Positions 1-63,363 are shown, counted from the first letter of the whole stretch. The stretch is 63,363 nucleotides of DNA, filler included, from Olpidium bornovanus S191 (GCA_017911155.1; 21 parts of 21 records of this genome joined end to end with filler, not necessarily neighbours in it), one strand, 5' to 3'. Notes: generated by a model not told the origin, from the letters alone. Numbers and translations are program-made.

Positions 1-727
1 AGGGAAGTAATGTTGCCAGGTATGGCGGCAATGGCGGTCCTGACAGTGTCATTTAAACCATCAAGATAAAGGACCATTTGACCATGGTCGTTCAATTCCC
101 CATTGAGAAGGGCAGCCGTGGCGTCGAATTTCAGGGTGTACGCTTGAACGGTATCTGTCTGGTGAAGTTGCCGGAGTTGACGACTGACAGCCAAAGAATC
201 TTAAGACGGGGCAAAGTGTGTTTGAAGTAAAGCTTGGAGGGCCGGCCACGAATCATCTCCTGTGGAGTGTTTGACGGTAAGTCAGCTGGTGCTCCAGTGA
301 GTTTGTTAGCAGCGAGAGCGCTTTGGTAAGCCGCTGGGATTTGCACCAATGAAAAATAGGTATTCAAATGATCGCAGAACTGTCTGAGCGCTTGAGGTCC
401 TCCTCTCGAATCAAATTTTGGGAGGTCGGTCAACATGGAGCGAAGGAGCTCTTGAGGCATTGCAGGTAAATGTTGTTCGGGGGCCGGATGGGAAAGTCGC
501 ACGCTACTCTTTTCCTTTCCCTGTACATGGGCCTTGTCCTGTAGGAGGATGCTCATGTCATGGAGTTCGGCACGGAGATGATCAATTTCGATTTGTTTCG
601 GGTCGGTGTCGCGTTCCAGGTGGCGTGACGGCCCAGCCGGTGTCGGTGTATCTGTCAACTCGAAAGGGACCTTGGTGAATATTGCTCTCTTTCCGGCGGT
701 GGGAACGTCTTCCTTGTCAAGCGGCAT
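1..727 (-). pseudogene. Ty3/gypsy-type Gag (capsid), frameshifted, one in-frame stop, truncated by the window edge
   Basis: ORF 131-727 has LPKFDSRGGPQALRQFCDHLNTYF. An alternate frame from about 255 reads SWPALQALLQTHFAPS*DSLAVSRQLRQLHQTDTVQAYTLKF...YLDGLNDTVRTAI, the typical retrotransposon-gag pattern. Confidence 0.8.
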
Positions 728-739
728 TTTGCGGCGTCA

Positions 740-1560
740 ATAGCGACAGCGACGACTGTGAGGCGCCGGCCTCGAGCGAACAGCGACGGCGAACGGCGAC
801 GGCGAACGGCGACGGCGAACGGCGGCGGCGAACGGCGACGGCGAACGGCGGCGGCGACGGCGACGGCGGCGGCGGTCGGCGATGGCGGTGGCGGTCGGCG
901 ACGGCGGACGGCGACGGCGGTCGGTGAGCGGACGGCGACGGCGATCGGGGAGCAAACGCTGCGGCGGGAAGCGGCGCTGCGGCGGAGCGCAGCGGCGGCA
1001 ATGGGCGGCTGCTGCGAAGGTGGCGGAGAAGCGCAGCGGCTGCGGCGGCTGCGAAGACGCAGCGGCGATGAGATGACGGCGTCGGCGCAGAGGCGATCTG
1101 AAAGATGGCTTGCGGCGAAGAAGGCGGCGAAGCTTCTCCGTCAGGTCCGCGCTGCTGGGGAATCTTATCGACGCGTTGGCGAGCGCAAAACCGGTTTGGA
1201 AGGCATCGAAGCGCAGAGCGAAGCGCAAAAGCGGTAGCGAAGCGCAGGGCGAAGCGCAGGGCGAAGCGCAGGGCGAAGCGCAGGGCGAAGCGCAAAAGCG
1301 GCGGCGAAGCGCAGAACGGCGGTCGTTGAGCGCAGAGCGGCGGCGAAGCGCAGAGCGAAGCGCAAAGCGGCGGAGCGCAGCGGCGGCGAGCGGCGGCGCT
1401 GCGGGGATGGCAGCTGCGGGACGGCGGCGGCGCAGCGGCTGCGGCAGCGCGACGGCGGCGGCGGTCGGCGACGGCGGCGGCGGTCGGCGATGGCGGCGGC
1501 GATGAGTGTCCGGGGACGGCGGCTGCGGCGGCGGCGGGCGTCAACGGGAGGGGAAGGGGC
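740..1560. repeat. GC-rich low-complexity leader of element A (CGGCGA/CGGCGG units; GCGAAGCGCAGG 12-mer array at about 1240-1295)
   Basis: Visible directly. It generates the many spurious R/A-rich ORFs here. Confidence 0.9.
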
Positions 1561-1567
1561 GTCCCGT

Positions 1568-1580
1568 TGGGCTCATAACC
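1568..1580 (-). promoter_or_regulatory. Primer-binding site complementary to the anticodon stem-loop of initiator tRNA-Met
   Basis: The plus strand reads TGGGCTCATAACC (sense tRNA-iMet anticodon arm) and abuts the LTR terminus TG at 1581. Confidence 0.85.
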
Positions 1581-1984
1581 TGTTTGAGTTTGGTGTTTCG
1601 CCGAAGGTTGAGCGTTATATTGTACCGTGGTTTACGCGTCATAAGAGATAAGGGATACAAAGCGCGAAATTCTCTACACGTTCAATGTCACGTGACTAGC
1701 CCATTCTGGGGAAGTACTCAAAACCCTCGACGTTCCACTACAAAGTGGGGAAACCGAGGAAGAACCATTTTTCGACCCGCTCCTTCGCCTCTTCGCCCCT
1801 TCGCCAGAACCGCCCCAAACGCTTTGCGTTTTCTCCCGGCCCGGAAGAAACCCGCGCCGTCATTCCCGACGTCGCCGTCGCTTCCGCCTCTGCAAAATTC
1901 TTTGCGTCGTTTTTTGCACCGTACTTTTCTCCTTTTCGCGTTTGTTTTTGAGCTTGTTTTTGCTCGGCCGCGCTTTCGTTTTTC

Positions 1985-3600
1985 GTGCGCTCGTTCGTTT
2001 TGTCCACTTCGTTGTTCGTTCGCTTCGCTTCGTTGTTCGTTCGCTTCGTTCGTTCGCTTTGCTTCGCTTCGTTCGTTCGCTTCGTCCGTTCGTCTGTTTG
2101 TTCGCTTCCGTTGTCCGTTCGTTCGCTCGTTTACTTTTGCTGTCAACCACGTCCTTTTGTCAAGCCGCCGCTGACGATGCCCTTGCCACGTCGTCGACGC
2201 CGACGAGGCGAAACCCCCCCGCCGCTGTCGCCGCACATGGAGGCGACGCATGCTGCTGCCGCTTCCGCAACGACTGCGCCATCCAACCGCGTCGTTCGCT
2301 CCGCCGCTGCCCCGACAACAACTGCGCCGTCACACTGCGTCGTTCATTCGCCCACATCGTCCTTCGTGCCCGTCGACTCTGCTAACGTCGACCCCGCTAC
2401 CGTCGCCATTCCGCCGTCGCCGTCCCTCGACACTCGAATGGACTTACCGCCGCTTCATGTTCCCCTGTTTGTTCCAAAACAGGACGCGCCGGCCACCGCC
2501 GCTGCCACCGCTGCTGCTTCGTCCACCCGTGTCAGACTCGAGGCCAGCCGTCACAATCCCGCAAACGCTCCTGACGCCGTCCTTCGTCAGCAGAAGCTTG
2601 CTGGACTTGCTAAGTGGCGCACTTTGATTGTCGCACGTGTTAGTGCTGACACAGCGGCCGCCATTGTCGTCGAGGTTGACACCGTTCTCCCAGCCATCGT
2701 TGACGACCCGTCAGTTTTATTGCAGGAGCTGAGTGTTACCTGCGTCACTCTCGACGAGCGGCCCATCGAGATGGCCGCCAATTACCGTGCCCCCAACCGC
2801 TCCCTGTCGCTTCTCCAGGCAAGCCTCGACCGCACGGCCGCCCGTCTCGCCCGCCCATCGATGCTGTCACCCATCGAGTGTCCTTCATGCTTGCTTACCC
2901 CTGCCTCGGTCTCGTCGCCGCAGTTCGACGAACTGCCGCGGCAGCCATCAATGTTCATCCTCCTCGTCGACTAGCTCGTCCAGATTGTCGTCTTCTGATT
3001 CAAACGAGGAGCGTTTGCTGTCCCTGAGGCCCCGTCACTGGGCCGGAGAATCGACCTGCGTTTCCCGTGTCATCCCCCACGACCACTGCATCCGCATGAC
3101 TTCCGTATGGGATAATGCGCTTCAGCGTGGTGGTGGCTGGATCGCGCGGAAGCAGCGCTTCCTCTCCGAGCTCGAGCTGTCTGAAACCTTCACTGAGGCC
3201 CAGAAGCTCGCTGAATTGCGCAACAATGTTGCCTCTGAGTTGTGCAGTTTCCTTTGGGACATGGAGTGTCATCGTCCTGTTTCGACACTCCTGGAAGGCC
3301 TTGACGTCCTCGAGAATCTGTACGCGTCGTCCTACGCGTTGAACCCAAAACAGATTTTCGCGTCAAAGGTCACCCAGCTTCGTCAGGAGCCAACCGAGAA
3401 CATGGCCGCATGCCTAGTGAAAGCGAACTCGCTATGCATTGAATACGCCGCAGAGAGCAATCTCTGACCTAATCATCACCGCCGCCGTCAAAAGGCGATC
3501 GATTTTTGGGCCCGTGATTACCTGATGCCTGCGTTCCTTCGGGGATTGCAGGATTGGTTCGCCCATCTGCGGGATGATCGATCGAAACGGTGGGGTAAGG
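1985..3600 (+). pseudogene. Gag/capsid-like retroelement ORF, frameshifted near 2950-3000 with a stop at 3465-3467; TTCG(C/T) repeat leader at about 1975-2140
   Basis: WIARKQRFLSELE...TEAQKLAEL...LENLY...FASKVTQLRQEPTENMAACLVKANSL...AFLRGL has the LxQ...E.....and F..GL spacing of retroelement capsids. No introns seen. Confidence 0.5.
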
Positions 3601-6102
3601 GAAGCAGATCCGTCGAACGACGCCCCCTGGCAGAAAGCGGCAGTGTGGCCTATTTCAGACAAGAAATTTCAAGTGCAGCTATCTAACTCCTCATCGACCA
3701 CGGCCTCTGTGCATCCACATGAAATAATTACCAATTATCGTGGCATTGATAGATTGCTGATGTCATCAACGGCAGCGAGATTTCCTAGAGCACGATCCAT
3801 TTGCGGTTGTGAATTGTTTGGGTGAGTTCGACGAGCATGGTGCATAGATTGCGCAAATTGAGAAACACCATGGTGCCATGTCCCCCCAGGATTTGCATAT
3901 CAGAAACGCCGACATCGTCAGCCGCATAATGTAAGCACTTCGAGAGAGGGCTGCCCGTGAGGAATTACAGCCTGAACGTGAGGACCGCGCTTACGATGAC
4001 AATAAAATTATTTTAATCGTCATCAAAGAGAATGTAATTAATGACATTATTCGTGGATCATTATATTCAAATTTGTCCCTTAATCTTGGGGCAAAACTTT
4101 GTGTGCTGTTCATCATGGCTTAAAACGGTGTCCGTCCGTTACCCAGACGGCGCATGCGAGCATAACATTGACTGCCGATGCCGTTGGGCGAAAATCGTTC
4201 TTCAGGAAGAACCGGGAAAGTCTAACAAAAAGACATGTGTGCTAATCCTCGAGGGCCTTTACGTAGATCGTTAAGTGAATGTTGTCAAAAGTTACCAAGA
4301 CTGCATCTCTCGTGCGCATAAGGCTCGTACAGCCTTATCATAATGTCCCCGGCATGCGGCACTTGCTCCAGCAACGGTGCGCCATTGGACCAAGGATTTT
4401 ATGGTCCTTATTGGCTATAATTGTTCCTTTGAACAAGTAAAGCTACGTCGCAACTGGCAGGTTGAAAATACAGCTACGTCGCAACTGGCAGAAGGCCTAC
4501 CGTTAGAGCGAATCTCTCGTGATTGGTTGAATACGCCGAAAACAAAGTTGTGCCACTACGACCTCTGCGGCCACACCGTCCGTGTTCTTTGGCCTGCTTA
4601 GATGACTATAAGTACATTAAATAATATTATAAATATACTCGGGCGAGTCCATAAGAGTTAGGAACGGGGACCGAAGAGTAAGCAAATGACAAAAATATTC
4701 GAGAAGGTTTTCACCGATGCGGCAAAGGCGTGTGTTGACAGGGTCATCTCGACAGCTACACTTCCGGTCGAGATGTTGAAGATCTGAGAACGGCGCTGTT
4801 CAGAGACGGAATTACTTACCGATCCCCGTTGTTCAGCCGGAACTCAGCTTTTGTTGCGGCCAGTCAGTCTGAATGCCCCAGGCTTGTTTCGAGGACGCGT
4901 AATGTAGAGAAAAGGCAGCTCTCCTTTCGCAATTCCGCGCCATACCGCGCATTTTTTCTTTTTGTGCCTATCTTTCTTCCCACAAATTCTTCTCTCACTC
5001 TTCACAGGAGCCTGCGGCAACTTGTAGCACCGTGTAACATGCTCCTCCGAGTTGTTCGTTACTCTATCATCTACTATTTTTGAGAGGAGCTGAAAAAATT
5101 ATTCAGGAAGGGGTGTCTTATTTTGCCCTGCCGTTCGAGGCGCACGTACTCAATTGATTTTCTTCCTCCCTCCCCCCCCAACCACGCATTATTTCGCCCT
5201 CGTGCCTTGTTTTCTGCGCGAAATTACACATTACTTCCTGCCTGCTGCCTTGCTTGTCTGCATCAATAACTTCCTCTTTGTTCCGCCACCAACTCTGCCT
5301 CTTGCCGCGCTTGACCGGTCTATAATCCCGGTGTTATTATTGTTTTCCGAGCTTGGAAGCAGTGTTTCCTCTACATCGTCTTCTACCAGTTGTGCTAGTT
5401 CTGCGTCACTTATCCACGACACGTCGGATAGATTTTTTCAAGCTAGTTCAGTTGAATCTGCCTACAAGCTAGTGAAACCGTCCTTACTCGTAGGATAATG
5501 AGGGTTCGCCCGAGTTTCTCCAGGCAAAGTAGGCAAATATGAAGGAGAGACGGTTGAACTAGTTTGGTGCACCTCACCCACTTTTTTTTACCTTCGTTGA
5601 GTGTGCGAGCACTACCGCTTTATTGCCATTCTCATGATCACCAAGTGTTTGGTTTTGGTAGCTTTTACGTGCTTGAACGAGGTTTATCTACCGGTCTCAT
5701 TCAAAGCTTCTCACATCTTCCATGGCGCATCGAGGTTCGACTCCTTGCCTGTTGAATGCGGCGCTTGCATGGCGATGGCGTGACATCTACCATGTCAGGC
5801 GAATTATTTCACTGGCTAGTGGATCGGAAAGCACGGTGGGACACGGCGTGTTATCCATCGATTGGAATGCTCATCAAGTTATCATAGTTCAACCGTCTTT
5901 CTCTCGGATTAATTTGGTTCGCCTACCGGAAACCTAAAGGGGCGCTGTGTTTCATTAGCGGTGCAATGATCGATTGCTTCGACTGCCGACGCACACCGCC
6001 CGCCCTCGAGCGGCGCACACCCCCGGGCGAGGTCTCTCCCATTCCTCCTTGGTCGACCCCCGCGCCACAACGCCTCACCCGCGCAAAGCGGACCTTGCCC
6101 AA

Positions 6103-7571
6103 ATGGAAGCCGCCAATTGCCGCACGGCCGGCGCGCCTGGACTCTCGAAGGTGCCTGCGGTCGAGAAGAACCACCAGAACGGCGGCGGCGGCGTGCCTGT
6201 AGTGCGCTCCACCAACAGCCGCGGGGCGGGAGGCGACGACCTGGTGAGGGGGGACCGCTCCGAAACCCGGATTCCGTTCGCCGTGCAGCTCCGCGGTTTT
6301 CTCTGACGTCTGCCTTGAACTGTTTGCAGACTGTCATACCAAGCAACGACCTCGCAGATGTATGGGACGACAGGGCGCTCATCGAGGCGTGGGAAGCAGC
6401 TCAGCAGGAGTACATGGTGTGCACCAGGAGAGACGGGCGTGCCTGTGTTGTTGTCTGAAAGCGCGCGGGCTTGGCGAAAGCTGTAGCAGCGACATCTTTT
6501 CCGTGCACGCATAGGAGTACCACAGCCTGATTGCTACTAAGAAGGATAGCAAAGAATGTTATAGGTGTGGCTAACCGGACAGTGGTTAAATTTAATGCAA
6601 AGCGTGGTGTTAACAACCGTATGAGCGACTTCGGACTGAAACCAGCCTTCGGTGCAGTTCGGACTCCAAGCAGCCCGACAGTCAGCAACAGCGCCAAGTT
6701 GGTTGATGTGTAGGTTAATGCACGCTACAATCCCCCAACGCTGACAACTTCTGGCTCTGCCTTGCCAGACCGTAGCCAATATTTCCACGCCTGAAACTTA
6801 TGTCAGCGAATCTCAATCATCCGCCAGTGGTACGTTATATCACAACCATATTTCTGGCAGACGGCTGGCGAGTATTGGTTCTAATTACCTTCAAACTATT
6901 TAGCGATCTCTGACGTGAATTCGAGCGCAGTGGCCTCCAACGCGCAATCCGTAAGATGGAAGTGAATTTGCATTTTTTGGCAGCCGTCATCGCTTTAATT
7001 TCGACATCTTTTTGCCGGGGGGTTTTTTTGGGAACGCACGCCCGACGGTGCGCATTAATTTCGACGCCTAGGCGAAGGCCTTCCCCGCCAACACGTGCGT
7101 TACCCCGGCGCCGGAGTCTGCCGCGCGTGCAGTAGCTCAGGATACATATGTGGAGGCTGAACCCAAGGACGATGTCACGCCGCTACCTGATCAGCAACAA
7201 CAACATGTGCCGGTTAAACAGAAGGAGTACGCGGCGGACGGAAGTTTTGACGCCGGTTACCAATATCATCCTGTGCCGCCTGTAATGTCTTCGCTGAACG
7301 TAACGGTAGGCTCGCTGGCGTATGTCCGCCTTTTCACGGGGGTTTCGAGTTATCGCTTACGTGCGCTTCTTCTTTTCATAACGTGTTTGGCTTAGCCGCC
7401 TGCGGAGGGATCCGAGCCTGTGCAAATGGGTACTGTTCTGGAAACATCATTTCTTGTATTAAGTGCAGATGCTCGAGTCAGTTGGCTGATAAATTTTCCT
7501 CTTCAGATCAAAACTTATCAAACTTACTGATGTCATGGTATTTCGCTGGGTACTACACTGGACTTCACCAG
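6103..7571 (+). CDS. SMN1: Survival motor neuron protein homolog (multi-exon; 3' end not fixed)
   Basis: Exon 6330-6416 encodes DVWDDRALIEAWEAAQQEY (Gemin2-binding motif). Exon 7507-7571 encodes NLLMSWYFAGYYTGLHQ (YG box). Both are flanked by GT-AG introns. Confidence 0.85.
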
Positions 7572-8945
7572 GTAAATTGTTACCGATTATTCTCATTCTT
7601 TGTAGTTGGCGTTGTAGAGTTCGCTGACCAGCTGGGTCGATCTGTGTTGGACGTAGGGGCGGCGAGGCTTATGACGGTGCCGAATGCATTCAATCTGGTT
7701 TCCTCTGAACAAATTGTCTAAAAACCAACATTTCGTTATGGCGGCAGAGCCTTAAATGCACAATCTAGTATCAAGAATGTATATAGATGATCCGGTCTTT
7801 GCGAAATCCTAGTCAAATATATGGACGGGTTTTCCATTCTCTAGAAATCTCATTAAGAATTGGAAAACGACCTAAATATCCGTCACAGGTCTAACCACCC
7901 CTTGACTTCACGCGGAGACAACAAGCAATGCAACGCAACACATGATGCCACGCAAAGCAAAAGCTCAAAGGCTATGAATGCGAAAATTGAGCACGGTCCC
8001 GGGCAGCTGCTGATAATTTGCAACTCCAATACTGGGTCGAGAAACATTCAATTTTTCCGGATCAGGATGGACCAGACTTATCCTGGTCTTCCGTACTTTC
8101 TTTGGGAGCAGAGAAGTCACCCATGCGACCAGCTTAGGGGTGTTCTCATGGAATCTAATGTATCTGCAGGGCGGCTGCACGGTAGCCGGATCTGTTTTCA
8201 GTCTGCTACATCTCAAACGTCCAATCGGCCATTTGAACTTTCAAGGAATTTCCTTCATGACTAAGCCCAAGTAAATTGACTGGAATACGCTATGTGAACC
8301 CGGACAATGTTTAAGGACAGCATAAATTAGCAGAAAAGAGAAGCTGACGGACGAGGAGATGCTCGGCGGCTAAAGCGAGAGGGGTGACTGAGATCGAGGA
8401 ACCCAGGCCCCAGATTCGCTCAACTGCCGCCCTACCTGTTGCAACCCTTCGTTCTGATCTAGGCGTACTGTCGCGGCTTGCCCCCAGGAAGGGCAAAATG
8501 GAAACACCAGCTGCTGCTTGGTATTTGCGCACGACCAGGTTGGTGTGCGTAACGGGTAAGCGTGCTCCCGCACCGAGGCGACCCGTCCCCAGGACACGGG
8601 AAATCGTGAGTGCTGTCAAGGTTCTTCAAAGGAGGAGAGCAGCGGGTGGTAGGCAAATATCGACTGGGCCGTGTTTGTCGTTACCGTCGTCGTTGTCGTC
8701 CGCGACCGCCTCTCGCCTGCTGCGGCGTTGCCGCAGCCTTACGTGCGGGGGTCGGCGGTTAGGGAAACTGAGGTAGGGAGGTGCACGGAGAGTGGCAGAT
8801 CCGGGCCCTTCACTTAGTCCTGGGTCCCCCTTTCACCACAGTTATCAGAAAAGGTCGCCGAGTGTGAACAAATTCGCGCTCCGACACGCGACCGTGCTCG
8901 CGAAAACGCGAACGCAACGGCCCGCGTGCGGCTGCCGCCGGGGAC

Positions 8946-11206
8946 ATGACTGCGACGAAGCTCCCGGTCCCTGTCGTCGTCGGGATCGCTGTGAGGTACC
9001 AGCCGGTCGCGAAGTTCGGCATGTACGTGCACGAAAGCTTCTGGACTTTGGAGTTCGACGAACAGAACTCGGATTCGGACAGAGAAAAGGACGAGCAGGC
9101 GCTCCATACGGCCATCGTCCGCCATGTCCAGTGTTTTCAGCGCAGTGGTAACTACAAAGGTAACCCTGTCTTTTTCACCGGGCTGTGCCTGAGTATGTTT
9201 TGCTTTCCCTGTATCGCGTGTAACCTCCGTCTCTCGGCAGTGATCATTGCGGGCCTTGCGACGGACGGGACGCCGTCGGCCAACCGTGACAGCCCGGAAA
9301 GACTCCGGAAGCTGGCGCGCAAGCTTTGGTTTGAAGTAGATGTCCTCCCTTGCATTAGGCACGCTGAAGGACTCGGCCTACACGACCTCGCCTGCTCTGT
9401 CTCAAGGAAGGCTCTTCAGCATCTGGAGCACAGTCTGCTTCCTGGAATCGTTCGAGTCGAGGTTGGCTGCAGGTTTGGCAGTTTATGTACTAACTTTGGA
9501 TCTATTTAACTGGAAACAGACCTAAGTTCCGTTCTTGCCACCCACCAGACACGAGGTTGAAGTAGATGCCAACGGCAGGCTGGAATTCGCTGATCTAGCC
9601 GATTACAGGGGTTTTTGCCGCCCGGAAACATGGGCCGAACTCCTCTCCACGGCCGATCGCGTGAATAAATGCAAGAAGTCCATCGTATTTTTTAACTCAA
9701 CTCCGCGTGGCGGTGGCGTCGCAATCATTCGGCATTCGACCATTCGACTTTGCAGGCTCTTGGGCATCAACGCCCATTGGTGCGTAGGCGGTGCCGTGCA
9801 TTCGTAGCAGAGCTCTCAGGAAAGCGCCATAACGATTTACAACATCTTGAAAACAGGCAGTGCCTTCGAGTTAAAAACTAATTGCCGTCCTGTTCTTCGA
9901 CAGGTACACAATGAAGCCAAATCCGGACATCTTCGTAGTCACGAAGAAGAAATTCCACAATGTCCTCCAGGGGGTGGCGACCGATACCTGGCTCGCAGAA
10001 GAGGATGAACGCCAGTACATCGAGTGGTGCCTGCAGAACGTGGACCGTTACTGGGCGGACCCCGACGGTCCCGTCGCGGGAGCGGACGTGATCGTTGTAG
10101 ATGACCCGCAGTCGAGCGGTATGATCAAGAGGTTAAAGGAGGTTAACCGGAGGGCGAAGTTCGTCTACCGCAGTCACATCGAGGTCAGGTCGGACCTGCT
10201 GAGGGACAGTTTTACCACTCAAGCGAGAACATGGAAGTTCCTCTGGCAAAGCATCCGACTGTGCGACGTCTTCGTGTCGCACCCAGTCGAAAGCTTTATC
10301 CCAGATGACGTCCGGGAGTCGGGGATGCAGATTCTTAAAATGCCCGCCATAACTGACCCTACCGACGGACTAAACAAGCCTCTCGACAAGTATTCGCTAA
10401 ATTATTATCACGCTCTGTTCAACCGCGCTGCCCTCGAAAATGGCGCGACAAAAGCGGATTTCACTCGTCCTTATTTCGTGCAGATATCGCGTTTCGACCC
10501 TTCCAAGGGCATACCAGATCTTGTGGATGCATACGTCGAGTTCCGACGATCACCAAAAACCGGCCGCTTTGAGACTCAGCAAATTCCCCAGCTTATTATC
10601 ACGGGCCACGGTTCCATAGACGATCCGGTAGAGTGTTCGGCGATCGCATTTTTGTGAGTCCACAGATCTTTAACGCTTCTCTATAATGCTTTTTTAAAGG
10701 AAGGCGTATCGGTACATAAAGAGATCATGGCGCACATTAAAAGTATTGTTGCGAGTGCCAGCGCGGAGAACGCCTTCTGCCCCAGCGGCGCAGAAGCTCG
10801 GGTATCGGACTCGACGGTCAAGGTCCAGGACATCGTGCGGGACATCCACGTTGTGCGTCTTTCGCCCTCGGACCGGACGCTTAACGCCCTCCTGCAAACG
10901 GCGCTCGCCGCGTTTCAGTTGAGCCATCGCGAGGGGTTCGAGATAAAGGTCACCGAGGCCCTCCTCAAAGGCGTTCCCGTCGTCGCGTACGCCGCCGGCG
11001 GCATCCCGCTCCAGATCCGGCACGAAATCGACGGCGTCCTGCTTCCCGTTGCCGACGTCCGCGGCGTCGCCAACGCCATGTGGCGTCTCGTTCTCGAGCC
11101 GGCATACCGCGCTCACCTCTCCAAGAACGCTCGCTCGCAAAACCGCGAAGAGTTCTTGACCCCTTGCAATGTACTCAAGTGGTGCAAGGTCATGCTCGAA
11201 TCCTGA
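8946..11206 (+). CDS. Fungal trehalose phosphorylase / trehalose synthase, glycosyltransferase family 4 (ccg-9-like), multi-exon
   Basis: FFNSTPRGGGVA, KKKFHNVLQG, VVDDPQ, YRSHIEVRSDL, QISRFDPSKGIPD, GHGSIDDP, LSHREGFEIKVTEAL, YAAGGIPLQI. Confidence 0.92.
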
Positions 11207-11816
11207 AAAGGCCTTTGCGATAGGAGAAATATCCCGCGCTCCTGACCACTCTTCTATGAATTTTGGTCGCCTGATCTCTGGTTTATCGAATCTCTGCCGC
11301 AAAACAGAATGTATTTTCGGCTGTCCATTTGCGTTGTTGTCTGTTGTCTCTCCACCTCAGATAGAGACAACACCCTTCACAAGCCCATCTTGCAACGCCC
11401 ACCGTTGATTCATAAAGTTCCCAGGCACGCTTTACACGCTTGGCAAAACATACAACATATTCCCATCTTCAAAACTTTCTCCATTTGACGATCGGGCTGC
11501 GAAGAGCAAAGCAAGGAAGTCGGTAAACCTGAGCAAACGGTCGCTTGCGACGAGAACATAAGCTCAGAGCATGGCCGCTAAAAGCCTTACAGCCCCGCCT
11601 GCCGGGCTCCCCGTGGAACAACATCCTTTGCAATACCAGCGACGCAGGCTGCAGCACAGAAACGGCGTGCTGAAGGACATAGGTCGACTTTGATCAGGGT
11701 ATGAATAAGCTTTCGTTTCCAAAACGTGAGCTCGGAAAAAGACTTCGGAGCGGGGCGCCAATCGGAACAGGGGTTTCAAGCTAGTGGAAGCGTGTTTTTG
11801 ACGCCGTGGCCCGGGT

Positions 11817-13022
11817 ATGCCGGTTCGGGAACCGACGCCGCAGGCACCGTCACCACCGCCGCCGCCACCACGTTCGCGGCCCGAATGCGGAAAGTACTGC
11901 TGTAACGTGCGCCGCGACCGACTCCCGTGCAAGGTCCGTCTCGTCACCGGAGAGTCGCCGCTGGCCTTCCTCGTCGCTGCGCTCGCCCTGCTCGGGCCCA
12001 TAGGGGCGTACGCCGGTCTGGTGTAAGTCGGCCTCCATGCCGCTTTTGGTCGAACGGGCGCGGGGTCACCGGCTCAGGCGCTGGACTCCGAGATTTCCTG
12101 CAGGTTGCCTTACTATTGGTCTACCGTTCGGGCGCCAATCGTGGCCGCGTTCGCGATTTACCTCTTCCTGCTGGTGGTCGTCAGCATGCTGAAAGCGAGC
12201 TGGACGAATCCCGGTGTGAGTTTGTCAAACTAGTGTTTTTTCGCTCCTTTTCGCAGGGTTTCCAGGTTGACGAAACAGTGTCAGTTTCTCCCGAAATCCG
12301 TTGACGCCGACCTCGGCATCCCGACCAACGCGAGGTGGCCGACGATCTCTGGCTCTCGAATTGCGACCTACCGCACCCCGGAGATCGCCACCACTGCGGA
12401 ACCGCCCTTCACTGGCGTCCACGGCGGGGACATCCCACAGCGCCAGCTGCAACATTCTGTCCGTGCGCCGCCGCCGCGGATCGTGCCGGTCAAAGAGTCG
12501 GCTGGTCGATCGCCGGTGGTGTGCGAGGCGTCACAGAAGTACTGCGTGACCTGCAGGATCTGGAGGCCTCTCAGGTCCAGCCACTGTCCCATTTGCGACC
12601 GCTGCGTCGAAGTGGAGGACCGTAGGTTGGACTTGTTGCGGCTGATGCTACGTCGCAAAAGCCTGTTGCTCGCGGAGAATACGGTCTAATGCGCGGCCCC
12701 CCCCGCCGTTCGACCGAAAGATCACTGTGTCTGGTTGAACAATTGTGAGACAGCTCCCCAGCTTTGATATTCTTTTTGCCGGCGCATCAGATGCAAGAAA
12801 TATCCACCCCGCTGACGTTGATGACGTGAAAAAGGCGTCGGCCGGCGAAATTACCGCTATTTCTTCATCTTTATGTTCACCTGCACTCTCGTCTGCGTCT
12901 ATGTGCTCGTCACCTGCATCGCTATGCTCGTGCTGGTCTGGCTGGACGCCAACAGGGCCACCGCGGGAGGCGTCGGTTTCGGCCGCGCCATCGCGTGGTA
13001 CCCGGGAACTTTCATCCTCATG
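11817..13022 (+). CDS. DHHC palmitoyltransferase, Erf2/ZDHHC9-like (3' partial)
   Basis: SWTNPG and KYCVTCRIWRPLRSSHCPICDRCV. The DHHC motif is rebuilt across intron 12622-12720 (GAC C|AT CAC TGT), followed by VWLNNC|VGRRNYRYFF. Confidence 0.93.
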
Positions 13023-13122
13023 NNNNNNNNNNNNNNNNNNNNNNNNNNNNNNNNNNNNNNNNNNNNTTAATTAATTAANNNNNNNNNNNNNNNNNNNNNN
13101 NNNNNNNNNNNNNNNNNNNNNN
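13023..13122. other. Artificial contig spacer (44 N + TTAATTAATTAA + 44 N); first of 20
   Basis: Identical 100-bp spacers start at 13023, 15283, 17926, 19042, 22213, 24433, 27202, 29308, 30833, 33423, 36327, 37733, 44294, 46745, 49599, 51803, 53249, 54610, 58890 and 60805. The 12-mer gives stops in all six frames. Confidence 0.99.
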
Positions 13123-15023
13123 CATGAGCTTGTTCAAATCTTCTTCTTCGTCGCCTTCATCGACGTCGACGTCCTCTTCTCCTATTTCTCCAGCCGCATT
13201 GTCTTCGGCATCGGTAATGTCCTCCATCGCATCCTCCGCCATATCCTCCGCCTTCCCTTCCTCTTCTTTTTTCGATTCCGCCGTCTCGGACACAATCTTT
13301 TTCCCTTTCTGAAGAAGCACCGGAGGCACCAAGCCCTTCAAGTCGATGATGTCTTCGTAAAAGATACGTTCCTCCTCATCCTCCCATATGCCGCCCCCAC
13401 CTTCCTCGCGGTTGAACGTTGACCCGGCGTCGCTGATGATGCTGTCTGCCTTCCAAATATCATCGGCAGCGGTCAACTGCGGGAGAGAGAGGTCAAGGAG
13501 ATCGGACATCCTAAAAATTGGGGAATCGTTAAAGTGTGAACGCGTTGAGCTCATTGCTTTGGCTGAGGTCGATATAGGGCATACGTTTGAGCATTCACGA
13601 GAAACCTTTCGTATGACTTGTGGAGTCTTTCAAAGTTCGCTTTGGTAGCCTCTGGTATATCACCGATTTTGATATACAGTTCATTGTTCCGCTTCTCGAG
13701 TTGCTTAAGCGACTATAAAGCTTGACCGCATTAGAAAAGCATTTGTTGTGCGACAAAGGCGCGCAGCATACATTTCGTACAAACCTTTTGGGCAGCAACT
13801 AACTTCGTGCAAACGTTGTTGAAAAAATCCAAGATCACGCGTTTGAAAGCAGCTCTCTGCTCCTCGGTAACAACACTGTCGGCAGGAAGTGGCTCGTGAT
13901 TTGCAGCGGTAGAGAGACACTGAGCCGAATCGTCCTTCTCTTCCAACTCTTCGTCCGCCGAGCGAGCTCGTTTCAATTGCTCTTTTCGTGGCAGAATTCC
14001 CAGGATTTCGACGCCAAAAAATTTTAGAAATGTGATGGCAAGCGGAATGTTGACATGCAGAGATCTCTCGTCAGCAAGCTGCGAAAAGGCACGTGAGTCA
14101 GCGTGGTTATGGAGAAGCAGCGCGGCAAAAAGGGGAGTAACTCCGAACCACCCTTACCAGGTCTGCAACAATCGTGTAGAAAACGCCTGCCGGCTCAAAG
14201 CCTCTGTCCTTCAGCGCAGCCTGCTCTTTGCGATCGCGTATATCCTTCACCGTCGGCCCAGGTGGACTAGCGCTGGCAACGCCCATCATCATTCCGGCGA
14301 CGTTATCTTTAATTCCGTTTGCGACGCCGCCCGATCCCGACTCGGATTCGCTCCGCAGCACGCCGACCAGCCACAGCTCCCCAGCAATCCTCAGCAACGT
14401 GCGCTGCCGCTGAATCCGCGCGGCTTCCTCCTTCTCCTTCTGGTCAGCTGTCAAGGCGGCTAGTTGACTTCTGGAGGGAGGCACTAGCGCGCGCAGCAGC
14501 GATGCGTTGAACGGAGGTGTGAACGTGTCAGGAAACCGCCGGTGGAGTCCTGAGATAACCTGCGGTGAAGAGAATGTTGATGGGGAAACGCGGGGCATTG
14601 GGGGGAAGCGGCGGGCAGACATCAAACAACTGCAGGGTTGTCGCAGTCCAAGCAGCAGCGTGGATTCGCGTCCTCTTCAACCCGTGCAACGTCGGCGCCT
14701 ACCTCCACCGCAGCCAAAATGTCCCCGCTAGTCTTGCACTTCTGGATGCCCTCGGCGATGGCGGGCACGACCTCGCTAAGGTACTTCACCAGCGTCAGAG
14801 TCCGCACCCCGTTGAGAAGCTGGGGTGCGGCCTCCGCAGTCAGGCCGGCCTTGCACTTCGTAATGAAGCTGGTGTTCTGCTTGATTCCTGAGTTGAGACT
14901 CGTTAGCTGCGCGGCAACTGGTCCCCTGGTGTGCCGCTGCTCCCACGCGTCCAAGTTCGCCCTTCTCGTCTCCGCCCGCTTCTGACGAGCAAGCTGCACC
15001 CCCTCGCTGACGTCCGCCGGCAT
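13123..15023 (-). CDS. UPF2: Nonsense-mediated decay protein Upf2/Nmd2, N-terminal part (multi-exon, 3' partial)
   Basis: LNSGIKQNTSFITKCKAGL...LVKYLSEVV (MIF4G-1) and GIWEDEEERIFYEDIIDLKGLVP, followed by an acidic stretch. Confidence 0.88.
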
Positions 15024-17210
15024 AGTTTCCGCGTTGGGGGACTACAGAACCGGACAAAGCACAAAGCCGGGTGAGGGGGGGGGGGGGGTTAGAACACGAC
15101 AAGAGGGAACGACAAGAAAACACCGCAGCAACCGGCGGAGAGAACCCGGGGAAACGTACAGGAGGGGAAGAAGGTGGCGGCGGCTCCTTCTGCAGTAGCT
15201 GCTGCTCGGCAAGCAATTGGTTGTGGACCGCCGTGCCCATTTGTCTTGCATTCGGTATCCCGTTTCGTTTGGACGGTGAGGGNNNNNNNNNNNNNNNNNN
15301 NNNNNNNNNNNNNNNNNNNNNNNNNNTTAATTAATTAANNNNNNNNNNNNNNNNNNNNNNNNNNNNNNNNNNNNNNNNNNNNGAGCGAATGTCATAAGAA
15401 AGGCAAAAGTCCGGGCTGACGGCAAAAACACTTAAGCGCTTCGCGTTGGTCGTCTGGGGGGTCGACCACGTCAAGGCCGTCGCAGAAAAGGAAAAAAGGC
15501 ATGCGTACTCAAAGCAAACACAAAGGGAATAGCGGTAGCGGTCCCGCCCCATCCGCACAAGCAAGTGCAGCAGCTGTAAAAATGCTGCTAACGGCGGTGC
15601 CGGCGAACCCCTGACATTCCACGCAGAGGTCATCAATGACCCGGCTGCTGTAGTCGTCACCGTCGAGGAAAAAATATTTGCCAACCGTGCAACAATCGAC
15701 GGTCGATTACCGTATCTTCATTGACTTTGGGTGCGTAACTATGGTTCGACGTAACTATGGTTCGACGCCCGCGCTTTCCATTCCCGTCGCGGGCCGTCGG
15801 CTTGATCTGCAACCGACAATCGAACACACTCCCTGTTGCCGGTGAATTCTGCTCGGTACATTCTCCCTCCAAGATGCACTTTACTTCCCCGGCATCAATA
15901 AAGCATTACTTTCTGTCGTCGCCGCTGTCAAGGGTGGGATCACCGTGACCTTTTCTTCTAAAAACGGGGGTGTTTGTCATTTCGAAAGAGACGGCAAATT
16001 TGTTGGCCGCCAACAACACCCGAATCTTTCTGCGTTCCAAGGACTTGCCACCCGGTGTAAGCAAATTCACGTCCCTCCCCTGAAGGGGAAAAAATCACGT
16101 GACCATAGAAGAAAAACCGTCCGCGCGTTTTCCGCGAACCAAAATTAACAAATGTTTAAACCCTCTTTTTTTCGGTTGCGTGACACCCCATGATGCGGTG
16201 GTCGGCGTGCTCCTTGGGACAGATTGAGGGCAGCAAACGACCGGGAAGCGGCTATAGGCCTCAGCGCCCGTTGTTTTGAAAAGAACAACCCACTCCCCCG
16301 TCCCCTCGACGTCCTTCTCGTATTTCCGCGACTCGCGCCCGTCCGCGGATAATTGGCGCGGCGAATGCTTGGCGATATGTTACTCTGCGCATAAATCACC
16401 ACTGGCCCGTTCGGGCTGGCTGGGAATCTGGCAGTTGCGGCCCTGTAAGTTAACCAACCGCGTCAACGCACCAACCGATAAAATGCGCACAAGTTTCGTC
16501 TGATGCTGAGAATGCCTTGGAATTGACGCGAGGGAGCAACAAACGAGAGAGAAAGAGAGGAAGCCAAAAAACAACATTACACCCCGTCATCGGTCTGCCT
16601 CTCAGCTCACCTAGTGATTCCCGGTGCAGCCGCAACTTCTTTCACCTTCCTCTTCACACGACACTATTCCCTTTTACGACGCTCTCACTCTTCCGCTCTC
16701 TTCTTTGGCTCTACCTTCGAGTCCCGACCTAATTCCACAACTTCCGCGTTTTGGATCTGGTCTCGTCCTTTTTTTTTTCTTTTGCTTTTAAGCGGTCCAC
16801 GTCCACGGCGCAGTGCGCTGCCGGTGGAGGCCTTCCCTCGCACATGCGGTTCGGGTCCTACGCACAGCCGACTTAACTGTCTCATGCGCCGAAGGCCAGA
16901 AGCCTGTGTGCTGTAGAGGCCCAGAAAAAATATACAGTAGGTCTTTGATTGCCCGATAAAGGGTCCAGTGTATTAGAGCGATCCTGTGTTTGATATTACC
17001 AGCTCATGCTTTTGAGAAGCACGGACAGTAGAAAAAAGCAGAGATGTGCATCGCGACACTGCGGCCTAAAGTTAGGGCGCCTTTTCGAGGAGCGAAAGGA
17101 GGGGCGCGCCAAGGGGAATAGGGTTACATCTAGGATAGAATATGATGCAGTAGGGAAGAGGTACTATCTAGGGCATACAGAATGAGGATACATGATAGCA
17201 CGAAGGCGAT

Positions 17211-17864
17211 CTAACCCGTGATCTCTGCAGCCTCCTGCGAGGTAGTCTCGGGATACGCATCAAATCTCTCGAACCGGCGCTCCACTTTGAACCTCTCGAA
17301 GGCGGCCTTGTCCAAGGATTCGCGATCGTCCGGGTGTGCGAGGCCGACCATGGCATGTGCCCTCTGGGCCATGTTCATCCCGAAAAGGTTAACGGCGCCC
17401 CACTCGGTAACGACCCAGTGGACGTGGGCACGCGTGGTGATGACCCCAGCGCCCGGCCGGAGAATCGGAACTATCCGCGGTTCGCCTGCCCTGTTCCTGG
17501 ACGGCAGCGCAATGATCGGGACGCCCCCGGGGCTCAGTGCAGCTCCCCTTTCAAAGTCGATCTGGCCGCCAACTCCGGAAACATGGCGGGTGCCCACAGA
17601 GTCCGCGCAGACCTGGCCGGTAAAGTCCACCTCGACCGCGCTATTGATTGCGACAACCTTCGAGTTGGATCCGATAATCGCCGGGTTGTTGGTGACCGAA
17701 GAGTCAAAGAACAGCACGGTCGGGTTGTCGTGGACAAAGTCGTAGACTCGCTGCGTTCCCATGACAAAACTAGTTACAAAGCGACCTTGCTCAAAGGTCT
17801 TCTGCATGTTAGTAACAACACCCTTGTTTGCGAGATCAATGAGCCCTTCCTGAAACATTTCCGT
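17211..17864 (-). CDS. Family I CoA-transferase (4-hydroxybutyrate CoA-transferase / acetate:succinate CoA-transferase-like), last exon (5' partial)
   Basis: TEMFQEG...SFVMGTQRVYDFVHDNP...AINSAVEVDFTGQVCADSVG...SGVGGQIDFERGA...IIALPS...VITTRAHVHWVVTEWG...AHPDDRE. Confidence 0.9.
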   Translation of the reverse strand, partial: TEMFQEGLIDLANKGVVTNMQKTFEQGRFVTSFVMGTQRVYDFVHDNPTVLFFDSSVTNNPAIIGSNSKVVAINSAVEVDFTGQVCADSVGTRHVSGVGGQIDFERGAALSPGGVPIIALPSRNRAGEPRIVPILRPGAGVITTRAHVHWVVTEWGAVNLFGMNMAQRAHAMVGLAHPDDRESLDKAAFERFKVERRFERFDAYPETTSQEAAEITG

Positions 17865-18054
17865 CTGGATGCGATATCGGTGGGGGTTACATCATCGAGG
17901 AATAGCACGGGAATGGTACAGAATCNNNNNNNNNNNNNNNNNNNNNNNNNNNNNNNNNNNNNNNNNNNNTTAATTAATTAANNNNNNNNNNNNNNNNNNN
18001 NNNNNNNNNNNNNNNNNNNNNNNNNCCCCCCCCCCCGGGAAAAATTTTCCCCGG

Positions 18055-18095
<41 letters not shown>

Positions 18096-18411
18096 GGGGC
18101 CCCCCCCCCCCCCCCCTGCCCCCTTTCCCCGTCGGACGAACAGTCGGTCCGAGCGCGCGCGGAGGTCACGTGCGGGCCTGCGGGGCGTCCGGGGCAAATC
18201 TGAAATAACGGGGCGGGCAGGGGCGCGTCCGTCATGGGGAGATCACCCCGACGGACCATCACCGGCCCGCGCCCGTCACCGGGCCTGGCTTGCGGCCCGG
18301 ATGGGCCGGCGCCCCGGCCCTCTCCCGCGCAACTTTTTTTTGTTCTTTCCTTTTCGCCATCCACGCAGAGCTGTCAGCGGCTGCCGGGGGGAAGCCACGG
18401 CTCCGCGATTT

Positions 18412-18447
<36 letters not shown>

Positions 18448-18713
18448 AACACAGAACCGCACCGCCCATCGGCGCATCATCACATATGTTCATCCGGCGG
18501 GGCCGGGCAATGCACAATTATTGTACCTTTTCGTCAATCAATAAACAATTTGCCCATTGGCCGGGGGTGCAAATATTGCGGCCGCCCGGGGGTCCTAGCG
18601 TGGCGTGCCTGGCTAGCGGCCCCGCTTGGTCCCGATAGTGAAAGGTTCCTCGCGCGTGATGTCCACGGTTCTTGCACAGGCGCCGCTGCTCCGCACGGGC
18701 TTGTGTTTCTTTT

Positions 18714-18756
<43 letters not shown>

Positions 18757-19141
18757 TTTTTTTTTTGCTCCCCCTCTTTGAACGTCGTTCAGTCAATCCT
18801 TTTCAGCACGTCGCCCAGAAATGGCGCCCGGAGTCGGCGGGGTGGTTCGCCTGCCCGGCGTCCTTGTACGGCTCTTCGGCGTCATTCCATGCTGTCGCCG
18901 GCTCGGCGGCCGAGTCGTTCGCTCCTTTGAGCTCCGGGTCGCCGCGCAGTTTGTTGACGAGAATGATTAGGTCGCGTCGATGCTGAAGCGCCGTCCGTCG
19001 CGTTCCCGGCGCAAGGTATTCACGGTAATGAAACACCATGANNNNNNNNNNNNNNNNNNNNNNNNNNNNNNNNNNNNNNNNNNNNTTAATTAATTAANNN
19101 NNNNNNNNNNNNNNNNNNNNNNNNNNNNNNNNNNNNNNNNN

Positions 19142-19696
19142 AAAGCGCAGCGGCGGCGGTCGGCGACGGCGGCGAAAAGCGGCGGCGGCAAAAAGCGGCG
19201 GCGGCAGCAAAGATGCGGCGGCGGCGAAAAGCGCAGCGGCGGCGAAAAGCGCAGCGGCGGCGAAAAGCGCAGGCCGCAGAGGCGATCGTAAAAAAAAAAC
19301 GATGGCGTGCGGGCGAGGCGGAGAGCGAGCGACGGCGGCAGCGGCGGCGGGCGCGGGGATGGCTGCTGCGGGGACGGCGCTGCGGGGACGGCGCTGCGGG
19401 GACGGCGCTGCGGGTACGGCGCTGCGGGCAGCGCGGCCGGAAAAGCGGCGGCAAAGAGCGAAGCTGAGCTACGGGTGCCAGAAGGCGAAGCCGAAGCTGC
19501 GGAGAGGGCGGCGGGAGCTGCGGGGGCCAGAAGGCGAAGCCGAAGCTGCGGAGAGGGCGGCGGGAGCTGCGCTGCGGGGGCGGCCGTCAGAGTCCGTTTG
19601 GGCCCATAACCTGTTCGTTTTCTCTTGTGGTTTTCTCGCCGTTGAGGCGAACGCGTTTATTGAGAAAAGGAGGAAACTATACTACGTATACAAACA
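19142..19696 (-). mobile_element. LTR retroelement B, 5' end: 85-bp LTR (19612-19696), PBS (19599-19611), GC-rich repetitive leader
   Basis: The LTR is bounded by TGTT...AACA and has an internal AATAAA. It is followed by GGTTATGGGCCCA and interrupts the gypsy pol frame. Confidence 0.8.
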
Positions 19697-22212
19697 TTCA
19701 GGGGTTCCGATCCCGGTACGCGTAACCCCACCCGGTAAATCCCAACATCTTCGCCCTGCGCCGCTATTATTTTTGCTCTGAGCGTTTGGCTCAGTTCTCG
19801 CCCGCGTTGGGCAGGATCCACAGTGACCGCAGGGGCTGAGTAGTCCCGCGTCTCTTCCAATACCGTGACCCGAACTGCGCTGCAGTCGGTGGTAATATTG
19901 CAAACAAACTGTGTCCGCTCTGTGGCCTTCTGGGTCACGCCCGGATCAAATAGATCACGGCAGGATGGCGCGGAATCGTCCGGCGTCCTATCCATGTCTG
20001 GGTCATCCACTGGAAGCCGCGATGGTGCATCGGCGTTGCCGTTGCGCTTTCCTGGCTTTGGTTTTATAGTCAGGTCGAACTCGGACAATCTCATTGCCCA
20101 CCGGGCTAATCACCCTTTTCGTGTTCCTAATAACCATTTGAGTGAGCCATGGTCGGTCTCAATGTCAAAGGTCTCGCCCATCACATACGGACGGAACTTT
20201 TCGCACGCCCATATGATGGCTAACGCGTCTTTTTCCTGCGTATGGTTTTCAACTCCGCTGGAGTCAGGCGTCGACTAGCGAACGCTACCGGATGCAGCTT
20301 GCCATCCTCGCCTTCTTGGCACAGCACAGCTCCGAGTCCGTGATCACTCGCGTCCGTCTGGACGGTGAACTTAAATTTCCGGGTGAAGTCTGGAAGCTTC
20401 AAAACCGAAGGAGACGTCATTATCTCCTTTAACCTTTCAAAGGTTATCTGGTGCAGCTCGCTCCAGGCCCAAAAGACTTTGGGTTTTGTCAACTCATGCA
20501 ATGGCTTAATCAGCATCGCATAGTCCTTAACAAACTGGCGGTAATGTCCAGTCATGCCGAGGAACGTGCGCACTGCACTGACATCCTTCGGTGCCAGGTA
20601 ATCCAATATGGCCTTTTTGGTCGTTGGATCCGGTTTCAGTTCCTGGGACGTCACCAGGTATCCGAGGTACAGCATTTCCGTACCGCAGAAGAAGCACTTA
20701 GATGGCTTCATTTTTAAACCAGCCTCCCGGAGGCGGTCAAAAACCAATCCGATGTCCTTGACGTGTTTGTCAAAAGTTTGGGAAAAGACGACCACATCGT
20801 TGAGATAGACAAGGCAACACTGCCACTTCAGTCCTGCTAGGACCGTGTCCATCATCCTTTGGAAAGTAACGGGTGCTCTGCTCAATCCGAAAGGCATGCA
20901 GACCCATTGATAGAGTCCTTTGTGCGTGACAAAGGCAGTTTTCTCCCTGTCCTCTGGTGCCACTGGCACCTGCCAGTATCCTGACAGCATGTCAAAGGTT
21001 GTTAAGAACGCTGCTCCGTTCAGCGCATCGACTGTGTCGTTGATGCGCGGGAGCGGGTACACGTCTCTTTTCGTGACCTTGTTTAGCTCCCGATAATCAA
21101 TGCAAAAACGGACACTTCCGTCTTTCTTTGGCGCAAGCACCACGGGCGCTGCCCATGGTGAGCGACTGGGCTCAATGACGCCCCACTCAAGCATCTGTCG
21201 AGTTTCCTCTGCCGTCTGTCGACGTTTGTGCGGTGCCTGCCGTCTAAGCGGAAAATTGATTGGCTTAGCATCTTCGGTATCTATCCGGTGCTGCGCAATG
21301 TCAGGATGAACCTGCCCAGGATTTTTATTCCAGGAGAAGAGACCAAACTGGTGGTGCTCTCGTATCAGTTGCATCAACGTATCTAGTTGCGCGTCCGGCC
21401 CCCCCTGGATACCTCTGCCCATGTTGAGGTCATCTGGGAGTCCTTTCCAGTTGACGCCCGGGCGCAGCTCACGTAGCTGCTTAACTTGTCCATGACATGA
21501 CAGTTTCTATGTCACCATCATCTATGCTCTGGTGTGTCTCGGCATATCGCCGGACCTGGGCGGCACTCAATATCTCTATCGGTTCCTCGCCTTCCTGCGG
21601 CCTCTCGCCATCTATCTGATCCTCCATATCTTCCTGGAACAGATCAATAATGTTTACGTCGTCCAGGCACAGAGCTGTGTACCTGCCAAACGCTTGCCCC
21701 TGGCGAGCCTGTCGCCGGGTGCTTGTCATATTTGCGACATTTACAAGGACTCTGTCCTTCTGGATTTCAAAGATACCCTTCAGCACGCAGATTGCAGCCG
21801 ACTTCGGTAAGGATTCCACAAAAATCGTGGACCCAATAGTCCTCTCCGGGACGCTCACCTCAATGAAACAAGAAGTCCAGGGTTCCAAGACCACTGTCTC
21901 GGTGGACCGCAGTTTGCAGTCGTTGATGACTGGCCGCTCCCTTGGGGAGGCCAACATCGGAATCAGTGACGCCGAGGACTTTTTGTTCTTTGCCCGTACT
22001 GAGACAACGTCCTTGGTTGTCAAAAGGTCCACGCCTATCGCGTGCATTGTTGTCTGACCAATCAATAGGTCGTCTGTCGCCCCATCAACGACATGAAATG
22101 GGATCACCACTTTACGTGTGCCCACTCGAACGCGAACCTGTGCGTATCCGAGTGTCCGACTCACTGAGCCGTTGAAACCTCGCAACGTTCCGGCAATCGC
22201 TCGGAGCGGTGA
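19697..22212 (-). mobile_element. Ty3/gypsy pol remnant (protease-RT-RNase H), frameshifted, RT active site mutated
   Basis: PR region DDLLIG; RT PSRSPWAAPVVLAPKKDGSVRFCIDYRELN, KTAFVT, MPFGL, YLND (for YLDD); [31 protein letters not shown]. Domain order PR-RT-RH. Confidence 0.95.
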
Positions 22213-22312
22213 NNNNNNNNNNNNNNNNNNNNNNNNNNNNNNNNNNNNNNNNNNNNTTAATTAATTAANNNNNNNNNNNNNNNNNNNNNNNNNNNNNNNN
22301 NNNNNNNNNNNN

Positions 22313-22802
22313 CATGCTGTTAGCAAAGAGATACACAAGACGTACTCAAAACACTGGAAAGATATTAAAGATGACCCTCAAACAATCGTCACCAAAAAGA
22401 TCTCTAACACTATCGCAAACAATTCAACGGAAAGGTAGAAACCAACATAACACAGACAGGAGCCACGCAAAGGTGTTACATCTGTTACTGCTACTACGTT
22501 CCAAAAGAATTAATTACGACAGGGGACGGTACAAATCCGTTTGTGGATACGTTCTGCAGGAGCTGTTATAAGGAGAGAACGTGTGGATCTTGCAGCGTCC
22601 TTTCAACCAATGAAATTCAAGTTCTCCGGTGTTCTGCTTGCGGAGTTTCGAGTTGTATAAGATGCAAAACCCTTTACGATGCTACTGTTGTTACAAGGAT
22701 TTCTGTCCAGACTGCGAGGTTATTGTGGATGGTGTATGTGATTGGAATTTTTGCAGGACCAGTGGCAACAAAAGGTTGGGAAACGTTTTGCTTCAATATT
22801 AG
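22313..22802 (+). pseudogene. Frameshifted, intronless Cys-rich (CxxC repeat) coding remnant of unknown origin
   Basis: Successive frames read QRCYICYC / FCRSCYKERTCGSC...RCSACGVSSCIRC / RCYCCYKDFCPDC...CDWNFC. GC content is visibly lower than in host genes. Confidence 0.45.
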
Positions 22803-23387
22803 GCGAACACCTCAGACATCATCAGAGGAATTGTCAAGAACGGGTGTCACGTCGAGAACAACTATTTCGGATCCAGAATTGTGACAGGCAACGTCTTTTA
22901 AAATAGAACGCGCGCGACGTGTACTACATCGGAGTCGACGAACCGTATTCCCGTCCAAGAAAACACAAGCCCACTTTATGTCCGGGAAGGACTCGCCGAG
23001 CCCGGAGACCCCAGGAGACGGAGGGGCCCTGCGCGGAAACGTACGCAACTGTGCCCTAAGTGACGCGCACGGCAGAACTCGCGCGGCAGCACCCGCGGAA
23101 TCCAGGGACAAATCGGACGTGTGCGCTGCTGCTGCCGCGGCGGGTAGGCGTCGCGGGCGAATCCGGATTTTGTTTTTTTTTTTTTTTTTTTTCCCTCCGG
23201 CTTTGCTGCTCTTAACCCCTCGGCCCGGGAGAAAGAAGACTCTCTCTCACTCTCTCTCTTTCCCCCCCCCCCCCCCCCCCAAAAAAAAAAAAAAAAAAAA
23301 AAAAATAACCCTCCCCCCCCCCCCCCTTAACAACAACAACAACAACAACAACCGCCGGCTCACCCCCGCCGCCCCCTCTCCTCGACC

Positions 23388-24432
23388 ATGGTGCGTACCA
23401 TCCCGCCGTCCGTCGCCTCCGTCCTCTCGCGCCCCGCTTCGCGTCGCCCCGCCTCGCGTCGCCTCCGCCGTCGCCGAAGCGCAGGGGTGCCGCCACGCCT
23501 CGCGCCCCTGAGCGCTTTGCGGCGTGAGCGCTTTGCGGTGTGGCCGGCGGACCTCCGGCGGTTTCACCGGGCCCGCATGACCAAACAAAAAAACGGGAAA
23601 TTCTGTTTGGCCGCGCACCTCGACCTGGGTGAAGGAGGGCTGCGGTTGCGCGCCTTCTGCACTCCCGCCGTTTCCGTCGCGTCGGGACATGGCGGTGGTG
23701 CGGGTGTGCCGCCCGGTGGTGACGCCCCGGCCCGAACTTCCCGCAGGGGGTAGAGGGGAGGCGAGGGGAGGTTGACCGCAATCGACGACTCTGTGCCGTG
23801 GCTGTGCCTTGGCTTTTGTGCTGACGAAAGTGGCTCCCCGCGGCTCCGCGACCGCTCCCAAACGTGCCGCACGCGTCTCAGCCGTTCGTCAAAGAAGTCA
23901 AGAACAAGGCGTACTTCAAGCGGTTCCAGGTCAAGTACCGCCGTCGCCGTGGTACGTGAGCAAACAGACACTCTCTCTAATATTTGCGCTCGGGGAGGAG
24001 CGCAAAGCGGGTGGCGCTTTTTGGAACCCGCGTTCGGTGATGATTTCGTGAAAGGGTATAGTTCATCCGAAGAAAAGCCGTGTGGATCGAACAAAAAAAT
24101 GTCTTTCGCCCCTGTCTGAGATACGGTGGTGGACCGCGCGCGATGTTTTTGCTGAGCGCGCGAGCGGATACTGACAAAAGGCCCCGTGCAACCGGCGAAA
24201 TTTTGTCTACTTTCCGCAGAGGGCAAGACCGATTACTACGCGCGCAAGCGTCTCGTTGTCCAGGCCAAGAACAAGTACAACTCCCCCAAGTACCGCTTGG
24301 TCGTTCGGTTTACGAACACGGATATTATCTGCCAGATAGTGTACGCCAAGATCCAAGGAGATTTTGTCCTTTGCGCGGCCTACTCGCACGAGCTGCCCAG
24401 ATATGGGATCAAGTTTGGCCTTACAAACTGGG
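23388..24432 (+). CDS. RPL5: 60S ribosomal protein L5 (uL18), 3' partial; exons 23388-23390, 23882-23951, 24220 to >24432
   Basis: ATG|GTGCGT donor; [23 protein letters not shown]|[33 protein letters not shown]. Confidence 0.97.
24037..24119 (+). ncRNA. Box C/D double-guide snoRNA, snR60/SNORD80-like, in RPL5 intron 2
   Basis: Box C GTGATGA at 24037-24043. Guide GGTATAGTTCA plus D' CCGA (24067-24070) pairs with LSU rRNA UGAACUAUGCC. Guide GTCTTTCGCCCCT plus D CTGA (24116-24119) pairs with LSU AGGGGCGAAAGAC. Confidence 0.88.
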
Positions 24433-25399
24433 NNNNNNNNNNNNNNNNNNNNNNNNNNNNNNNNNNNNNNNNNNNNTTAATTAATTAANNNNNNNNNNNN
24501 NNNNNNNNNNNNNNNNNNNNNNNNNNNNNNNNCATGCGAGCGACCGCCGAAGACGGCGTGGACCGCGACGAAGAGATCCGTGACCTCGTCGCTCGGATGC
24601 TGGCCGCCGGTGGTATTTGCCGTTTTGGGGACCACGCAGGGCAGGCGGACGAACCTGGGGAGGATGAGGCAGAACACGAGCAGCAGCGGCGGAGTTCGTT
24701 CGCTGACCGGTGAGAGGGCCGGGACAGGAGCGGTTCGTTTCTGTGCCTTATTTTTTCCCTTTCCTTTTTGTTTTTAAAATTGTTTTTTCGCTGTGCGATG
24801 AGGGCTGCTCTTCCCCGAACGGCGAAGATCGCTCGCTTTGCATTCGTTTCGCGAGCGGTTCAAAGTGTACGAATTTACGATTACGCGGCCGCCCAACACA
24901 TCCTGTATCCTTGCCGTTTTCTATTTTCTTGGGGGCGTTCCCCCCCCACCCCCCCCCACCTCTGACTGTGTGCTTCGCTTCCCTTGTGCCGTGCCGAAAC
25001 GGGTGGAACCGTTTGCGCCGTTTTTCCGAGGCAAAGCGTTCTTTTTACCGTTGTATATTATGCCCTTGGTATTGTGGTTGCTAGCGGCACCTGAGCAACC
25101 CCCGATCATCCTGTGTAGTGATCAGAATTGGCCGCCCCCCTACTCCTGCCCCGGCCAGGATTCACCCCTGCCCGTCCACGTGGATCGCAGGCGCGATTTA
25201 CCCGGCCGAACGTTACGTCGCCGACCGGGTAGACGCGGGAAACGGGCCTGCCCTTTGCGGACGAAAGCAGGAAGCACGCGATGCCGCGCGCACTGCCCGT
25301 GCGGTATGCACACGCGCACACGCACGCTCACGCACACGCACACGCACACGCACACACGCGGCAGTCGGACCACCGCTAGATCGCGATATTGGCGTGACG

Positions 25400-26006
25400 T
25401 TTGCGCCTGGTCGAACCGTACCACAAGCATCTCTCGGAACTTGGTGAATTTGATCCTGTCCAGCGGTTTGGTAAAAATGTCTGCGGGATTCTCAGCCGAC
25501 ATGACTCGTCGAATTTCGATGGTACCTTCGGCGACGCTCCATCGGAGGTGATGGAATTTTATCTCTGTGTTTTGACCGGCGTGTTGCCTTGGCATTGGAC
25601 GCGAGTTCGGCAGCACTATCGTTGTCCATTCTGATACTCGTCGGACAAGCAGTCACTTGGGGGTCCATCTCATGTAGAACTTGGCCTCGCAGGACGATGT
25701 CGCGATACATGGTTGTTGCGAGGACCTCCAAGCTACTGGTCCTCCGTTGTATAGTATCAACATCCCGGTAGTTGAGGCTCGGGTTTCTTGACAACTGGCC
25801 CAATCTGCGTCGCTGAACGCTTCTAATCTTGCTCCTTTTGGGCCTCTATTGAATTTGATTCCATGTGCCATGGTCCCTTTCAGGTATCGCATGATCCTTT
25901 TGACGGCTCCCCAATGGCATTCGTTTGGCTTCGCCATGAAGCGCGCCAAGAAGGATGTGGACAATGTGATGTCTGGTCGTGTCTGTCGCTCTACGTCGTA
26001 TATATA
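25400..26006 (-). mobile_element. Ty1/copia RT C-terminus and RNase H remnant, frameshifted
   Basis: TRPDI, HWGAVKRIMRYLKGT, AFSDADWA, VAWRSSQQ..IATSSCEA, MDNDSA, RSKH, NPADIFTKPL. Confidence 0.93.
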
Positions 26007-27201
26007 TGGTAGAATTTTACGAGCTCGAATAAAACGCCACCGGGCGGAATTCCCAAACACCGTTAGGGATAGCCGCTACTCCTAACGGTACGAAACGTCG
26101 ATATCGAGAGTATCCGAACGTGGGCGAGGTTTTTATTGAGATTGGAGGTCTCCGTCGCGATTTTTGTGGTATCCGGAGAGGTGTTTAATCAGCGCGTTTC
26201 GCACCTTGCAAGGACCTGGTCGTGCTATCCAAGTACTCTTCAGGCCCAGAACAGCCCATTTCTGAGGAGTCTCCATGAATTCCCAAAAAAAAGGTTATGA
26301 GCCCAACGCGGACGGCGCCCTGCCCGTGAACGCTCCTGAAGAGCCTTTCTCTGCGCTCCCGAAGAGCGCAACCATCTCCTCTTTCCTCCTTGCGCTCCCG
26401 AAGGCGCAGCAACCGTCTTTCGCGCGCCCGCCGCCTCCGCCGCCGCGCGCTCGCCCCCGCCGCCGCGCGCCCGCCGCCGCGCAACGTCTGCGCCGCCGCG
26501 CAACCGCCATCTCTGCGTCGCCGCGCAACCGCCATCTCTGCGCCGCCGCGCAACGTCTGCGCCGCCGCGCAACGTCTGCGCCGCCGCGCAACCGACATCC
26601 CCTCTGCGCCGCCGCGCACCCCTGCGCAGCCGCGCACCTCTGCGCCGCCTCGCGCCGGCACACCGCCTTCTGCGCCGCCGCGTGCCTGCCGTCGCCGCCG
26701 TCGCGCGCCCGCCGCGCAACCGCCATTCGTTCCGTCGCCCGCCCGCGACAACGCCCTTACGGCAAGACAGAGGACGGCCCCGTCCTTCGGCTTCCAACTC
26801 GCGCCACACGCCAGCTGCGTGACCACCATGACCTGAGACGAAGCTCCTTCCGAAGCCGCCGCTGCGGCACGCCGAGCCCCACCTACCGTCTGTACTGGAG
26901 CGGAGGTGAGTGCCACTCCGTTGACTACGCACCTCTTTGCTGAGGCCGGCCGCGCCGGAGAGAACAAAAAACAAAACAACGCGCCGGAAGGCGCAGCAAG
27001 GAGAGGCACCGCCTCTGCGGTTGCCACAGAGAGTGACCGCGCTGCCATGCTCGAAGCACGATTAGAGGCATTAACCAGAAAACGAGAGGAAGAGAAAAAG
27101 GAAGCACGCATGCAGCTTGAAGAGCAGCGCGTGCATATAAACCAGCTCACCTCCATGTTCCAGCAGTTTTTGTCCGCGCAACAGACACAGTCACAGGTAC
27201 A
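26007..27201 (+). mobile_element. LTR retroelement C, 5' end: LTR (about 26007-26292), PBS (26293-26304), GC-rich leader, start of a gag-like coiled-coil ORF (26906 to >27201)
   Basis: GGTTATGAGCCC followed by the GGCGCCCTGCCCGTGA motif shared with element D. It interrupts the copia RT frame. LTR limits are approximate. Confidence 0.7.
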
Positions 27202-28346
27202 NNNNNNNNNNNNNNNNNNNNNNNNNNNNNNNNNNNNNNNNNNNNTTAATTAATTAANNNNNNNNNNNNNNNNNNNNNNNNNNNNNNNNNNNNNNNNNNN
27301 NAGGCGGCGTTCAGTTTGCGAAGGGAAAGGTGGTTATCTGGCTGGCCCGTTCCCCTGGTGTTCCTACGTGTTTCAAATCAGTAGTTATGGTCGGTGAATG
27401 CGACTGTGATTACCAGCCATGCAGGCGGCCTGCGGAGGCAGCAAAGCGCTGCCGACGGATCGTCATTTTCGTGTCCTCCCGCATCGCGGGGCGCCGTCGC
27501 CTGCGTTCGTAGGATCACTGAAATTTGCCGTTTTGCTTCGAGCAAACCTGATTTCGACGCACGCCGGCGGCGTGTCTTGTCTCAGCTCGTCTTTTTTCCC
27601 CCCCCCCCTCCCCCCCACCCACCCTCTCTGCCCCCACCCCCATGCCGAGATCGCGAAAGGACGGCGCCCCAAAGAAAAGAAAAGAAACGACCCGCGCTCG
27701 TGGTATACGCGGCGCAGTTTTTCTCGAGGTCTCCTCTGCGCTTGCGCTCACGATTTTATGTCTCTCGTCTCGCCCAGCTCCGACAATTTTTTTTTATGGG
27801 ATCGTGATCGTGGCGGGACGGCAGGCCCTGTTGGCGTAAGTAAGCACAGGTTCCACCGGCCGTACAACTTGCCGTGATCAGGTCGCGATTCCGATTCGGT
27901 AAAGATCTTGCTTGCCGCGCGCGACCAATCGTGAACTGTGCGATTGTACAACGTTTCCAGGTTGCACGTGGCGGCTACAGACATCATCGCATTTGCCTGG
28001 TCTTCCGTCATACCGAGATAACAAATAAGCACAAGGTCGCGCGTCCGTTCTTTTACTTTTGCAGGTGTGCCTGACATGCGATTTGGTTTACACGCGGTTG
28101 TGAGTAAAGCTGCCTGCTTGCTCACTCCAATCTTTGAGGCACGGCACTACGACACTGCCTGTTTGGACACGGGCCTTACCAATATCCACGGTTTCCCGCC
28201 GGAGGGCCAGAAGTCAACGCGAAGAGGCTGTTCTCCCCCCCTCCCTCTCTCTCTCTTCCTCTCCCTCGCAGACGCTCCCTCACCCCTCTTTCTTTCTCCC
28301 GAGTGCGAACGACGACGCGAGTCAGCGGGGAGTTGATGGCGGGGAG

Positions 28347-28356
28347 GTCACGTGAC
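28347..28356. promoter_or_regulatory. GTCACGTGAC palindromic E-box (Cbf1/USF-type bHLH site)
   Basis: Perfect 10-mer, also at 1687, 32425 and 36192; the core TCACGTGA also occurs at 16095 and 36052. Confidence 0.5.
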
Positions 28357-29446
28357 AAGGGGGCGTCGCAAAGCGCTCATCCGCCGAGGTTTTGGCTGCG
28401 ATAGAGACGACGCCGCCGCAAACGCCCACCGGCCCAACCCGCAGGACGGCGAGGACGAGGAGGCAGGCGAGGACGAGGAGGCAGGCGGGAGGGAGAAAGA
28501 CGGCGATGGCGAAGGCGGCGACCGCGGCCGCCACGGGCGGAGGAGATTCTTGTTGGCGGGACGTCTTTGGCCGCTTTGTCCGGGAAAGCCTCACCCGAGG
28601 TTCTGTCGCAGCGGCTTCGCAGAGAAGAAAGTGTTTGCCGCACGGCTGGTTCGAGAGACCTGGGTTTTCGCGGTGGCCTCAGCACGACGGCGCCAGACCG
28701 TTTCGAGTTTGCGGACTGGATCCCGCCGCCGCACACAGCCAGCCGCTCCTTTGGGCGCCGCAGCGACAAGCGCCGCAGTTATTTTTAAGTTTCAAGGCAG
28801 TCCCGGCCAACTGCTAACTGTGGAGCTAACGAACCTCCATACGCTAACAAACTTCCGAACGGAAGGGAAGTGTTTGAGCTGGAGTCAAGGCCAGAACCGT
28901 CGTTGGTGCCTTTTGAGAGGGGGGGGGGGAAGCCATTTCTGCGAAAGGAAACGGCGGTCACTGGAAATCGAGACGGCTTCTTCACACGAAAACGGCCGGG
29001 GCCCGAGATGTCCGTGAGCGCTCGCGACAGGTCTCTGATCGCGGTCCCCGGCGTACGTTTTTTTGTGGGAGAGGGGGTTGCCGCCGGATACCTTTTTGTT
29101 TTTTTCCAAGTTTTCAAGGCGGCGGGCGTACCAGTTTTTTTTGTTTTGCCGCCGCCGTACTGCTTATTTCCCTTTGTTTTTCTTGTGCGGCCGCTGGCGC
29201 ACCTTTCCTTTTCTTGGCGGCGCATCTGGATTTTTTTTTCGCGGCTGCCAATGTACTACGGGCCGCGCATCTTGCGCCGGCGACATACATTTATCTCTTA
29301 AAACATGNNNNNNNNNNNNNNNNNNNNNNNNNNNNNNNNNNNNNNNNNNNNTTAATTAATTAANNNNNNNNNNNNNNNNNNNNNNNNNNNNNNNNNNNNN
29401 NNNNNNNGAAGAGAGGGCACGATCCGAATCCGCAGCCCCCTTTTTT

Positions 29447-29485
<39 letters not shown>

Positions 29486-30000
29486 TTGGCCGCCCACGGA
29501 GAGAGCCGACGGCCGCGCACGGAGACGTTTGCGGGGAGCCGTCAGCCGCCGGGCACGGCGGCAGCCGTCGGCCCGCTCGCCATCAGTTCATCGCTGGCGC
29601 ACGCCCTTCTCCCACACACACACCCCCCCCCCCTCCTTCCCCCGCGTGGGACGGACGAGAGGATCACGCGGGCGTAAAAATGGCGACTGTCGACAGTTCT
29701 ACGAGGGCGGTGCGTTCGAAAGAGAGCCGATCACGTGCCGGAAATTGGGCATTCTGACGTGAAGAGAGGGCACGATCCGAATCCGCAGCCCCCTTTTTTT
29801 GTCCTTATCTCGTGTGAGATCTGGGGGCGCGAGCGAAGCGGGCGAAAACAGGTTTTCCGCTGCACTAAAAGCGGGGGGAGGGAAGGAGGGGGGTGGGCGG
29901 GGGGGTGTTCCCGGGATTCGTGTTGTATGGGGGGTGGGTGGGGGGAAATAATGGATGCGTTCCTAAGTCCAATTTGAAATCGCCGAAATTTTGGTCTGGG

Positions 30001-30390
30001 AACATATAAATATTATCAATAAATATATTATTACTAATACATATAATTAATAACTTAGTACCTATACTAAATATACTATGTAAATATCTATATAATAGTA
30101 AATACAATACTATATATAATTATATAACAATGCTATATATTAGTATATAATGAAATACTTTACACTATAAATATCCGAAGCTTAGGTTCAAATCTTAGGT
30201 TAAAGTATACTCTAGGAGTATAAAATACTTATGCAATAGCTACACTAAACTAATCAAATATTAGTAGCAGCAAATCGTATAGTATAATACATATTCATTT
30301 CTATTTAGTATAGTAGACAAGATACTACTTATAGGTATGGTAGTTAGTTTTGCACTAACCTTAATCAGTTCGAGTCTGATGTTATTAAGG
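30001..30390. other. Sharply bounded AT-rich, TpA-rich island in GC-rich context
   Basis: Dense TATA/TAGTA/TACTA words with abrupt transitions near 29990-30000 and 30390. Confidence 0.95.
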
Positions 30391-30706
30391 CAGCGGACAT
30401 CGACTTTTTGCAGCCGAAGGAAGACCCGGAGGGAAGGCGGGGGGGGGAAGGGGGGCAACGCAGCGTGCCCGAGGCTTTCTGTCTCTGCTCCAGATTCCCG
30501 GATATTATAATCCTCCGAAAGCGTCCGCGGGGCTCGGCCTTACTTCCCTTTTCGCCTTTCATTTTCTTTCCCCGCAGCGGACGGGCGGCGGTGAAACCCG
30601 GGGTCAGGCACCCCTCCCCCCACAACTTGCCCAGTCCCTCCCGTCGCATGCCTTATGTTTCAATATTATGTGCTTACGTTTGTCTTTGATTATAACGTCG
30701 CCGGTA

Positions 30707-30791
30707 GACGACATGGCCGAGTGGTTTATAAGGCGCTGGCCTTGAAAGCCAGTTCCCTCTGGGAGCGCAGGTTCGAATCCTGCTGTCGTCG
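30707..30791 (+). tRNA. tRNA-Ser(UGA), intronless, long variable arm
   Basis: Acceptor stem GACGACA/TGTCGTC with discriminator G; anticodon arm CTGGC-CTTGAAA-GCCAG; T arm GCAGG-TTCGAAT-CCTGC; T-run terminator at about 30795-30805. Confidence 0.96.
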
Positions 30792-30805
30792 CACTTTCTT
30801 TTTTT

Positions 30806-30832
30806 GGGAGCGCAGGTTTGAATCCTGCTATC
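30806..30832 (+). repeat. Diverged tandem copy of the tRNA-Ser 3' half (45-bp offset), cut by the contig end
   Basis: GGGAGCGCAGGTTTGAATCCTGCTATC versus GGGAGCGCAGGTTCGAATCCTGCTGTC at 30761. Confidence 0.85.
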
Positions 30833-30932
30833 NNNNNNNNNNNNNNNNNNNNNNNNNNNNNNNNNNNNNNNNNNNNTTAATTAATTAANNNNNNNNNNNN
30901 NNNNNNNNNNNNNNNNNNNNNNNNNNNNNNNN

Positions 30933-32073
30933 CATGCCCAAGGACGTAGTCTGACAAGGTGAAAACAGCATTCTCGGTGCGGATTGCGTCAGTAAGCTCC
31001 TCAATTTTCTTGCTAACCACCGACGTCTGGGCGATTTCGGCAAGTTTGGACGGGCTCAAATCGCTCATGGATGGCAGCCCGGAGGTGTCGGGCATATTGC
31101 GACAGAGCAGAAATGTCAACTCCTCAACCAGCTCCGACACGGGACCTGGCGCGTGTGACCTCGTGGCCGGCTGCGGCATCTGGCCTGGTTGCCTGGCAGA
31201 AGCTTCTGCGGAGTCAAAACCTGCCTGGCCTTCTTCAGCTGCCGAGGGCTGCGGCTTTCGCGTTTGCCGCACGAGTTGGGCAGGCGCTGCTGCGGCTTTT
31301 TCCCGGATGGCAGCAACGAGCTCGTCCACTTTCTCTTTCACACTAGCTAACGGCGAGGCCGCCGCGTCTTCCTCCCCTGCCTTTCGCGGGGTTCGCGCTG
31401 CGCTCTGATTTGAATGCAATCCGAACGGTTCTTCGCAAGTGGTTCCAGTCGTTTTCCGCGCCTCTCGAGGCGTTGCTTCGGCGTCGGCCTCGCTGCCCGT
31501 CGAGGGAAATACGTCCGCGGAGGCCAAAAGGGACGCAACTGGCTCGAGCAACCACGAACCATTCACAAAGCTCCACGTGTACTGTTTCAGGCTATCGACC
31601 GTCGAGCCCTCGTCCTCGTCCGGCGGATGTCCCGCCGCCTTCTTCGCGGTTGCCCCTGTGTCCGGTTGCGCACCCGTGGAGCCCCGGCTTGCGGTCTCGG
31701 TCGAATGGCTTTTGGCCTCGCAGGCCACCGCCGCGGGGCGGAAAAAGGACGGCCCACCGAAGACCCTGGTTGCATCGCGGGTTGTCGCGACGGAAGCGGC
31801 GCCCGCCAGGAGGGCGAGCGCGGAAGAAGCCCCCGCGGCCGCTGCGAGGCATCGGGCGCCGTTCGCCCCCGAACGGTGCTGCTGCGGGCGCGCGCAGCGC
31901 GGCAGGCCGGAGCAGGGCGGAAGCTTTCCCGGCGACGGACGACGCGACTGGCAGCGCGGCCGGGGCTCAACGGTCGGGCGCGGGACCGCAGCAGCAGCCT
32001 GCACCCGTCCCCACGCAGCGGGCGGCGGTCGAGGTCTCCGCGAAGGAACGGCCGGGACGACGGGCAGCCTCAT
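30933..32073 (-). CDS. Hypothetical protein, N-terminal part; R/P/A-rich N-terminus and short hydrophobic segment (possibly mitochondrial)
   Basis: Long open frame running into the gap, with a GTCACGTGAC upstream at 32425. No family recognised. Confidence 0.5.
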
Positions 32074-32941
32074 CGTCCTAAACGGGCGGGATCCGCCGGA
32101 CGTGGCACGGGAGAAGCGCCGGACGTGGCACTGGGAGAAGCGCCGGACCGCAGGGCCACGGTGCTGCGAAGACACACACACACCGGGGCCCTGCGGCTCG
32201 CACCAACACGAACGTCAACGTGAAGAAGAAGGGGGGAAGGGGGTGCCGGAAGGGAGGAGGAGGCGAGGAGAGAAGGACGGGGTTTCCAAAAGGGCTCTTT
32301 TTTTGGGGGGGGGGGGAATTCCCTGCGTCGCGTTGTACTCTCTCTCTCTCTCTCTTTCTCTTTCTCTCGATAAGAAAAGCGGGATGAGAGGATGCGGAGG
32401 ATGAGAAAGAGGGAGAAATTGAAAGTCACGTGACCAGCGCGATTACTTTTTGGAACGCTGCCGGCGGGCGGTAAGGGAAATCCCCCCGCTTTCGCTTGTG
32501 CGACAACCCCAATACTCCCCGCGCACTCCCCGCCACGCGAAATAAAAAGAAGAGCTCTCTGGCTCTCTTCCAGCCAGAGAGCTCCGTGCTAAAAGTACTA
32601 AAAAAAAGGTTGTAAGTTCACGGGCCCGCAAGATGCGAAGATGTCGTACGTAATAACCATAGGCGAAATGTTGCTTGTAAATACAGAGAGCGCTGGCAAT
32701 ACGTTGCGTTTTTGAGACGAGGTGGTATCGCGAATAAACAAAACAAAAACGGGAGTGAAACGAGGAAACGGCGGTGACGGGACGAGTGCGTCGGGCGGAT
32801 TTCGAACCGGCGGCGAGTTCATTTTCCGAAACTCGAAAACGACGCAAACCTGCCCCGCGGTCGACCGGAGATGCGCTGGTGAGCGTCGTCAAGGATTTCT
32901 CACAAGAAGAGCAAAGACCAATTCCGCCCGCAAAAATAAAC

Positions 32942-33422
32942 TCACGCGTCGGTCCCCTGATTTGTCGGGCGCCCCGGGGCAATTGACCCGCCGGAGGAGC
33001 CCTGCTGCGAGCCGGCGTTGTTGGCCAACGGGTTGGCCTGCGGATGGAAGGATGCGGAGCCGTAACCACCTCCGTCTTGGTACGTCGAGCCGGGCGCCCC
33101 GCCCCCGCCGGTGACGTACGCACCGTATTGTGATTGCGGCTGAGATCCCTGGCTAATTTGCTGCGGATAGCCCGTCCCGGAGAAGTACTGATCCCGAGGG
33201 GGCTGCTGCACCTGCTGATTCTGTTGGCTCGGATTGTACTGGGCCTGGTACGGGAGCTGCTGAAATTGTTGCTGTCCTTGCTGATTGTCTTGTTGCGGGT
33301 AAAACAACGGCAGTCCCTGTTGCTGCTGCTGTTGCTGCTGGGGCTGCGTCCCGAAACTGTTGAACTGCAGCTGGGGATTCGCGTTCGCCTGCTGCGGAGG
33401 TTGCGCGCCGTAGAGGGACATG
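32942..33422 (-). CDS. Q/G/Y/N-rich low-complexity coding exon of an unidentified protein (5' end at the gap)
   Basis: QPQQQQQQQQGLPLFYPQQDNQQGQQQFQQLPYQAQYN..., with coherent CAG/CAA codon use. Confidence 0.65.
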
Positions 33423-33588
33423 NNNNNNNNNNNNNNNNNNNNNNNNNNNNNNNNNNNNNNNNNNNNTTAATTAATTAANNNNNNNNNNNNNNNNNNNNNN
33501 NNNNNNNNNNNNNNNNNNNNNNGATCCCCCTTTTGGATTTTTTTTTCTTTTTTTTCCTCCCTTTGCTGTTAACTCCGATTCGCCCGGA

Positions 33589-33658
<70 letters not shown>

Positions 33659-35434
33659 CACGTTTTTCTCGGCCTTTTTTTCTTCCGCCTGCGCTCACGT
33701 CGTTGAAGACTGCAGGGAAGACCTGGACGTTTCGCCACGCCGAGTTGTGTGGGAAGGGGGAGAGAATGTTTGCCCGAAGGGTGCGCGTGAGAGCGCAAAT
33801 TTTCTTTTTTTTTGTGTGAGCAAAACGAGGGCGAATTCCGAGAAAAAATTCTCCGCCTTGGCAACCGGCCGACGAACCCCCCCCCCCCCCCCCCCCCCAC
33901 CCCCCCCCCCCCCCCCCCCACGCGAAACGCGCGCCCGAAACGCAACCAAACCCACACCAGGGAGCATAGTGGCCGGCCGACCGGGCGGCTCCCTCCGCCG
34001 CAAGCTTCTGTCCTCCCCCCCACCCCGACCGCCTCCTCCTCCTCTGCTTCTGTTTGCGGGAATACTATTAACGGTTTGCAACGCAGACAGAAACATCGAT
34101 AATCCGCGAAACTCGACTACCCCCCCTTTCCCACCCCTCCCGCACTCACCGTCCACTGTTTATTTCCCGGCGTCCCAAAAACGATCGGAACGCGATTTCG
34201 CGTCGTCCGGCCACGTCCGTGCGCCCCGGCAACCCCCCACCCTCCCCCCACCCTCCCATCCCCTTCCGGTCGGGGTGGACGATGCGCTGCCGGCTGCCTC
34301 GAGGAGAAGGAAGGAGATAAAGCGAGTTTGCATAAACCAAAACACGGGCGAACGTGTTATGCCGCCTCCGCCGTTCTAAAAGACGCCTCTTGGCCCTAGA
34401 AGACTGTGTGAACGGCACCACGGACTGCAAATTGCCCGTCGTTCGTCCAGCTCCCACTTTTCCCCACCCCCCGCCCTCCGCGTGATCTCACCAACTTCAC
34501 CATTCATGTCAAGCTACGAGGTGATTCGCGCACACGCCAGGCCGCACACGCCAGGCCGAGAGCACTCCTGCCGTTGAAAGCAGCGCTCGCTCTCCTTCAA
34601 GCAGAAGTTTGCTTCCTGCTTAATTCAGGCCCCACGGTTCTGCGTGCCCTGTTCACGTCGTTCTGGGAGGAAAGGTCTCGTATTCTCCGTCTGGAAGGAG
34701 TCGTACCCTCAGTCTGGAGCGCCTCTCCTACCTCCACCCTTTGTTCGGGGAACAAGCCCCCATCCGTCTCTCTGGATCCCAATGGTCATCCCTTCACATA
34801 CTGACTTAATACGCTTTTTCCTTTCCACAACGCCAAGGTTCTTTTCTTTCCGCCCAACACAACCTAAAGGACTCAGCCGGTCTGACCGAACCGCCCGTCG
34901 TCACGTACACCATGTAGGACCATTCCAAACATGTTTTAAGCGTGAACGTGACTCCTGACATGGAACCCTTGGTTCTTAGCGGGGGCTGACCGGGCCTGAA
35001 TGGTCTTGGAATCCCTTTGAAGCCCTTGAAAAGGCCCTTTAAACGAACCAGGAGGGGTTTTGGTCTGGTCACCCTGTGAGGAGCAATTACAGTTCAAAGT
35101 CGGCCTCCATGTAAGCGGGAAACACGCTGACCAAGGCCGCCGCTGACCATGGCCGTCCTTGCCCCCACCACCCGCTTCCTTCCTCCTTGCCCCGTTAAAG
35201 GCAACGTATGCAACGCGCTCCCCGTCTTCCTCCCTTCGCTCCTCCTTTCTTCTATGGTCATGCGACCATGCCGACCATGGCGGCGTGTAGCGCGTTGTCA
35301 CCCGGCGAACGCAGTTCCTGGCTTGCAGTCTTTGTCACTTGACTGGGAAAGACCCGAACCAGGTGGTTTTGTGCTCATTTTGAAGGCCCTTTACGTGGCC
35401 TTTCAAACCATTAGAACCAGCCTGGTTCGGTGCC

Positions 35435-35548
35435 GGAGAGAAATTCGGATCAAAATCAGAATCCATTTTGGAGAGAAATCCGGACCAAAATCAGAATCCA
35501 TTTTGGAGAAAAATTCGAACAAAAATCAGAATTTATTTTGGAGAGAAA
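35435..35548. repeat. 35-bp minisatellite, about 3.3 copies
   Basis: GGAGAGAAATTCGGATCAAAATCAGAATCCATTTT units start at 35435, 35470, 35505 and 35540. Confidence 0.92.
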
Positions 35549-36918
35549 CAGTGGTGACAATTTCCCCAAAATGGTATGTATGGTGAAGATTTACTGCCAA
35601 CCGGTGAAGACCAAAATGGTATTCCAGGAGGCCGAAATGCTCTAGACTACAGTGGCGACAGTTTTCCCCCCAAAAATGTCTTGTCAATCAGCCCGCTGTG
35701 CCCATTCCCAAAGCGCAGAGAAGCAAAAAGCCGGAGAAAGAAAGTCGCTAAAACCACCCCAAAAATCGCCGAGCGTACCCAAAAACGCGGGTTCAAGGTC
35801 GGCCTCCATGTTTAAACAGTGCTATAAGGAGATACCGTGGCGTGCCGCGGCGTGTTGTTCCAGGCAGTTGGTGCGGTTTTGGGCAGTTGGCCTGCGTGGC
35901 TTGTGTCAGGCTGTAGGACCTGGGAACTGGCCGCTGGTTCGGCGAATATTTCTGGGAGAAACTCTGAGGGCGTCGCTACTGCGTTGATGGTTAGAGCACC
36001 ATGCTGGCGGCTCCACCACGCACACTAGTTCTGGATCTTGGTCTGAATAAGTCACGTGATTAATCAAAACACCAGCGCACCGGGAGGCCAAAAGTGTGTC
36101 TAGTGGTCTGAGCCCCCGATGATGCCACGTGATTCGCGGAGCGGCACACCCTGTGCAGCCGCTGATCTTGGTGCAGTGCAGGAAGAATGACGTCACGTGA
36201 CAGTGGAAACACTTGTGTGGCCAAGGCGCCTTGGCGAAGCCTGTTACGTTCAGCTCAACGTTCTCTCGTGTATTTGCTATGGTTGACGGTTACAGCAGGG
36301 AGGTGCCGGGCGGTCAAAAAGAAAAANNNNNNNNNNNNNNNNNNNNNNNNNNNNNNNNNNNNNNNNNNNNTTAATTAATTAANNNNNNNNNNNNNNNNNN
36401 NNNNNNNNNNNNNNNNNNNNNNNNNNCATGGCCCTGTACGCAGGCGAGGAAAACGAGCGGAGGAGGTGGCGGTGGGTGGAGATCGGCGGCGGCAGCAGGC
36501 CCGGGGCCTTGGTTGGGAAGGGCAGGCGAGGGGAAGGGAAAGGGGGGTTTGCGGGGGAAGCGGGGGGGCGGCGATTTTGACGGCTTCGCGTGCCTCCGGC
36601 GGCTCACCCTTGCCCGCGCCGCCGGCTTGTCCGTCTCCGAGGAAACTGCTGAGCATGGTCCTGCATGACGCGATCGCCACCATCCTACTACGAACGCCCA
36701 GGTTTGCCTTGGTCAGCAGTCGCCGCCGCCGCCCGGCCGTGCTCCCTCTTTTCCCTCACGCGTCGTCTCTGCAGGAGGGCCGCTCTCGGTCGGCCGCCGC
36801 CCTCCTCGGCCGCTGCCGCGCTCACTGGAGGTCCCTCCGCGGCCGCGCTGTTCCGGACGCCGGCCGTTGCTCGGAGTCGACGTTGTCGCCCGGCGATCAA
36901 CGACGCGCGCCGAACGCG

Positions 36919-37732
36919 ATGGAAGAAAGCGCGCCTCCGCCGGGCGGCGGCGGCGGCGGGCCCGAACGGGCCGCCGACGCGGCGGAGACGTCCTCCGCCG
37001 AATGCGCGGCGTGCGGCCGCTGCGTCGGCGCCCCCGCGCCGCCGGGGCGGTCAGGCAGTTGCCGGGAAGCGAACCCGCCGGCCGCGGCGGGCTCGGCCGG
37101 GAGAGCCTCCGCGGGCCCTGCGGAACTCCCGCAGCCGGCTCGGCCGGCTGACGCGAGCGGCGGGGCGGCTAATGTTCGAAAGGAGAGCGCTGTTGACGCG
37201 GGGAAGTCCGTCCCGTTCGTTTTCCAGACTCCCCCGGAGGCCGAGAGGCCCAGGAAGCGATTCGACCCCACCAGGCTCGAGAACGGGGCAGAGCCGAACG
37301 GCAAACGGCTCCGCGACGACGGTCTGCGCGACGTTGAAGATCTCGGCCGACGGCCACAGAGATGGGTCCCCGGGCCGCGATCGCCGGATGCGTCCGCCGG
37401 GCGGAACAACGACGGCAAAAACCGGGGGGCCCACCGAGGCGAAGATCGTCCCTTCCGCCGACCAAGTTATCTCATGGTGAGCGATGTCACCGCTCTGAAC
37501 TGGTGCGAACAGCGGAAGTACTTTGAGCGGACGTCGTCAGTGCCGCCTCGCACGACCGTTGCAATGGACACCGGCGCGAGGCTGCACCGTTCGCTGGAGT
37601 CAAAGGTTTACACTCTGATTAAGGTGTCGCCGAAGTCCAAGGAGGACATCAGGGGCCTCAAGATCTGGAATTCAGCGACGGCGCTGTCGTCCGCGCTTGA
37701 CACCGGAATGGCCCGCGAGGTCTGGGTCATGG
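36919..37732 (+). CDS. EXO5: Exonuclease V (Exo5/Dem1), 3' partial
   Basis: MVSDV..LNWCEQRKYF...TVAMDTGARLHRSLE...SKED...GMAREVWV matches the Exo5 N-terminal motifs. The start codon is tentative. Confidence 0.85.
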
Positions 37733-40700
37733 NNNNNNNNNNNNNNNNNNNNNNNNNNNNNNNNNNNNNNNNNNNNTTAATTAATTAANNNNNNNNNNNN
37801 NNNNNNNNNNNNNNNNNNNNNNNNNNNNNNNNCCCCACCGCTTGCTGCGTCATCTCCGCCTGCCCGTTTACGTTGATTCCACCAGCGACGCTGCAAATGA
37901 CCGGGCGGCTCCGCCCGGCCTCCCGGCCTGCGTATATATGATATGCACATCCCGTCAACGAAAAATTGGCTCTCGATCCGCAATATGAAACGCCCCAGCA
38001 CGTGTTCCGGGATCGCCGACAAGCGAATGAGGCGTCCATATTTTCGCGTTGCCTTTTGGAAAAAGTAACATGCAAAAAAAATGGACCGACACATTTTTTT
38101 CACGCGTGGCTCCGGCCCCCGTCGATTTCGCAGGGGCGCGGGATGTTAGCCGCGAAACGCGTGGAACCATGTGCGGGCGGAAAATTAGGCTCTTCCACTC
38201 CCCAAGTGAGCGCGGTCCAAGGAAGAGGGGAGGGGAGGGGAAGCGCGGTGCGGGGGCGCGGGAGTTTAAATTTCCGGCGGCGCCAACGTGGCGCTCCGCG
38301 GGAGCGAACGTGCTCGGCCTCGGTCGCAGGGCGCACGTGTGCCCACCCCGTAATATAATCCCGCCGCGACGGTGACGTCACCCGACCCTACTATCCAGCC
38401 CTCTCTGCCCACGCGCCGCGCCCCGCCCTTGCCCGCTCCAACGGGAACCCTGCGGGCAGCGACTCCGGAAGAACATGTTTTGGAGTGATCGAACGTTCTC
38501 TAACGGGTGCCCTGCGGGCAGCGACTACGGCGGAACGGGTCACAAAGTGATCAAAGGTCCCCTCGCCCCACCTTCCCCTCTCTGCCAAATAAAGCCGTGC
38601 GTCGTAGGAACAAATTCTCTCGCAGTTACAGCAGCCAGGTATGCTGAATCAGGGCCCCAGCCGTGCCAGGCCGGGGTTGCCAGGCCGGCGATTCGCTTTT
38701 TGCTCATCACCTCGTCCGTCAACTGGATGTCATTCAGGCTGAGAAATTGAGGGCCGGGCCGTTGGGGATGGCTGTGGGGCAGCAGCTGCGCTTCTCCGTT
38801 TTCTTTGTTCGTTTTTTTTTCTGGCCAGGGCCGAGGGCGTGACCGGCACTTATGGCAGTAGTTTCTGCTGCCCGCATACGCCTTCGTCTTCATCTCCACC
38901 TTTTCGGGTGGAGTTTCCAAAAATCCACAAGGTGAAAACATTACAAAACACGAAAACAGCACATCCGGCTACGGTCCGGCCGACTTGCGCTTAGCGGTCT
39001 TTGTAATCACGGGCAACGCGCCATGCGACGTTTCGCTGTGCGGAGGACTGCTTCTTCCTGATCGTAAACTTCGAGTTCGTCCGGCGCTGCATTGCAAATC
39101 GATTCAGCTTCTTTCACGCAGGGCCTGCTTGCCGTGCGCGCGACAAACGCAGCGTCGCTTAAGGAAGAACGCGCCCGTGTTCGCGTCGAGTTTTTCTTTG
39201 TTCGCGGCCTGAGGCCGAAACGCTGGCCTCCGGTTCCACGTTTGAATTATTTTTTCCATTGTAGTGGCGGCAACTGGGGGAAAACGCTGTGAGAACGCAA
39301 AAAACGAAAAGAGAGAGTCATTTGAAGGTTTGCTATGCCTTCCGGGCAGCTGCCGCTGCTGGCGCTACAAAGCTTTTCGTCTTTGGTTCTTGGCTACGTA
39401 CGACCTCTTGTTCCCGCAAAAAAAGACGGCGGGCCAGCCTGCAAACTTGGTTGCGCAGCTGCTGACTCAACCTTTTTTTTGGAAGGAGCGTGCGCAATGT
39501 ACAGTCGCCGCGTCTAATAATGTTGCTCGCCTGCTCGACCGGCGGGGGTCGTAAATTTACCGCGCGTCATTTTGACCCTCGGAACTCTGCCCGACGGGCA
39601 CTGTCCAAACGGGCCTCGTGGACCGCCGAGCCTCTTCCCTACTTTTACCACGGCCGGAAAGCGCCCGAGCACGCCCTTCCCCCGGTCCTCTCGCTGTCAG
39701 CGGCCCGGCGCAGCTATTTCTCCCCCCGCCCTCGCTGACGGAATATAAACCGCTCCGCCAAATCCGTCTGACTTTTTTTGTGAACGCTTTGCAGGATTCT
39801 CAATCCCAGCGTGATTCCCTGTCGCGGAGGTGCGGTTCTAGCCGTAACTTTATACCTTCCGTACGCCAGCCCGTTTGCAAGCCGGTGTCAAGCACCCCGC
39901 CGCGGCCTCCAGGCACCCCGTCGGGACTATCGGGATAGACATCCAGGTCAGCCCCGGCGTGACCTGTTCGACGGCGCGACGCTGCGCGTTGCTTCAAAAC
40001 CGATTCAGTCCAAAGAGTCTATTTTTGTAACAGTGTAGAATGACCTAATATGAGATGCACGGCGCCGACTGCGGGAGGTTGGGGGGGGGGGGGTGCGCGG
40101 GGGGAACGCGAACTGCGAAACGGGAGGATGGGGGAGGGGGGCTGGAAAACGGTGGCGTTTTTTTAGCGTGGTAAAAAAAACGTCGTTAGTGGAAATTTTT
40201 CCGAGGAACCTCCCGGTTTGGGGGTGGGTGTTTCGGCCGAGATCCCGTTGACTGTTCATTCCTGATGATCGAGATAACGCCGCAGAGCCGTTCTTATGCA
40301 CAGCACAGAATCAGAAATAGTTGGCCTGTCCGGAGGAGCCTTACCCAGAAGCCTTATTGGCTTTGTGATTGCGCGGCCGTCGACGGCTTTTGGGGGGTCG
40401 GTCGCCAAAAGGGCGAGCCCGTTGCGGCGGTCGTTGATGCAGAGACCGCCAAAAGCGTCAAAACCGCTCTGCAAAAGCAACAGAGTGTGTCAAATCTGGC
40501 GCGGAATAAAAAAAACTTTTTGTGCGCGATCCGCGTCTTGGCCGCCGGTGAAGACCGGAGGCGGCGCCAGCGCGCTGTTCACTTGCCAGGTTCGACCTGT
40601 TCCTTTTCTGGCGCGGATATGCAGCTACCATTTGGTGCGCGAGGGGAATGGGAGGGGGTGCGCGGGACGGACGACAAGTTGTATGTGGAGTACTTAAAGT

Positions 40701-42252
40701 CACGGGGTCTCACGCGTTTTTTTTTCGACGCGAGGGACGCCTGAGGAACCCCACCCGCACAGCGTGCGGCGATTATTTCGGAGCGAAGGCATTTCGAACG
40801 TCGCGTACAAAGCGGACGCTGACCACGGGCACCTTTTGACGTCGTTTTGCGTTGTGTCGGAGACAGGGCGCGAGCAAAGGGAAAAAGGGGAAACAAGAAT
40901 GCGACATCTCAGGTGGGCGAGGGGGGAGAGGGGTGAGGCGGGCGAAAGCGCGCCCACCATTTGTGTCCAGGACCCGCTTCCCCCTTCCTCCTCTCTCTCA
41001 CACACACATACACACACACACACACACACAGCGAGAAAGAGACGCCGGACGTACTGGTTTCTGGGCACGCGAAACTAGCTGGGAGTAACGGGAGTCGCGA
41101 CAGCGGCGGCATCGCGGTCAATGACGGCCGCGGGTCCCTTTGACAACTTGGTTGTATTTAAACCGAAAATATGCCAGGTAAGCATAGCGGGGAACGGGGC
41201 GGTTACACGACAGGCAGGGGCGCCTCATTATGGCGCTTTTGTGGTGGCGGGAGGGTGTGCGTCAGGGGTACCTGTGCGCGACGCCGTGCGATGTAAACGT
41301 AGAAAAAAACGGGTGAAGTTGCCGCGTCCTCCTCCCCTCGCTTCTTTCCCCCCTTCCCCCCCCCCCCACCCCCCAAACAACCACGGACGGGGCGAGTACC
41401 TTTTCTCCTGTGGTAATGCTTGGAAAACCGGCGGAAAATGGGGCTGACAAAGAGGATGGCTCGGATAATCGATGTTTATTTATATATTCCCATTATTTTG
41501 CTCTGTGTCCTCTCCCGACTTACATTTTGCGGAGCACTTGTCGGCGCGGCGGAAAGGGGCCCCGGAGGTGGAGAAGGGGGGGCGGATGGGCAGGGGGAAG
41601 GGAGGGCGAAAAGGTGAAAAGCTTTTTTTTTTCCGGCGGTTTTCTATTTTGCCGTCCGTGCCCTGCGGCGTTCGTCCGCGCGGCCTGGGGTGAGGCCTTC
41701 CGCCGCCCCCCTCAACTTCCTTTTCTCTCTGCCGCGCACCGCTCTTCCGCTCGCCGCATCCCGACTTGGCTTTTCATTTCTGGTCTTCTCGAGCGGGGAA
41801 CAACCATAAACACGGGCCGCGCCGCGGCGCGCAATCCTTACAACAAACCGCGCGCGTTATCGCTGCGCGCCGCGTCACCGGGCGCCCTTTGCCGGCTCAA
41901 ATGCCGACGCGCGCGGTGTTGAAGCCGCTTGGCCCCGTGCCGCACGACGTCTCCCGCCCTCGATCAGCCCGGCAGCTGCTGGGCTCGCCGCGGCCCTCAC
42001 CCCCCGCTCTCTTTTGGTTCGCGCGGCGTCGCGATGACGTAACCGCGTCGTTCTCTCTCTCTCCGTCGAGGCGTCGCCACGCAGCAGCCCTTTCCCTGAC
42101 GCCTCCTGTCCTTCAAAAAAAGAAAGAAAAAAAAGGAAAACGAGAGCCGACGGCCCGCCAACCGCGTCCCGTCCCCCGTCCCGCATTTTCGGTTGGATGA
42201 GAGTCGGAGGTCCGTCCCTCGCCAGCAACTCTCCCCGCGCCAAAAGGGAAAT

Positions 42253-43908
42253 ATGGCCGAGTTTGTCGACGGAGTCGTCTTCAAGGTCGTGAACACGCTG
42301 GTCCCCGAGCCGCTGCTCGCCCCGTTTCGCAGGCATCCGGCCGCGCAAGCGGAGGGGGCGCGAGGCGACTACGCGAAGCCGCGCGAAGTTGTGTACACGC
42401 CGCGGGCGGTCGGCCCCTCCGAGCCCAAAGGTGCCGGCGCCGCCGTCGCCTCCGTTGCCGGAAGGACGGTCGGCGGGGCGGCGGCGGATGAGGGGGCGCT
42501 GAACGCGCGGTCCGAGCGGCAAGACCAGTTGGCCCGGGAGTGTCAAGAGATCCAGCGCCACCTTCGCCAGCTTGTCAAGGAGACCGAAGCGAAGCGCCAG
42601 GATACCGATCGGCTCGTGGAAAAGGTTGGCCACGAGTCGAAAGAGGCCCGGCGCGAGGTGCAGGGTCTGGCTTCCAACGTCGCCGAGGTCACCAGGGACA
42701 TCCGGAAGCTGGAGACGGCACTGCAGCAGCTGGCGCAGGAGGCGCGCGCCGAGGCGAACCGCAGGGCCGCCGCGCAGCAGCGGCTGCAGGAGCGGGAACG
42801 CGAGAAGGAAGAAGAAGCTGCGCGGGCCCGGGTAAGGGCGGCGCGCCTTGCAGAGGCCCCCCTCCCGCGCGCGCCGGGCGGGGCGGGCGAAGGAGGGGCA
42901 CGAGCGGAAGACTCGACCGCGCCGGAAGTCCGCGCTCGCGACCTCGGCGAGCCGTACGCGCGCGTGAGCGCCGCGGAAGCAGCGGCGGAACACCCAGACA
43001 GAGCGCCCCCCGCGCGCGCAAACGGCCCGCCGATCTCCGCGCCCCCCGAGGCCGAGCAGCGCGACCTCCGCCCTGCTCCCGCTGCGGCGCAAGAAGCGCT
43101 CGGTCGTCCCGCCGAGGCTCGGGGGGCGACTGAAAAATACGCCGGGGCGAGGGAGGGCGCCCCTTCCGTCTGGGACAAAGACTGGGCCGCAGCCTGCGTG
43201 ACCGCCGGCGGAGCTCCGTCGGACCGGGAGCTCGGGTGGGAAAGCCGCGCGGCGAAAGCCCATGCGGACGAAGAGTGGCCGGAGCAGCGGCCCGGATCGG
43301 GCAAAGAAGGGGCCACTCCGGCCGCGAAGCTTGTTCCCGCCGGACGCGAGGAGAGGCTCGACTACGAGCGCAACGGAAGGCCGGAAGGTAATGTCAATCG
43401 GCCTCTTTCTCCCGCGCGCGCGGGCGCACGCCCGCGGACGATTCCCGCAACCTCCACGACGGGTCCGCTCAATTCGGACGACATGTCCTTTTTAGGCTTG
43501 TTGATTAAGGAGGGCCGCGGCATTTCGGCTGAGGAACATGAGCGAGAAATCGCGGACTACGGACAGCAGGTCAACAACATACTTTCTGAATTCAAAAAAT
43601 ACCGCGAGAACGTCAGGACGGGGGAACGCTTGTCCGAACACGTGCTCGACAGTGTGGTCAAGTGCATTCGTCGCCTGTCTGGGGTGTCTGATCGCGTCGA
43701 CGAGCGAGACCTGTCGGACCGCACGTACGAGCGCGGCTCGTCAGACCGCGCCTACGAGCGAGGCCTGTCTGGACGCGCTTACGGGCATCGCCTGTCGGGC
43801 CGCGCCAACAAGCGCGGCCTCAGCGCCGAAAGTTACCACCGTCGTCACCGCAGCCGTCGTCATCCTGAACCGACTTATCCCGGCCCCGTCACGGTGCTTA
43901 GCGGGTGA
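42253..43908 (+). CDS. Hypothetical coiled-coil protein with C-terminal 9-aa repeats; possible in-frame intron 43388-43495
   Basis: Single open frame of more than 1.6 kb; heptad-rich segment LARECQEIQRHLRQL...LETALQQL. No family recognised. Confidence 0.65.
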   Translation: MAEFVDGVVFKVVNTLVPEPLLAPFRRHPAAQAEGARGDYAKPREVVYTPRAVGPSEPKGAGAAVASVAGRTVGGAAADEGALNARSERQDQLARECQEIQRHLRQLVKETEAKRQDTDRLVEKVGHESKEARREVQGLASNVAEVTRDIRKLETALQQLAQEARAEANRRAAAQQRLQEREREKEEEAARARVRAARLAEAPLPRAPGGAGEGGARAEDSTAPEVRARDLGEPYARVSAAEAAAEHPDRAPPARANGPPISAPPEAEQRDLRPAPAAAQEALGRPAEARGATEKYAGAREGAPSVWDKDWAAACVTAGGAPSDRELGWESRAAKAHADEEWPEQRPGSGKEGATPAAKLVPAGREERLDYERNGRPEGNVNRPLSPARAGARPRTIPATSTTGPLNSDDMSFLGLLIKEGRGISAEEHEREIADYGQQVNNILSEFKKYRENVRTGERLSEHVLDSVVKCIRRLSGVSDRVDERDLSDRTYERGSSDRAYERGLSGRAYGHRLSGRANKRGLSAESYHRRHRSRRHPEPTYPGPVTVLSG

Positions 43909-44393
43909 TCCAAGTTTTGCTTTTGCATTTTTCCCCGCGTAAAATTTTTTTTCTTCTTCAAACAGAAATGTCGCGCGCGCTCGAGGCTTCCTTTTTTTTG
44001 CTTTTTTGCTTTTCTCATTCAGTCCGTCCGCTTGACCCGCAAAGTGGTGAATTTTACTACCGCAACGGACAAAGGTTTTTTTGTTTGCTTCCTTACAAGG
44101 GCTAAGTCCGACCGTTTGTAAACACGGCAGAGCGGATTAAGCAAACATAGCGCGCAACATAGCAAACGGATCTCGCGGAGGCCAACTTAGGATCTTTTGC
44201 AAGCTGTATTGACACAATTTGCAACCTGTACTGACAATTCGCCGGGGAGTACATCAATTGGGTTGATGTAATTTTGATTGATAGGACGCATGCNNNNNNN
44301 NNNNNNNNNNNNNNNNNNNNNNNNNNNNNNNNNNNNNTTAATTAATTAANNNNNNNNNNNNNNNNNNNNNNNNNNNNNNNNNNNNNNNNNNNN

Positions 44394-45492
44394 GCATGAT
44401 CTAACGTGCGGTTCACGACGCTCGCGAACATCGTGAGCGGCATTTCCCCGGCACAGAAGCCGGACCGACCCTCGGCGGCAAATCGACGCGCAATCGGGTT
44501 TCCATTTTCGGGGCCCGTTTCAGGACATACCCGTTTCGCCGCTTCGGTCTTTCCCGCCCCCGACTCGCCGGAAATGATAACGCATTGGTGCTCTTTGTAC
44601 GCGTTCATCTTGTAATACGCCGACTCGGCTACCGCGAACACGTGCGGTGGCATCTGCGAAGCCAGCCGGGACAACCGTGGTCGCGTCAGGGCGGACAGCC
44701 GGCCAACCGTCTGCGGTAGGCTGGTCCTAGGTTCCTTCCGTCGGGAGCCGGGCAAGAGCGCTTGCCGTCATAACCCCACCTCAATACGGTTCTTGCCGAC
44801 ATAAGTCTTTAACAGCTCTTCGGTGTAAATGCCCAAATCTCTGAAGGGATTCAGGCTGATAAGCACGTGCCCGATGTACGTCTGCATATTGTGCAAACGC
44901 ATGTGCAATTGGCCGTGTCAGCAGAACGATCGGCTTTGCCGACGATCAATCTAAAGTTACAGGTATGCCACGGATCACGAAAAGCACTTGCGTAGATCTC
45001 CCTGTTTTCAAACCTCTTTTTGAGGTTTTCCATGATGGCCTCGTTGTTGACCTTGCTGAGCAAGGTCATATCAACGACTGGAGAAAAGTCCGGCAAGTGG
45101 TTGAGAACGAGCGTCCAAAAAAAAAAAAAAAAAAAAAAACTAGGGAGTCGGGTAGCGAATCCCGTCCACAGAAGAATGCGGTTTTGCGTGAAGAAAACCC
45201 ACGCCACGGTACCCACCGCCCGCGGTCTTGCTCTTGCCAACATTTTCGGACCAGTCCGCTTTTTTAATGGGCTGGCGGAAAGAACGACCGGAGCAAGCAG
45301 GGTCAGCGGCCCGCGCAACGGCGATCTGAGATCACATTCCGCCGTCACGCTGCTTCGGACATCCCCGCGGCGTCTCCGCGGCCACCGGCGTGTTCCCCCT
45401 CTCTCGCAGAATGCCGTCGACCGGGAAGAGACACCGTTTGAGGGTCTTGTTCCACGCAAGAAGAGGGCGCCTCGCGGGCCGCTCACCGGCAT
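44394..45492 (-). CDS. MYO1: Class I myosin, N-terminal part of the motor domain (multi-exon, 3' partial)
   Basis: [62 protein letters not shown]...[18 protein letters not shown]. The start (ATGCCG|GTGAGC) is tentative. Confidence 0.93.
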
Positions 45493-45628
45493 CGCTCGCG
45501 TCCGTCCCGACGTCAAGGCCGCAGCGGGTTTTCTTTCGTCCGCCCGGCAGCAGGCGACTCGGGGGAAGTGGGGCCTCCTTTCGCTTTTCCCAGTTCCGTC
45601 CTTTCGTTTCGTCTTGGTTCTTTGTTCG

Positions 45629-45665
<37 letters not shown>

Positions 45666-46668
45666 TCCGTTCTTCTTTTTCTCTTTTTTTCCGCCGCCGC
45701 CTCCTTTTGTTTGGCCCCGCACTCTCTGTCGGTCGGTCACTCCGGCCCCGGTTGAACTTCCCCACAAACACGCACGCCGCGGCATATGCCTTCGCCACCG
45801 AAGGCATGTTTGGCGGACCCCAGAGAGTCTTAGACAGGTGGGGGAGCGTCATCCGCAAGGCGCTCCCCTCTTCCGCACCGGCCGCAATCACGGGAACCAC
45901 GCCGCCGACAAAACTTGGCCGAGCTGTACCAGAGCGTACGCTCTCGCCGGCACATCAAAGGCAGGTAATGAATGATTCCTTGCTGCAAAATGATGACGAC
46001 TGCGACGTGCTTGCCGTCGTCTGCAGCCGTAAAAAAAAAAACGTTTCTTTACAGGGAAGCTGAAACAGGGCGACCGTCCGGTAGCTGCGGTGAACCCGCC
46101 GCATACTGCTGCCCCCGGGCTGCGTCATATGGCCCTCCGTGTGTTTCAGCAGGGGGGGGCACGCACGCCGGTAGCACCTTGGGCCGGCCCTGCAGCCTGA
46201 GTAGGCTGGTCTTTGCTGGCTGGCATCGTGATGATGCAGTGGGATAAAGTCCGTCAGGTGCGCTCGCTCCCAGAAACGGGGGGGGGGGGGGGTTCCAGGA
46301 CGCGGCAACCCGCAACAACGTCGGAGGAAAGCCAAACCGAAATGTAGTTATAGAGAGATGCGCGGAAGAGGGGGTGTGTACGTCCCGCACCTCTCGCGTT
46401 GACTCTCTCGGAACGCACAGGAGGAGAGGAGGAGCCAGCCACCCGGCGCGGCTTCAACACGTGCGGCGCATCGGGGCAGGACGGGCCGACCAATTAAATT
46501 GGCTTCGGCACAAAACAAAAAAAAAAAAAAAAAAAAAAAAAAAACCAAAAACCCGCCCCCCCCCCAAAAAAAAAAAAATAACAGAGAGATTAAAAGGTTT
46601 CCCCCACCACCCCTTCTTCCTCTCTCTCTTTCTCTCCCTTTTTCCGCGGTGTTTGTGCGGCGAAACCT

Positions 46669-46744
<76 letters not shown>

Positions 46745-46989
46745 NNNNNNNNNNNNNNNNNNNNNNNNNNNNNNNNNNNNNNNNNNNNTTAATTAATTAA
46801 NNNNNNNNNNNNNNNNNNNNNNNNNNNNNNNNNNNNNNNNNNNNCAGCTGGACGGGGAATAACCTGGGGAATACCCGATACCGCACAAAAAAAGGACTGT
46901 GGCACCAATGCTTTCGTGAATACTTGGTACGCAACGCACATCAGAAATGATCAGATCAGTCCATGCTTATTGATTAAAGCGGATAAAAA

Positions 46990-47680
46990 ATGCATTGCGA
47001 TTATTGCCGGCACACGCTGATGTTGGTCATGGGAATCTGATCAATGAAAGCAGAATCCATCCTCGAGCGAGAATTCGAGATGACAAAACTCGGGACGCCC
47101 AGCGTTTCCGCCTGGGTTTTCAAATTGGGCACTTGCCCGGCGGCGTCTCCGTCCATCAAAACAGACCTGCACGAGGCGTGTCATTCAAACGGTTCCCACA
47201 TGGACAAAGCTGACCCCTACCCATCGCCAACCGTAGTGCGAACACTAAGTGCCTGACAAGGACATCTTTTAACCTTACGAGGAGGAGATTCCGCTACATG
47301 CAGGTGTCCCGTACCTCGCCTCAGGCGGCGCCCTTACGTACTTGGCGGCATGCGCACCAGGCCCGACACCAACCCTACGAGGAGGAGATTCCGCTACTTG
47401 CAGGTGTCCCGTATCTCGCTACAGGCGGCGCCCTTACGTACTTGGCGGCACGCGCACCAGGCCCTACACCGCGTTTTGCGGCCAACCTCTTGGCTTGGGC
47501 ACAGCTCTCGTCCAACACAGCGGCGTCCGGAAAAGCGTCAAGCGTGTCACGCGCCATTCTGCGTGGCACCGATGATACCGGGCCCTCTGGGCCTCTTTTC
47601 ACAGGGGACCCAACCGTAGTCAGATATGCGGACGCGGGATACCTGCCGGACCCCCAAGTCGCAAATCCGGTTGTGTCTTC
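46990..47680 (+). mobile_element. Ty1/copia RT to RNase H remnant, heavily degraded
   Basis: EFEMTKLG, VPYLATGGALTYLA...FAANLLA, YADAGYL.DP. Confidence 0.8.
47271..47470. repeat. 100-bp head-to-tail duplication inside the copia RT
   Basis: Units start at 47271 and 47371 and differ by several substitutions. Confidence 0.92.
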
Positions 47681-48714
47681 GTGAAGAACGGCGCCGCGAC
47701 GCGACCTCTCGGAGGACCTACAAAACAGGCACTGACTGCCGCCGTCCAACCGACCCGCGCAGGGAATCGTAGCGTCGTTCGAAACTGCGGGGGAAGCTGT
47801 GCAGCTGCGAATGGCCGCGTGCCGCGGTGTCCAGAATGCCTGCTGGCTACCCGGCGATGGCTGCGCCTGTGACTCTCTGTATGAGGAAAACGCGGGCGTG
47901 CGTTCGCGCAGATGGAATCCGGACACGTCCGCGCAGAACCCGGAACGGGGGGACGCGCTTCCTGCCAAAATTCTGGTGCACCCCGTGAACCAGGTCGAGA
48001 ACGAGGACGCTCGATCCGAAGCGCGTGACGTCCAAGGACAACCCGGCGCTGATCTCCTTAACGCAACGGTTGATGCTCCGTTTGATCCTTGTTTCGGTTT
48101 GCACCGTAAATTGGGAGGCTCGGGATTCGAAGCCAGGCGGATAAAACGCAACGCGCTCGCACCCACATATTATAATCTTCGGCTGCGTAATCCGGGGAAG
48201 TCGCGGGGCGAGGTGCGGCCCCGCCCGGCATCCCGCACGCGACCGCCGGGGCGGTGATTGAACCAAAACTATTGTTCACCGAACCGCCCTCTCTGCGGAT
48301 ATGCGTGTTTCGCGCAGAATTTGCGTAAATTGCGGTTCTTGCCGAATTGGCACAGAAAGGAAAAAAAAAACAAATGCTGGCGGGTAAGCCGAATTGGCAC
48401 AGAAAGGAAAAAAAACAAATGCCGGCGGGGAAAGGTTGATGTTGTGTCTAATTCGAAACCTAAAAAAAAAAAAAAAAAAGAGGCGATAGGTATCGCCGCT
48501 CCCCGCCTTTTTGTTTTCAAGTATAATTAGCCAGTCGTTGACGCCCGGCGGTCGGTGAGCAGTGCGCCGGAAGGAGCCCAGGTCTGGGCCAGGCAAATGC
48601 CGCAGACGAGAATCCGAAAAAAAGGGAAGGGGAGGGGTGGGGGGGAAGGAGTGGGACGGGCAAAAACAGACGTGAGCTATTGCAGACGCTTGGCGTCGAG
48701 CGGTCTGTGCCTCG

Positions 48715-49598
48715 TCACGAGACATCCTCCGGCGGCGGCGAAACCTCCATAAGCCTCTTCTCGCCGCGGGCGATGATAATCGCGGCGTCCAACTGCTCTT
48801 TGGTCAAAGGCTCGCACTCCTCCTCCGCCGTAAACGCCGGCTGCCTCATCTGCTCCTGCAAGTTGTGGAGGACGCCCCGGACATTTTCCTTGGCGGTCTC
48901 CTTCTCGGCCGGCAGCTCATCCACGGTCTCGGCGGCTTCCACCTCCTCGTCGGACGTCAGCGAGCCCTCCGACGCGTTCGAGAACTTGTTGGGCAGCGCG
49001 CCGTTGGGGAGGGCGGTGGCGGCCGGGCCAGCGACGGCCGGCGAGGTGACCTGGAGGTGATTCAGGGTGTGGAACCTTCCCGGTCCTTCCTTCGACTTCG
49101 AGAAGAACTGGTCAGGGGCCGTGAGGGCGCCCAGCGCCCGACGCATGTGCGAGGTCAGGTAGCTCAGGCCAACCTGGTAACTGGCGTTCATCCAGCCGAA
49201 GCCCTCGCGCGGGACATATTTGAAATCGATGCCCACGTTGCCGTACTCCACCTTCACGTGGTGGGTCAACGTGACGATGTCGAACTTTTCCGGCACGACG
49301 CCGTTGAAGTCGACGAACGCTTTCGTGATGCTGTTTCGACGAGAAAGGAGTCAAAAGCGCCGGGCGCTTACCGTCGAACCGCACCCCATCCGCAAAAACA
49401 CCGTACGTGTAAAGCCACCGGTACGCCAGTCTCCGTGCAACGTCGTCGTAACCGTAGTTGCGGAATCCCTGCCAGGCCATGATTTGATGCGGAGGCCAAC
49501 CTGACCGCGGCACGTTTCGCAGCGTTGACCGGTGAGCCACGCCCTGATCAGCGGCTCGAAAAGAGTTACCGGAAGCGAAGTGGCCAGCGCGCGCACCC
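48715..49598 (-). CDS. NTH1: Neutral trehalase (GH37), C-terminal exons (5' partial)
   Basis: [30 protein letters not shown] and VPEKFD...[25 protein letters not shown]. Confidence 0.93.
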
Positions 49599-50073
49599 NN
49601 NNNNNNNNNNNNNNNNNNNNNNNNNNNNNNNNNNNNNNNNNNTTAATTAATTAANNNNNNNNNNNNNNNNNNNNNNNNNNNNNNNNNNNNNNNNNNNNCA
49701 TGCTGAGATAGCAAAAAGTGCCAATGGAATAGCCCAGGAAAACTGGCCAAGTGTGGGAAATCACTCTCCGCATCGATAGCCCTTTTGGGAAGGCGATATG
49801 CCGAGATCTTCGCAAGTGGGCAGGGGGGGGAAGGGGTTGAGCTCCCAAGTGGTTAAAAAAAGTAACCGACTAAAAGGGAAGGTAAAAAAAAAAATACGGA
49901 TTCGAAATAAATCGAGTGGAATTCAAAATAACGTAGAAAAAATCACAGCATCCCGGATGAGCCCACCTCTCCCGGCAACCCGGAATATAATTTTTTTTTA
50001 AAAGAAAAATCGTTTCCCTGGCCACTCCCACTGAACGCGGGAACAGAACGCTCGCTTTAGACACAGGGTCACG

Positions 50074-51480
50074 TTATTGGACCCAACCCCTGCACTTGCT
50101 GGTCTTGCACTCGCACTTGGTCCGTTTAGCCGTATTCTTCATCTGGTAATCAAACGTGAGCTCCGTGCACCTCGTAATGTTTTTCTTTGCGAAGAACGCC
50201 AGGTCGTGGATCCGACGGTCCGGGTGACGGAAGACCGGGTAGACAACCAGGTTCGGGTCACACGAGTGGTTGAAGAAGTGAGTCACGTTGCCGTACCGGC
50301 TGGCATCGACCTGGCGGCGAACGACGATGGGAGGAAAAGGGTAAAGAAAGAGAACAGGGAGGTGGGGGTGGAAAGGTTGCGCCGATAGCACAGAGAACGT
50401 CAGCCAGCGCCCCGATCGTCGGGTTGCTCGACCTTTCGCCATCAGGAGGCTCTTGGAGGCAGGCTCTCCAACGAAGGTGAAAGAAAGGTAGGAAAAGGCG
50501 ATTTTTGGGACCTCCATCTTACAGAATACACATTTTCCTAAGAAAATAAAAGCACCAAACGCACAATCTCAATAAAAAAGCCTGTCGGACGCTAACGTGA
50601 CGAGCATTTTATAATCCAACAAGAAAACGTACGTCGTCCACGCCAAACTCGATTAACCAACGACTTCCCGTGCCTCGTCCTGGAGTCTGAGATTCGCACA
50701 CCAAGGTTGGGACCAGAGAGCTTAACCAAAACGGAGCTCGCCGGCTTGACGATCATCCCCCAGAAACATCAGCAACTTCTCCGCTTTGCGCTTACGTTCT
50801 TCAGCTCGCAACTGCCGTCCAGATCGAAAAGGTACGTCAGACCCGTGGCGTCATACCTCCGGCCTCTGGCCTCCGCTTCCTCGCTGGTGATGACCTCTCC
50901 GGCGTACTTGTCGATGTAAGTGCCCCTCGGAATATACTCCATTGCCCGCACACCCCACCCCTTGCGCCGGGTCTTGTAGATCTCGAGGCTGACTTTTCGC
51001 CCACGTTCGACGACCCGGTTGGGACAGGTCGCCAGGGAACACGCGCAGCGCTTGTTGCACTCGACGATGCTGGTCCGCTCAACGTTAATGAGGCCCTCGG
51101 CTGTGTAATTCACCAGGCCCTCAGCATCTTCCAGGCAGCGGCATCCGCCCCCTGGCACGCAGCACGCCACGGCCCGGTTGTCCTCGGCGGTGGCGGCGCA
51201 CGCGCACCCGGTTAAGAAAGCGTCATCCGGCTCGCGGACGCCAGGGCAGAAAATGTACTCGTCCGTGAAGCAGAAACCGTCCGGCGGTCCGTCAAAGTCG
51301 AGACCGTTGAATACAGATATAGGCTTGTACTTTGTAACGCTCACGAGCTCCCGAAACCGCCGCACACCGTCTGACGCCTCCTCCACGCGGGGCGCTGGCG
51401 ATTTGGAGCCCCGCCTCTGCGCAGCCTTCTCTTCATCTGAGTCGACGTCATCAAGATCGAGAGAAACGAAACTTTAACCG
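50074..51480 (-). CDS. clr4: Histone H3K9 methyltransferase, Clr4/SUV39H/DIM-5 family (pre-SET, SET, post-SET; 5' partial)
   Basis: Cys-rich pre-SET, ECNKRCAC...CPNRVV, KGWGVRA, YAGEVIT, YLFDLD, HFFNHSCDPN, ELTFDY, CECKTSKCRG. Confidence 0.92.
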
Positions 51481-51908
51481 TTCCGCGGCAAGCTCCACCG
51501 CAGCCTTCTCCCAATGTGCGGCGATGCCACCAAGATTGAAGAGAAAACGGATGACAAACCTAAATGGCACACTGTCACTCTCCTCTGGGCTCACAAAACA
51601 GAAAATTATGATAAGCTTCGCCGTGCACGACGAAAGGCGACATCTACAAAGGTATTAGGCTCGCACCCGTTTCTTGCCGCTTATTGGCGTCGGCGAGCTT
51701 CCTGCTAATGATCAAAGAACAACCATCGCGTACGTGTTACGATTGCGTGGGCCGGATATGCTCGACAAACAAAAACAATTTTGAGAGCCGGAGAGCCACA
51801 TGNNNNNNNNNNNNNNNNNNNNNNNNNNNNNNNNNNNNNNNNNNNNTTAATTAATTAANNNNNNNNNNNNNNNNNNNNNNNNNNNNNNNNNNNNNNNNNN
51901 NNGCGCCG

Positions 51909-52012
<104 letters not shown>

Positions 52013-53004
52013 GGGGAAGGGGTGCGAGAGTCTCACGGCTTTTCCGGGCCGGACGGGATCACCTCTTAGAGGATACACACTGGGACTCGCGGCCGAGAGG
52101 CGGCTTCGCGCCATCCTGGTCCTCGTCGGCGCGGCGGCGGCGGGGACCGCCCGCTCGCCTCCGGGCATTGCGGACTCCCCGGCGGCGCCGGTCTGCCGGT
52201 TGCACCAACAAGGCGGCCGGGCGTGAGAGAGCTGGGCTCGTTGCGACGAAGGAAGGCGGAGGAGGGCGCAGGGGAAGAGAGGGTGGGGGTGCGGCGGAAA
52301 TTTGAGTTCGAGTTCGCCCCCGTTTTCCGCAGCGCATATTCTTCCTCCACATGGCCGCGCACGTGAAAACATGTGATCTGCTTTCTGAAATAATTCCGGT
52401 GAAACGCGCACGAACGAAAAACGGTCGGGGGCGGGCGGGCGAGGGCCCCGAACGCGCGCGCTCTTTCCTGTGTCTCGCGAGCCGGATCCGCCGGATGGCG
52501 CGCGCGCGCGCGAGGGGGAAGGTGGGGGGACCAGGACTCCCCAACAACACCCGACAAAAAAAAAAAAAGAAAAAAAAATCTAACAAAAGAAAGAGAAGAC
52601 CGCTCGCTCTAAAAGCGGTGGAATCCGCGCGCGCGTAACGACGCTTCCTTAGCGCGCCATGTGCGTGCACGCCTGCGGGGTGCAGCAGGCGCAGGCGACA
52701 CGTGACCCGGCACTTTATACGGGCGGGCGTCTCCGCTTCTTTTCTCCCGACCGCAGAACGAAAAAACGGGGGCGCCCGCCCCCGCGGCGCGCTTTCCCGC
52801 ACCTCATTCGCCGTCCCGTTATTGCGCTGCCGCGGCGACGGCGCCGTCCCGCTGCACCGGCCGGGCTGGGCCCCCCGCCGGCCGAAGACGGCTCACGCGC
52901 CCGCCGCAGCGAGCCCGCCCGGCCGGCCGCGCACGTGTGGTCATTGTCCCGTCTGCCTGTGTTTCGTTCCCCCAAAACGGGGGGGGGGGGGAGGGGAGGG
53001 GGGG

Positions 53005-53161
53005 TGTTGGAAAAGGGGAGGCATAGTAAAGGGGCACTGCGCACTCTCCGCCCCTGGACCGTAGTTTCCCTTCCCGTACACGTATAGAGTAAACAAAGGT
53101 GGCGGAAAATACAACCCCGGTAGAGCTCGAAAAACCATCTACGTTCTTCAGGTTATGAGCC
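53005..53161 (+). mobile_element. LTR retroelement E: putative 146-bp LTR (53005-53150) plus PBS (53151-53161)
   Basis: TGTTGG...TTCTTCA followed directly by GGTTATGAGCC. The left LTR limit is tentative. Confidence 0.55.
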
Positions 53162-53353
53162 TAAACAGTGACCAACTCCCTGTCAAAGACGCAACCATGT
53201 CTGCGGCACCCCGGGTGGCAACCATGGAAGACGGTCGCATGCTCCCGCNNNNNNNNNNNNNNNNNNNNNNNNNNNNNNNNNNNNNNNNNNNNTTAATTAA
53301 TTAANNNNNNNNNNNNNNNNNNNNNNNNNNNNNNNNNNNNNNNNNNNNCCGCT

Positions 53354-53887
53354 ATGCCGACAGAGCCGTCGAAGGAGCTGCTGGCTGCTCTGGATTCTTT
53401 TGGAAGTGTGGTCCAACCGCGGCTTTCCATCCTGGAAGCGGAAGCAGCGGGGGTTTCGCAGTGCATGACAGCAGAGGATAAAGACGGTTGGGAGATCGGT
53501 TATTTGCATGACATGAAATCCTGGGCCGTGAAGCCGCGGAAACAGGTGAAAACCAAAGGGCGACGCGCGTCGCGCGGACGGGAAGACGACGAGAGCGGGG
53601 TGGACCGTGGTAGACGGGGCAGTTACCGGGGCGCGGACGAGGCCGGCGGCCGCGCCAGGGACGGGAGCCGCTTGCGGCGCTACGGTGACCACGAAAGGGA
53701 CGCGCGGCGCAACCGGCGGAACCGATCGTCGTCGGCGTCTTCCGGCTCCTCGTACGTGCGCGACCGCCCGCACCGCCGTCGCAAGCAGAGTCTGGGTTAC
53801 AGGAGCGAGCGCGGCGGCGGCGGCCGCGGCGGAGTCCGCGGCCGACGGAGTCTGAGCAGAAGCAGGAGCAGGAGCAGGAGCAGGAGT

Positions 53888-53923
<36 letters not shown>

Positions 53924-54226
53924 GAGAGCTGGGACCGGGCCAGACGGCGGAGCCACAGCCGCGGACGAAGCAAGAGTAGGAACTGGAGTTCGCGGGGCCG
54001 CGGCTTCGGCGGCGGCGGCGGGGTCTCCGGCGGGTCGTCCCGCAGTTCGCTGCGCGGCGGCCGCTCGCGGTCGTTTTCGCGCTCGCGTTCCGGGTCGCGG
54101 TCCCCGTACCGCAGGTCCAGCCGTAGAGAGGGGATGCGGACGTCGAGGACGTCACGCTCGAGGACCCCGCCGTTCAGGTCCCGGTCTAGGTCGCGATCGC
54201 CGTCACGGCTGCGGCGATGGACATAA
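53354..54226 (+). CDS. CHERP-like RS-domain protein, C-terminal part (5' partial)
   Basis: PSKELLAALDSF...DGWEIGYL resembles my recollection of the CHERP PSERLLAAVEAF...GWE motif and is followed by a long RS tract (AGCAGG repeats). Confidence 0.6.
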
Positions 54227-55212
54227 GCACACAAAAAAGAAAGTCCTTGACACTGACACGTATAAACAACCATCAACAAGCTTTCATCACCGTCTCATCC
54301 GGAAACGTCTTTTTTTTTCTTTTTTGTGCGCAACTGGGGGGATCCCGTAGTCCAATTCCCGAATGGTGAAACGTATGAGCACGACACCCACACACCCCCC
54401 CACTTTTCCCGCCAAAAAAAAAAAAAAAAAAAAAGAAAGCTAAGTTACGCACGGGACGAAAAGGCAGGATTTGGGCGTTGCCGTTGGCCATGAATGGAAT
54501 TCGGGAGCTCAACCACGCGTCCCGTTTTCCCGATCTCCTCAACACTGTTGCGACCAAAACATTTTGAGGAGACGGAGCCATTACGTTTATCCCTAACTTA
54601 AGCCGGAAANNNNNNNNNNNNNNNNNNNNNNNNNNNNNNNNNNNNNNNNNNNNTTAATTAATTAANNNNNNNNNNNNNNNNNNNNNNNNNNNNNNNNNNN
54701 NNNNNNNNNCATGCCGCCGTCACCAGCGGTGCCGTCGTCGTCGGCATCGAGCTGTCGTCCGCCGTCGTAGCCGTCGCCGTTGCCAGCGTGCCGTAATAAT
54801 CGCGCCGTCACCGATCCGGCGGTGGGATTCGCGGCAGGATTCGGCAAGGATCGGCCGCAGGGGTTGCCACAAGACTTGCCCCAGGATCCACGGCGATATA
54901 TTTGCCAAACTGGCAGCAGGATTTGCCACATAACCCGCGGCAGGATTTGACGCGAAGATTCAGCCGAGGATTCAGGGGTTTAAAAAGTCCTATTTCCGGG
55001 AAATTGCATTTGAGGGCGCAATAAAAGTGGACATAGCCATTCCGGCTGAAAATTCGGCATATGCGGGTGTTTTTTTACATAACATTTGCAGCGGCCGGGG
55101 ACGAGACGGATCGCGCGAGGGAAGGAGAGGGGGGAGCTTTTGCGGCGCACGCACAACCGGGAGGACGGTAGAGCCGGGAGAACCTCTTTGCTGGGCGAAA
55201 AGCGCGAAGTTC

Positions 55213-57248
55213 ATGCCGGAGCTCCCCGAAGTCGAGCGCACGAGGGAGCTTCTGCGCGAGCACTGCGAGGGGAGGACCGCAGAGCGCGTCGAAGTGGTAC
55301 TGTGCGAGCGGAAAAAGGCGCGGCTTTTCAGAAGTGTTGAGGGGATAACGGGCGAAGGACGGCGGACTTGCCGCCCGCTCTCTCTACTCCTCGTCCGCCC
55401 CGTATCCCCACCGGTTAAACGGTTGTTGGATTCCATTTGACAAGCGCCGCTTCCTGCTCTCGACGCCCTGTTGCAGCACCAAGACAGCATCGTGTTCCAA
55501 GGTCCCGACACCACCCCGGATGGGTTTGCCGCCCACGTTCGAGGCCGGACCGTGACCGGGATCGGCCGCCGCGGGAAGGTGTGAAAGATATAAGCCGACG
55601 CGAACCCGCGGCGCAGGTTCGCGCGAAGTATCCGCAGTCCTCACCCATGGTCATACAATTACTCCGGCGTGGGCCGGCCAAGGTGCTCTGGCTGGAGTTG
55701 GACAAGCCTCCACACGTCGTCTGCCACCTGGGGATGACTGGATACGTCTCGATCGAGAACGTGGACGGTGCGCGTTTGTGTATTGGGCGCGCGTCGCGCC
55801 TAACCACAGCGCGCGCTCTTTCCCCGTTCTTCCACTTGACTGACCCGTTGCTTCCACGGACCGCGCGGTTTTGTTCACCCGGCGCCTTTATCGGTTTAGG
55901 CGTGCCGTATCGACAGGCGAAGAAGGAGCCGGCGGCGTGGCCCGAGGAAAAACCGAAGTACTGGAAATTTGTCATCGCGTTTGCGAAAGGCACGAGCGAA
56001 ACACAGCCGCTGCGGATAGCATTTTGCGACGCGCGCAGGCTAGGTGAGTGCCGAAGGTAAACTGTACCGTTTCCCCGGTTGTTAACAAACCAGACCGCGA
56101 AGTAAGACTGGGGCAACCGTCACCCCGTTCTCATTCCCGCCGCCGTCAACCGCATCGATTTTGGTACCAAGGGCGAATCCGACTGGTGGACGAAATAAAA
56201 GGATCGCCGCCGGTTTCGGAGCTCGGGTTTGACCCGATAATCAACATGCCCTCGCTAGAGGACTACACTGCAAAGGTCCGAAAGCGGAAAATGCCCGTGA
56301 AGGCCCTTCTCTTGGACCAAGCTTTCAATGCCGGCGTCGGAAACTACCTTGCGGATGAGGTGTGCCAAAGAAGCCGCATTCTTGTGCCCGTGTGCCAGCT
56401 TCACTACACGCCCTCTCTGACTGCTAACTCCGTTACCGCAGATTTTATACCAGGCACGTGTGCTTTACCGGGTATATGTGTCGGCGCCCAATGCGCGTGT
56501 GCCTGACATGTTGGCGGCGATCGGCAGGCGCGAGTCCACCCGTCTCAGGCGACTATATCGCTCACTGACGACGAAATTGAGCTGCTCTGGAAAAAAACAA
56601 CGGAGGTGTGCCAAAAAACAGTGGAGCTGAAAGCCGACACGGAAGCGTACCCGGAGGATTGGTGAGGCAAGCTCTATTTCGGTTGGGCCCGATTTCTGCG
56701 GTGTCCCTTTTCCCGCTTTTCCGGCGCCGTTCAACGTACTTACGGTGCCAAAATGCGGCTGGCCGCCAGGCTATTCCATCGCCGCTGGAACAAGAATTCC
56801 AAAAAAGCAACTATTATGGCAGACGGTAACCATGTGAAATGGGAGACGGTGAGTAATTGCCAGCCTTGCCGAAGGAACGGCGGCATTGGTCGCGGTCGAA
56901 TTCGGCAACTTGACTCTCGCCGAATCCAGGTCGGGGGGCGAACTTCGGCATTCGTTCCTGCGGTGCAAAAGTTGCATGATGGAAATGTACGTATGTTATT
57001 GATGACAGTTATGAGATCGATCCGGACCTATATAACTGTTTCTTTCGTAGGGCAGTGCTACGCGGGCTGTCAAACGCTTGAGCGATAATGACTCTTTGGG
57101 CGGAACGGCTAAGCGCGACCAGCTGACGAAAAACGGCAAGTCCAGGAAACGCGGAAGAGCAAACGCGGAAGGTGACGATGATCCCGCGAAAACGCCAGAG
57201 CCGCCGCGCAAGAAACGCGCCGCAAGTGGTAGACGGGCACGGGTATAG
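55213..57248 (+). CDS. FPG: Formamidopyrimidine-DNA glycosylase (Fpg/MutM), plant/fungal type, multi-exon, basic C-terminal tail
   Basis: MPELPEVE, GRRGK, HLGMTG, FCDARRLG, ELGFDP, VKALLLDQAFNAGVGNYLADE|ILYQAR, LFHRRW, VGGRTSAFVPAVQK. Confidence 0.93.
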
Positions 57249-58248
57249 GAGGCCGAGTAGCAGGACGAAGAGGATGGAGTGCAGGCAGAGGACATTGAGA
57301 ACAAAAAAAACGAAATCCGGCGCAAGCGGCCGGCCACTGCAAAAGTCCGCATCTCCTCGTGATGCAGTGTTCCGCTTCGATGGCCAGACGGGGGGAGAGG
57401 ATATTCCAGCGGGCCCAGACAAGGGGAAAGACAGAAGGCAATAATGTCCACAGGGAAATGAAGGGGCACGGAGAATCCGCGAGCGGCAGTTCGCGGCGAA
57501 TGTCCTCCAGATGGGAAATGACAGACAGAAATCTTTACGACGGAAAGTCGTTTTGGTGAGCTCTCTTAGACGCGTCTTGCTCCTTGTGCCAGCTAATTGT
57601 TTTCCTTGTACTTCGAATTTTTGCTTCAATCCGATCACTGTACGTATGTATGTGTGCTTCTTGCTCAACTTACAACCCTTTAATGCACATGAGAAGGACG
57701 CACAGCGTTTTGCAGAACGGGGACATAAACGTTATCCGAGCAAGGCCCTTATTTTGCGTTGTTATGATGGCTCGCGGAGGCTGCGAGGGAGCAATGTCTC
57801 CTAGATTGAAGAGATCTGTCACCAACATCTGAGAGTGCTCGCGAAGCAGATTCACCCTTCACGAAGCCATACGGCTTTGACCGTACCAGACGCACGTACA
57901 AATCGCCGTCGGAAGGCTCACGTCGAGCTTTGGAGACGCCCGCTCGTTGGTGCCGGTACTGTCGACATTGCAGGCGTGCGGGACTACTGCGGGTTGTCAT
58001 GTGCGCTCGGCACCCGGTGGCAAGGTCTTGTAATGATGCGGGTAGACGGGTTGCATGGCTTGTTGTTCATGGTGGTGCTGTAAATGCATTTGAGGCGAAG
58101 TATGTTCCCGAACGAGTGTGGCTGCCAAGTGCTCTTGCCTAGCGGCCTGCACCGCCGTACCAAACACGGGATTTTCGCATTGGTCAGAGCCGCTGTCTCG
58201 CTGATAACATCACAACCTCTCACACCCTCCCCGCCCGCGGCACCCTAC

Positions 58249-58526
58249 CTCCCGATACTTGTTTAAATAAATTTTCATCGCCTCGGCGTAGTTCTCAAAC
58301 CCGAGAGTCGTCATCGCCCAGATGACGTCGTCGCCGTTAATCGTCTTGCGCTTCTCCTGCAAGCAGCGATCCGCAGCCTCGGACGTCACGAAGGAGATGA
58401 ACTCGGACACGCACTCCTGCACGCACTCCTTCGCATCCTTGGCAACCTTCGTGTTATCCGGCAAAGTCCGCTTCATGATCCGGGCCACGTTCGCGATCGG
58501 CAGGTACCGGTCTTGTTCCTTGATAT
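58249..58526 (-). CDS. HAP3: CCAAT-binding factor subunit HAP3/NF-YB, histone-fold exon
   Basis: [16 protein letters not shown]...[22 protein letters not shown]...[23 protein letters not shown], bounded by AG and GT. Confidence 0.97.
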
Positions 58527-58817
58527 CTGGAGTGCTCGCGGGGGAAGTGGCGGGCGGCAGACCAAGACGTAGTATCGGAGGAGGAGAAATTTCCAACAGA
58601 GGGTTAGAAAAAAAAAGCAGCTGGGCGCGTCGCCTCCCAACTGGCGAGCTGCGTAGATTTTCCGTTTTTGAGTGGCGGAGAGGTCCAACTTCGGACACAG
58701 CGGGGGGGGGGAAGTGGGTGAGTGGGGGGGAAGAGCGCGCGCGCGCGGGCATGTGTGCGTGTGGGGGGGAGGGGGGGGGGGGGGGGGGGGGGGGGGCCCC
58801 CCCCGCCCCCCCCCCCC

Positions 58818-58866
<49 letters not shown>

Positions 58867-59287
58867 CACCGCTCACACGACAAAACCCGNNNNNNNNNNN
58901 NNNNNNNNNNNNNNNNNNNNNNNNNNNNNNNNNTTAATTAATTAANNNNNNNNNNNNNNNNNNNNNNNNNNNNNNNNNNNNNNNNNNNNAAAAAAAGAAA
59001 AAAAAAGAAAAAAAAAGAAAAAAAAAGAAAAAAAAAGAAAAAAAAAGAAAAAAAAAGAAAAAAAAAGAAAAAAAAAGGAAAAAAAAAGGAAAAAAAAAGG
59101 AAAAAAAAAAGAAAAATAAATAAAGAAGAAAAATAAAAAAGAAAAAAAAGAAAGAAAAAAAATAGAAAAAAAAGGAAAGAAACAAAAAATCGAAAAAAAG
59201 GAAAGAAAAAAAGAAAAAAAAAGCACGTCAGAACCGGTTCGCGCACGGGTACCGGTAGGCGACGGGGTTCGTCCCCGACCGACTCAC

Positions 59288-60540
59288 GGAAAGCGTAAAG
59301 TGGTTCTCCGCGCTGACAACGAAGACCACGACGTCGATCTCCTGCTGACGGGCAAAAAGGGCGGTGGTTTTCAGCGAGTCTCTGTTGAGACCGGGCGAGT
59401 CCACCAGAGCGATGTTCACGATTCCGTTGTGGAGCAGCGACTCGGAAGCGCTGCGCCGGTCGCCGCAGTACACTTTGAGCTGCGAGTAGTTGCGGTGGTG
59501 GTTGTCGATCAGCTTCTCGAGATGCCTCATGTCGACTTTGACGTAGGTCCGCGGGTCCGCCCTGTCGTACTTCGTCTGCGAGTCGACGGGGACGGCGTGG
59601 ATCTCCTCCGCGCCGCCGTTCTCCTGCGTCGCGTCGAGGACCTCGCAGAAGAGGGTGGTGCAGGGCTGCTGGTCGACGGGGAGGATCTCCCTGCGGAGCA
59701 GGGCGTTGACGAAGGTCGATTTGCCGGCGTTGAGGTCGCCGGTGACGAGGATTTTCGAGGAGGAGTCCGCGACGCGCTGGGTGAGGGCGTCCAGGTGGGC
59801 CAGCGCTCCGGCGAGGCGCTCGTCGAAGAGCGATGAAACGCTCTCGGGGTTGATCAGCGACGAGCGGAGGTGCGTGTTTCCCATCTTGAGATCGAGGTTG
59901 AGGACCTGCAGGCCTCCTCTCTGGAGGGCGGCGCCGGCCGCGGGCTCTGAGGACGAGCCCCAGAGCGACGGGGGTTCGGAGCCCCGCCGGCACAGGCCCT
60001 GCTGGGACAGCGGGCGGCGGGGCAGGGGCAGGTCCGGGCACGAGGCGGCGGCCTCCTCGGGGCCGCCGCCGCCGCCGCCGATCTCGGCGCCGCTTTCGGG
60101 CGCGCGCAGGCTGCCGCGCCTGCCCTCGGCGTCGCGGGCGGCGGCGGGGCTCGCCGCCGACGGCACGGGCAGGCGCACAGAGCAGTGCCCTGCGTTCGCG
60201 TCCTGCACCTGCCTGACAAGGCCGCGGGTGGCTTCGATGAGGGAGAGGAGCCTGGCGCGCTTGTCGGCGAAGATCCTCTGGTGGGCCAGCTGGTCGCGCT
60301 GGTACCTGGCGGCGGCGGCGGCGGCGGCGGCGAACCGCTCCTCGGAGGAGAGGCGGAACGAGGCGCCGGACCGGCGCCCGCCGGCGCCGTCGGCCGGGGC
60401 GAACGGGATGGCGTCGTCGGCCGGCGGCAGGGAGCCGGTGGGTGCGACGGAGGAGCGCGCCTCAGCGGCCGCGGGTCCGCCGCCGCTGCCGCCGCCTCGG
60501 CTGCGGCGGGAGGCGGCGGCGGCGGCGGGGGGGAACGCGG
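59288..60540 (-). CDS. FZO1: Mitofusin Fzo1, GTPase domain (partial at both ends)
   Basis: KILVTGDLNAGKSTFVNALLRREILPVDQQPCTTLFCEV; LVDSPGLNRDSLKTTALFARQQEIDVVVFVVSAENHFTLS. Confidence 0.95.
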
Positions 60541-60543
60541 CGG

Positions 60544-60609
<66 letters not shown>

Positions 60610-60904
60610 CGGGGGGTGAAGTTTTTTTTTTTTTTTTTTCTTCTTCTTGGTTTCGGGCTTCTTTCCGTCGTTCTTCTTCTTCTTCTTCTTCTTCTTCTTC
60701 TTCTCTCTCTCTCTCTCTAATGGGGAGAGAAAGGCGGCGGGCGGGCCGGCTAGGGGTTGCCGGCGAGCAGCAGCTGCGGCGGCGGGCGGCGGGCGGGTGG
60801 CGGCNNNNNNNNNNNNNNNNNNNNNNNNNNNNNNNNNNNNNNNNNNNNTTAATTAATTAANNNNNNNNNNNNNNNNNNNNNNNNNNNNNNNNNNNNNNNN
60901 NNNN

Positions 60905-61782
60905 ATCAGAATGTCGTCGACCCATGTCAACACCCAGGCGAGTTTGGCCCCACGTCGAACATATGCCCCAGCATCCGATCGCAAATGACAAAACCCCATC
61001 CCTTCCAAAATGCTTTTCAGACGGTCGGACCACGCTCTTCCCGCTTGTTTCAAACCGTAGATGGGACGCCGAAGACGCAGCGCAGTTCCCTGTCCGGATG
61101 TAGTGTATCCAGGCGGGATGTCCATGTACAGTTCTTCTTTCAGGTCGCTGTTCAGGTATGCCGTCTCAACGTCCACCGCCGCCAGTTCCAAGTCATGCTG
61201 CGCTGCGAGAGCAAGACACACGCGCAGGGTAGCGAGACGCGTAACAGGAGCGTATGTTTCAAAAAAATCCACACCAGGAACCTGAGTGAACCCACGAGCG
61301 ACAAGTCTGGCCTTATGCTTCTTGAAGCTCCCCCTCTGCGAGCTCCTCCCCTCCTTCTGCGCGGTAGCGGCGCCAACGGATGGCGCGCGGCTCGACTTGG
61401 TCCTCAACAACGGCGCCAACGGATGGCGCGCGTCTTCTCTTTTTGCTCTCCTTCCGCGCGCGCGACGACGCCAACGGATGGCGCCCGGCTCGACTCGGTC
61501 CTCAGCGGCGGCGCCAACGGATGGCGCGCCGCTTCTCTTTCTGCTCTTTCTTTGGAGGACGATGGAGCGGACAGGGGAAGGTCGGGAGATCACGGGCAGG
61601 GCGCCCTTGGGTTCAGGCTCACGGGCAGGGTGCCCTTGGGCTCATAACCTGTTGTAGAACCGCGTTGTTTTATTGTGGACGAGAGTGGAGGGGAAAGGAA
61701 AAGTGGCGGAGAAGTACAGTTCGACTAATGGGTGAACTACGGGGCAACGCAACACAACAGAGCGCACGCATCTGTACGAACA
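60905..61782 (-). mobile_element. LTR retroelement D: 133-bp LTR (61650-61782), PBS (61637-61649), short repetitive leader fused to a copia RT
   Basis: LTR TGTT...AACA with AATAAA; GGTTATGAGCCCA; RT motifs KARLVARGF, FETYAPV, DVETAYLN, YGLKQA, WVDDIL. Confidence 0.9.
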
Positions 61783-63363
61783 AAAGGCCGCCACGGCTGG
61801 AGGGGCTGGTGTGGGACCGAGTGGAAACGACCGCTTCGGCGGTGCCCGCGGCGGCAGGGGGTCAACCAACGCGTTTCCCTCGGCCTCCCCAGCCAATCCG
61901 AATGGTTTTGTGAGTTCAACAGCGCCGCAAGGCACGCCTTTTGCTCCACCGTTTCCTCTGAACTCGGTACCTCAGAGGTCTCTTTCCGCAGCTTCTAGGC
62001 TTTCCCCGCCAGGCTTTGTACCCCTGGTGTCGGAGTTCGTCGCGACGCCGTACCATACTTCTTTCAACACACCGTACAACGCGGGACTGCATAACAACAT
62101 GCAGTACCGGCAGGAGCAGTTTATGCCCCCGTACGAGAGCGCCATGCACGCATACCCAGGCGCCATGCTGGCGTACTCAGGACCCATGCCGCCATGGCCG
62201 GTCCCGATGCCGGGACTCACTTCCCGCCCTCTGGATGCGATGCATGAGACGCATGAAGCAGAGCTTCCGCCCGGCGGACATTCACCCCCGCCAAGGCCGC
62301 CGTCGTCTCCGGGATCCAAGTCGTTTTTCCCTGCGCCATCCGACGACGATCATCACTCCCGTCGGTCACATCATTCGCAACGGTCTCCCCGCTCGCTTCG
62401 TTCATCAAGGTCGCATCGCTCGCATCGGTCGCATCACTCACATCACTCGCATCGCTCTCGTCGGCTTCGATCGCCGTCGAGCAGCAGCAGCGACAGTTCG
62501 GACTCCAGCTCCGACTCCGATTCGGACCGCGACAATGACAACGCGAAGCGCTCGAAGACAAAGAAGAAGACGAGGCAATCTGCCAAGGGACCCACGCGCG
62601 AAGAGCGAGAGTTGGTCAAGGCAATGGCCGCAAATACCGTCGACAGGTCGGATATTCCAAAAATGCCCGAATAGTGCCTAATTGGTGCCTTCAAACCTAC
62701 AGGCTGATCGCGTTTTGAGCTCGAAGCTCCAAAATTGCCTCCCGTTTCAATGGTGTACAGTCAACGACCGGTATAGAGGTCGGAGGGTCTAAAAACCTGT
62801 CGACGGTACCCAAGTACGACGGGAAACGTGATGCCGCGGCCCTTCGTACATACATCCGCCGTCACAACGAGTATTTCTCGTTTGTCCAGGACAGGGTCGG
62901 TGACCGTATGCAAGCCGCCTTCGCCGTGCAGCACCTTATCAAAGACGCAGCGGATTTCTGGAACCATCTTCAGGAGTCACCGGATGAGAAGTGTGGCACC
63001 TGGCAGGAACTCCAGGACCATCTTTGTCGTCGCTTTCTGCCAAAGGACTTTGAGAAGCGCACATTCGAAGACCTCTGGCTTATTCGGCTGAAGGATTACG
63101 ACTCCGTCTTTGACTAGAATATGGCCTTCAACCGCGTCGCCAACCTTCTCTTCACCACTCCGAGATTGATGATCCTGGATCGCTACATCCAGAACCTTGC
63201 CAAGGGCGGTTCCGCCCGTGAGCAACGCATCCAGGACCTCGTCATGGCGCATCCGTCGTATGAAGATTCCCTCACCAAAGCGCAAGAGATTGCCTTGGAG
63301 AAGGACATCCGGCCGCGCTCGAAGAAGGAAGCTAGGCCGCTGCACGTAAGGCCGACGGTGAAG
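61783..63363 (+). pseudogene. Ty3/gypsy-type gag remnant (P/S/H-rich N-terminal region plus capsid), frameshifted, with stops
   Basis: VPKYDGKRDAAALRTYIRRHNEYF...AADFW...TWQELQDHLCRRFLP from about 62800. The upstream frame is open back to the LTR of element D. Confidence 0.85.

What the first reader, a model, noticed from the sequence alone, without database searches (positions are those of the whole stretch)
1..1742. Gypsy-type gag downstream of a copia/Ty5-type half-tRNA primer-binding site
Seen: LTR end (...CAAACA), then GGTTATGAGCCCA, a leader of about 0.8 kb, and an ATG opening a capsid with gypsy motifs (PKFD...YF...SW..L...F...RQL.Q..TV..Y...YL.GL). No second LTR or junction is visible between PBS and gag. 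Established: priming from the tRNA-iMet anticodon-loop fragment characterises Hemivirus-type Ty1/copia elements (Drosophila copia, yeast Ty5), whereas Ty3/gypsy elements normally use tRNA 3' ends or self-priming. Inference: this is either a gypsy lineage that adopted half-tRNA priming or a copia/gypsy chimera sharing a 5' cis-module. It is the best candidate for a new system in the window.
Basis: partly seen in the sequence, partly recalled or inferred. Interest (0 to 1): 0.8.

Follow-up and report, generated by a model that had tools for sequence, protein, structure and literature searches.

The report
Broken copia-type retrotransposon 5' end
This is the decayed front end of a Ty1/copia-type jumping gene from a probable early-diverging fungus; its half-tRNA primer site is normal for that superfamily, and only its capsid gene looks "gypsy-like" to standard protein profiles, so it is not a new system.

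Summary
An LTR end (...CAAACA, 1581) is followed by GGTTATGAGCCCAAC (1580-1566), an 838-nt GC-rich tandem-repeat leader, and a gag ATG at 727. The gag is broken by a frameshift near 280-290 and a stop at 203-201, and the piece edge cuts it off.

The "gypsy" reading does not hold. The gag belongs to a family found in zoosporic fungi (Olpidium bornovanus, Borealophlyctis nickersoniae, one Logan sample). In those relatives the gag is followed by a copia-type protease. One Borealophlyctis contig (L012) carries a contiguous element: LTR, the same 15-nt PBS, homologous gag, then protease, integrase, chromodomain and RVT_2 reverse transcriptase. That is Ty1/copia order and RT type. Anticodon-loop tRNA-iMet priming is already described for copia, Ty5, plant Osser/Bryco lineages and fungal Copia families.

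One unusual point remains. This lineage's gag scores on Pfam Retrotrans_gag and Ty3_capsid, not on the copia-specific gag model. By profile comparison it bridges a gypsy gag and copia gags. An old capsid swap is not excluded (about 12%), but retained ancestral similarity is more likely.

Verdict: a new member of a known kind, low interest.

The parts
1581..1742 (-). Putative 5' LTR (162 bp, TGTAG...CAAACA). The 3' end is fixed by the adjoining PBS. The 5' end is unverified.
   Evidence: Sequence read. There is no second copy in the window. Relatives have short LTRs of about 190 bp with TGT...ACA or ...ATA ends directly before the same PBS. L004 2698-2889 is confirmed by an 88.7% identical copy at L003 1512-1703.
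1566..1580 (-). Primer-binding site GGTTATGAGCCCAAC. It is complementary to ...GUUGGGCUCAUAACC, the anticodon stem-loop (anticodon CAU) of initiator tRNA-Met.
   Evidence: Exact and unique in the window, with 0 of 200 shuffles matching. An identical 15-mer lies directly after the LTR in L002 (1387), L004 (2890) and L012 (808), although their LTRs are otherwise barely alignable with the window's. A yeast oligo in a paper on Met-tRNAiMet (presumably a tRNAiMet probe) ends in GGTTATGAGCCC (PMC11230868).
728..1565 (-). Long 5' leader (838 nt, about 73% GC). It is mostly tandem repeats (776-948, period 13; 1207-1369, period 12; 1367-1537, GCG-rich).
   Evidence: A similarly long leader (about 750-875 nt) separates PBS and gag in L004. 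No LTR-like junction was found in it by blastn against the relatives.
290..727 (-). gag, first reading frame: the ATG at 727-725, a variable N-terminus, and the first half of the capsid N-terminal domain (LPKFDSRGG...KLTGAPA).
   Evidence: tblastn of P0013 aa 1-158 maps to window 727-293. hhalign against the lineage profile A3 gives E 1.6e-13. The big search found P0001, P0002 and P0003.
280..290 (-). Approximate site of the frameshift that breaks gag.
   Evidence: Homology switches frame between window 293 and 257.
201..203 (-). In-frame stop codon (TAA) inside the capsid domain.
3..285 (-). gag, second reading frame: the second half of the capsid domain (SWPALQALLQTHF...RQLRQLHQTDTVQAYTLKFD...LYLDGLNDTVRTAI). 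It is cut off by the piece edge.
   Evidence: PF03732 at 8.6e-5 for 3-200. hhalign against A3 gives E 8.8e-14. It is 44% identical to P0013 over 66-85 aa.

Best explanation
Window 1-1742 (minus strand) is the 5' part of a dead copy of an LTR retrotransposon of the Ty1/copia superfamily. It belongs to a lineage present in zoosporic, early-diverging fungi.

Inferred mechanism, from the known copia/Ty5 mechanism:
- The element's RNA starts in the short LTR.
- A 5' fragment of host initiator tRNA-Met, ending in the 3' side of the anticodon stem-loop (...GUUGGGCUCAUAACC-3'), anneals to the 15-nt PBS next to the LTR.
- That fragment primes minus-strand strong-stop DNA.
- gag encodes a two-lobed retroviral-type capsid plus one CCHC knuckle.
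- pol follows in copia order: protease, integrase, reverse transcriptase/RNase H.

In this copy gag carries a frameshift and a stop, and everything after the capsid N-terminal domain is lost at the piece edge, so the copy is inactive.

The 'gypsy' look of the gag reflects the shared ancestry of retrotransposon capsids and the way Pfam splits them. This lineage's capsid sits between classical gypsy and classical (plant-type) copia gags.

Shown here: the anatomy, the homology, and the domain order in relatives. Inferred: actual use of the half-tRNA primer, and that the window copy once had the same pol.
For: 1. Anatomy in the window.
2. Both gag pieces match the lineage profile A3 (Olpidium, Logan and Borealophlyctis gags) at E about 1e-13. 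tblastn of P0013 against the window gives E 5e-28 across both frames.
3. L005 holds the closest relative, P0013. Its gag is followed, after one in-frame TAA, by IIDSGATEHM, which hits Pol_BBD at 5.7e-15.
4. L002/P0003: the same PBS, then gag, a CCHC knuckle and Pol_BBD (IIDSGCTQHM) in one ORF.
5. L012: LTR, then PBS GGTTATGAGCCCAAC at 808, then gag (PF03732 5e-10, PF19259 6e-8). A 714-codon ORF follows with Pol_BBD, gag_pre-integrs, rve, SH3_retrovirus, Chromo and RVT_2 (5.9e-40).
6. Pol_BBD, gag_pre-integrs, rve and SH3_retrovirus co-occur with copia gag PF14223 in ordinary copia polyproteins. A true gypsy element (L008) shows Asp_protease_2, RVT_1, RNase H, rve and SH3_Tf2.
7. Literature:
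   - Half-tRNA priming is known for copia and Ty5 (PMC5371799).
   - It is used exclusively by Ty1/copia lineages in plants (PMC6317226).
Against: - No pol is visible in the window itself, and no full-length copy of the window's own subfamily was recovered. In that subfamily only the protease is seen (L005).
- The link from the window to L012 rests on gag homology of 31-43% identity (E 1e-7 to 1e-12 pairwise; 1e-13 to the profile) plus the identical PBS.
- The lineage's gag does not hit copia-specific PF14223. It hits PF19259 Ty3_capsid above cutoff.
- It aligns over more columns with a gypsy gag (149) than with a copia gag profile (75).
- Its best PDB and Foldseek matches are gypsy-derived capsids, led by the PEG10 CA C-terminal domain.
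Confidence: 0.85

Rival explanations
1. Ancient capsid swap. The ancestor of this fungal copia lineage replaced its gag with one from a Ty3/gypsy element. The family would then be a true inter-superfamily chimera: gypsy capsid, with copia LTR/PBS and pol.
For: - The Pfam signature of the lineage gag is PF03732 at 36-51 bits plus PF19259 Ty3_capsid at 30-51 bits, with no PF14223. This resembles or exceeds a real gypsy gag (L008: 34.8 and 22 bits). Ordinary copia gags give PF14223 at 72-95 bits and PF03732 at only 20-29 bits.
- hhalign to the gypsy gag covers the whole N-terminal domain, including the IPK[FY]DG motif (149 columns, E 1.2e-12).
- Best PDB sequence hit and best Foldseek hit: PEG10 CA C-terminal domain, at 28-30% identity in the Foldseek alignment.
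Against: - The same profile matches the copia gag profile at least as strongly (E 2.6e-13). The copia profile and the gypsy gag do not match each other (E 0.12). That is the pattern expected of an intermediate or slowly evolving capsid, not of a nested gypsy gag.
- Comparators were few and plant-biased: four copia gags and one gypsy family.
- No gag phylogeny was possible.
- The structure model is of low confidence (pLDDT 64.5), and all retroelement capsids share the fold.
- The capsids of the two superfamilies are reported to be homologous (my recollection of Krupovic and Koonin 2017, not checked here).
Confidence: 0.12
2. One reading: a Ty3/gypsy lineage that adopted half-tRNA-iMet priming.
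For: The gag hits gypsy-associated HMMs. The window shows no pol, so the window alone cannot exclude this.
Against: All relatives whose sequence continues past gag into recognisable pol show a copia-type protease (three loci). L012 has a copia-type integrase N-terminus, SH3_retrovirus and RVT_2 in PR-IN-RT order behind the same PBS and gag. A Gmr1-like gypsy (IN before RT; PMC2774666) would be expected to hit RVT_1 rather than RVT_2; this expectation is my inference and was not tested here.
Confidence: 0.02
3. Accidental juxtaposition. The LTR/PBS and the gag belong to different elements, joined somewhere in the repeat-rich 0.8-kb leader. Alternatively, the PBS match is chance.
For: The leader is long, is built of tandem repeats that could hide a junction, and has no counterpart in the relatives' DNA.
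Against: The identical 15-nt PBS sits upstream of homologous gags in L002, L004 and L012 from another genus. The exact 15-mer is not expected by chance. L004 also has a long leader.
Confidence: 0.01

Closest known systems
Hemivirus-type Ty1/copia elements (Drosophila copia, yeast Ty5; plant Osser, Bryco and Gymco-II lineages)
   Same: The PBS lies directly after the 5' LTR and is complementary to the anticodon stem-loop region of initiator tRNA-Met (half-tRNA priming). Relatives have copia-type PR, IN before RT, and RVT_2. There is a single CCHC knuckle.
   Different: The gag is recognised by PF03732 and PF19259 rather than by copia-type PF14223. The Borealophlyctis relative carries a chromodomain after the integrase. 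Phylogenetic membership in the genus Hemivirus was not tested.
Fungal Copia families with anticodon-loop tRNA PBS (e.g. Copia-28_PHord of Puccinia) and the Helenus non-autonomous elements they mobilise (Kojima 2024, PMC10886601)
   Same: The host is probably also a fungus. [quoted passage not shown]
   Different: The host groups differ (zoosporic fungi versus rusts). No tRNA-like sequence was seen in the window's LTR.
CoDi-A Ty1/copia elements of diatoms (Llorens et al. 2009, PMC2774666)
   Same: A copia-type pol with a chromodomain at the integrase C-terminus, as in relative L012.
   Different: The host kingdom differs and the relationship is untested. Whether the window's own family has the chromodomain is unknown.
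Ty3/gypsy capsids (Ty3 Gag3, PEG10, Arc; Pfam PF03732 and PF19259)
   Same: Two-lobed alpha-helical capsid. Motifs are shared: IPK[FY]DG, KLTG.A, W..L...F, Q..(S/T)V..Y...F, GL...(V/I)R. HMM and profile matches were found.
   Different: In relatives the gag is attached to a copia-type protease, integrase and RT, and to a copia-type PBS. It matches a copia gag profile equally well.

Membership tests
Ty1/copia (Pseudoviridae) LTR retrotransposons | pol domain order PR-IN-RT-RH | tested here: inconclusive
   The window is cut before pol. It is met in relative L012: Pol_BBD, gag_pre-integrs, rve, SH3_retrovirus, (Chromo), RVT_2 in one frame.
Ty1/copia (Pseudoviridae) LTR retrotransposons | Reverse transcriptase of the copia type (Pfam RVT_2) | tested here: inconclusive
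   Absent from the window, where tblastn finds no pol. It is met in L012 (RVT_2, 5.9e-40). No RT tree was built.
Ty1/copia (Pseudoviridae) LTR retrotransposons | Copia-type aspartic protease (Pol_BBD, D[ST]G[AC][ST].H) directly after gag/NC | tested here: inconclusive
   Not in the window. It is met in three relatives: P0003/L002 (5.8e-17), L005 (5.7e-15, the window's closest relative) and L012 (3.6e-11).
Ty1/copia (Pseudoviridae) LTR retrotransposons | gag recognised by copia-type gag models (PF14223 / PF14244) | tested here: not met
   No PF14223 or PF14244 hit for the window pieces or any relative, even at E up to 10. A copia gag profile does match by hhalign (E 2.6e-13). This is a Pfam label, not a formal criterion of the superfamily.
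Half-tRNA (Hemivirus-type) priming | PBS adjacent to the 5' LTR and complementary to the anticodon stem-loop of initiator tRNA-Met, not to a tRNA 3' end | tested here: met
   GGTTATGAGCCCAAC at 1580-1566, directly after ...ACA. It is conserved in L002, L004 and L012. The complement GGGCUCAUAACC contains the anticodon CAU and the G-C run of the initiator anticodon stem. A yeast oligo, presumably a tRNAiMet probe, ends in the same 12-mer.
Half-tRNA (Hemivirus-type) priming | A cleaved tRNA-iMet 5' fragment actually used as primer | not testable with these tools
   [quoted passage not shown] The host tRNA-iMet gene was not available.
Ty3/gypsy (Metaviridae) | RVT_1-type RT and PR-RT-RH-IN order (or Gmr1-type order with a gypsy RT) | tested here: not met
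   Relative L012 has RVT_2 and IN before RT. For contrast, the gypsy element L008 shows RVT_1, RNase H and rve. The window itself lacks pol.
Ty3/gypsy (Metaviridae) | Retropepsin-type protease (RVP / Asp_protease_2 / gag-asp_proteas) | tested here: not met
   Relatives have Pol_BBD instead.
Ty3/gypsy (Metaviridae) | gag matching Retrotrans_gag / Ty3_capsid | tested here: met
   Window piece 3-200: PF03732 at 23.1 bits against a cutoff of 24.1. Relatives: PF03732 at 36-51 bits and PF19259 at 30-51 bits, above the cutoffs. The feature is not exclusive, since PF03732 also hits ordinary copia gags weakly.

The most novel reading that the evidence does not exclude
The Olpidium/Borealophlyctis lineage is a deep Ty1/copia branch whose capsid is closer to Ty3/gypsy capsids than to other copia capsids. 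Two origins are possible: an ancient inter-superfamily gag exchange, or retention of the ancestral capsid form. It also has a chromodomain integrase. If gag exchange were shown, it would be a documented case of modular recombination between the two great LTR-retrotransposon superfamilies.
Probability: 0.12. Interest if true: 0.55.

Novelty: new member of a known kind. Interest (0 to 1): 0.22.

Why it matters
As found, it matters little. It is one more dead copy of a copia-type retrotransposon, with the primer type already known for that superfamily, including in fungi.

It is a useful caution. A 'Retrotrans_gag/Ty3_capsid' label or PKFD/RQL.Q..V..Y motifs do not assign an element to Ty3/gypsy. 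Protease, RT type and domain order do.

The lineage is of modest specialist interest. It seems undescribed. Its capsid links the gypsy and copia gag profiles. One member has a chromodomain integrase, which by 2009 had been reported among copia elements only for diatom CoDi-A (PMC2774666). It could therefore help reconstruct how capsid and targeting modules were distributed early in LTR-retrotransposon evolution.

Tried and rejected
- Word-index protein search with window gag piece 131-727: no hit, because only proteins of 109-346 aa are reachable.
- Exact look-up of ten window ORFs, to find the source contig and walk beyond position 1: none is on record. The piece could not be extended.
- L003 first looked like gag followed by copia IN and RT. 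blastn then showed two LTR copies (1512-1703 on +, 1945-1756 on -) between the gag remnant and the IN-RT fragment. It is a nest and was not used as proof.
- L001 (Olpidium P0001): no PBS within 1.9 kb upstream and no protease downstream. It is probably a truncated or gag-only copy.
- Metagenome scan with the Olpidium/Logan gag alignment: it returned only a plant-type gypsy family (L006-L008) and an unrelated knuckle protein (L009). The gypsy family was used as a comparator.
- Viral-contig scan: nothing.
- tRNA and Rfam scans of the window and loci: nothing, so the host tRNA-iMet was not obtained.
- The ORFs on the plus strand next to the LTR (1985-3467) were tested as a possible second gag: no Pfam hit and no match to the lineage profile.
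- Structure prediction of the capsid gave only pLDDT 64.5. Foldseek confirms a retroelement capsid fold but cannot separate gypsy from copia origin.
- Ke et al. 1999 (the Ty5 primer paper) is not held in the library.

Full report
**1. What is in the window**

The feature lies on the minus strand.

- Reading 1742 to 1, a short candidate LTR (TGTAGTGG...CTCAAACA, 1742-1581) is followed at once by GGTTATGAGCCCA.
- A leader of 838 nt follows (1565-728). It is about 73% GC and consists mostly of tandem repeats with periods of 13, 12 and 3.
- An ATG at 727 opens an ORF whose product starts MPLDKEDVPTAGKRAIF and runs into LPKFDSRGG...YF...KLTGAPA.
- The homology then changes frame near 280-290. In the new frame it reads SWPALQALLQTHF, a TAA at 203-201, then RQLRQLHQTDTVQAYTLKFD...LYLDGLNDTVRTAI, up to the piece edge.
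The copy, however, is broken twice and truncated before any pol.
- The exact 15-mer GGTTATGAGCCCAAC is unique in the window and absent from 200 shuffles.
- There is no tRNA gene or Rfam family here. The sequence is a PBS-like site, not a tRNA remnant.
- Its complement, GUUGGGCUCAUAACC, contains the anticodon CAU in a CUCAUAA loop flanked by the G-C run typical of initiator tRNA. That attribution is established knowledge recalled from memory.
- A yeast oligo in a paper on Met-tRNAiMet (presumably a tRNAiMet probe) ends in GGTTATGAGCCC (PMC11230868).

**2. What the gag is related to**

- Pfam gives only a near-threshold Retrotrans_gag hit for the second piece (8.6e-5).
- The word-index search found nothing in its length range.
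- The exhaustive search found four proteins, three of them gags: P0001 (Olpidium bornovanus, 448 aa), and P0003 and P0002 (Borealophlyctis nickersoniae).
- Follow-up searches added P0005-P0008 (Borealophlyctis) and P0013 (Logan run SRR23651775).
- The window's two pieces match a profile of these gags (A3) at E 1.6e-13 and 8.8e-14.
- P0013 maps collinearly onto both window frames by tblastn: aa 1-158 to 727-293 and aa 173-257 to 257-3, E 5e-28.
- Even the N-terminus is shared: MPLDKEDVPTAGKRAIF in the window against MPFDNEDRPSAS..GKGAIF in P0013.

**3. What follows that gag in relatives**

- L005 holds P0013. Its gag ends at one in-frame TAA and the frame continues PIIDSGATEHM..., which hits Pol_BBD at 5.7e-15.
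- In L002, P0003 is a single ORF with gag, a CCHC knuckle and Pol_BBD (IIDSGCTQHM, 5.8e-17). The locus carries GGTTATGAGCCCAAC about 200 nt upstream of the ORF.
- L004 has the same PBS directly after a 192-bp LTR (TGTTGG...TTCAACA). A second copy of that LTR in L003 confirms its boundaries.
- The decisive locus is L012 (Borealophlyctis contig JADGKA010002038.1). It runs LTR end, PBS at 808-822, gag ORF 1009-2145 (PF03732 5e-10, PF19259 6e-8) and a knuckle.
- L012 then has a 714-codon ORF (2459-4600), continued after one stop to the contig end. This ORF carries Pol_BBD, gag_pre-integrs, rve, SH3_retrovirus, Chromo and RVT_2 (5.9e-40).
- That is Ty1/copia domain order with the copia RT family.
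- For calibration, ordinary copia polyproteins found in the same session show Pol_BBD, gag_pre-integrs, rve and SH3_retrovirus.
- A true gypsy element (L008) shows Asp_protease_2, RVT_1, RNase H, rve and SH3_Tf2.
- Gmr1-type gypsy elements also have IN before RT (PMC2774666). By my inference, not tested here, such an element should hit RVT_1 rather than RVT_2, which is not the case in L012.

**4. Consequence for the finding**

- The PBS and the gag belong together. The same pair occurs in three further loci from another genus.
- The element family is copia-type.
- Anticodon-loop tRNA-iMet priming is the known mechanism of copia and Ty5 (PMC5371799).
- In plants it is confined to Ty1/copia lineages such as Osser, Bryco and Gymco-II (PMC6317226).
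- It is reported for fungal Copia families and is the dominant type among their non-autonomous Helenus partners (PMC10886601).
- So there is no unusual pairing of priming mode and superfamily.

**5. What remains unusual**

- The lineage's gag does not hit the copia-type gag model PF14223, even at permissive thresholds. It passes the cutoffs of PF03732 and PF19259 (Ty3_capsid).
- Ordinary copia gags give PF14223 at 72-95 bits and PF03732 at only 20-29 bits.
- Profile comparison shows that the lineage gag bridges the two types:
  - against a plant gypsy gag, E 1.2e-12 over 149 columns, including the IPK[FY]DG start;
  - against a copia gag profile, E 2.6e-13 over 75 columns;
  - copia profile against gypsy gag, not significant.
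- The best solved-structure matches are gypsy-derived capsids. The PEG10 CA C-terminal domain gives E 3.7e-4 by sequence. By Foldseek it gives a TM-score of 0.83, normalised to the target.
- Ty3, Ty1 and copia capsids also appear among the matches, and the model is of modest confidence (pLDDT 64.5).
- I read this as a slowly diverged or deep copia capsid. An ancient gag exchange cannot be excluded with the few comparators available; I put it at about 12%.

**6. Limits**

- No full-length copy of the window's own subfamily was obtained. Within that subfamily only the protease (L005) is seen.
- The piece could not be extended, because none of its ORFs is on record.
- The window's LTR 5' boundary is unverified.
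- The host is inferred only loosely as a eukaryote, probably an early-diverging fungus. The grounds are the neighbouring intron-split trehalose-synthase-like and DHHC genes and the taxonomy of the nearest gag relatives.
- L003, initially promising, is a nest of fragments and was discarded as evidence.

**7. Verdict**

The gag does look gypsy-like to HMMs and the PBS is copia-type. The element, however, is a copia-type retrotransposon using its superfamily's known priming mode.
- It is a new member of a known kind, of low interest.
- A minor open question remains about the origin of its capsid. A side observation is a chromodomain integrase in a copia-type relative.

Noticed in passing
L012:2495-4600 (aa 444-491 of that ORF): There is a canonical chromodomain (PF00385, 1e-12; ...FVIEKIVAEK...YRVKWQSYDESENTWEP...) between the integrase SH3 domain and RVT_2 of a copia-type element. 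Per Llorens 2009 (PMC2774666), a chromodomain integrase in Ty1/copia was then known only from diatom CoDi-A.
   Followed up: partly
L003:1-1703; L004:3654-5429: These are gag-only derivatives. P0008 and P0006 share the gag but continue into a non-protease C-terminal extension. In L003 the ORF is followed by an LTR copy (1512-1703) with no PBS after it. They may be non-autonomous TR-GAG-like copies of the same family.
   Followed up: partly
L005:1446-1448: gag and the protease are in the same frame, separated by a single TAA. This could be stop-codon readthrough or simply a mutation. In L002 the two are fused in one ORF.
   Followed up: no
window 1743-3467 (+): Diverging head-to-head from the LTR is a C/T-rich tandem-repeat stretch (1975-2131). 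After it come ORFs 2177-2974 (Pro/Ala/Ser-rich) and 2733-3467. They have no Pfam hit and no match to the gag profile. Their nature is unknown.
   Followed up: partly
window 9535-11206 (+) and 12267-12689 (+): These look like host genes. One is a trehalose-synthase-like glycosyltransferase split into exons (TreT_GT1 1.2e-19; Glycos_transf_1 3.1e-14). The other is a DHHC palmitoyltransferase fragment (1.2e-7). They indicate a eukaryotic, probably fungal, chromosome.
   Followed up: partly
L004:2022-2666 (+): An ORF just upstream of the LTR hits Cas12f1-like_TNB (4.7e-9) plus a C2H2 finger. It may be a TnpB/Fanzor-like remnant in the chytrid genome.
   Followed up: no
L012:8-661 (-): A second gag fragment of the same family lies in inverted orientation immediately upstream of the L012 LTR. 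The two copies are head-to-head, which suggests clustering or nesting of this family.
   Followed up: no
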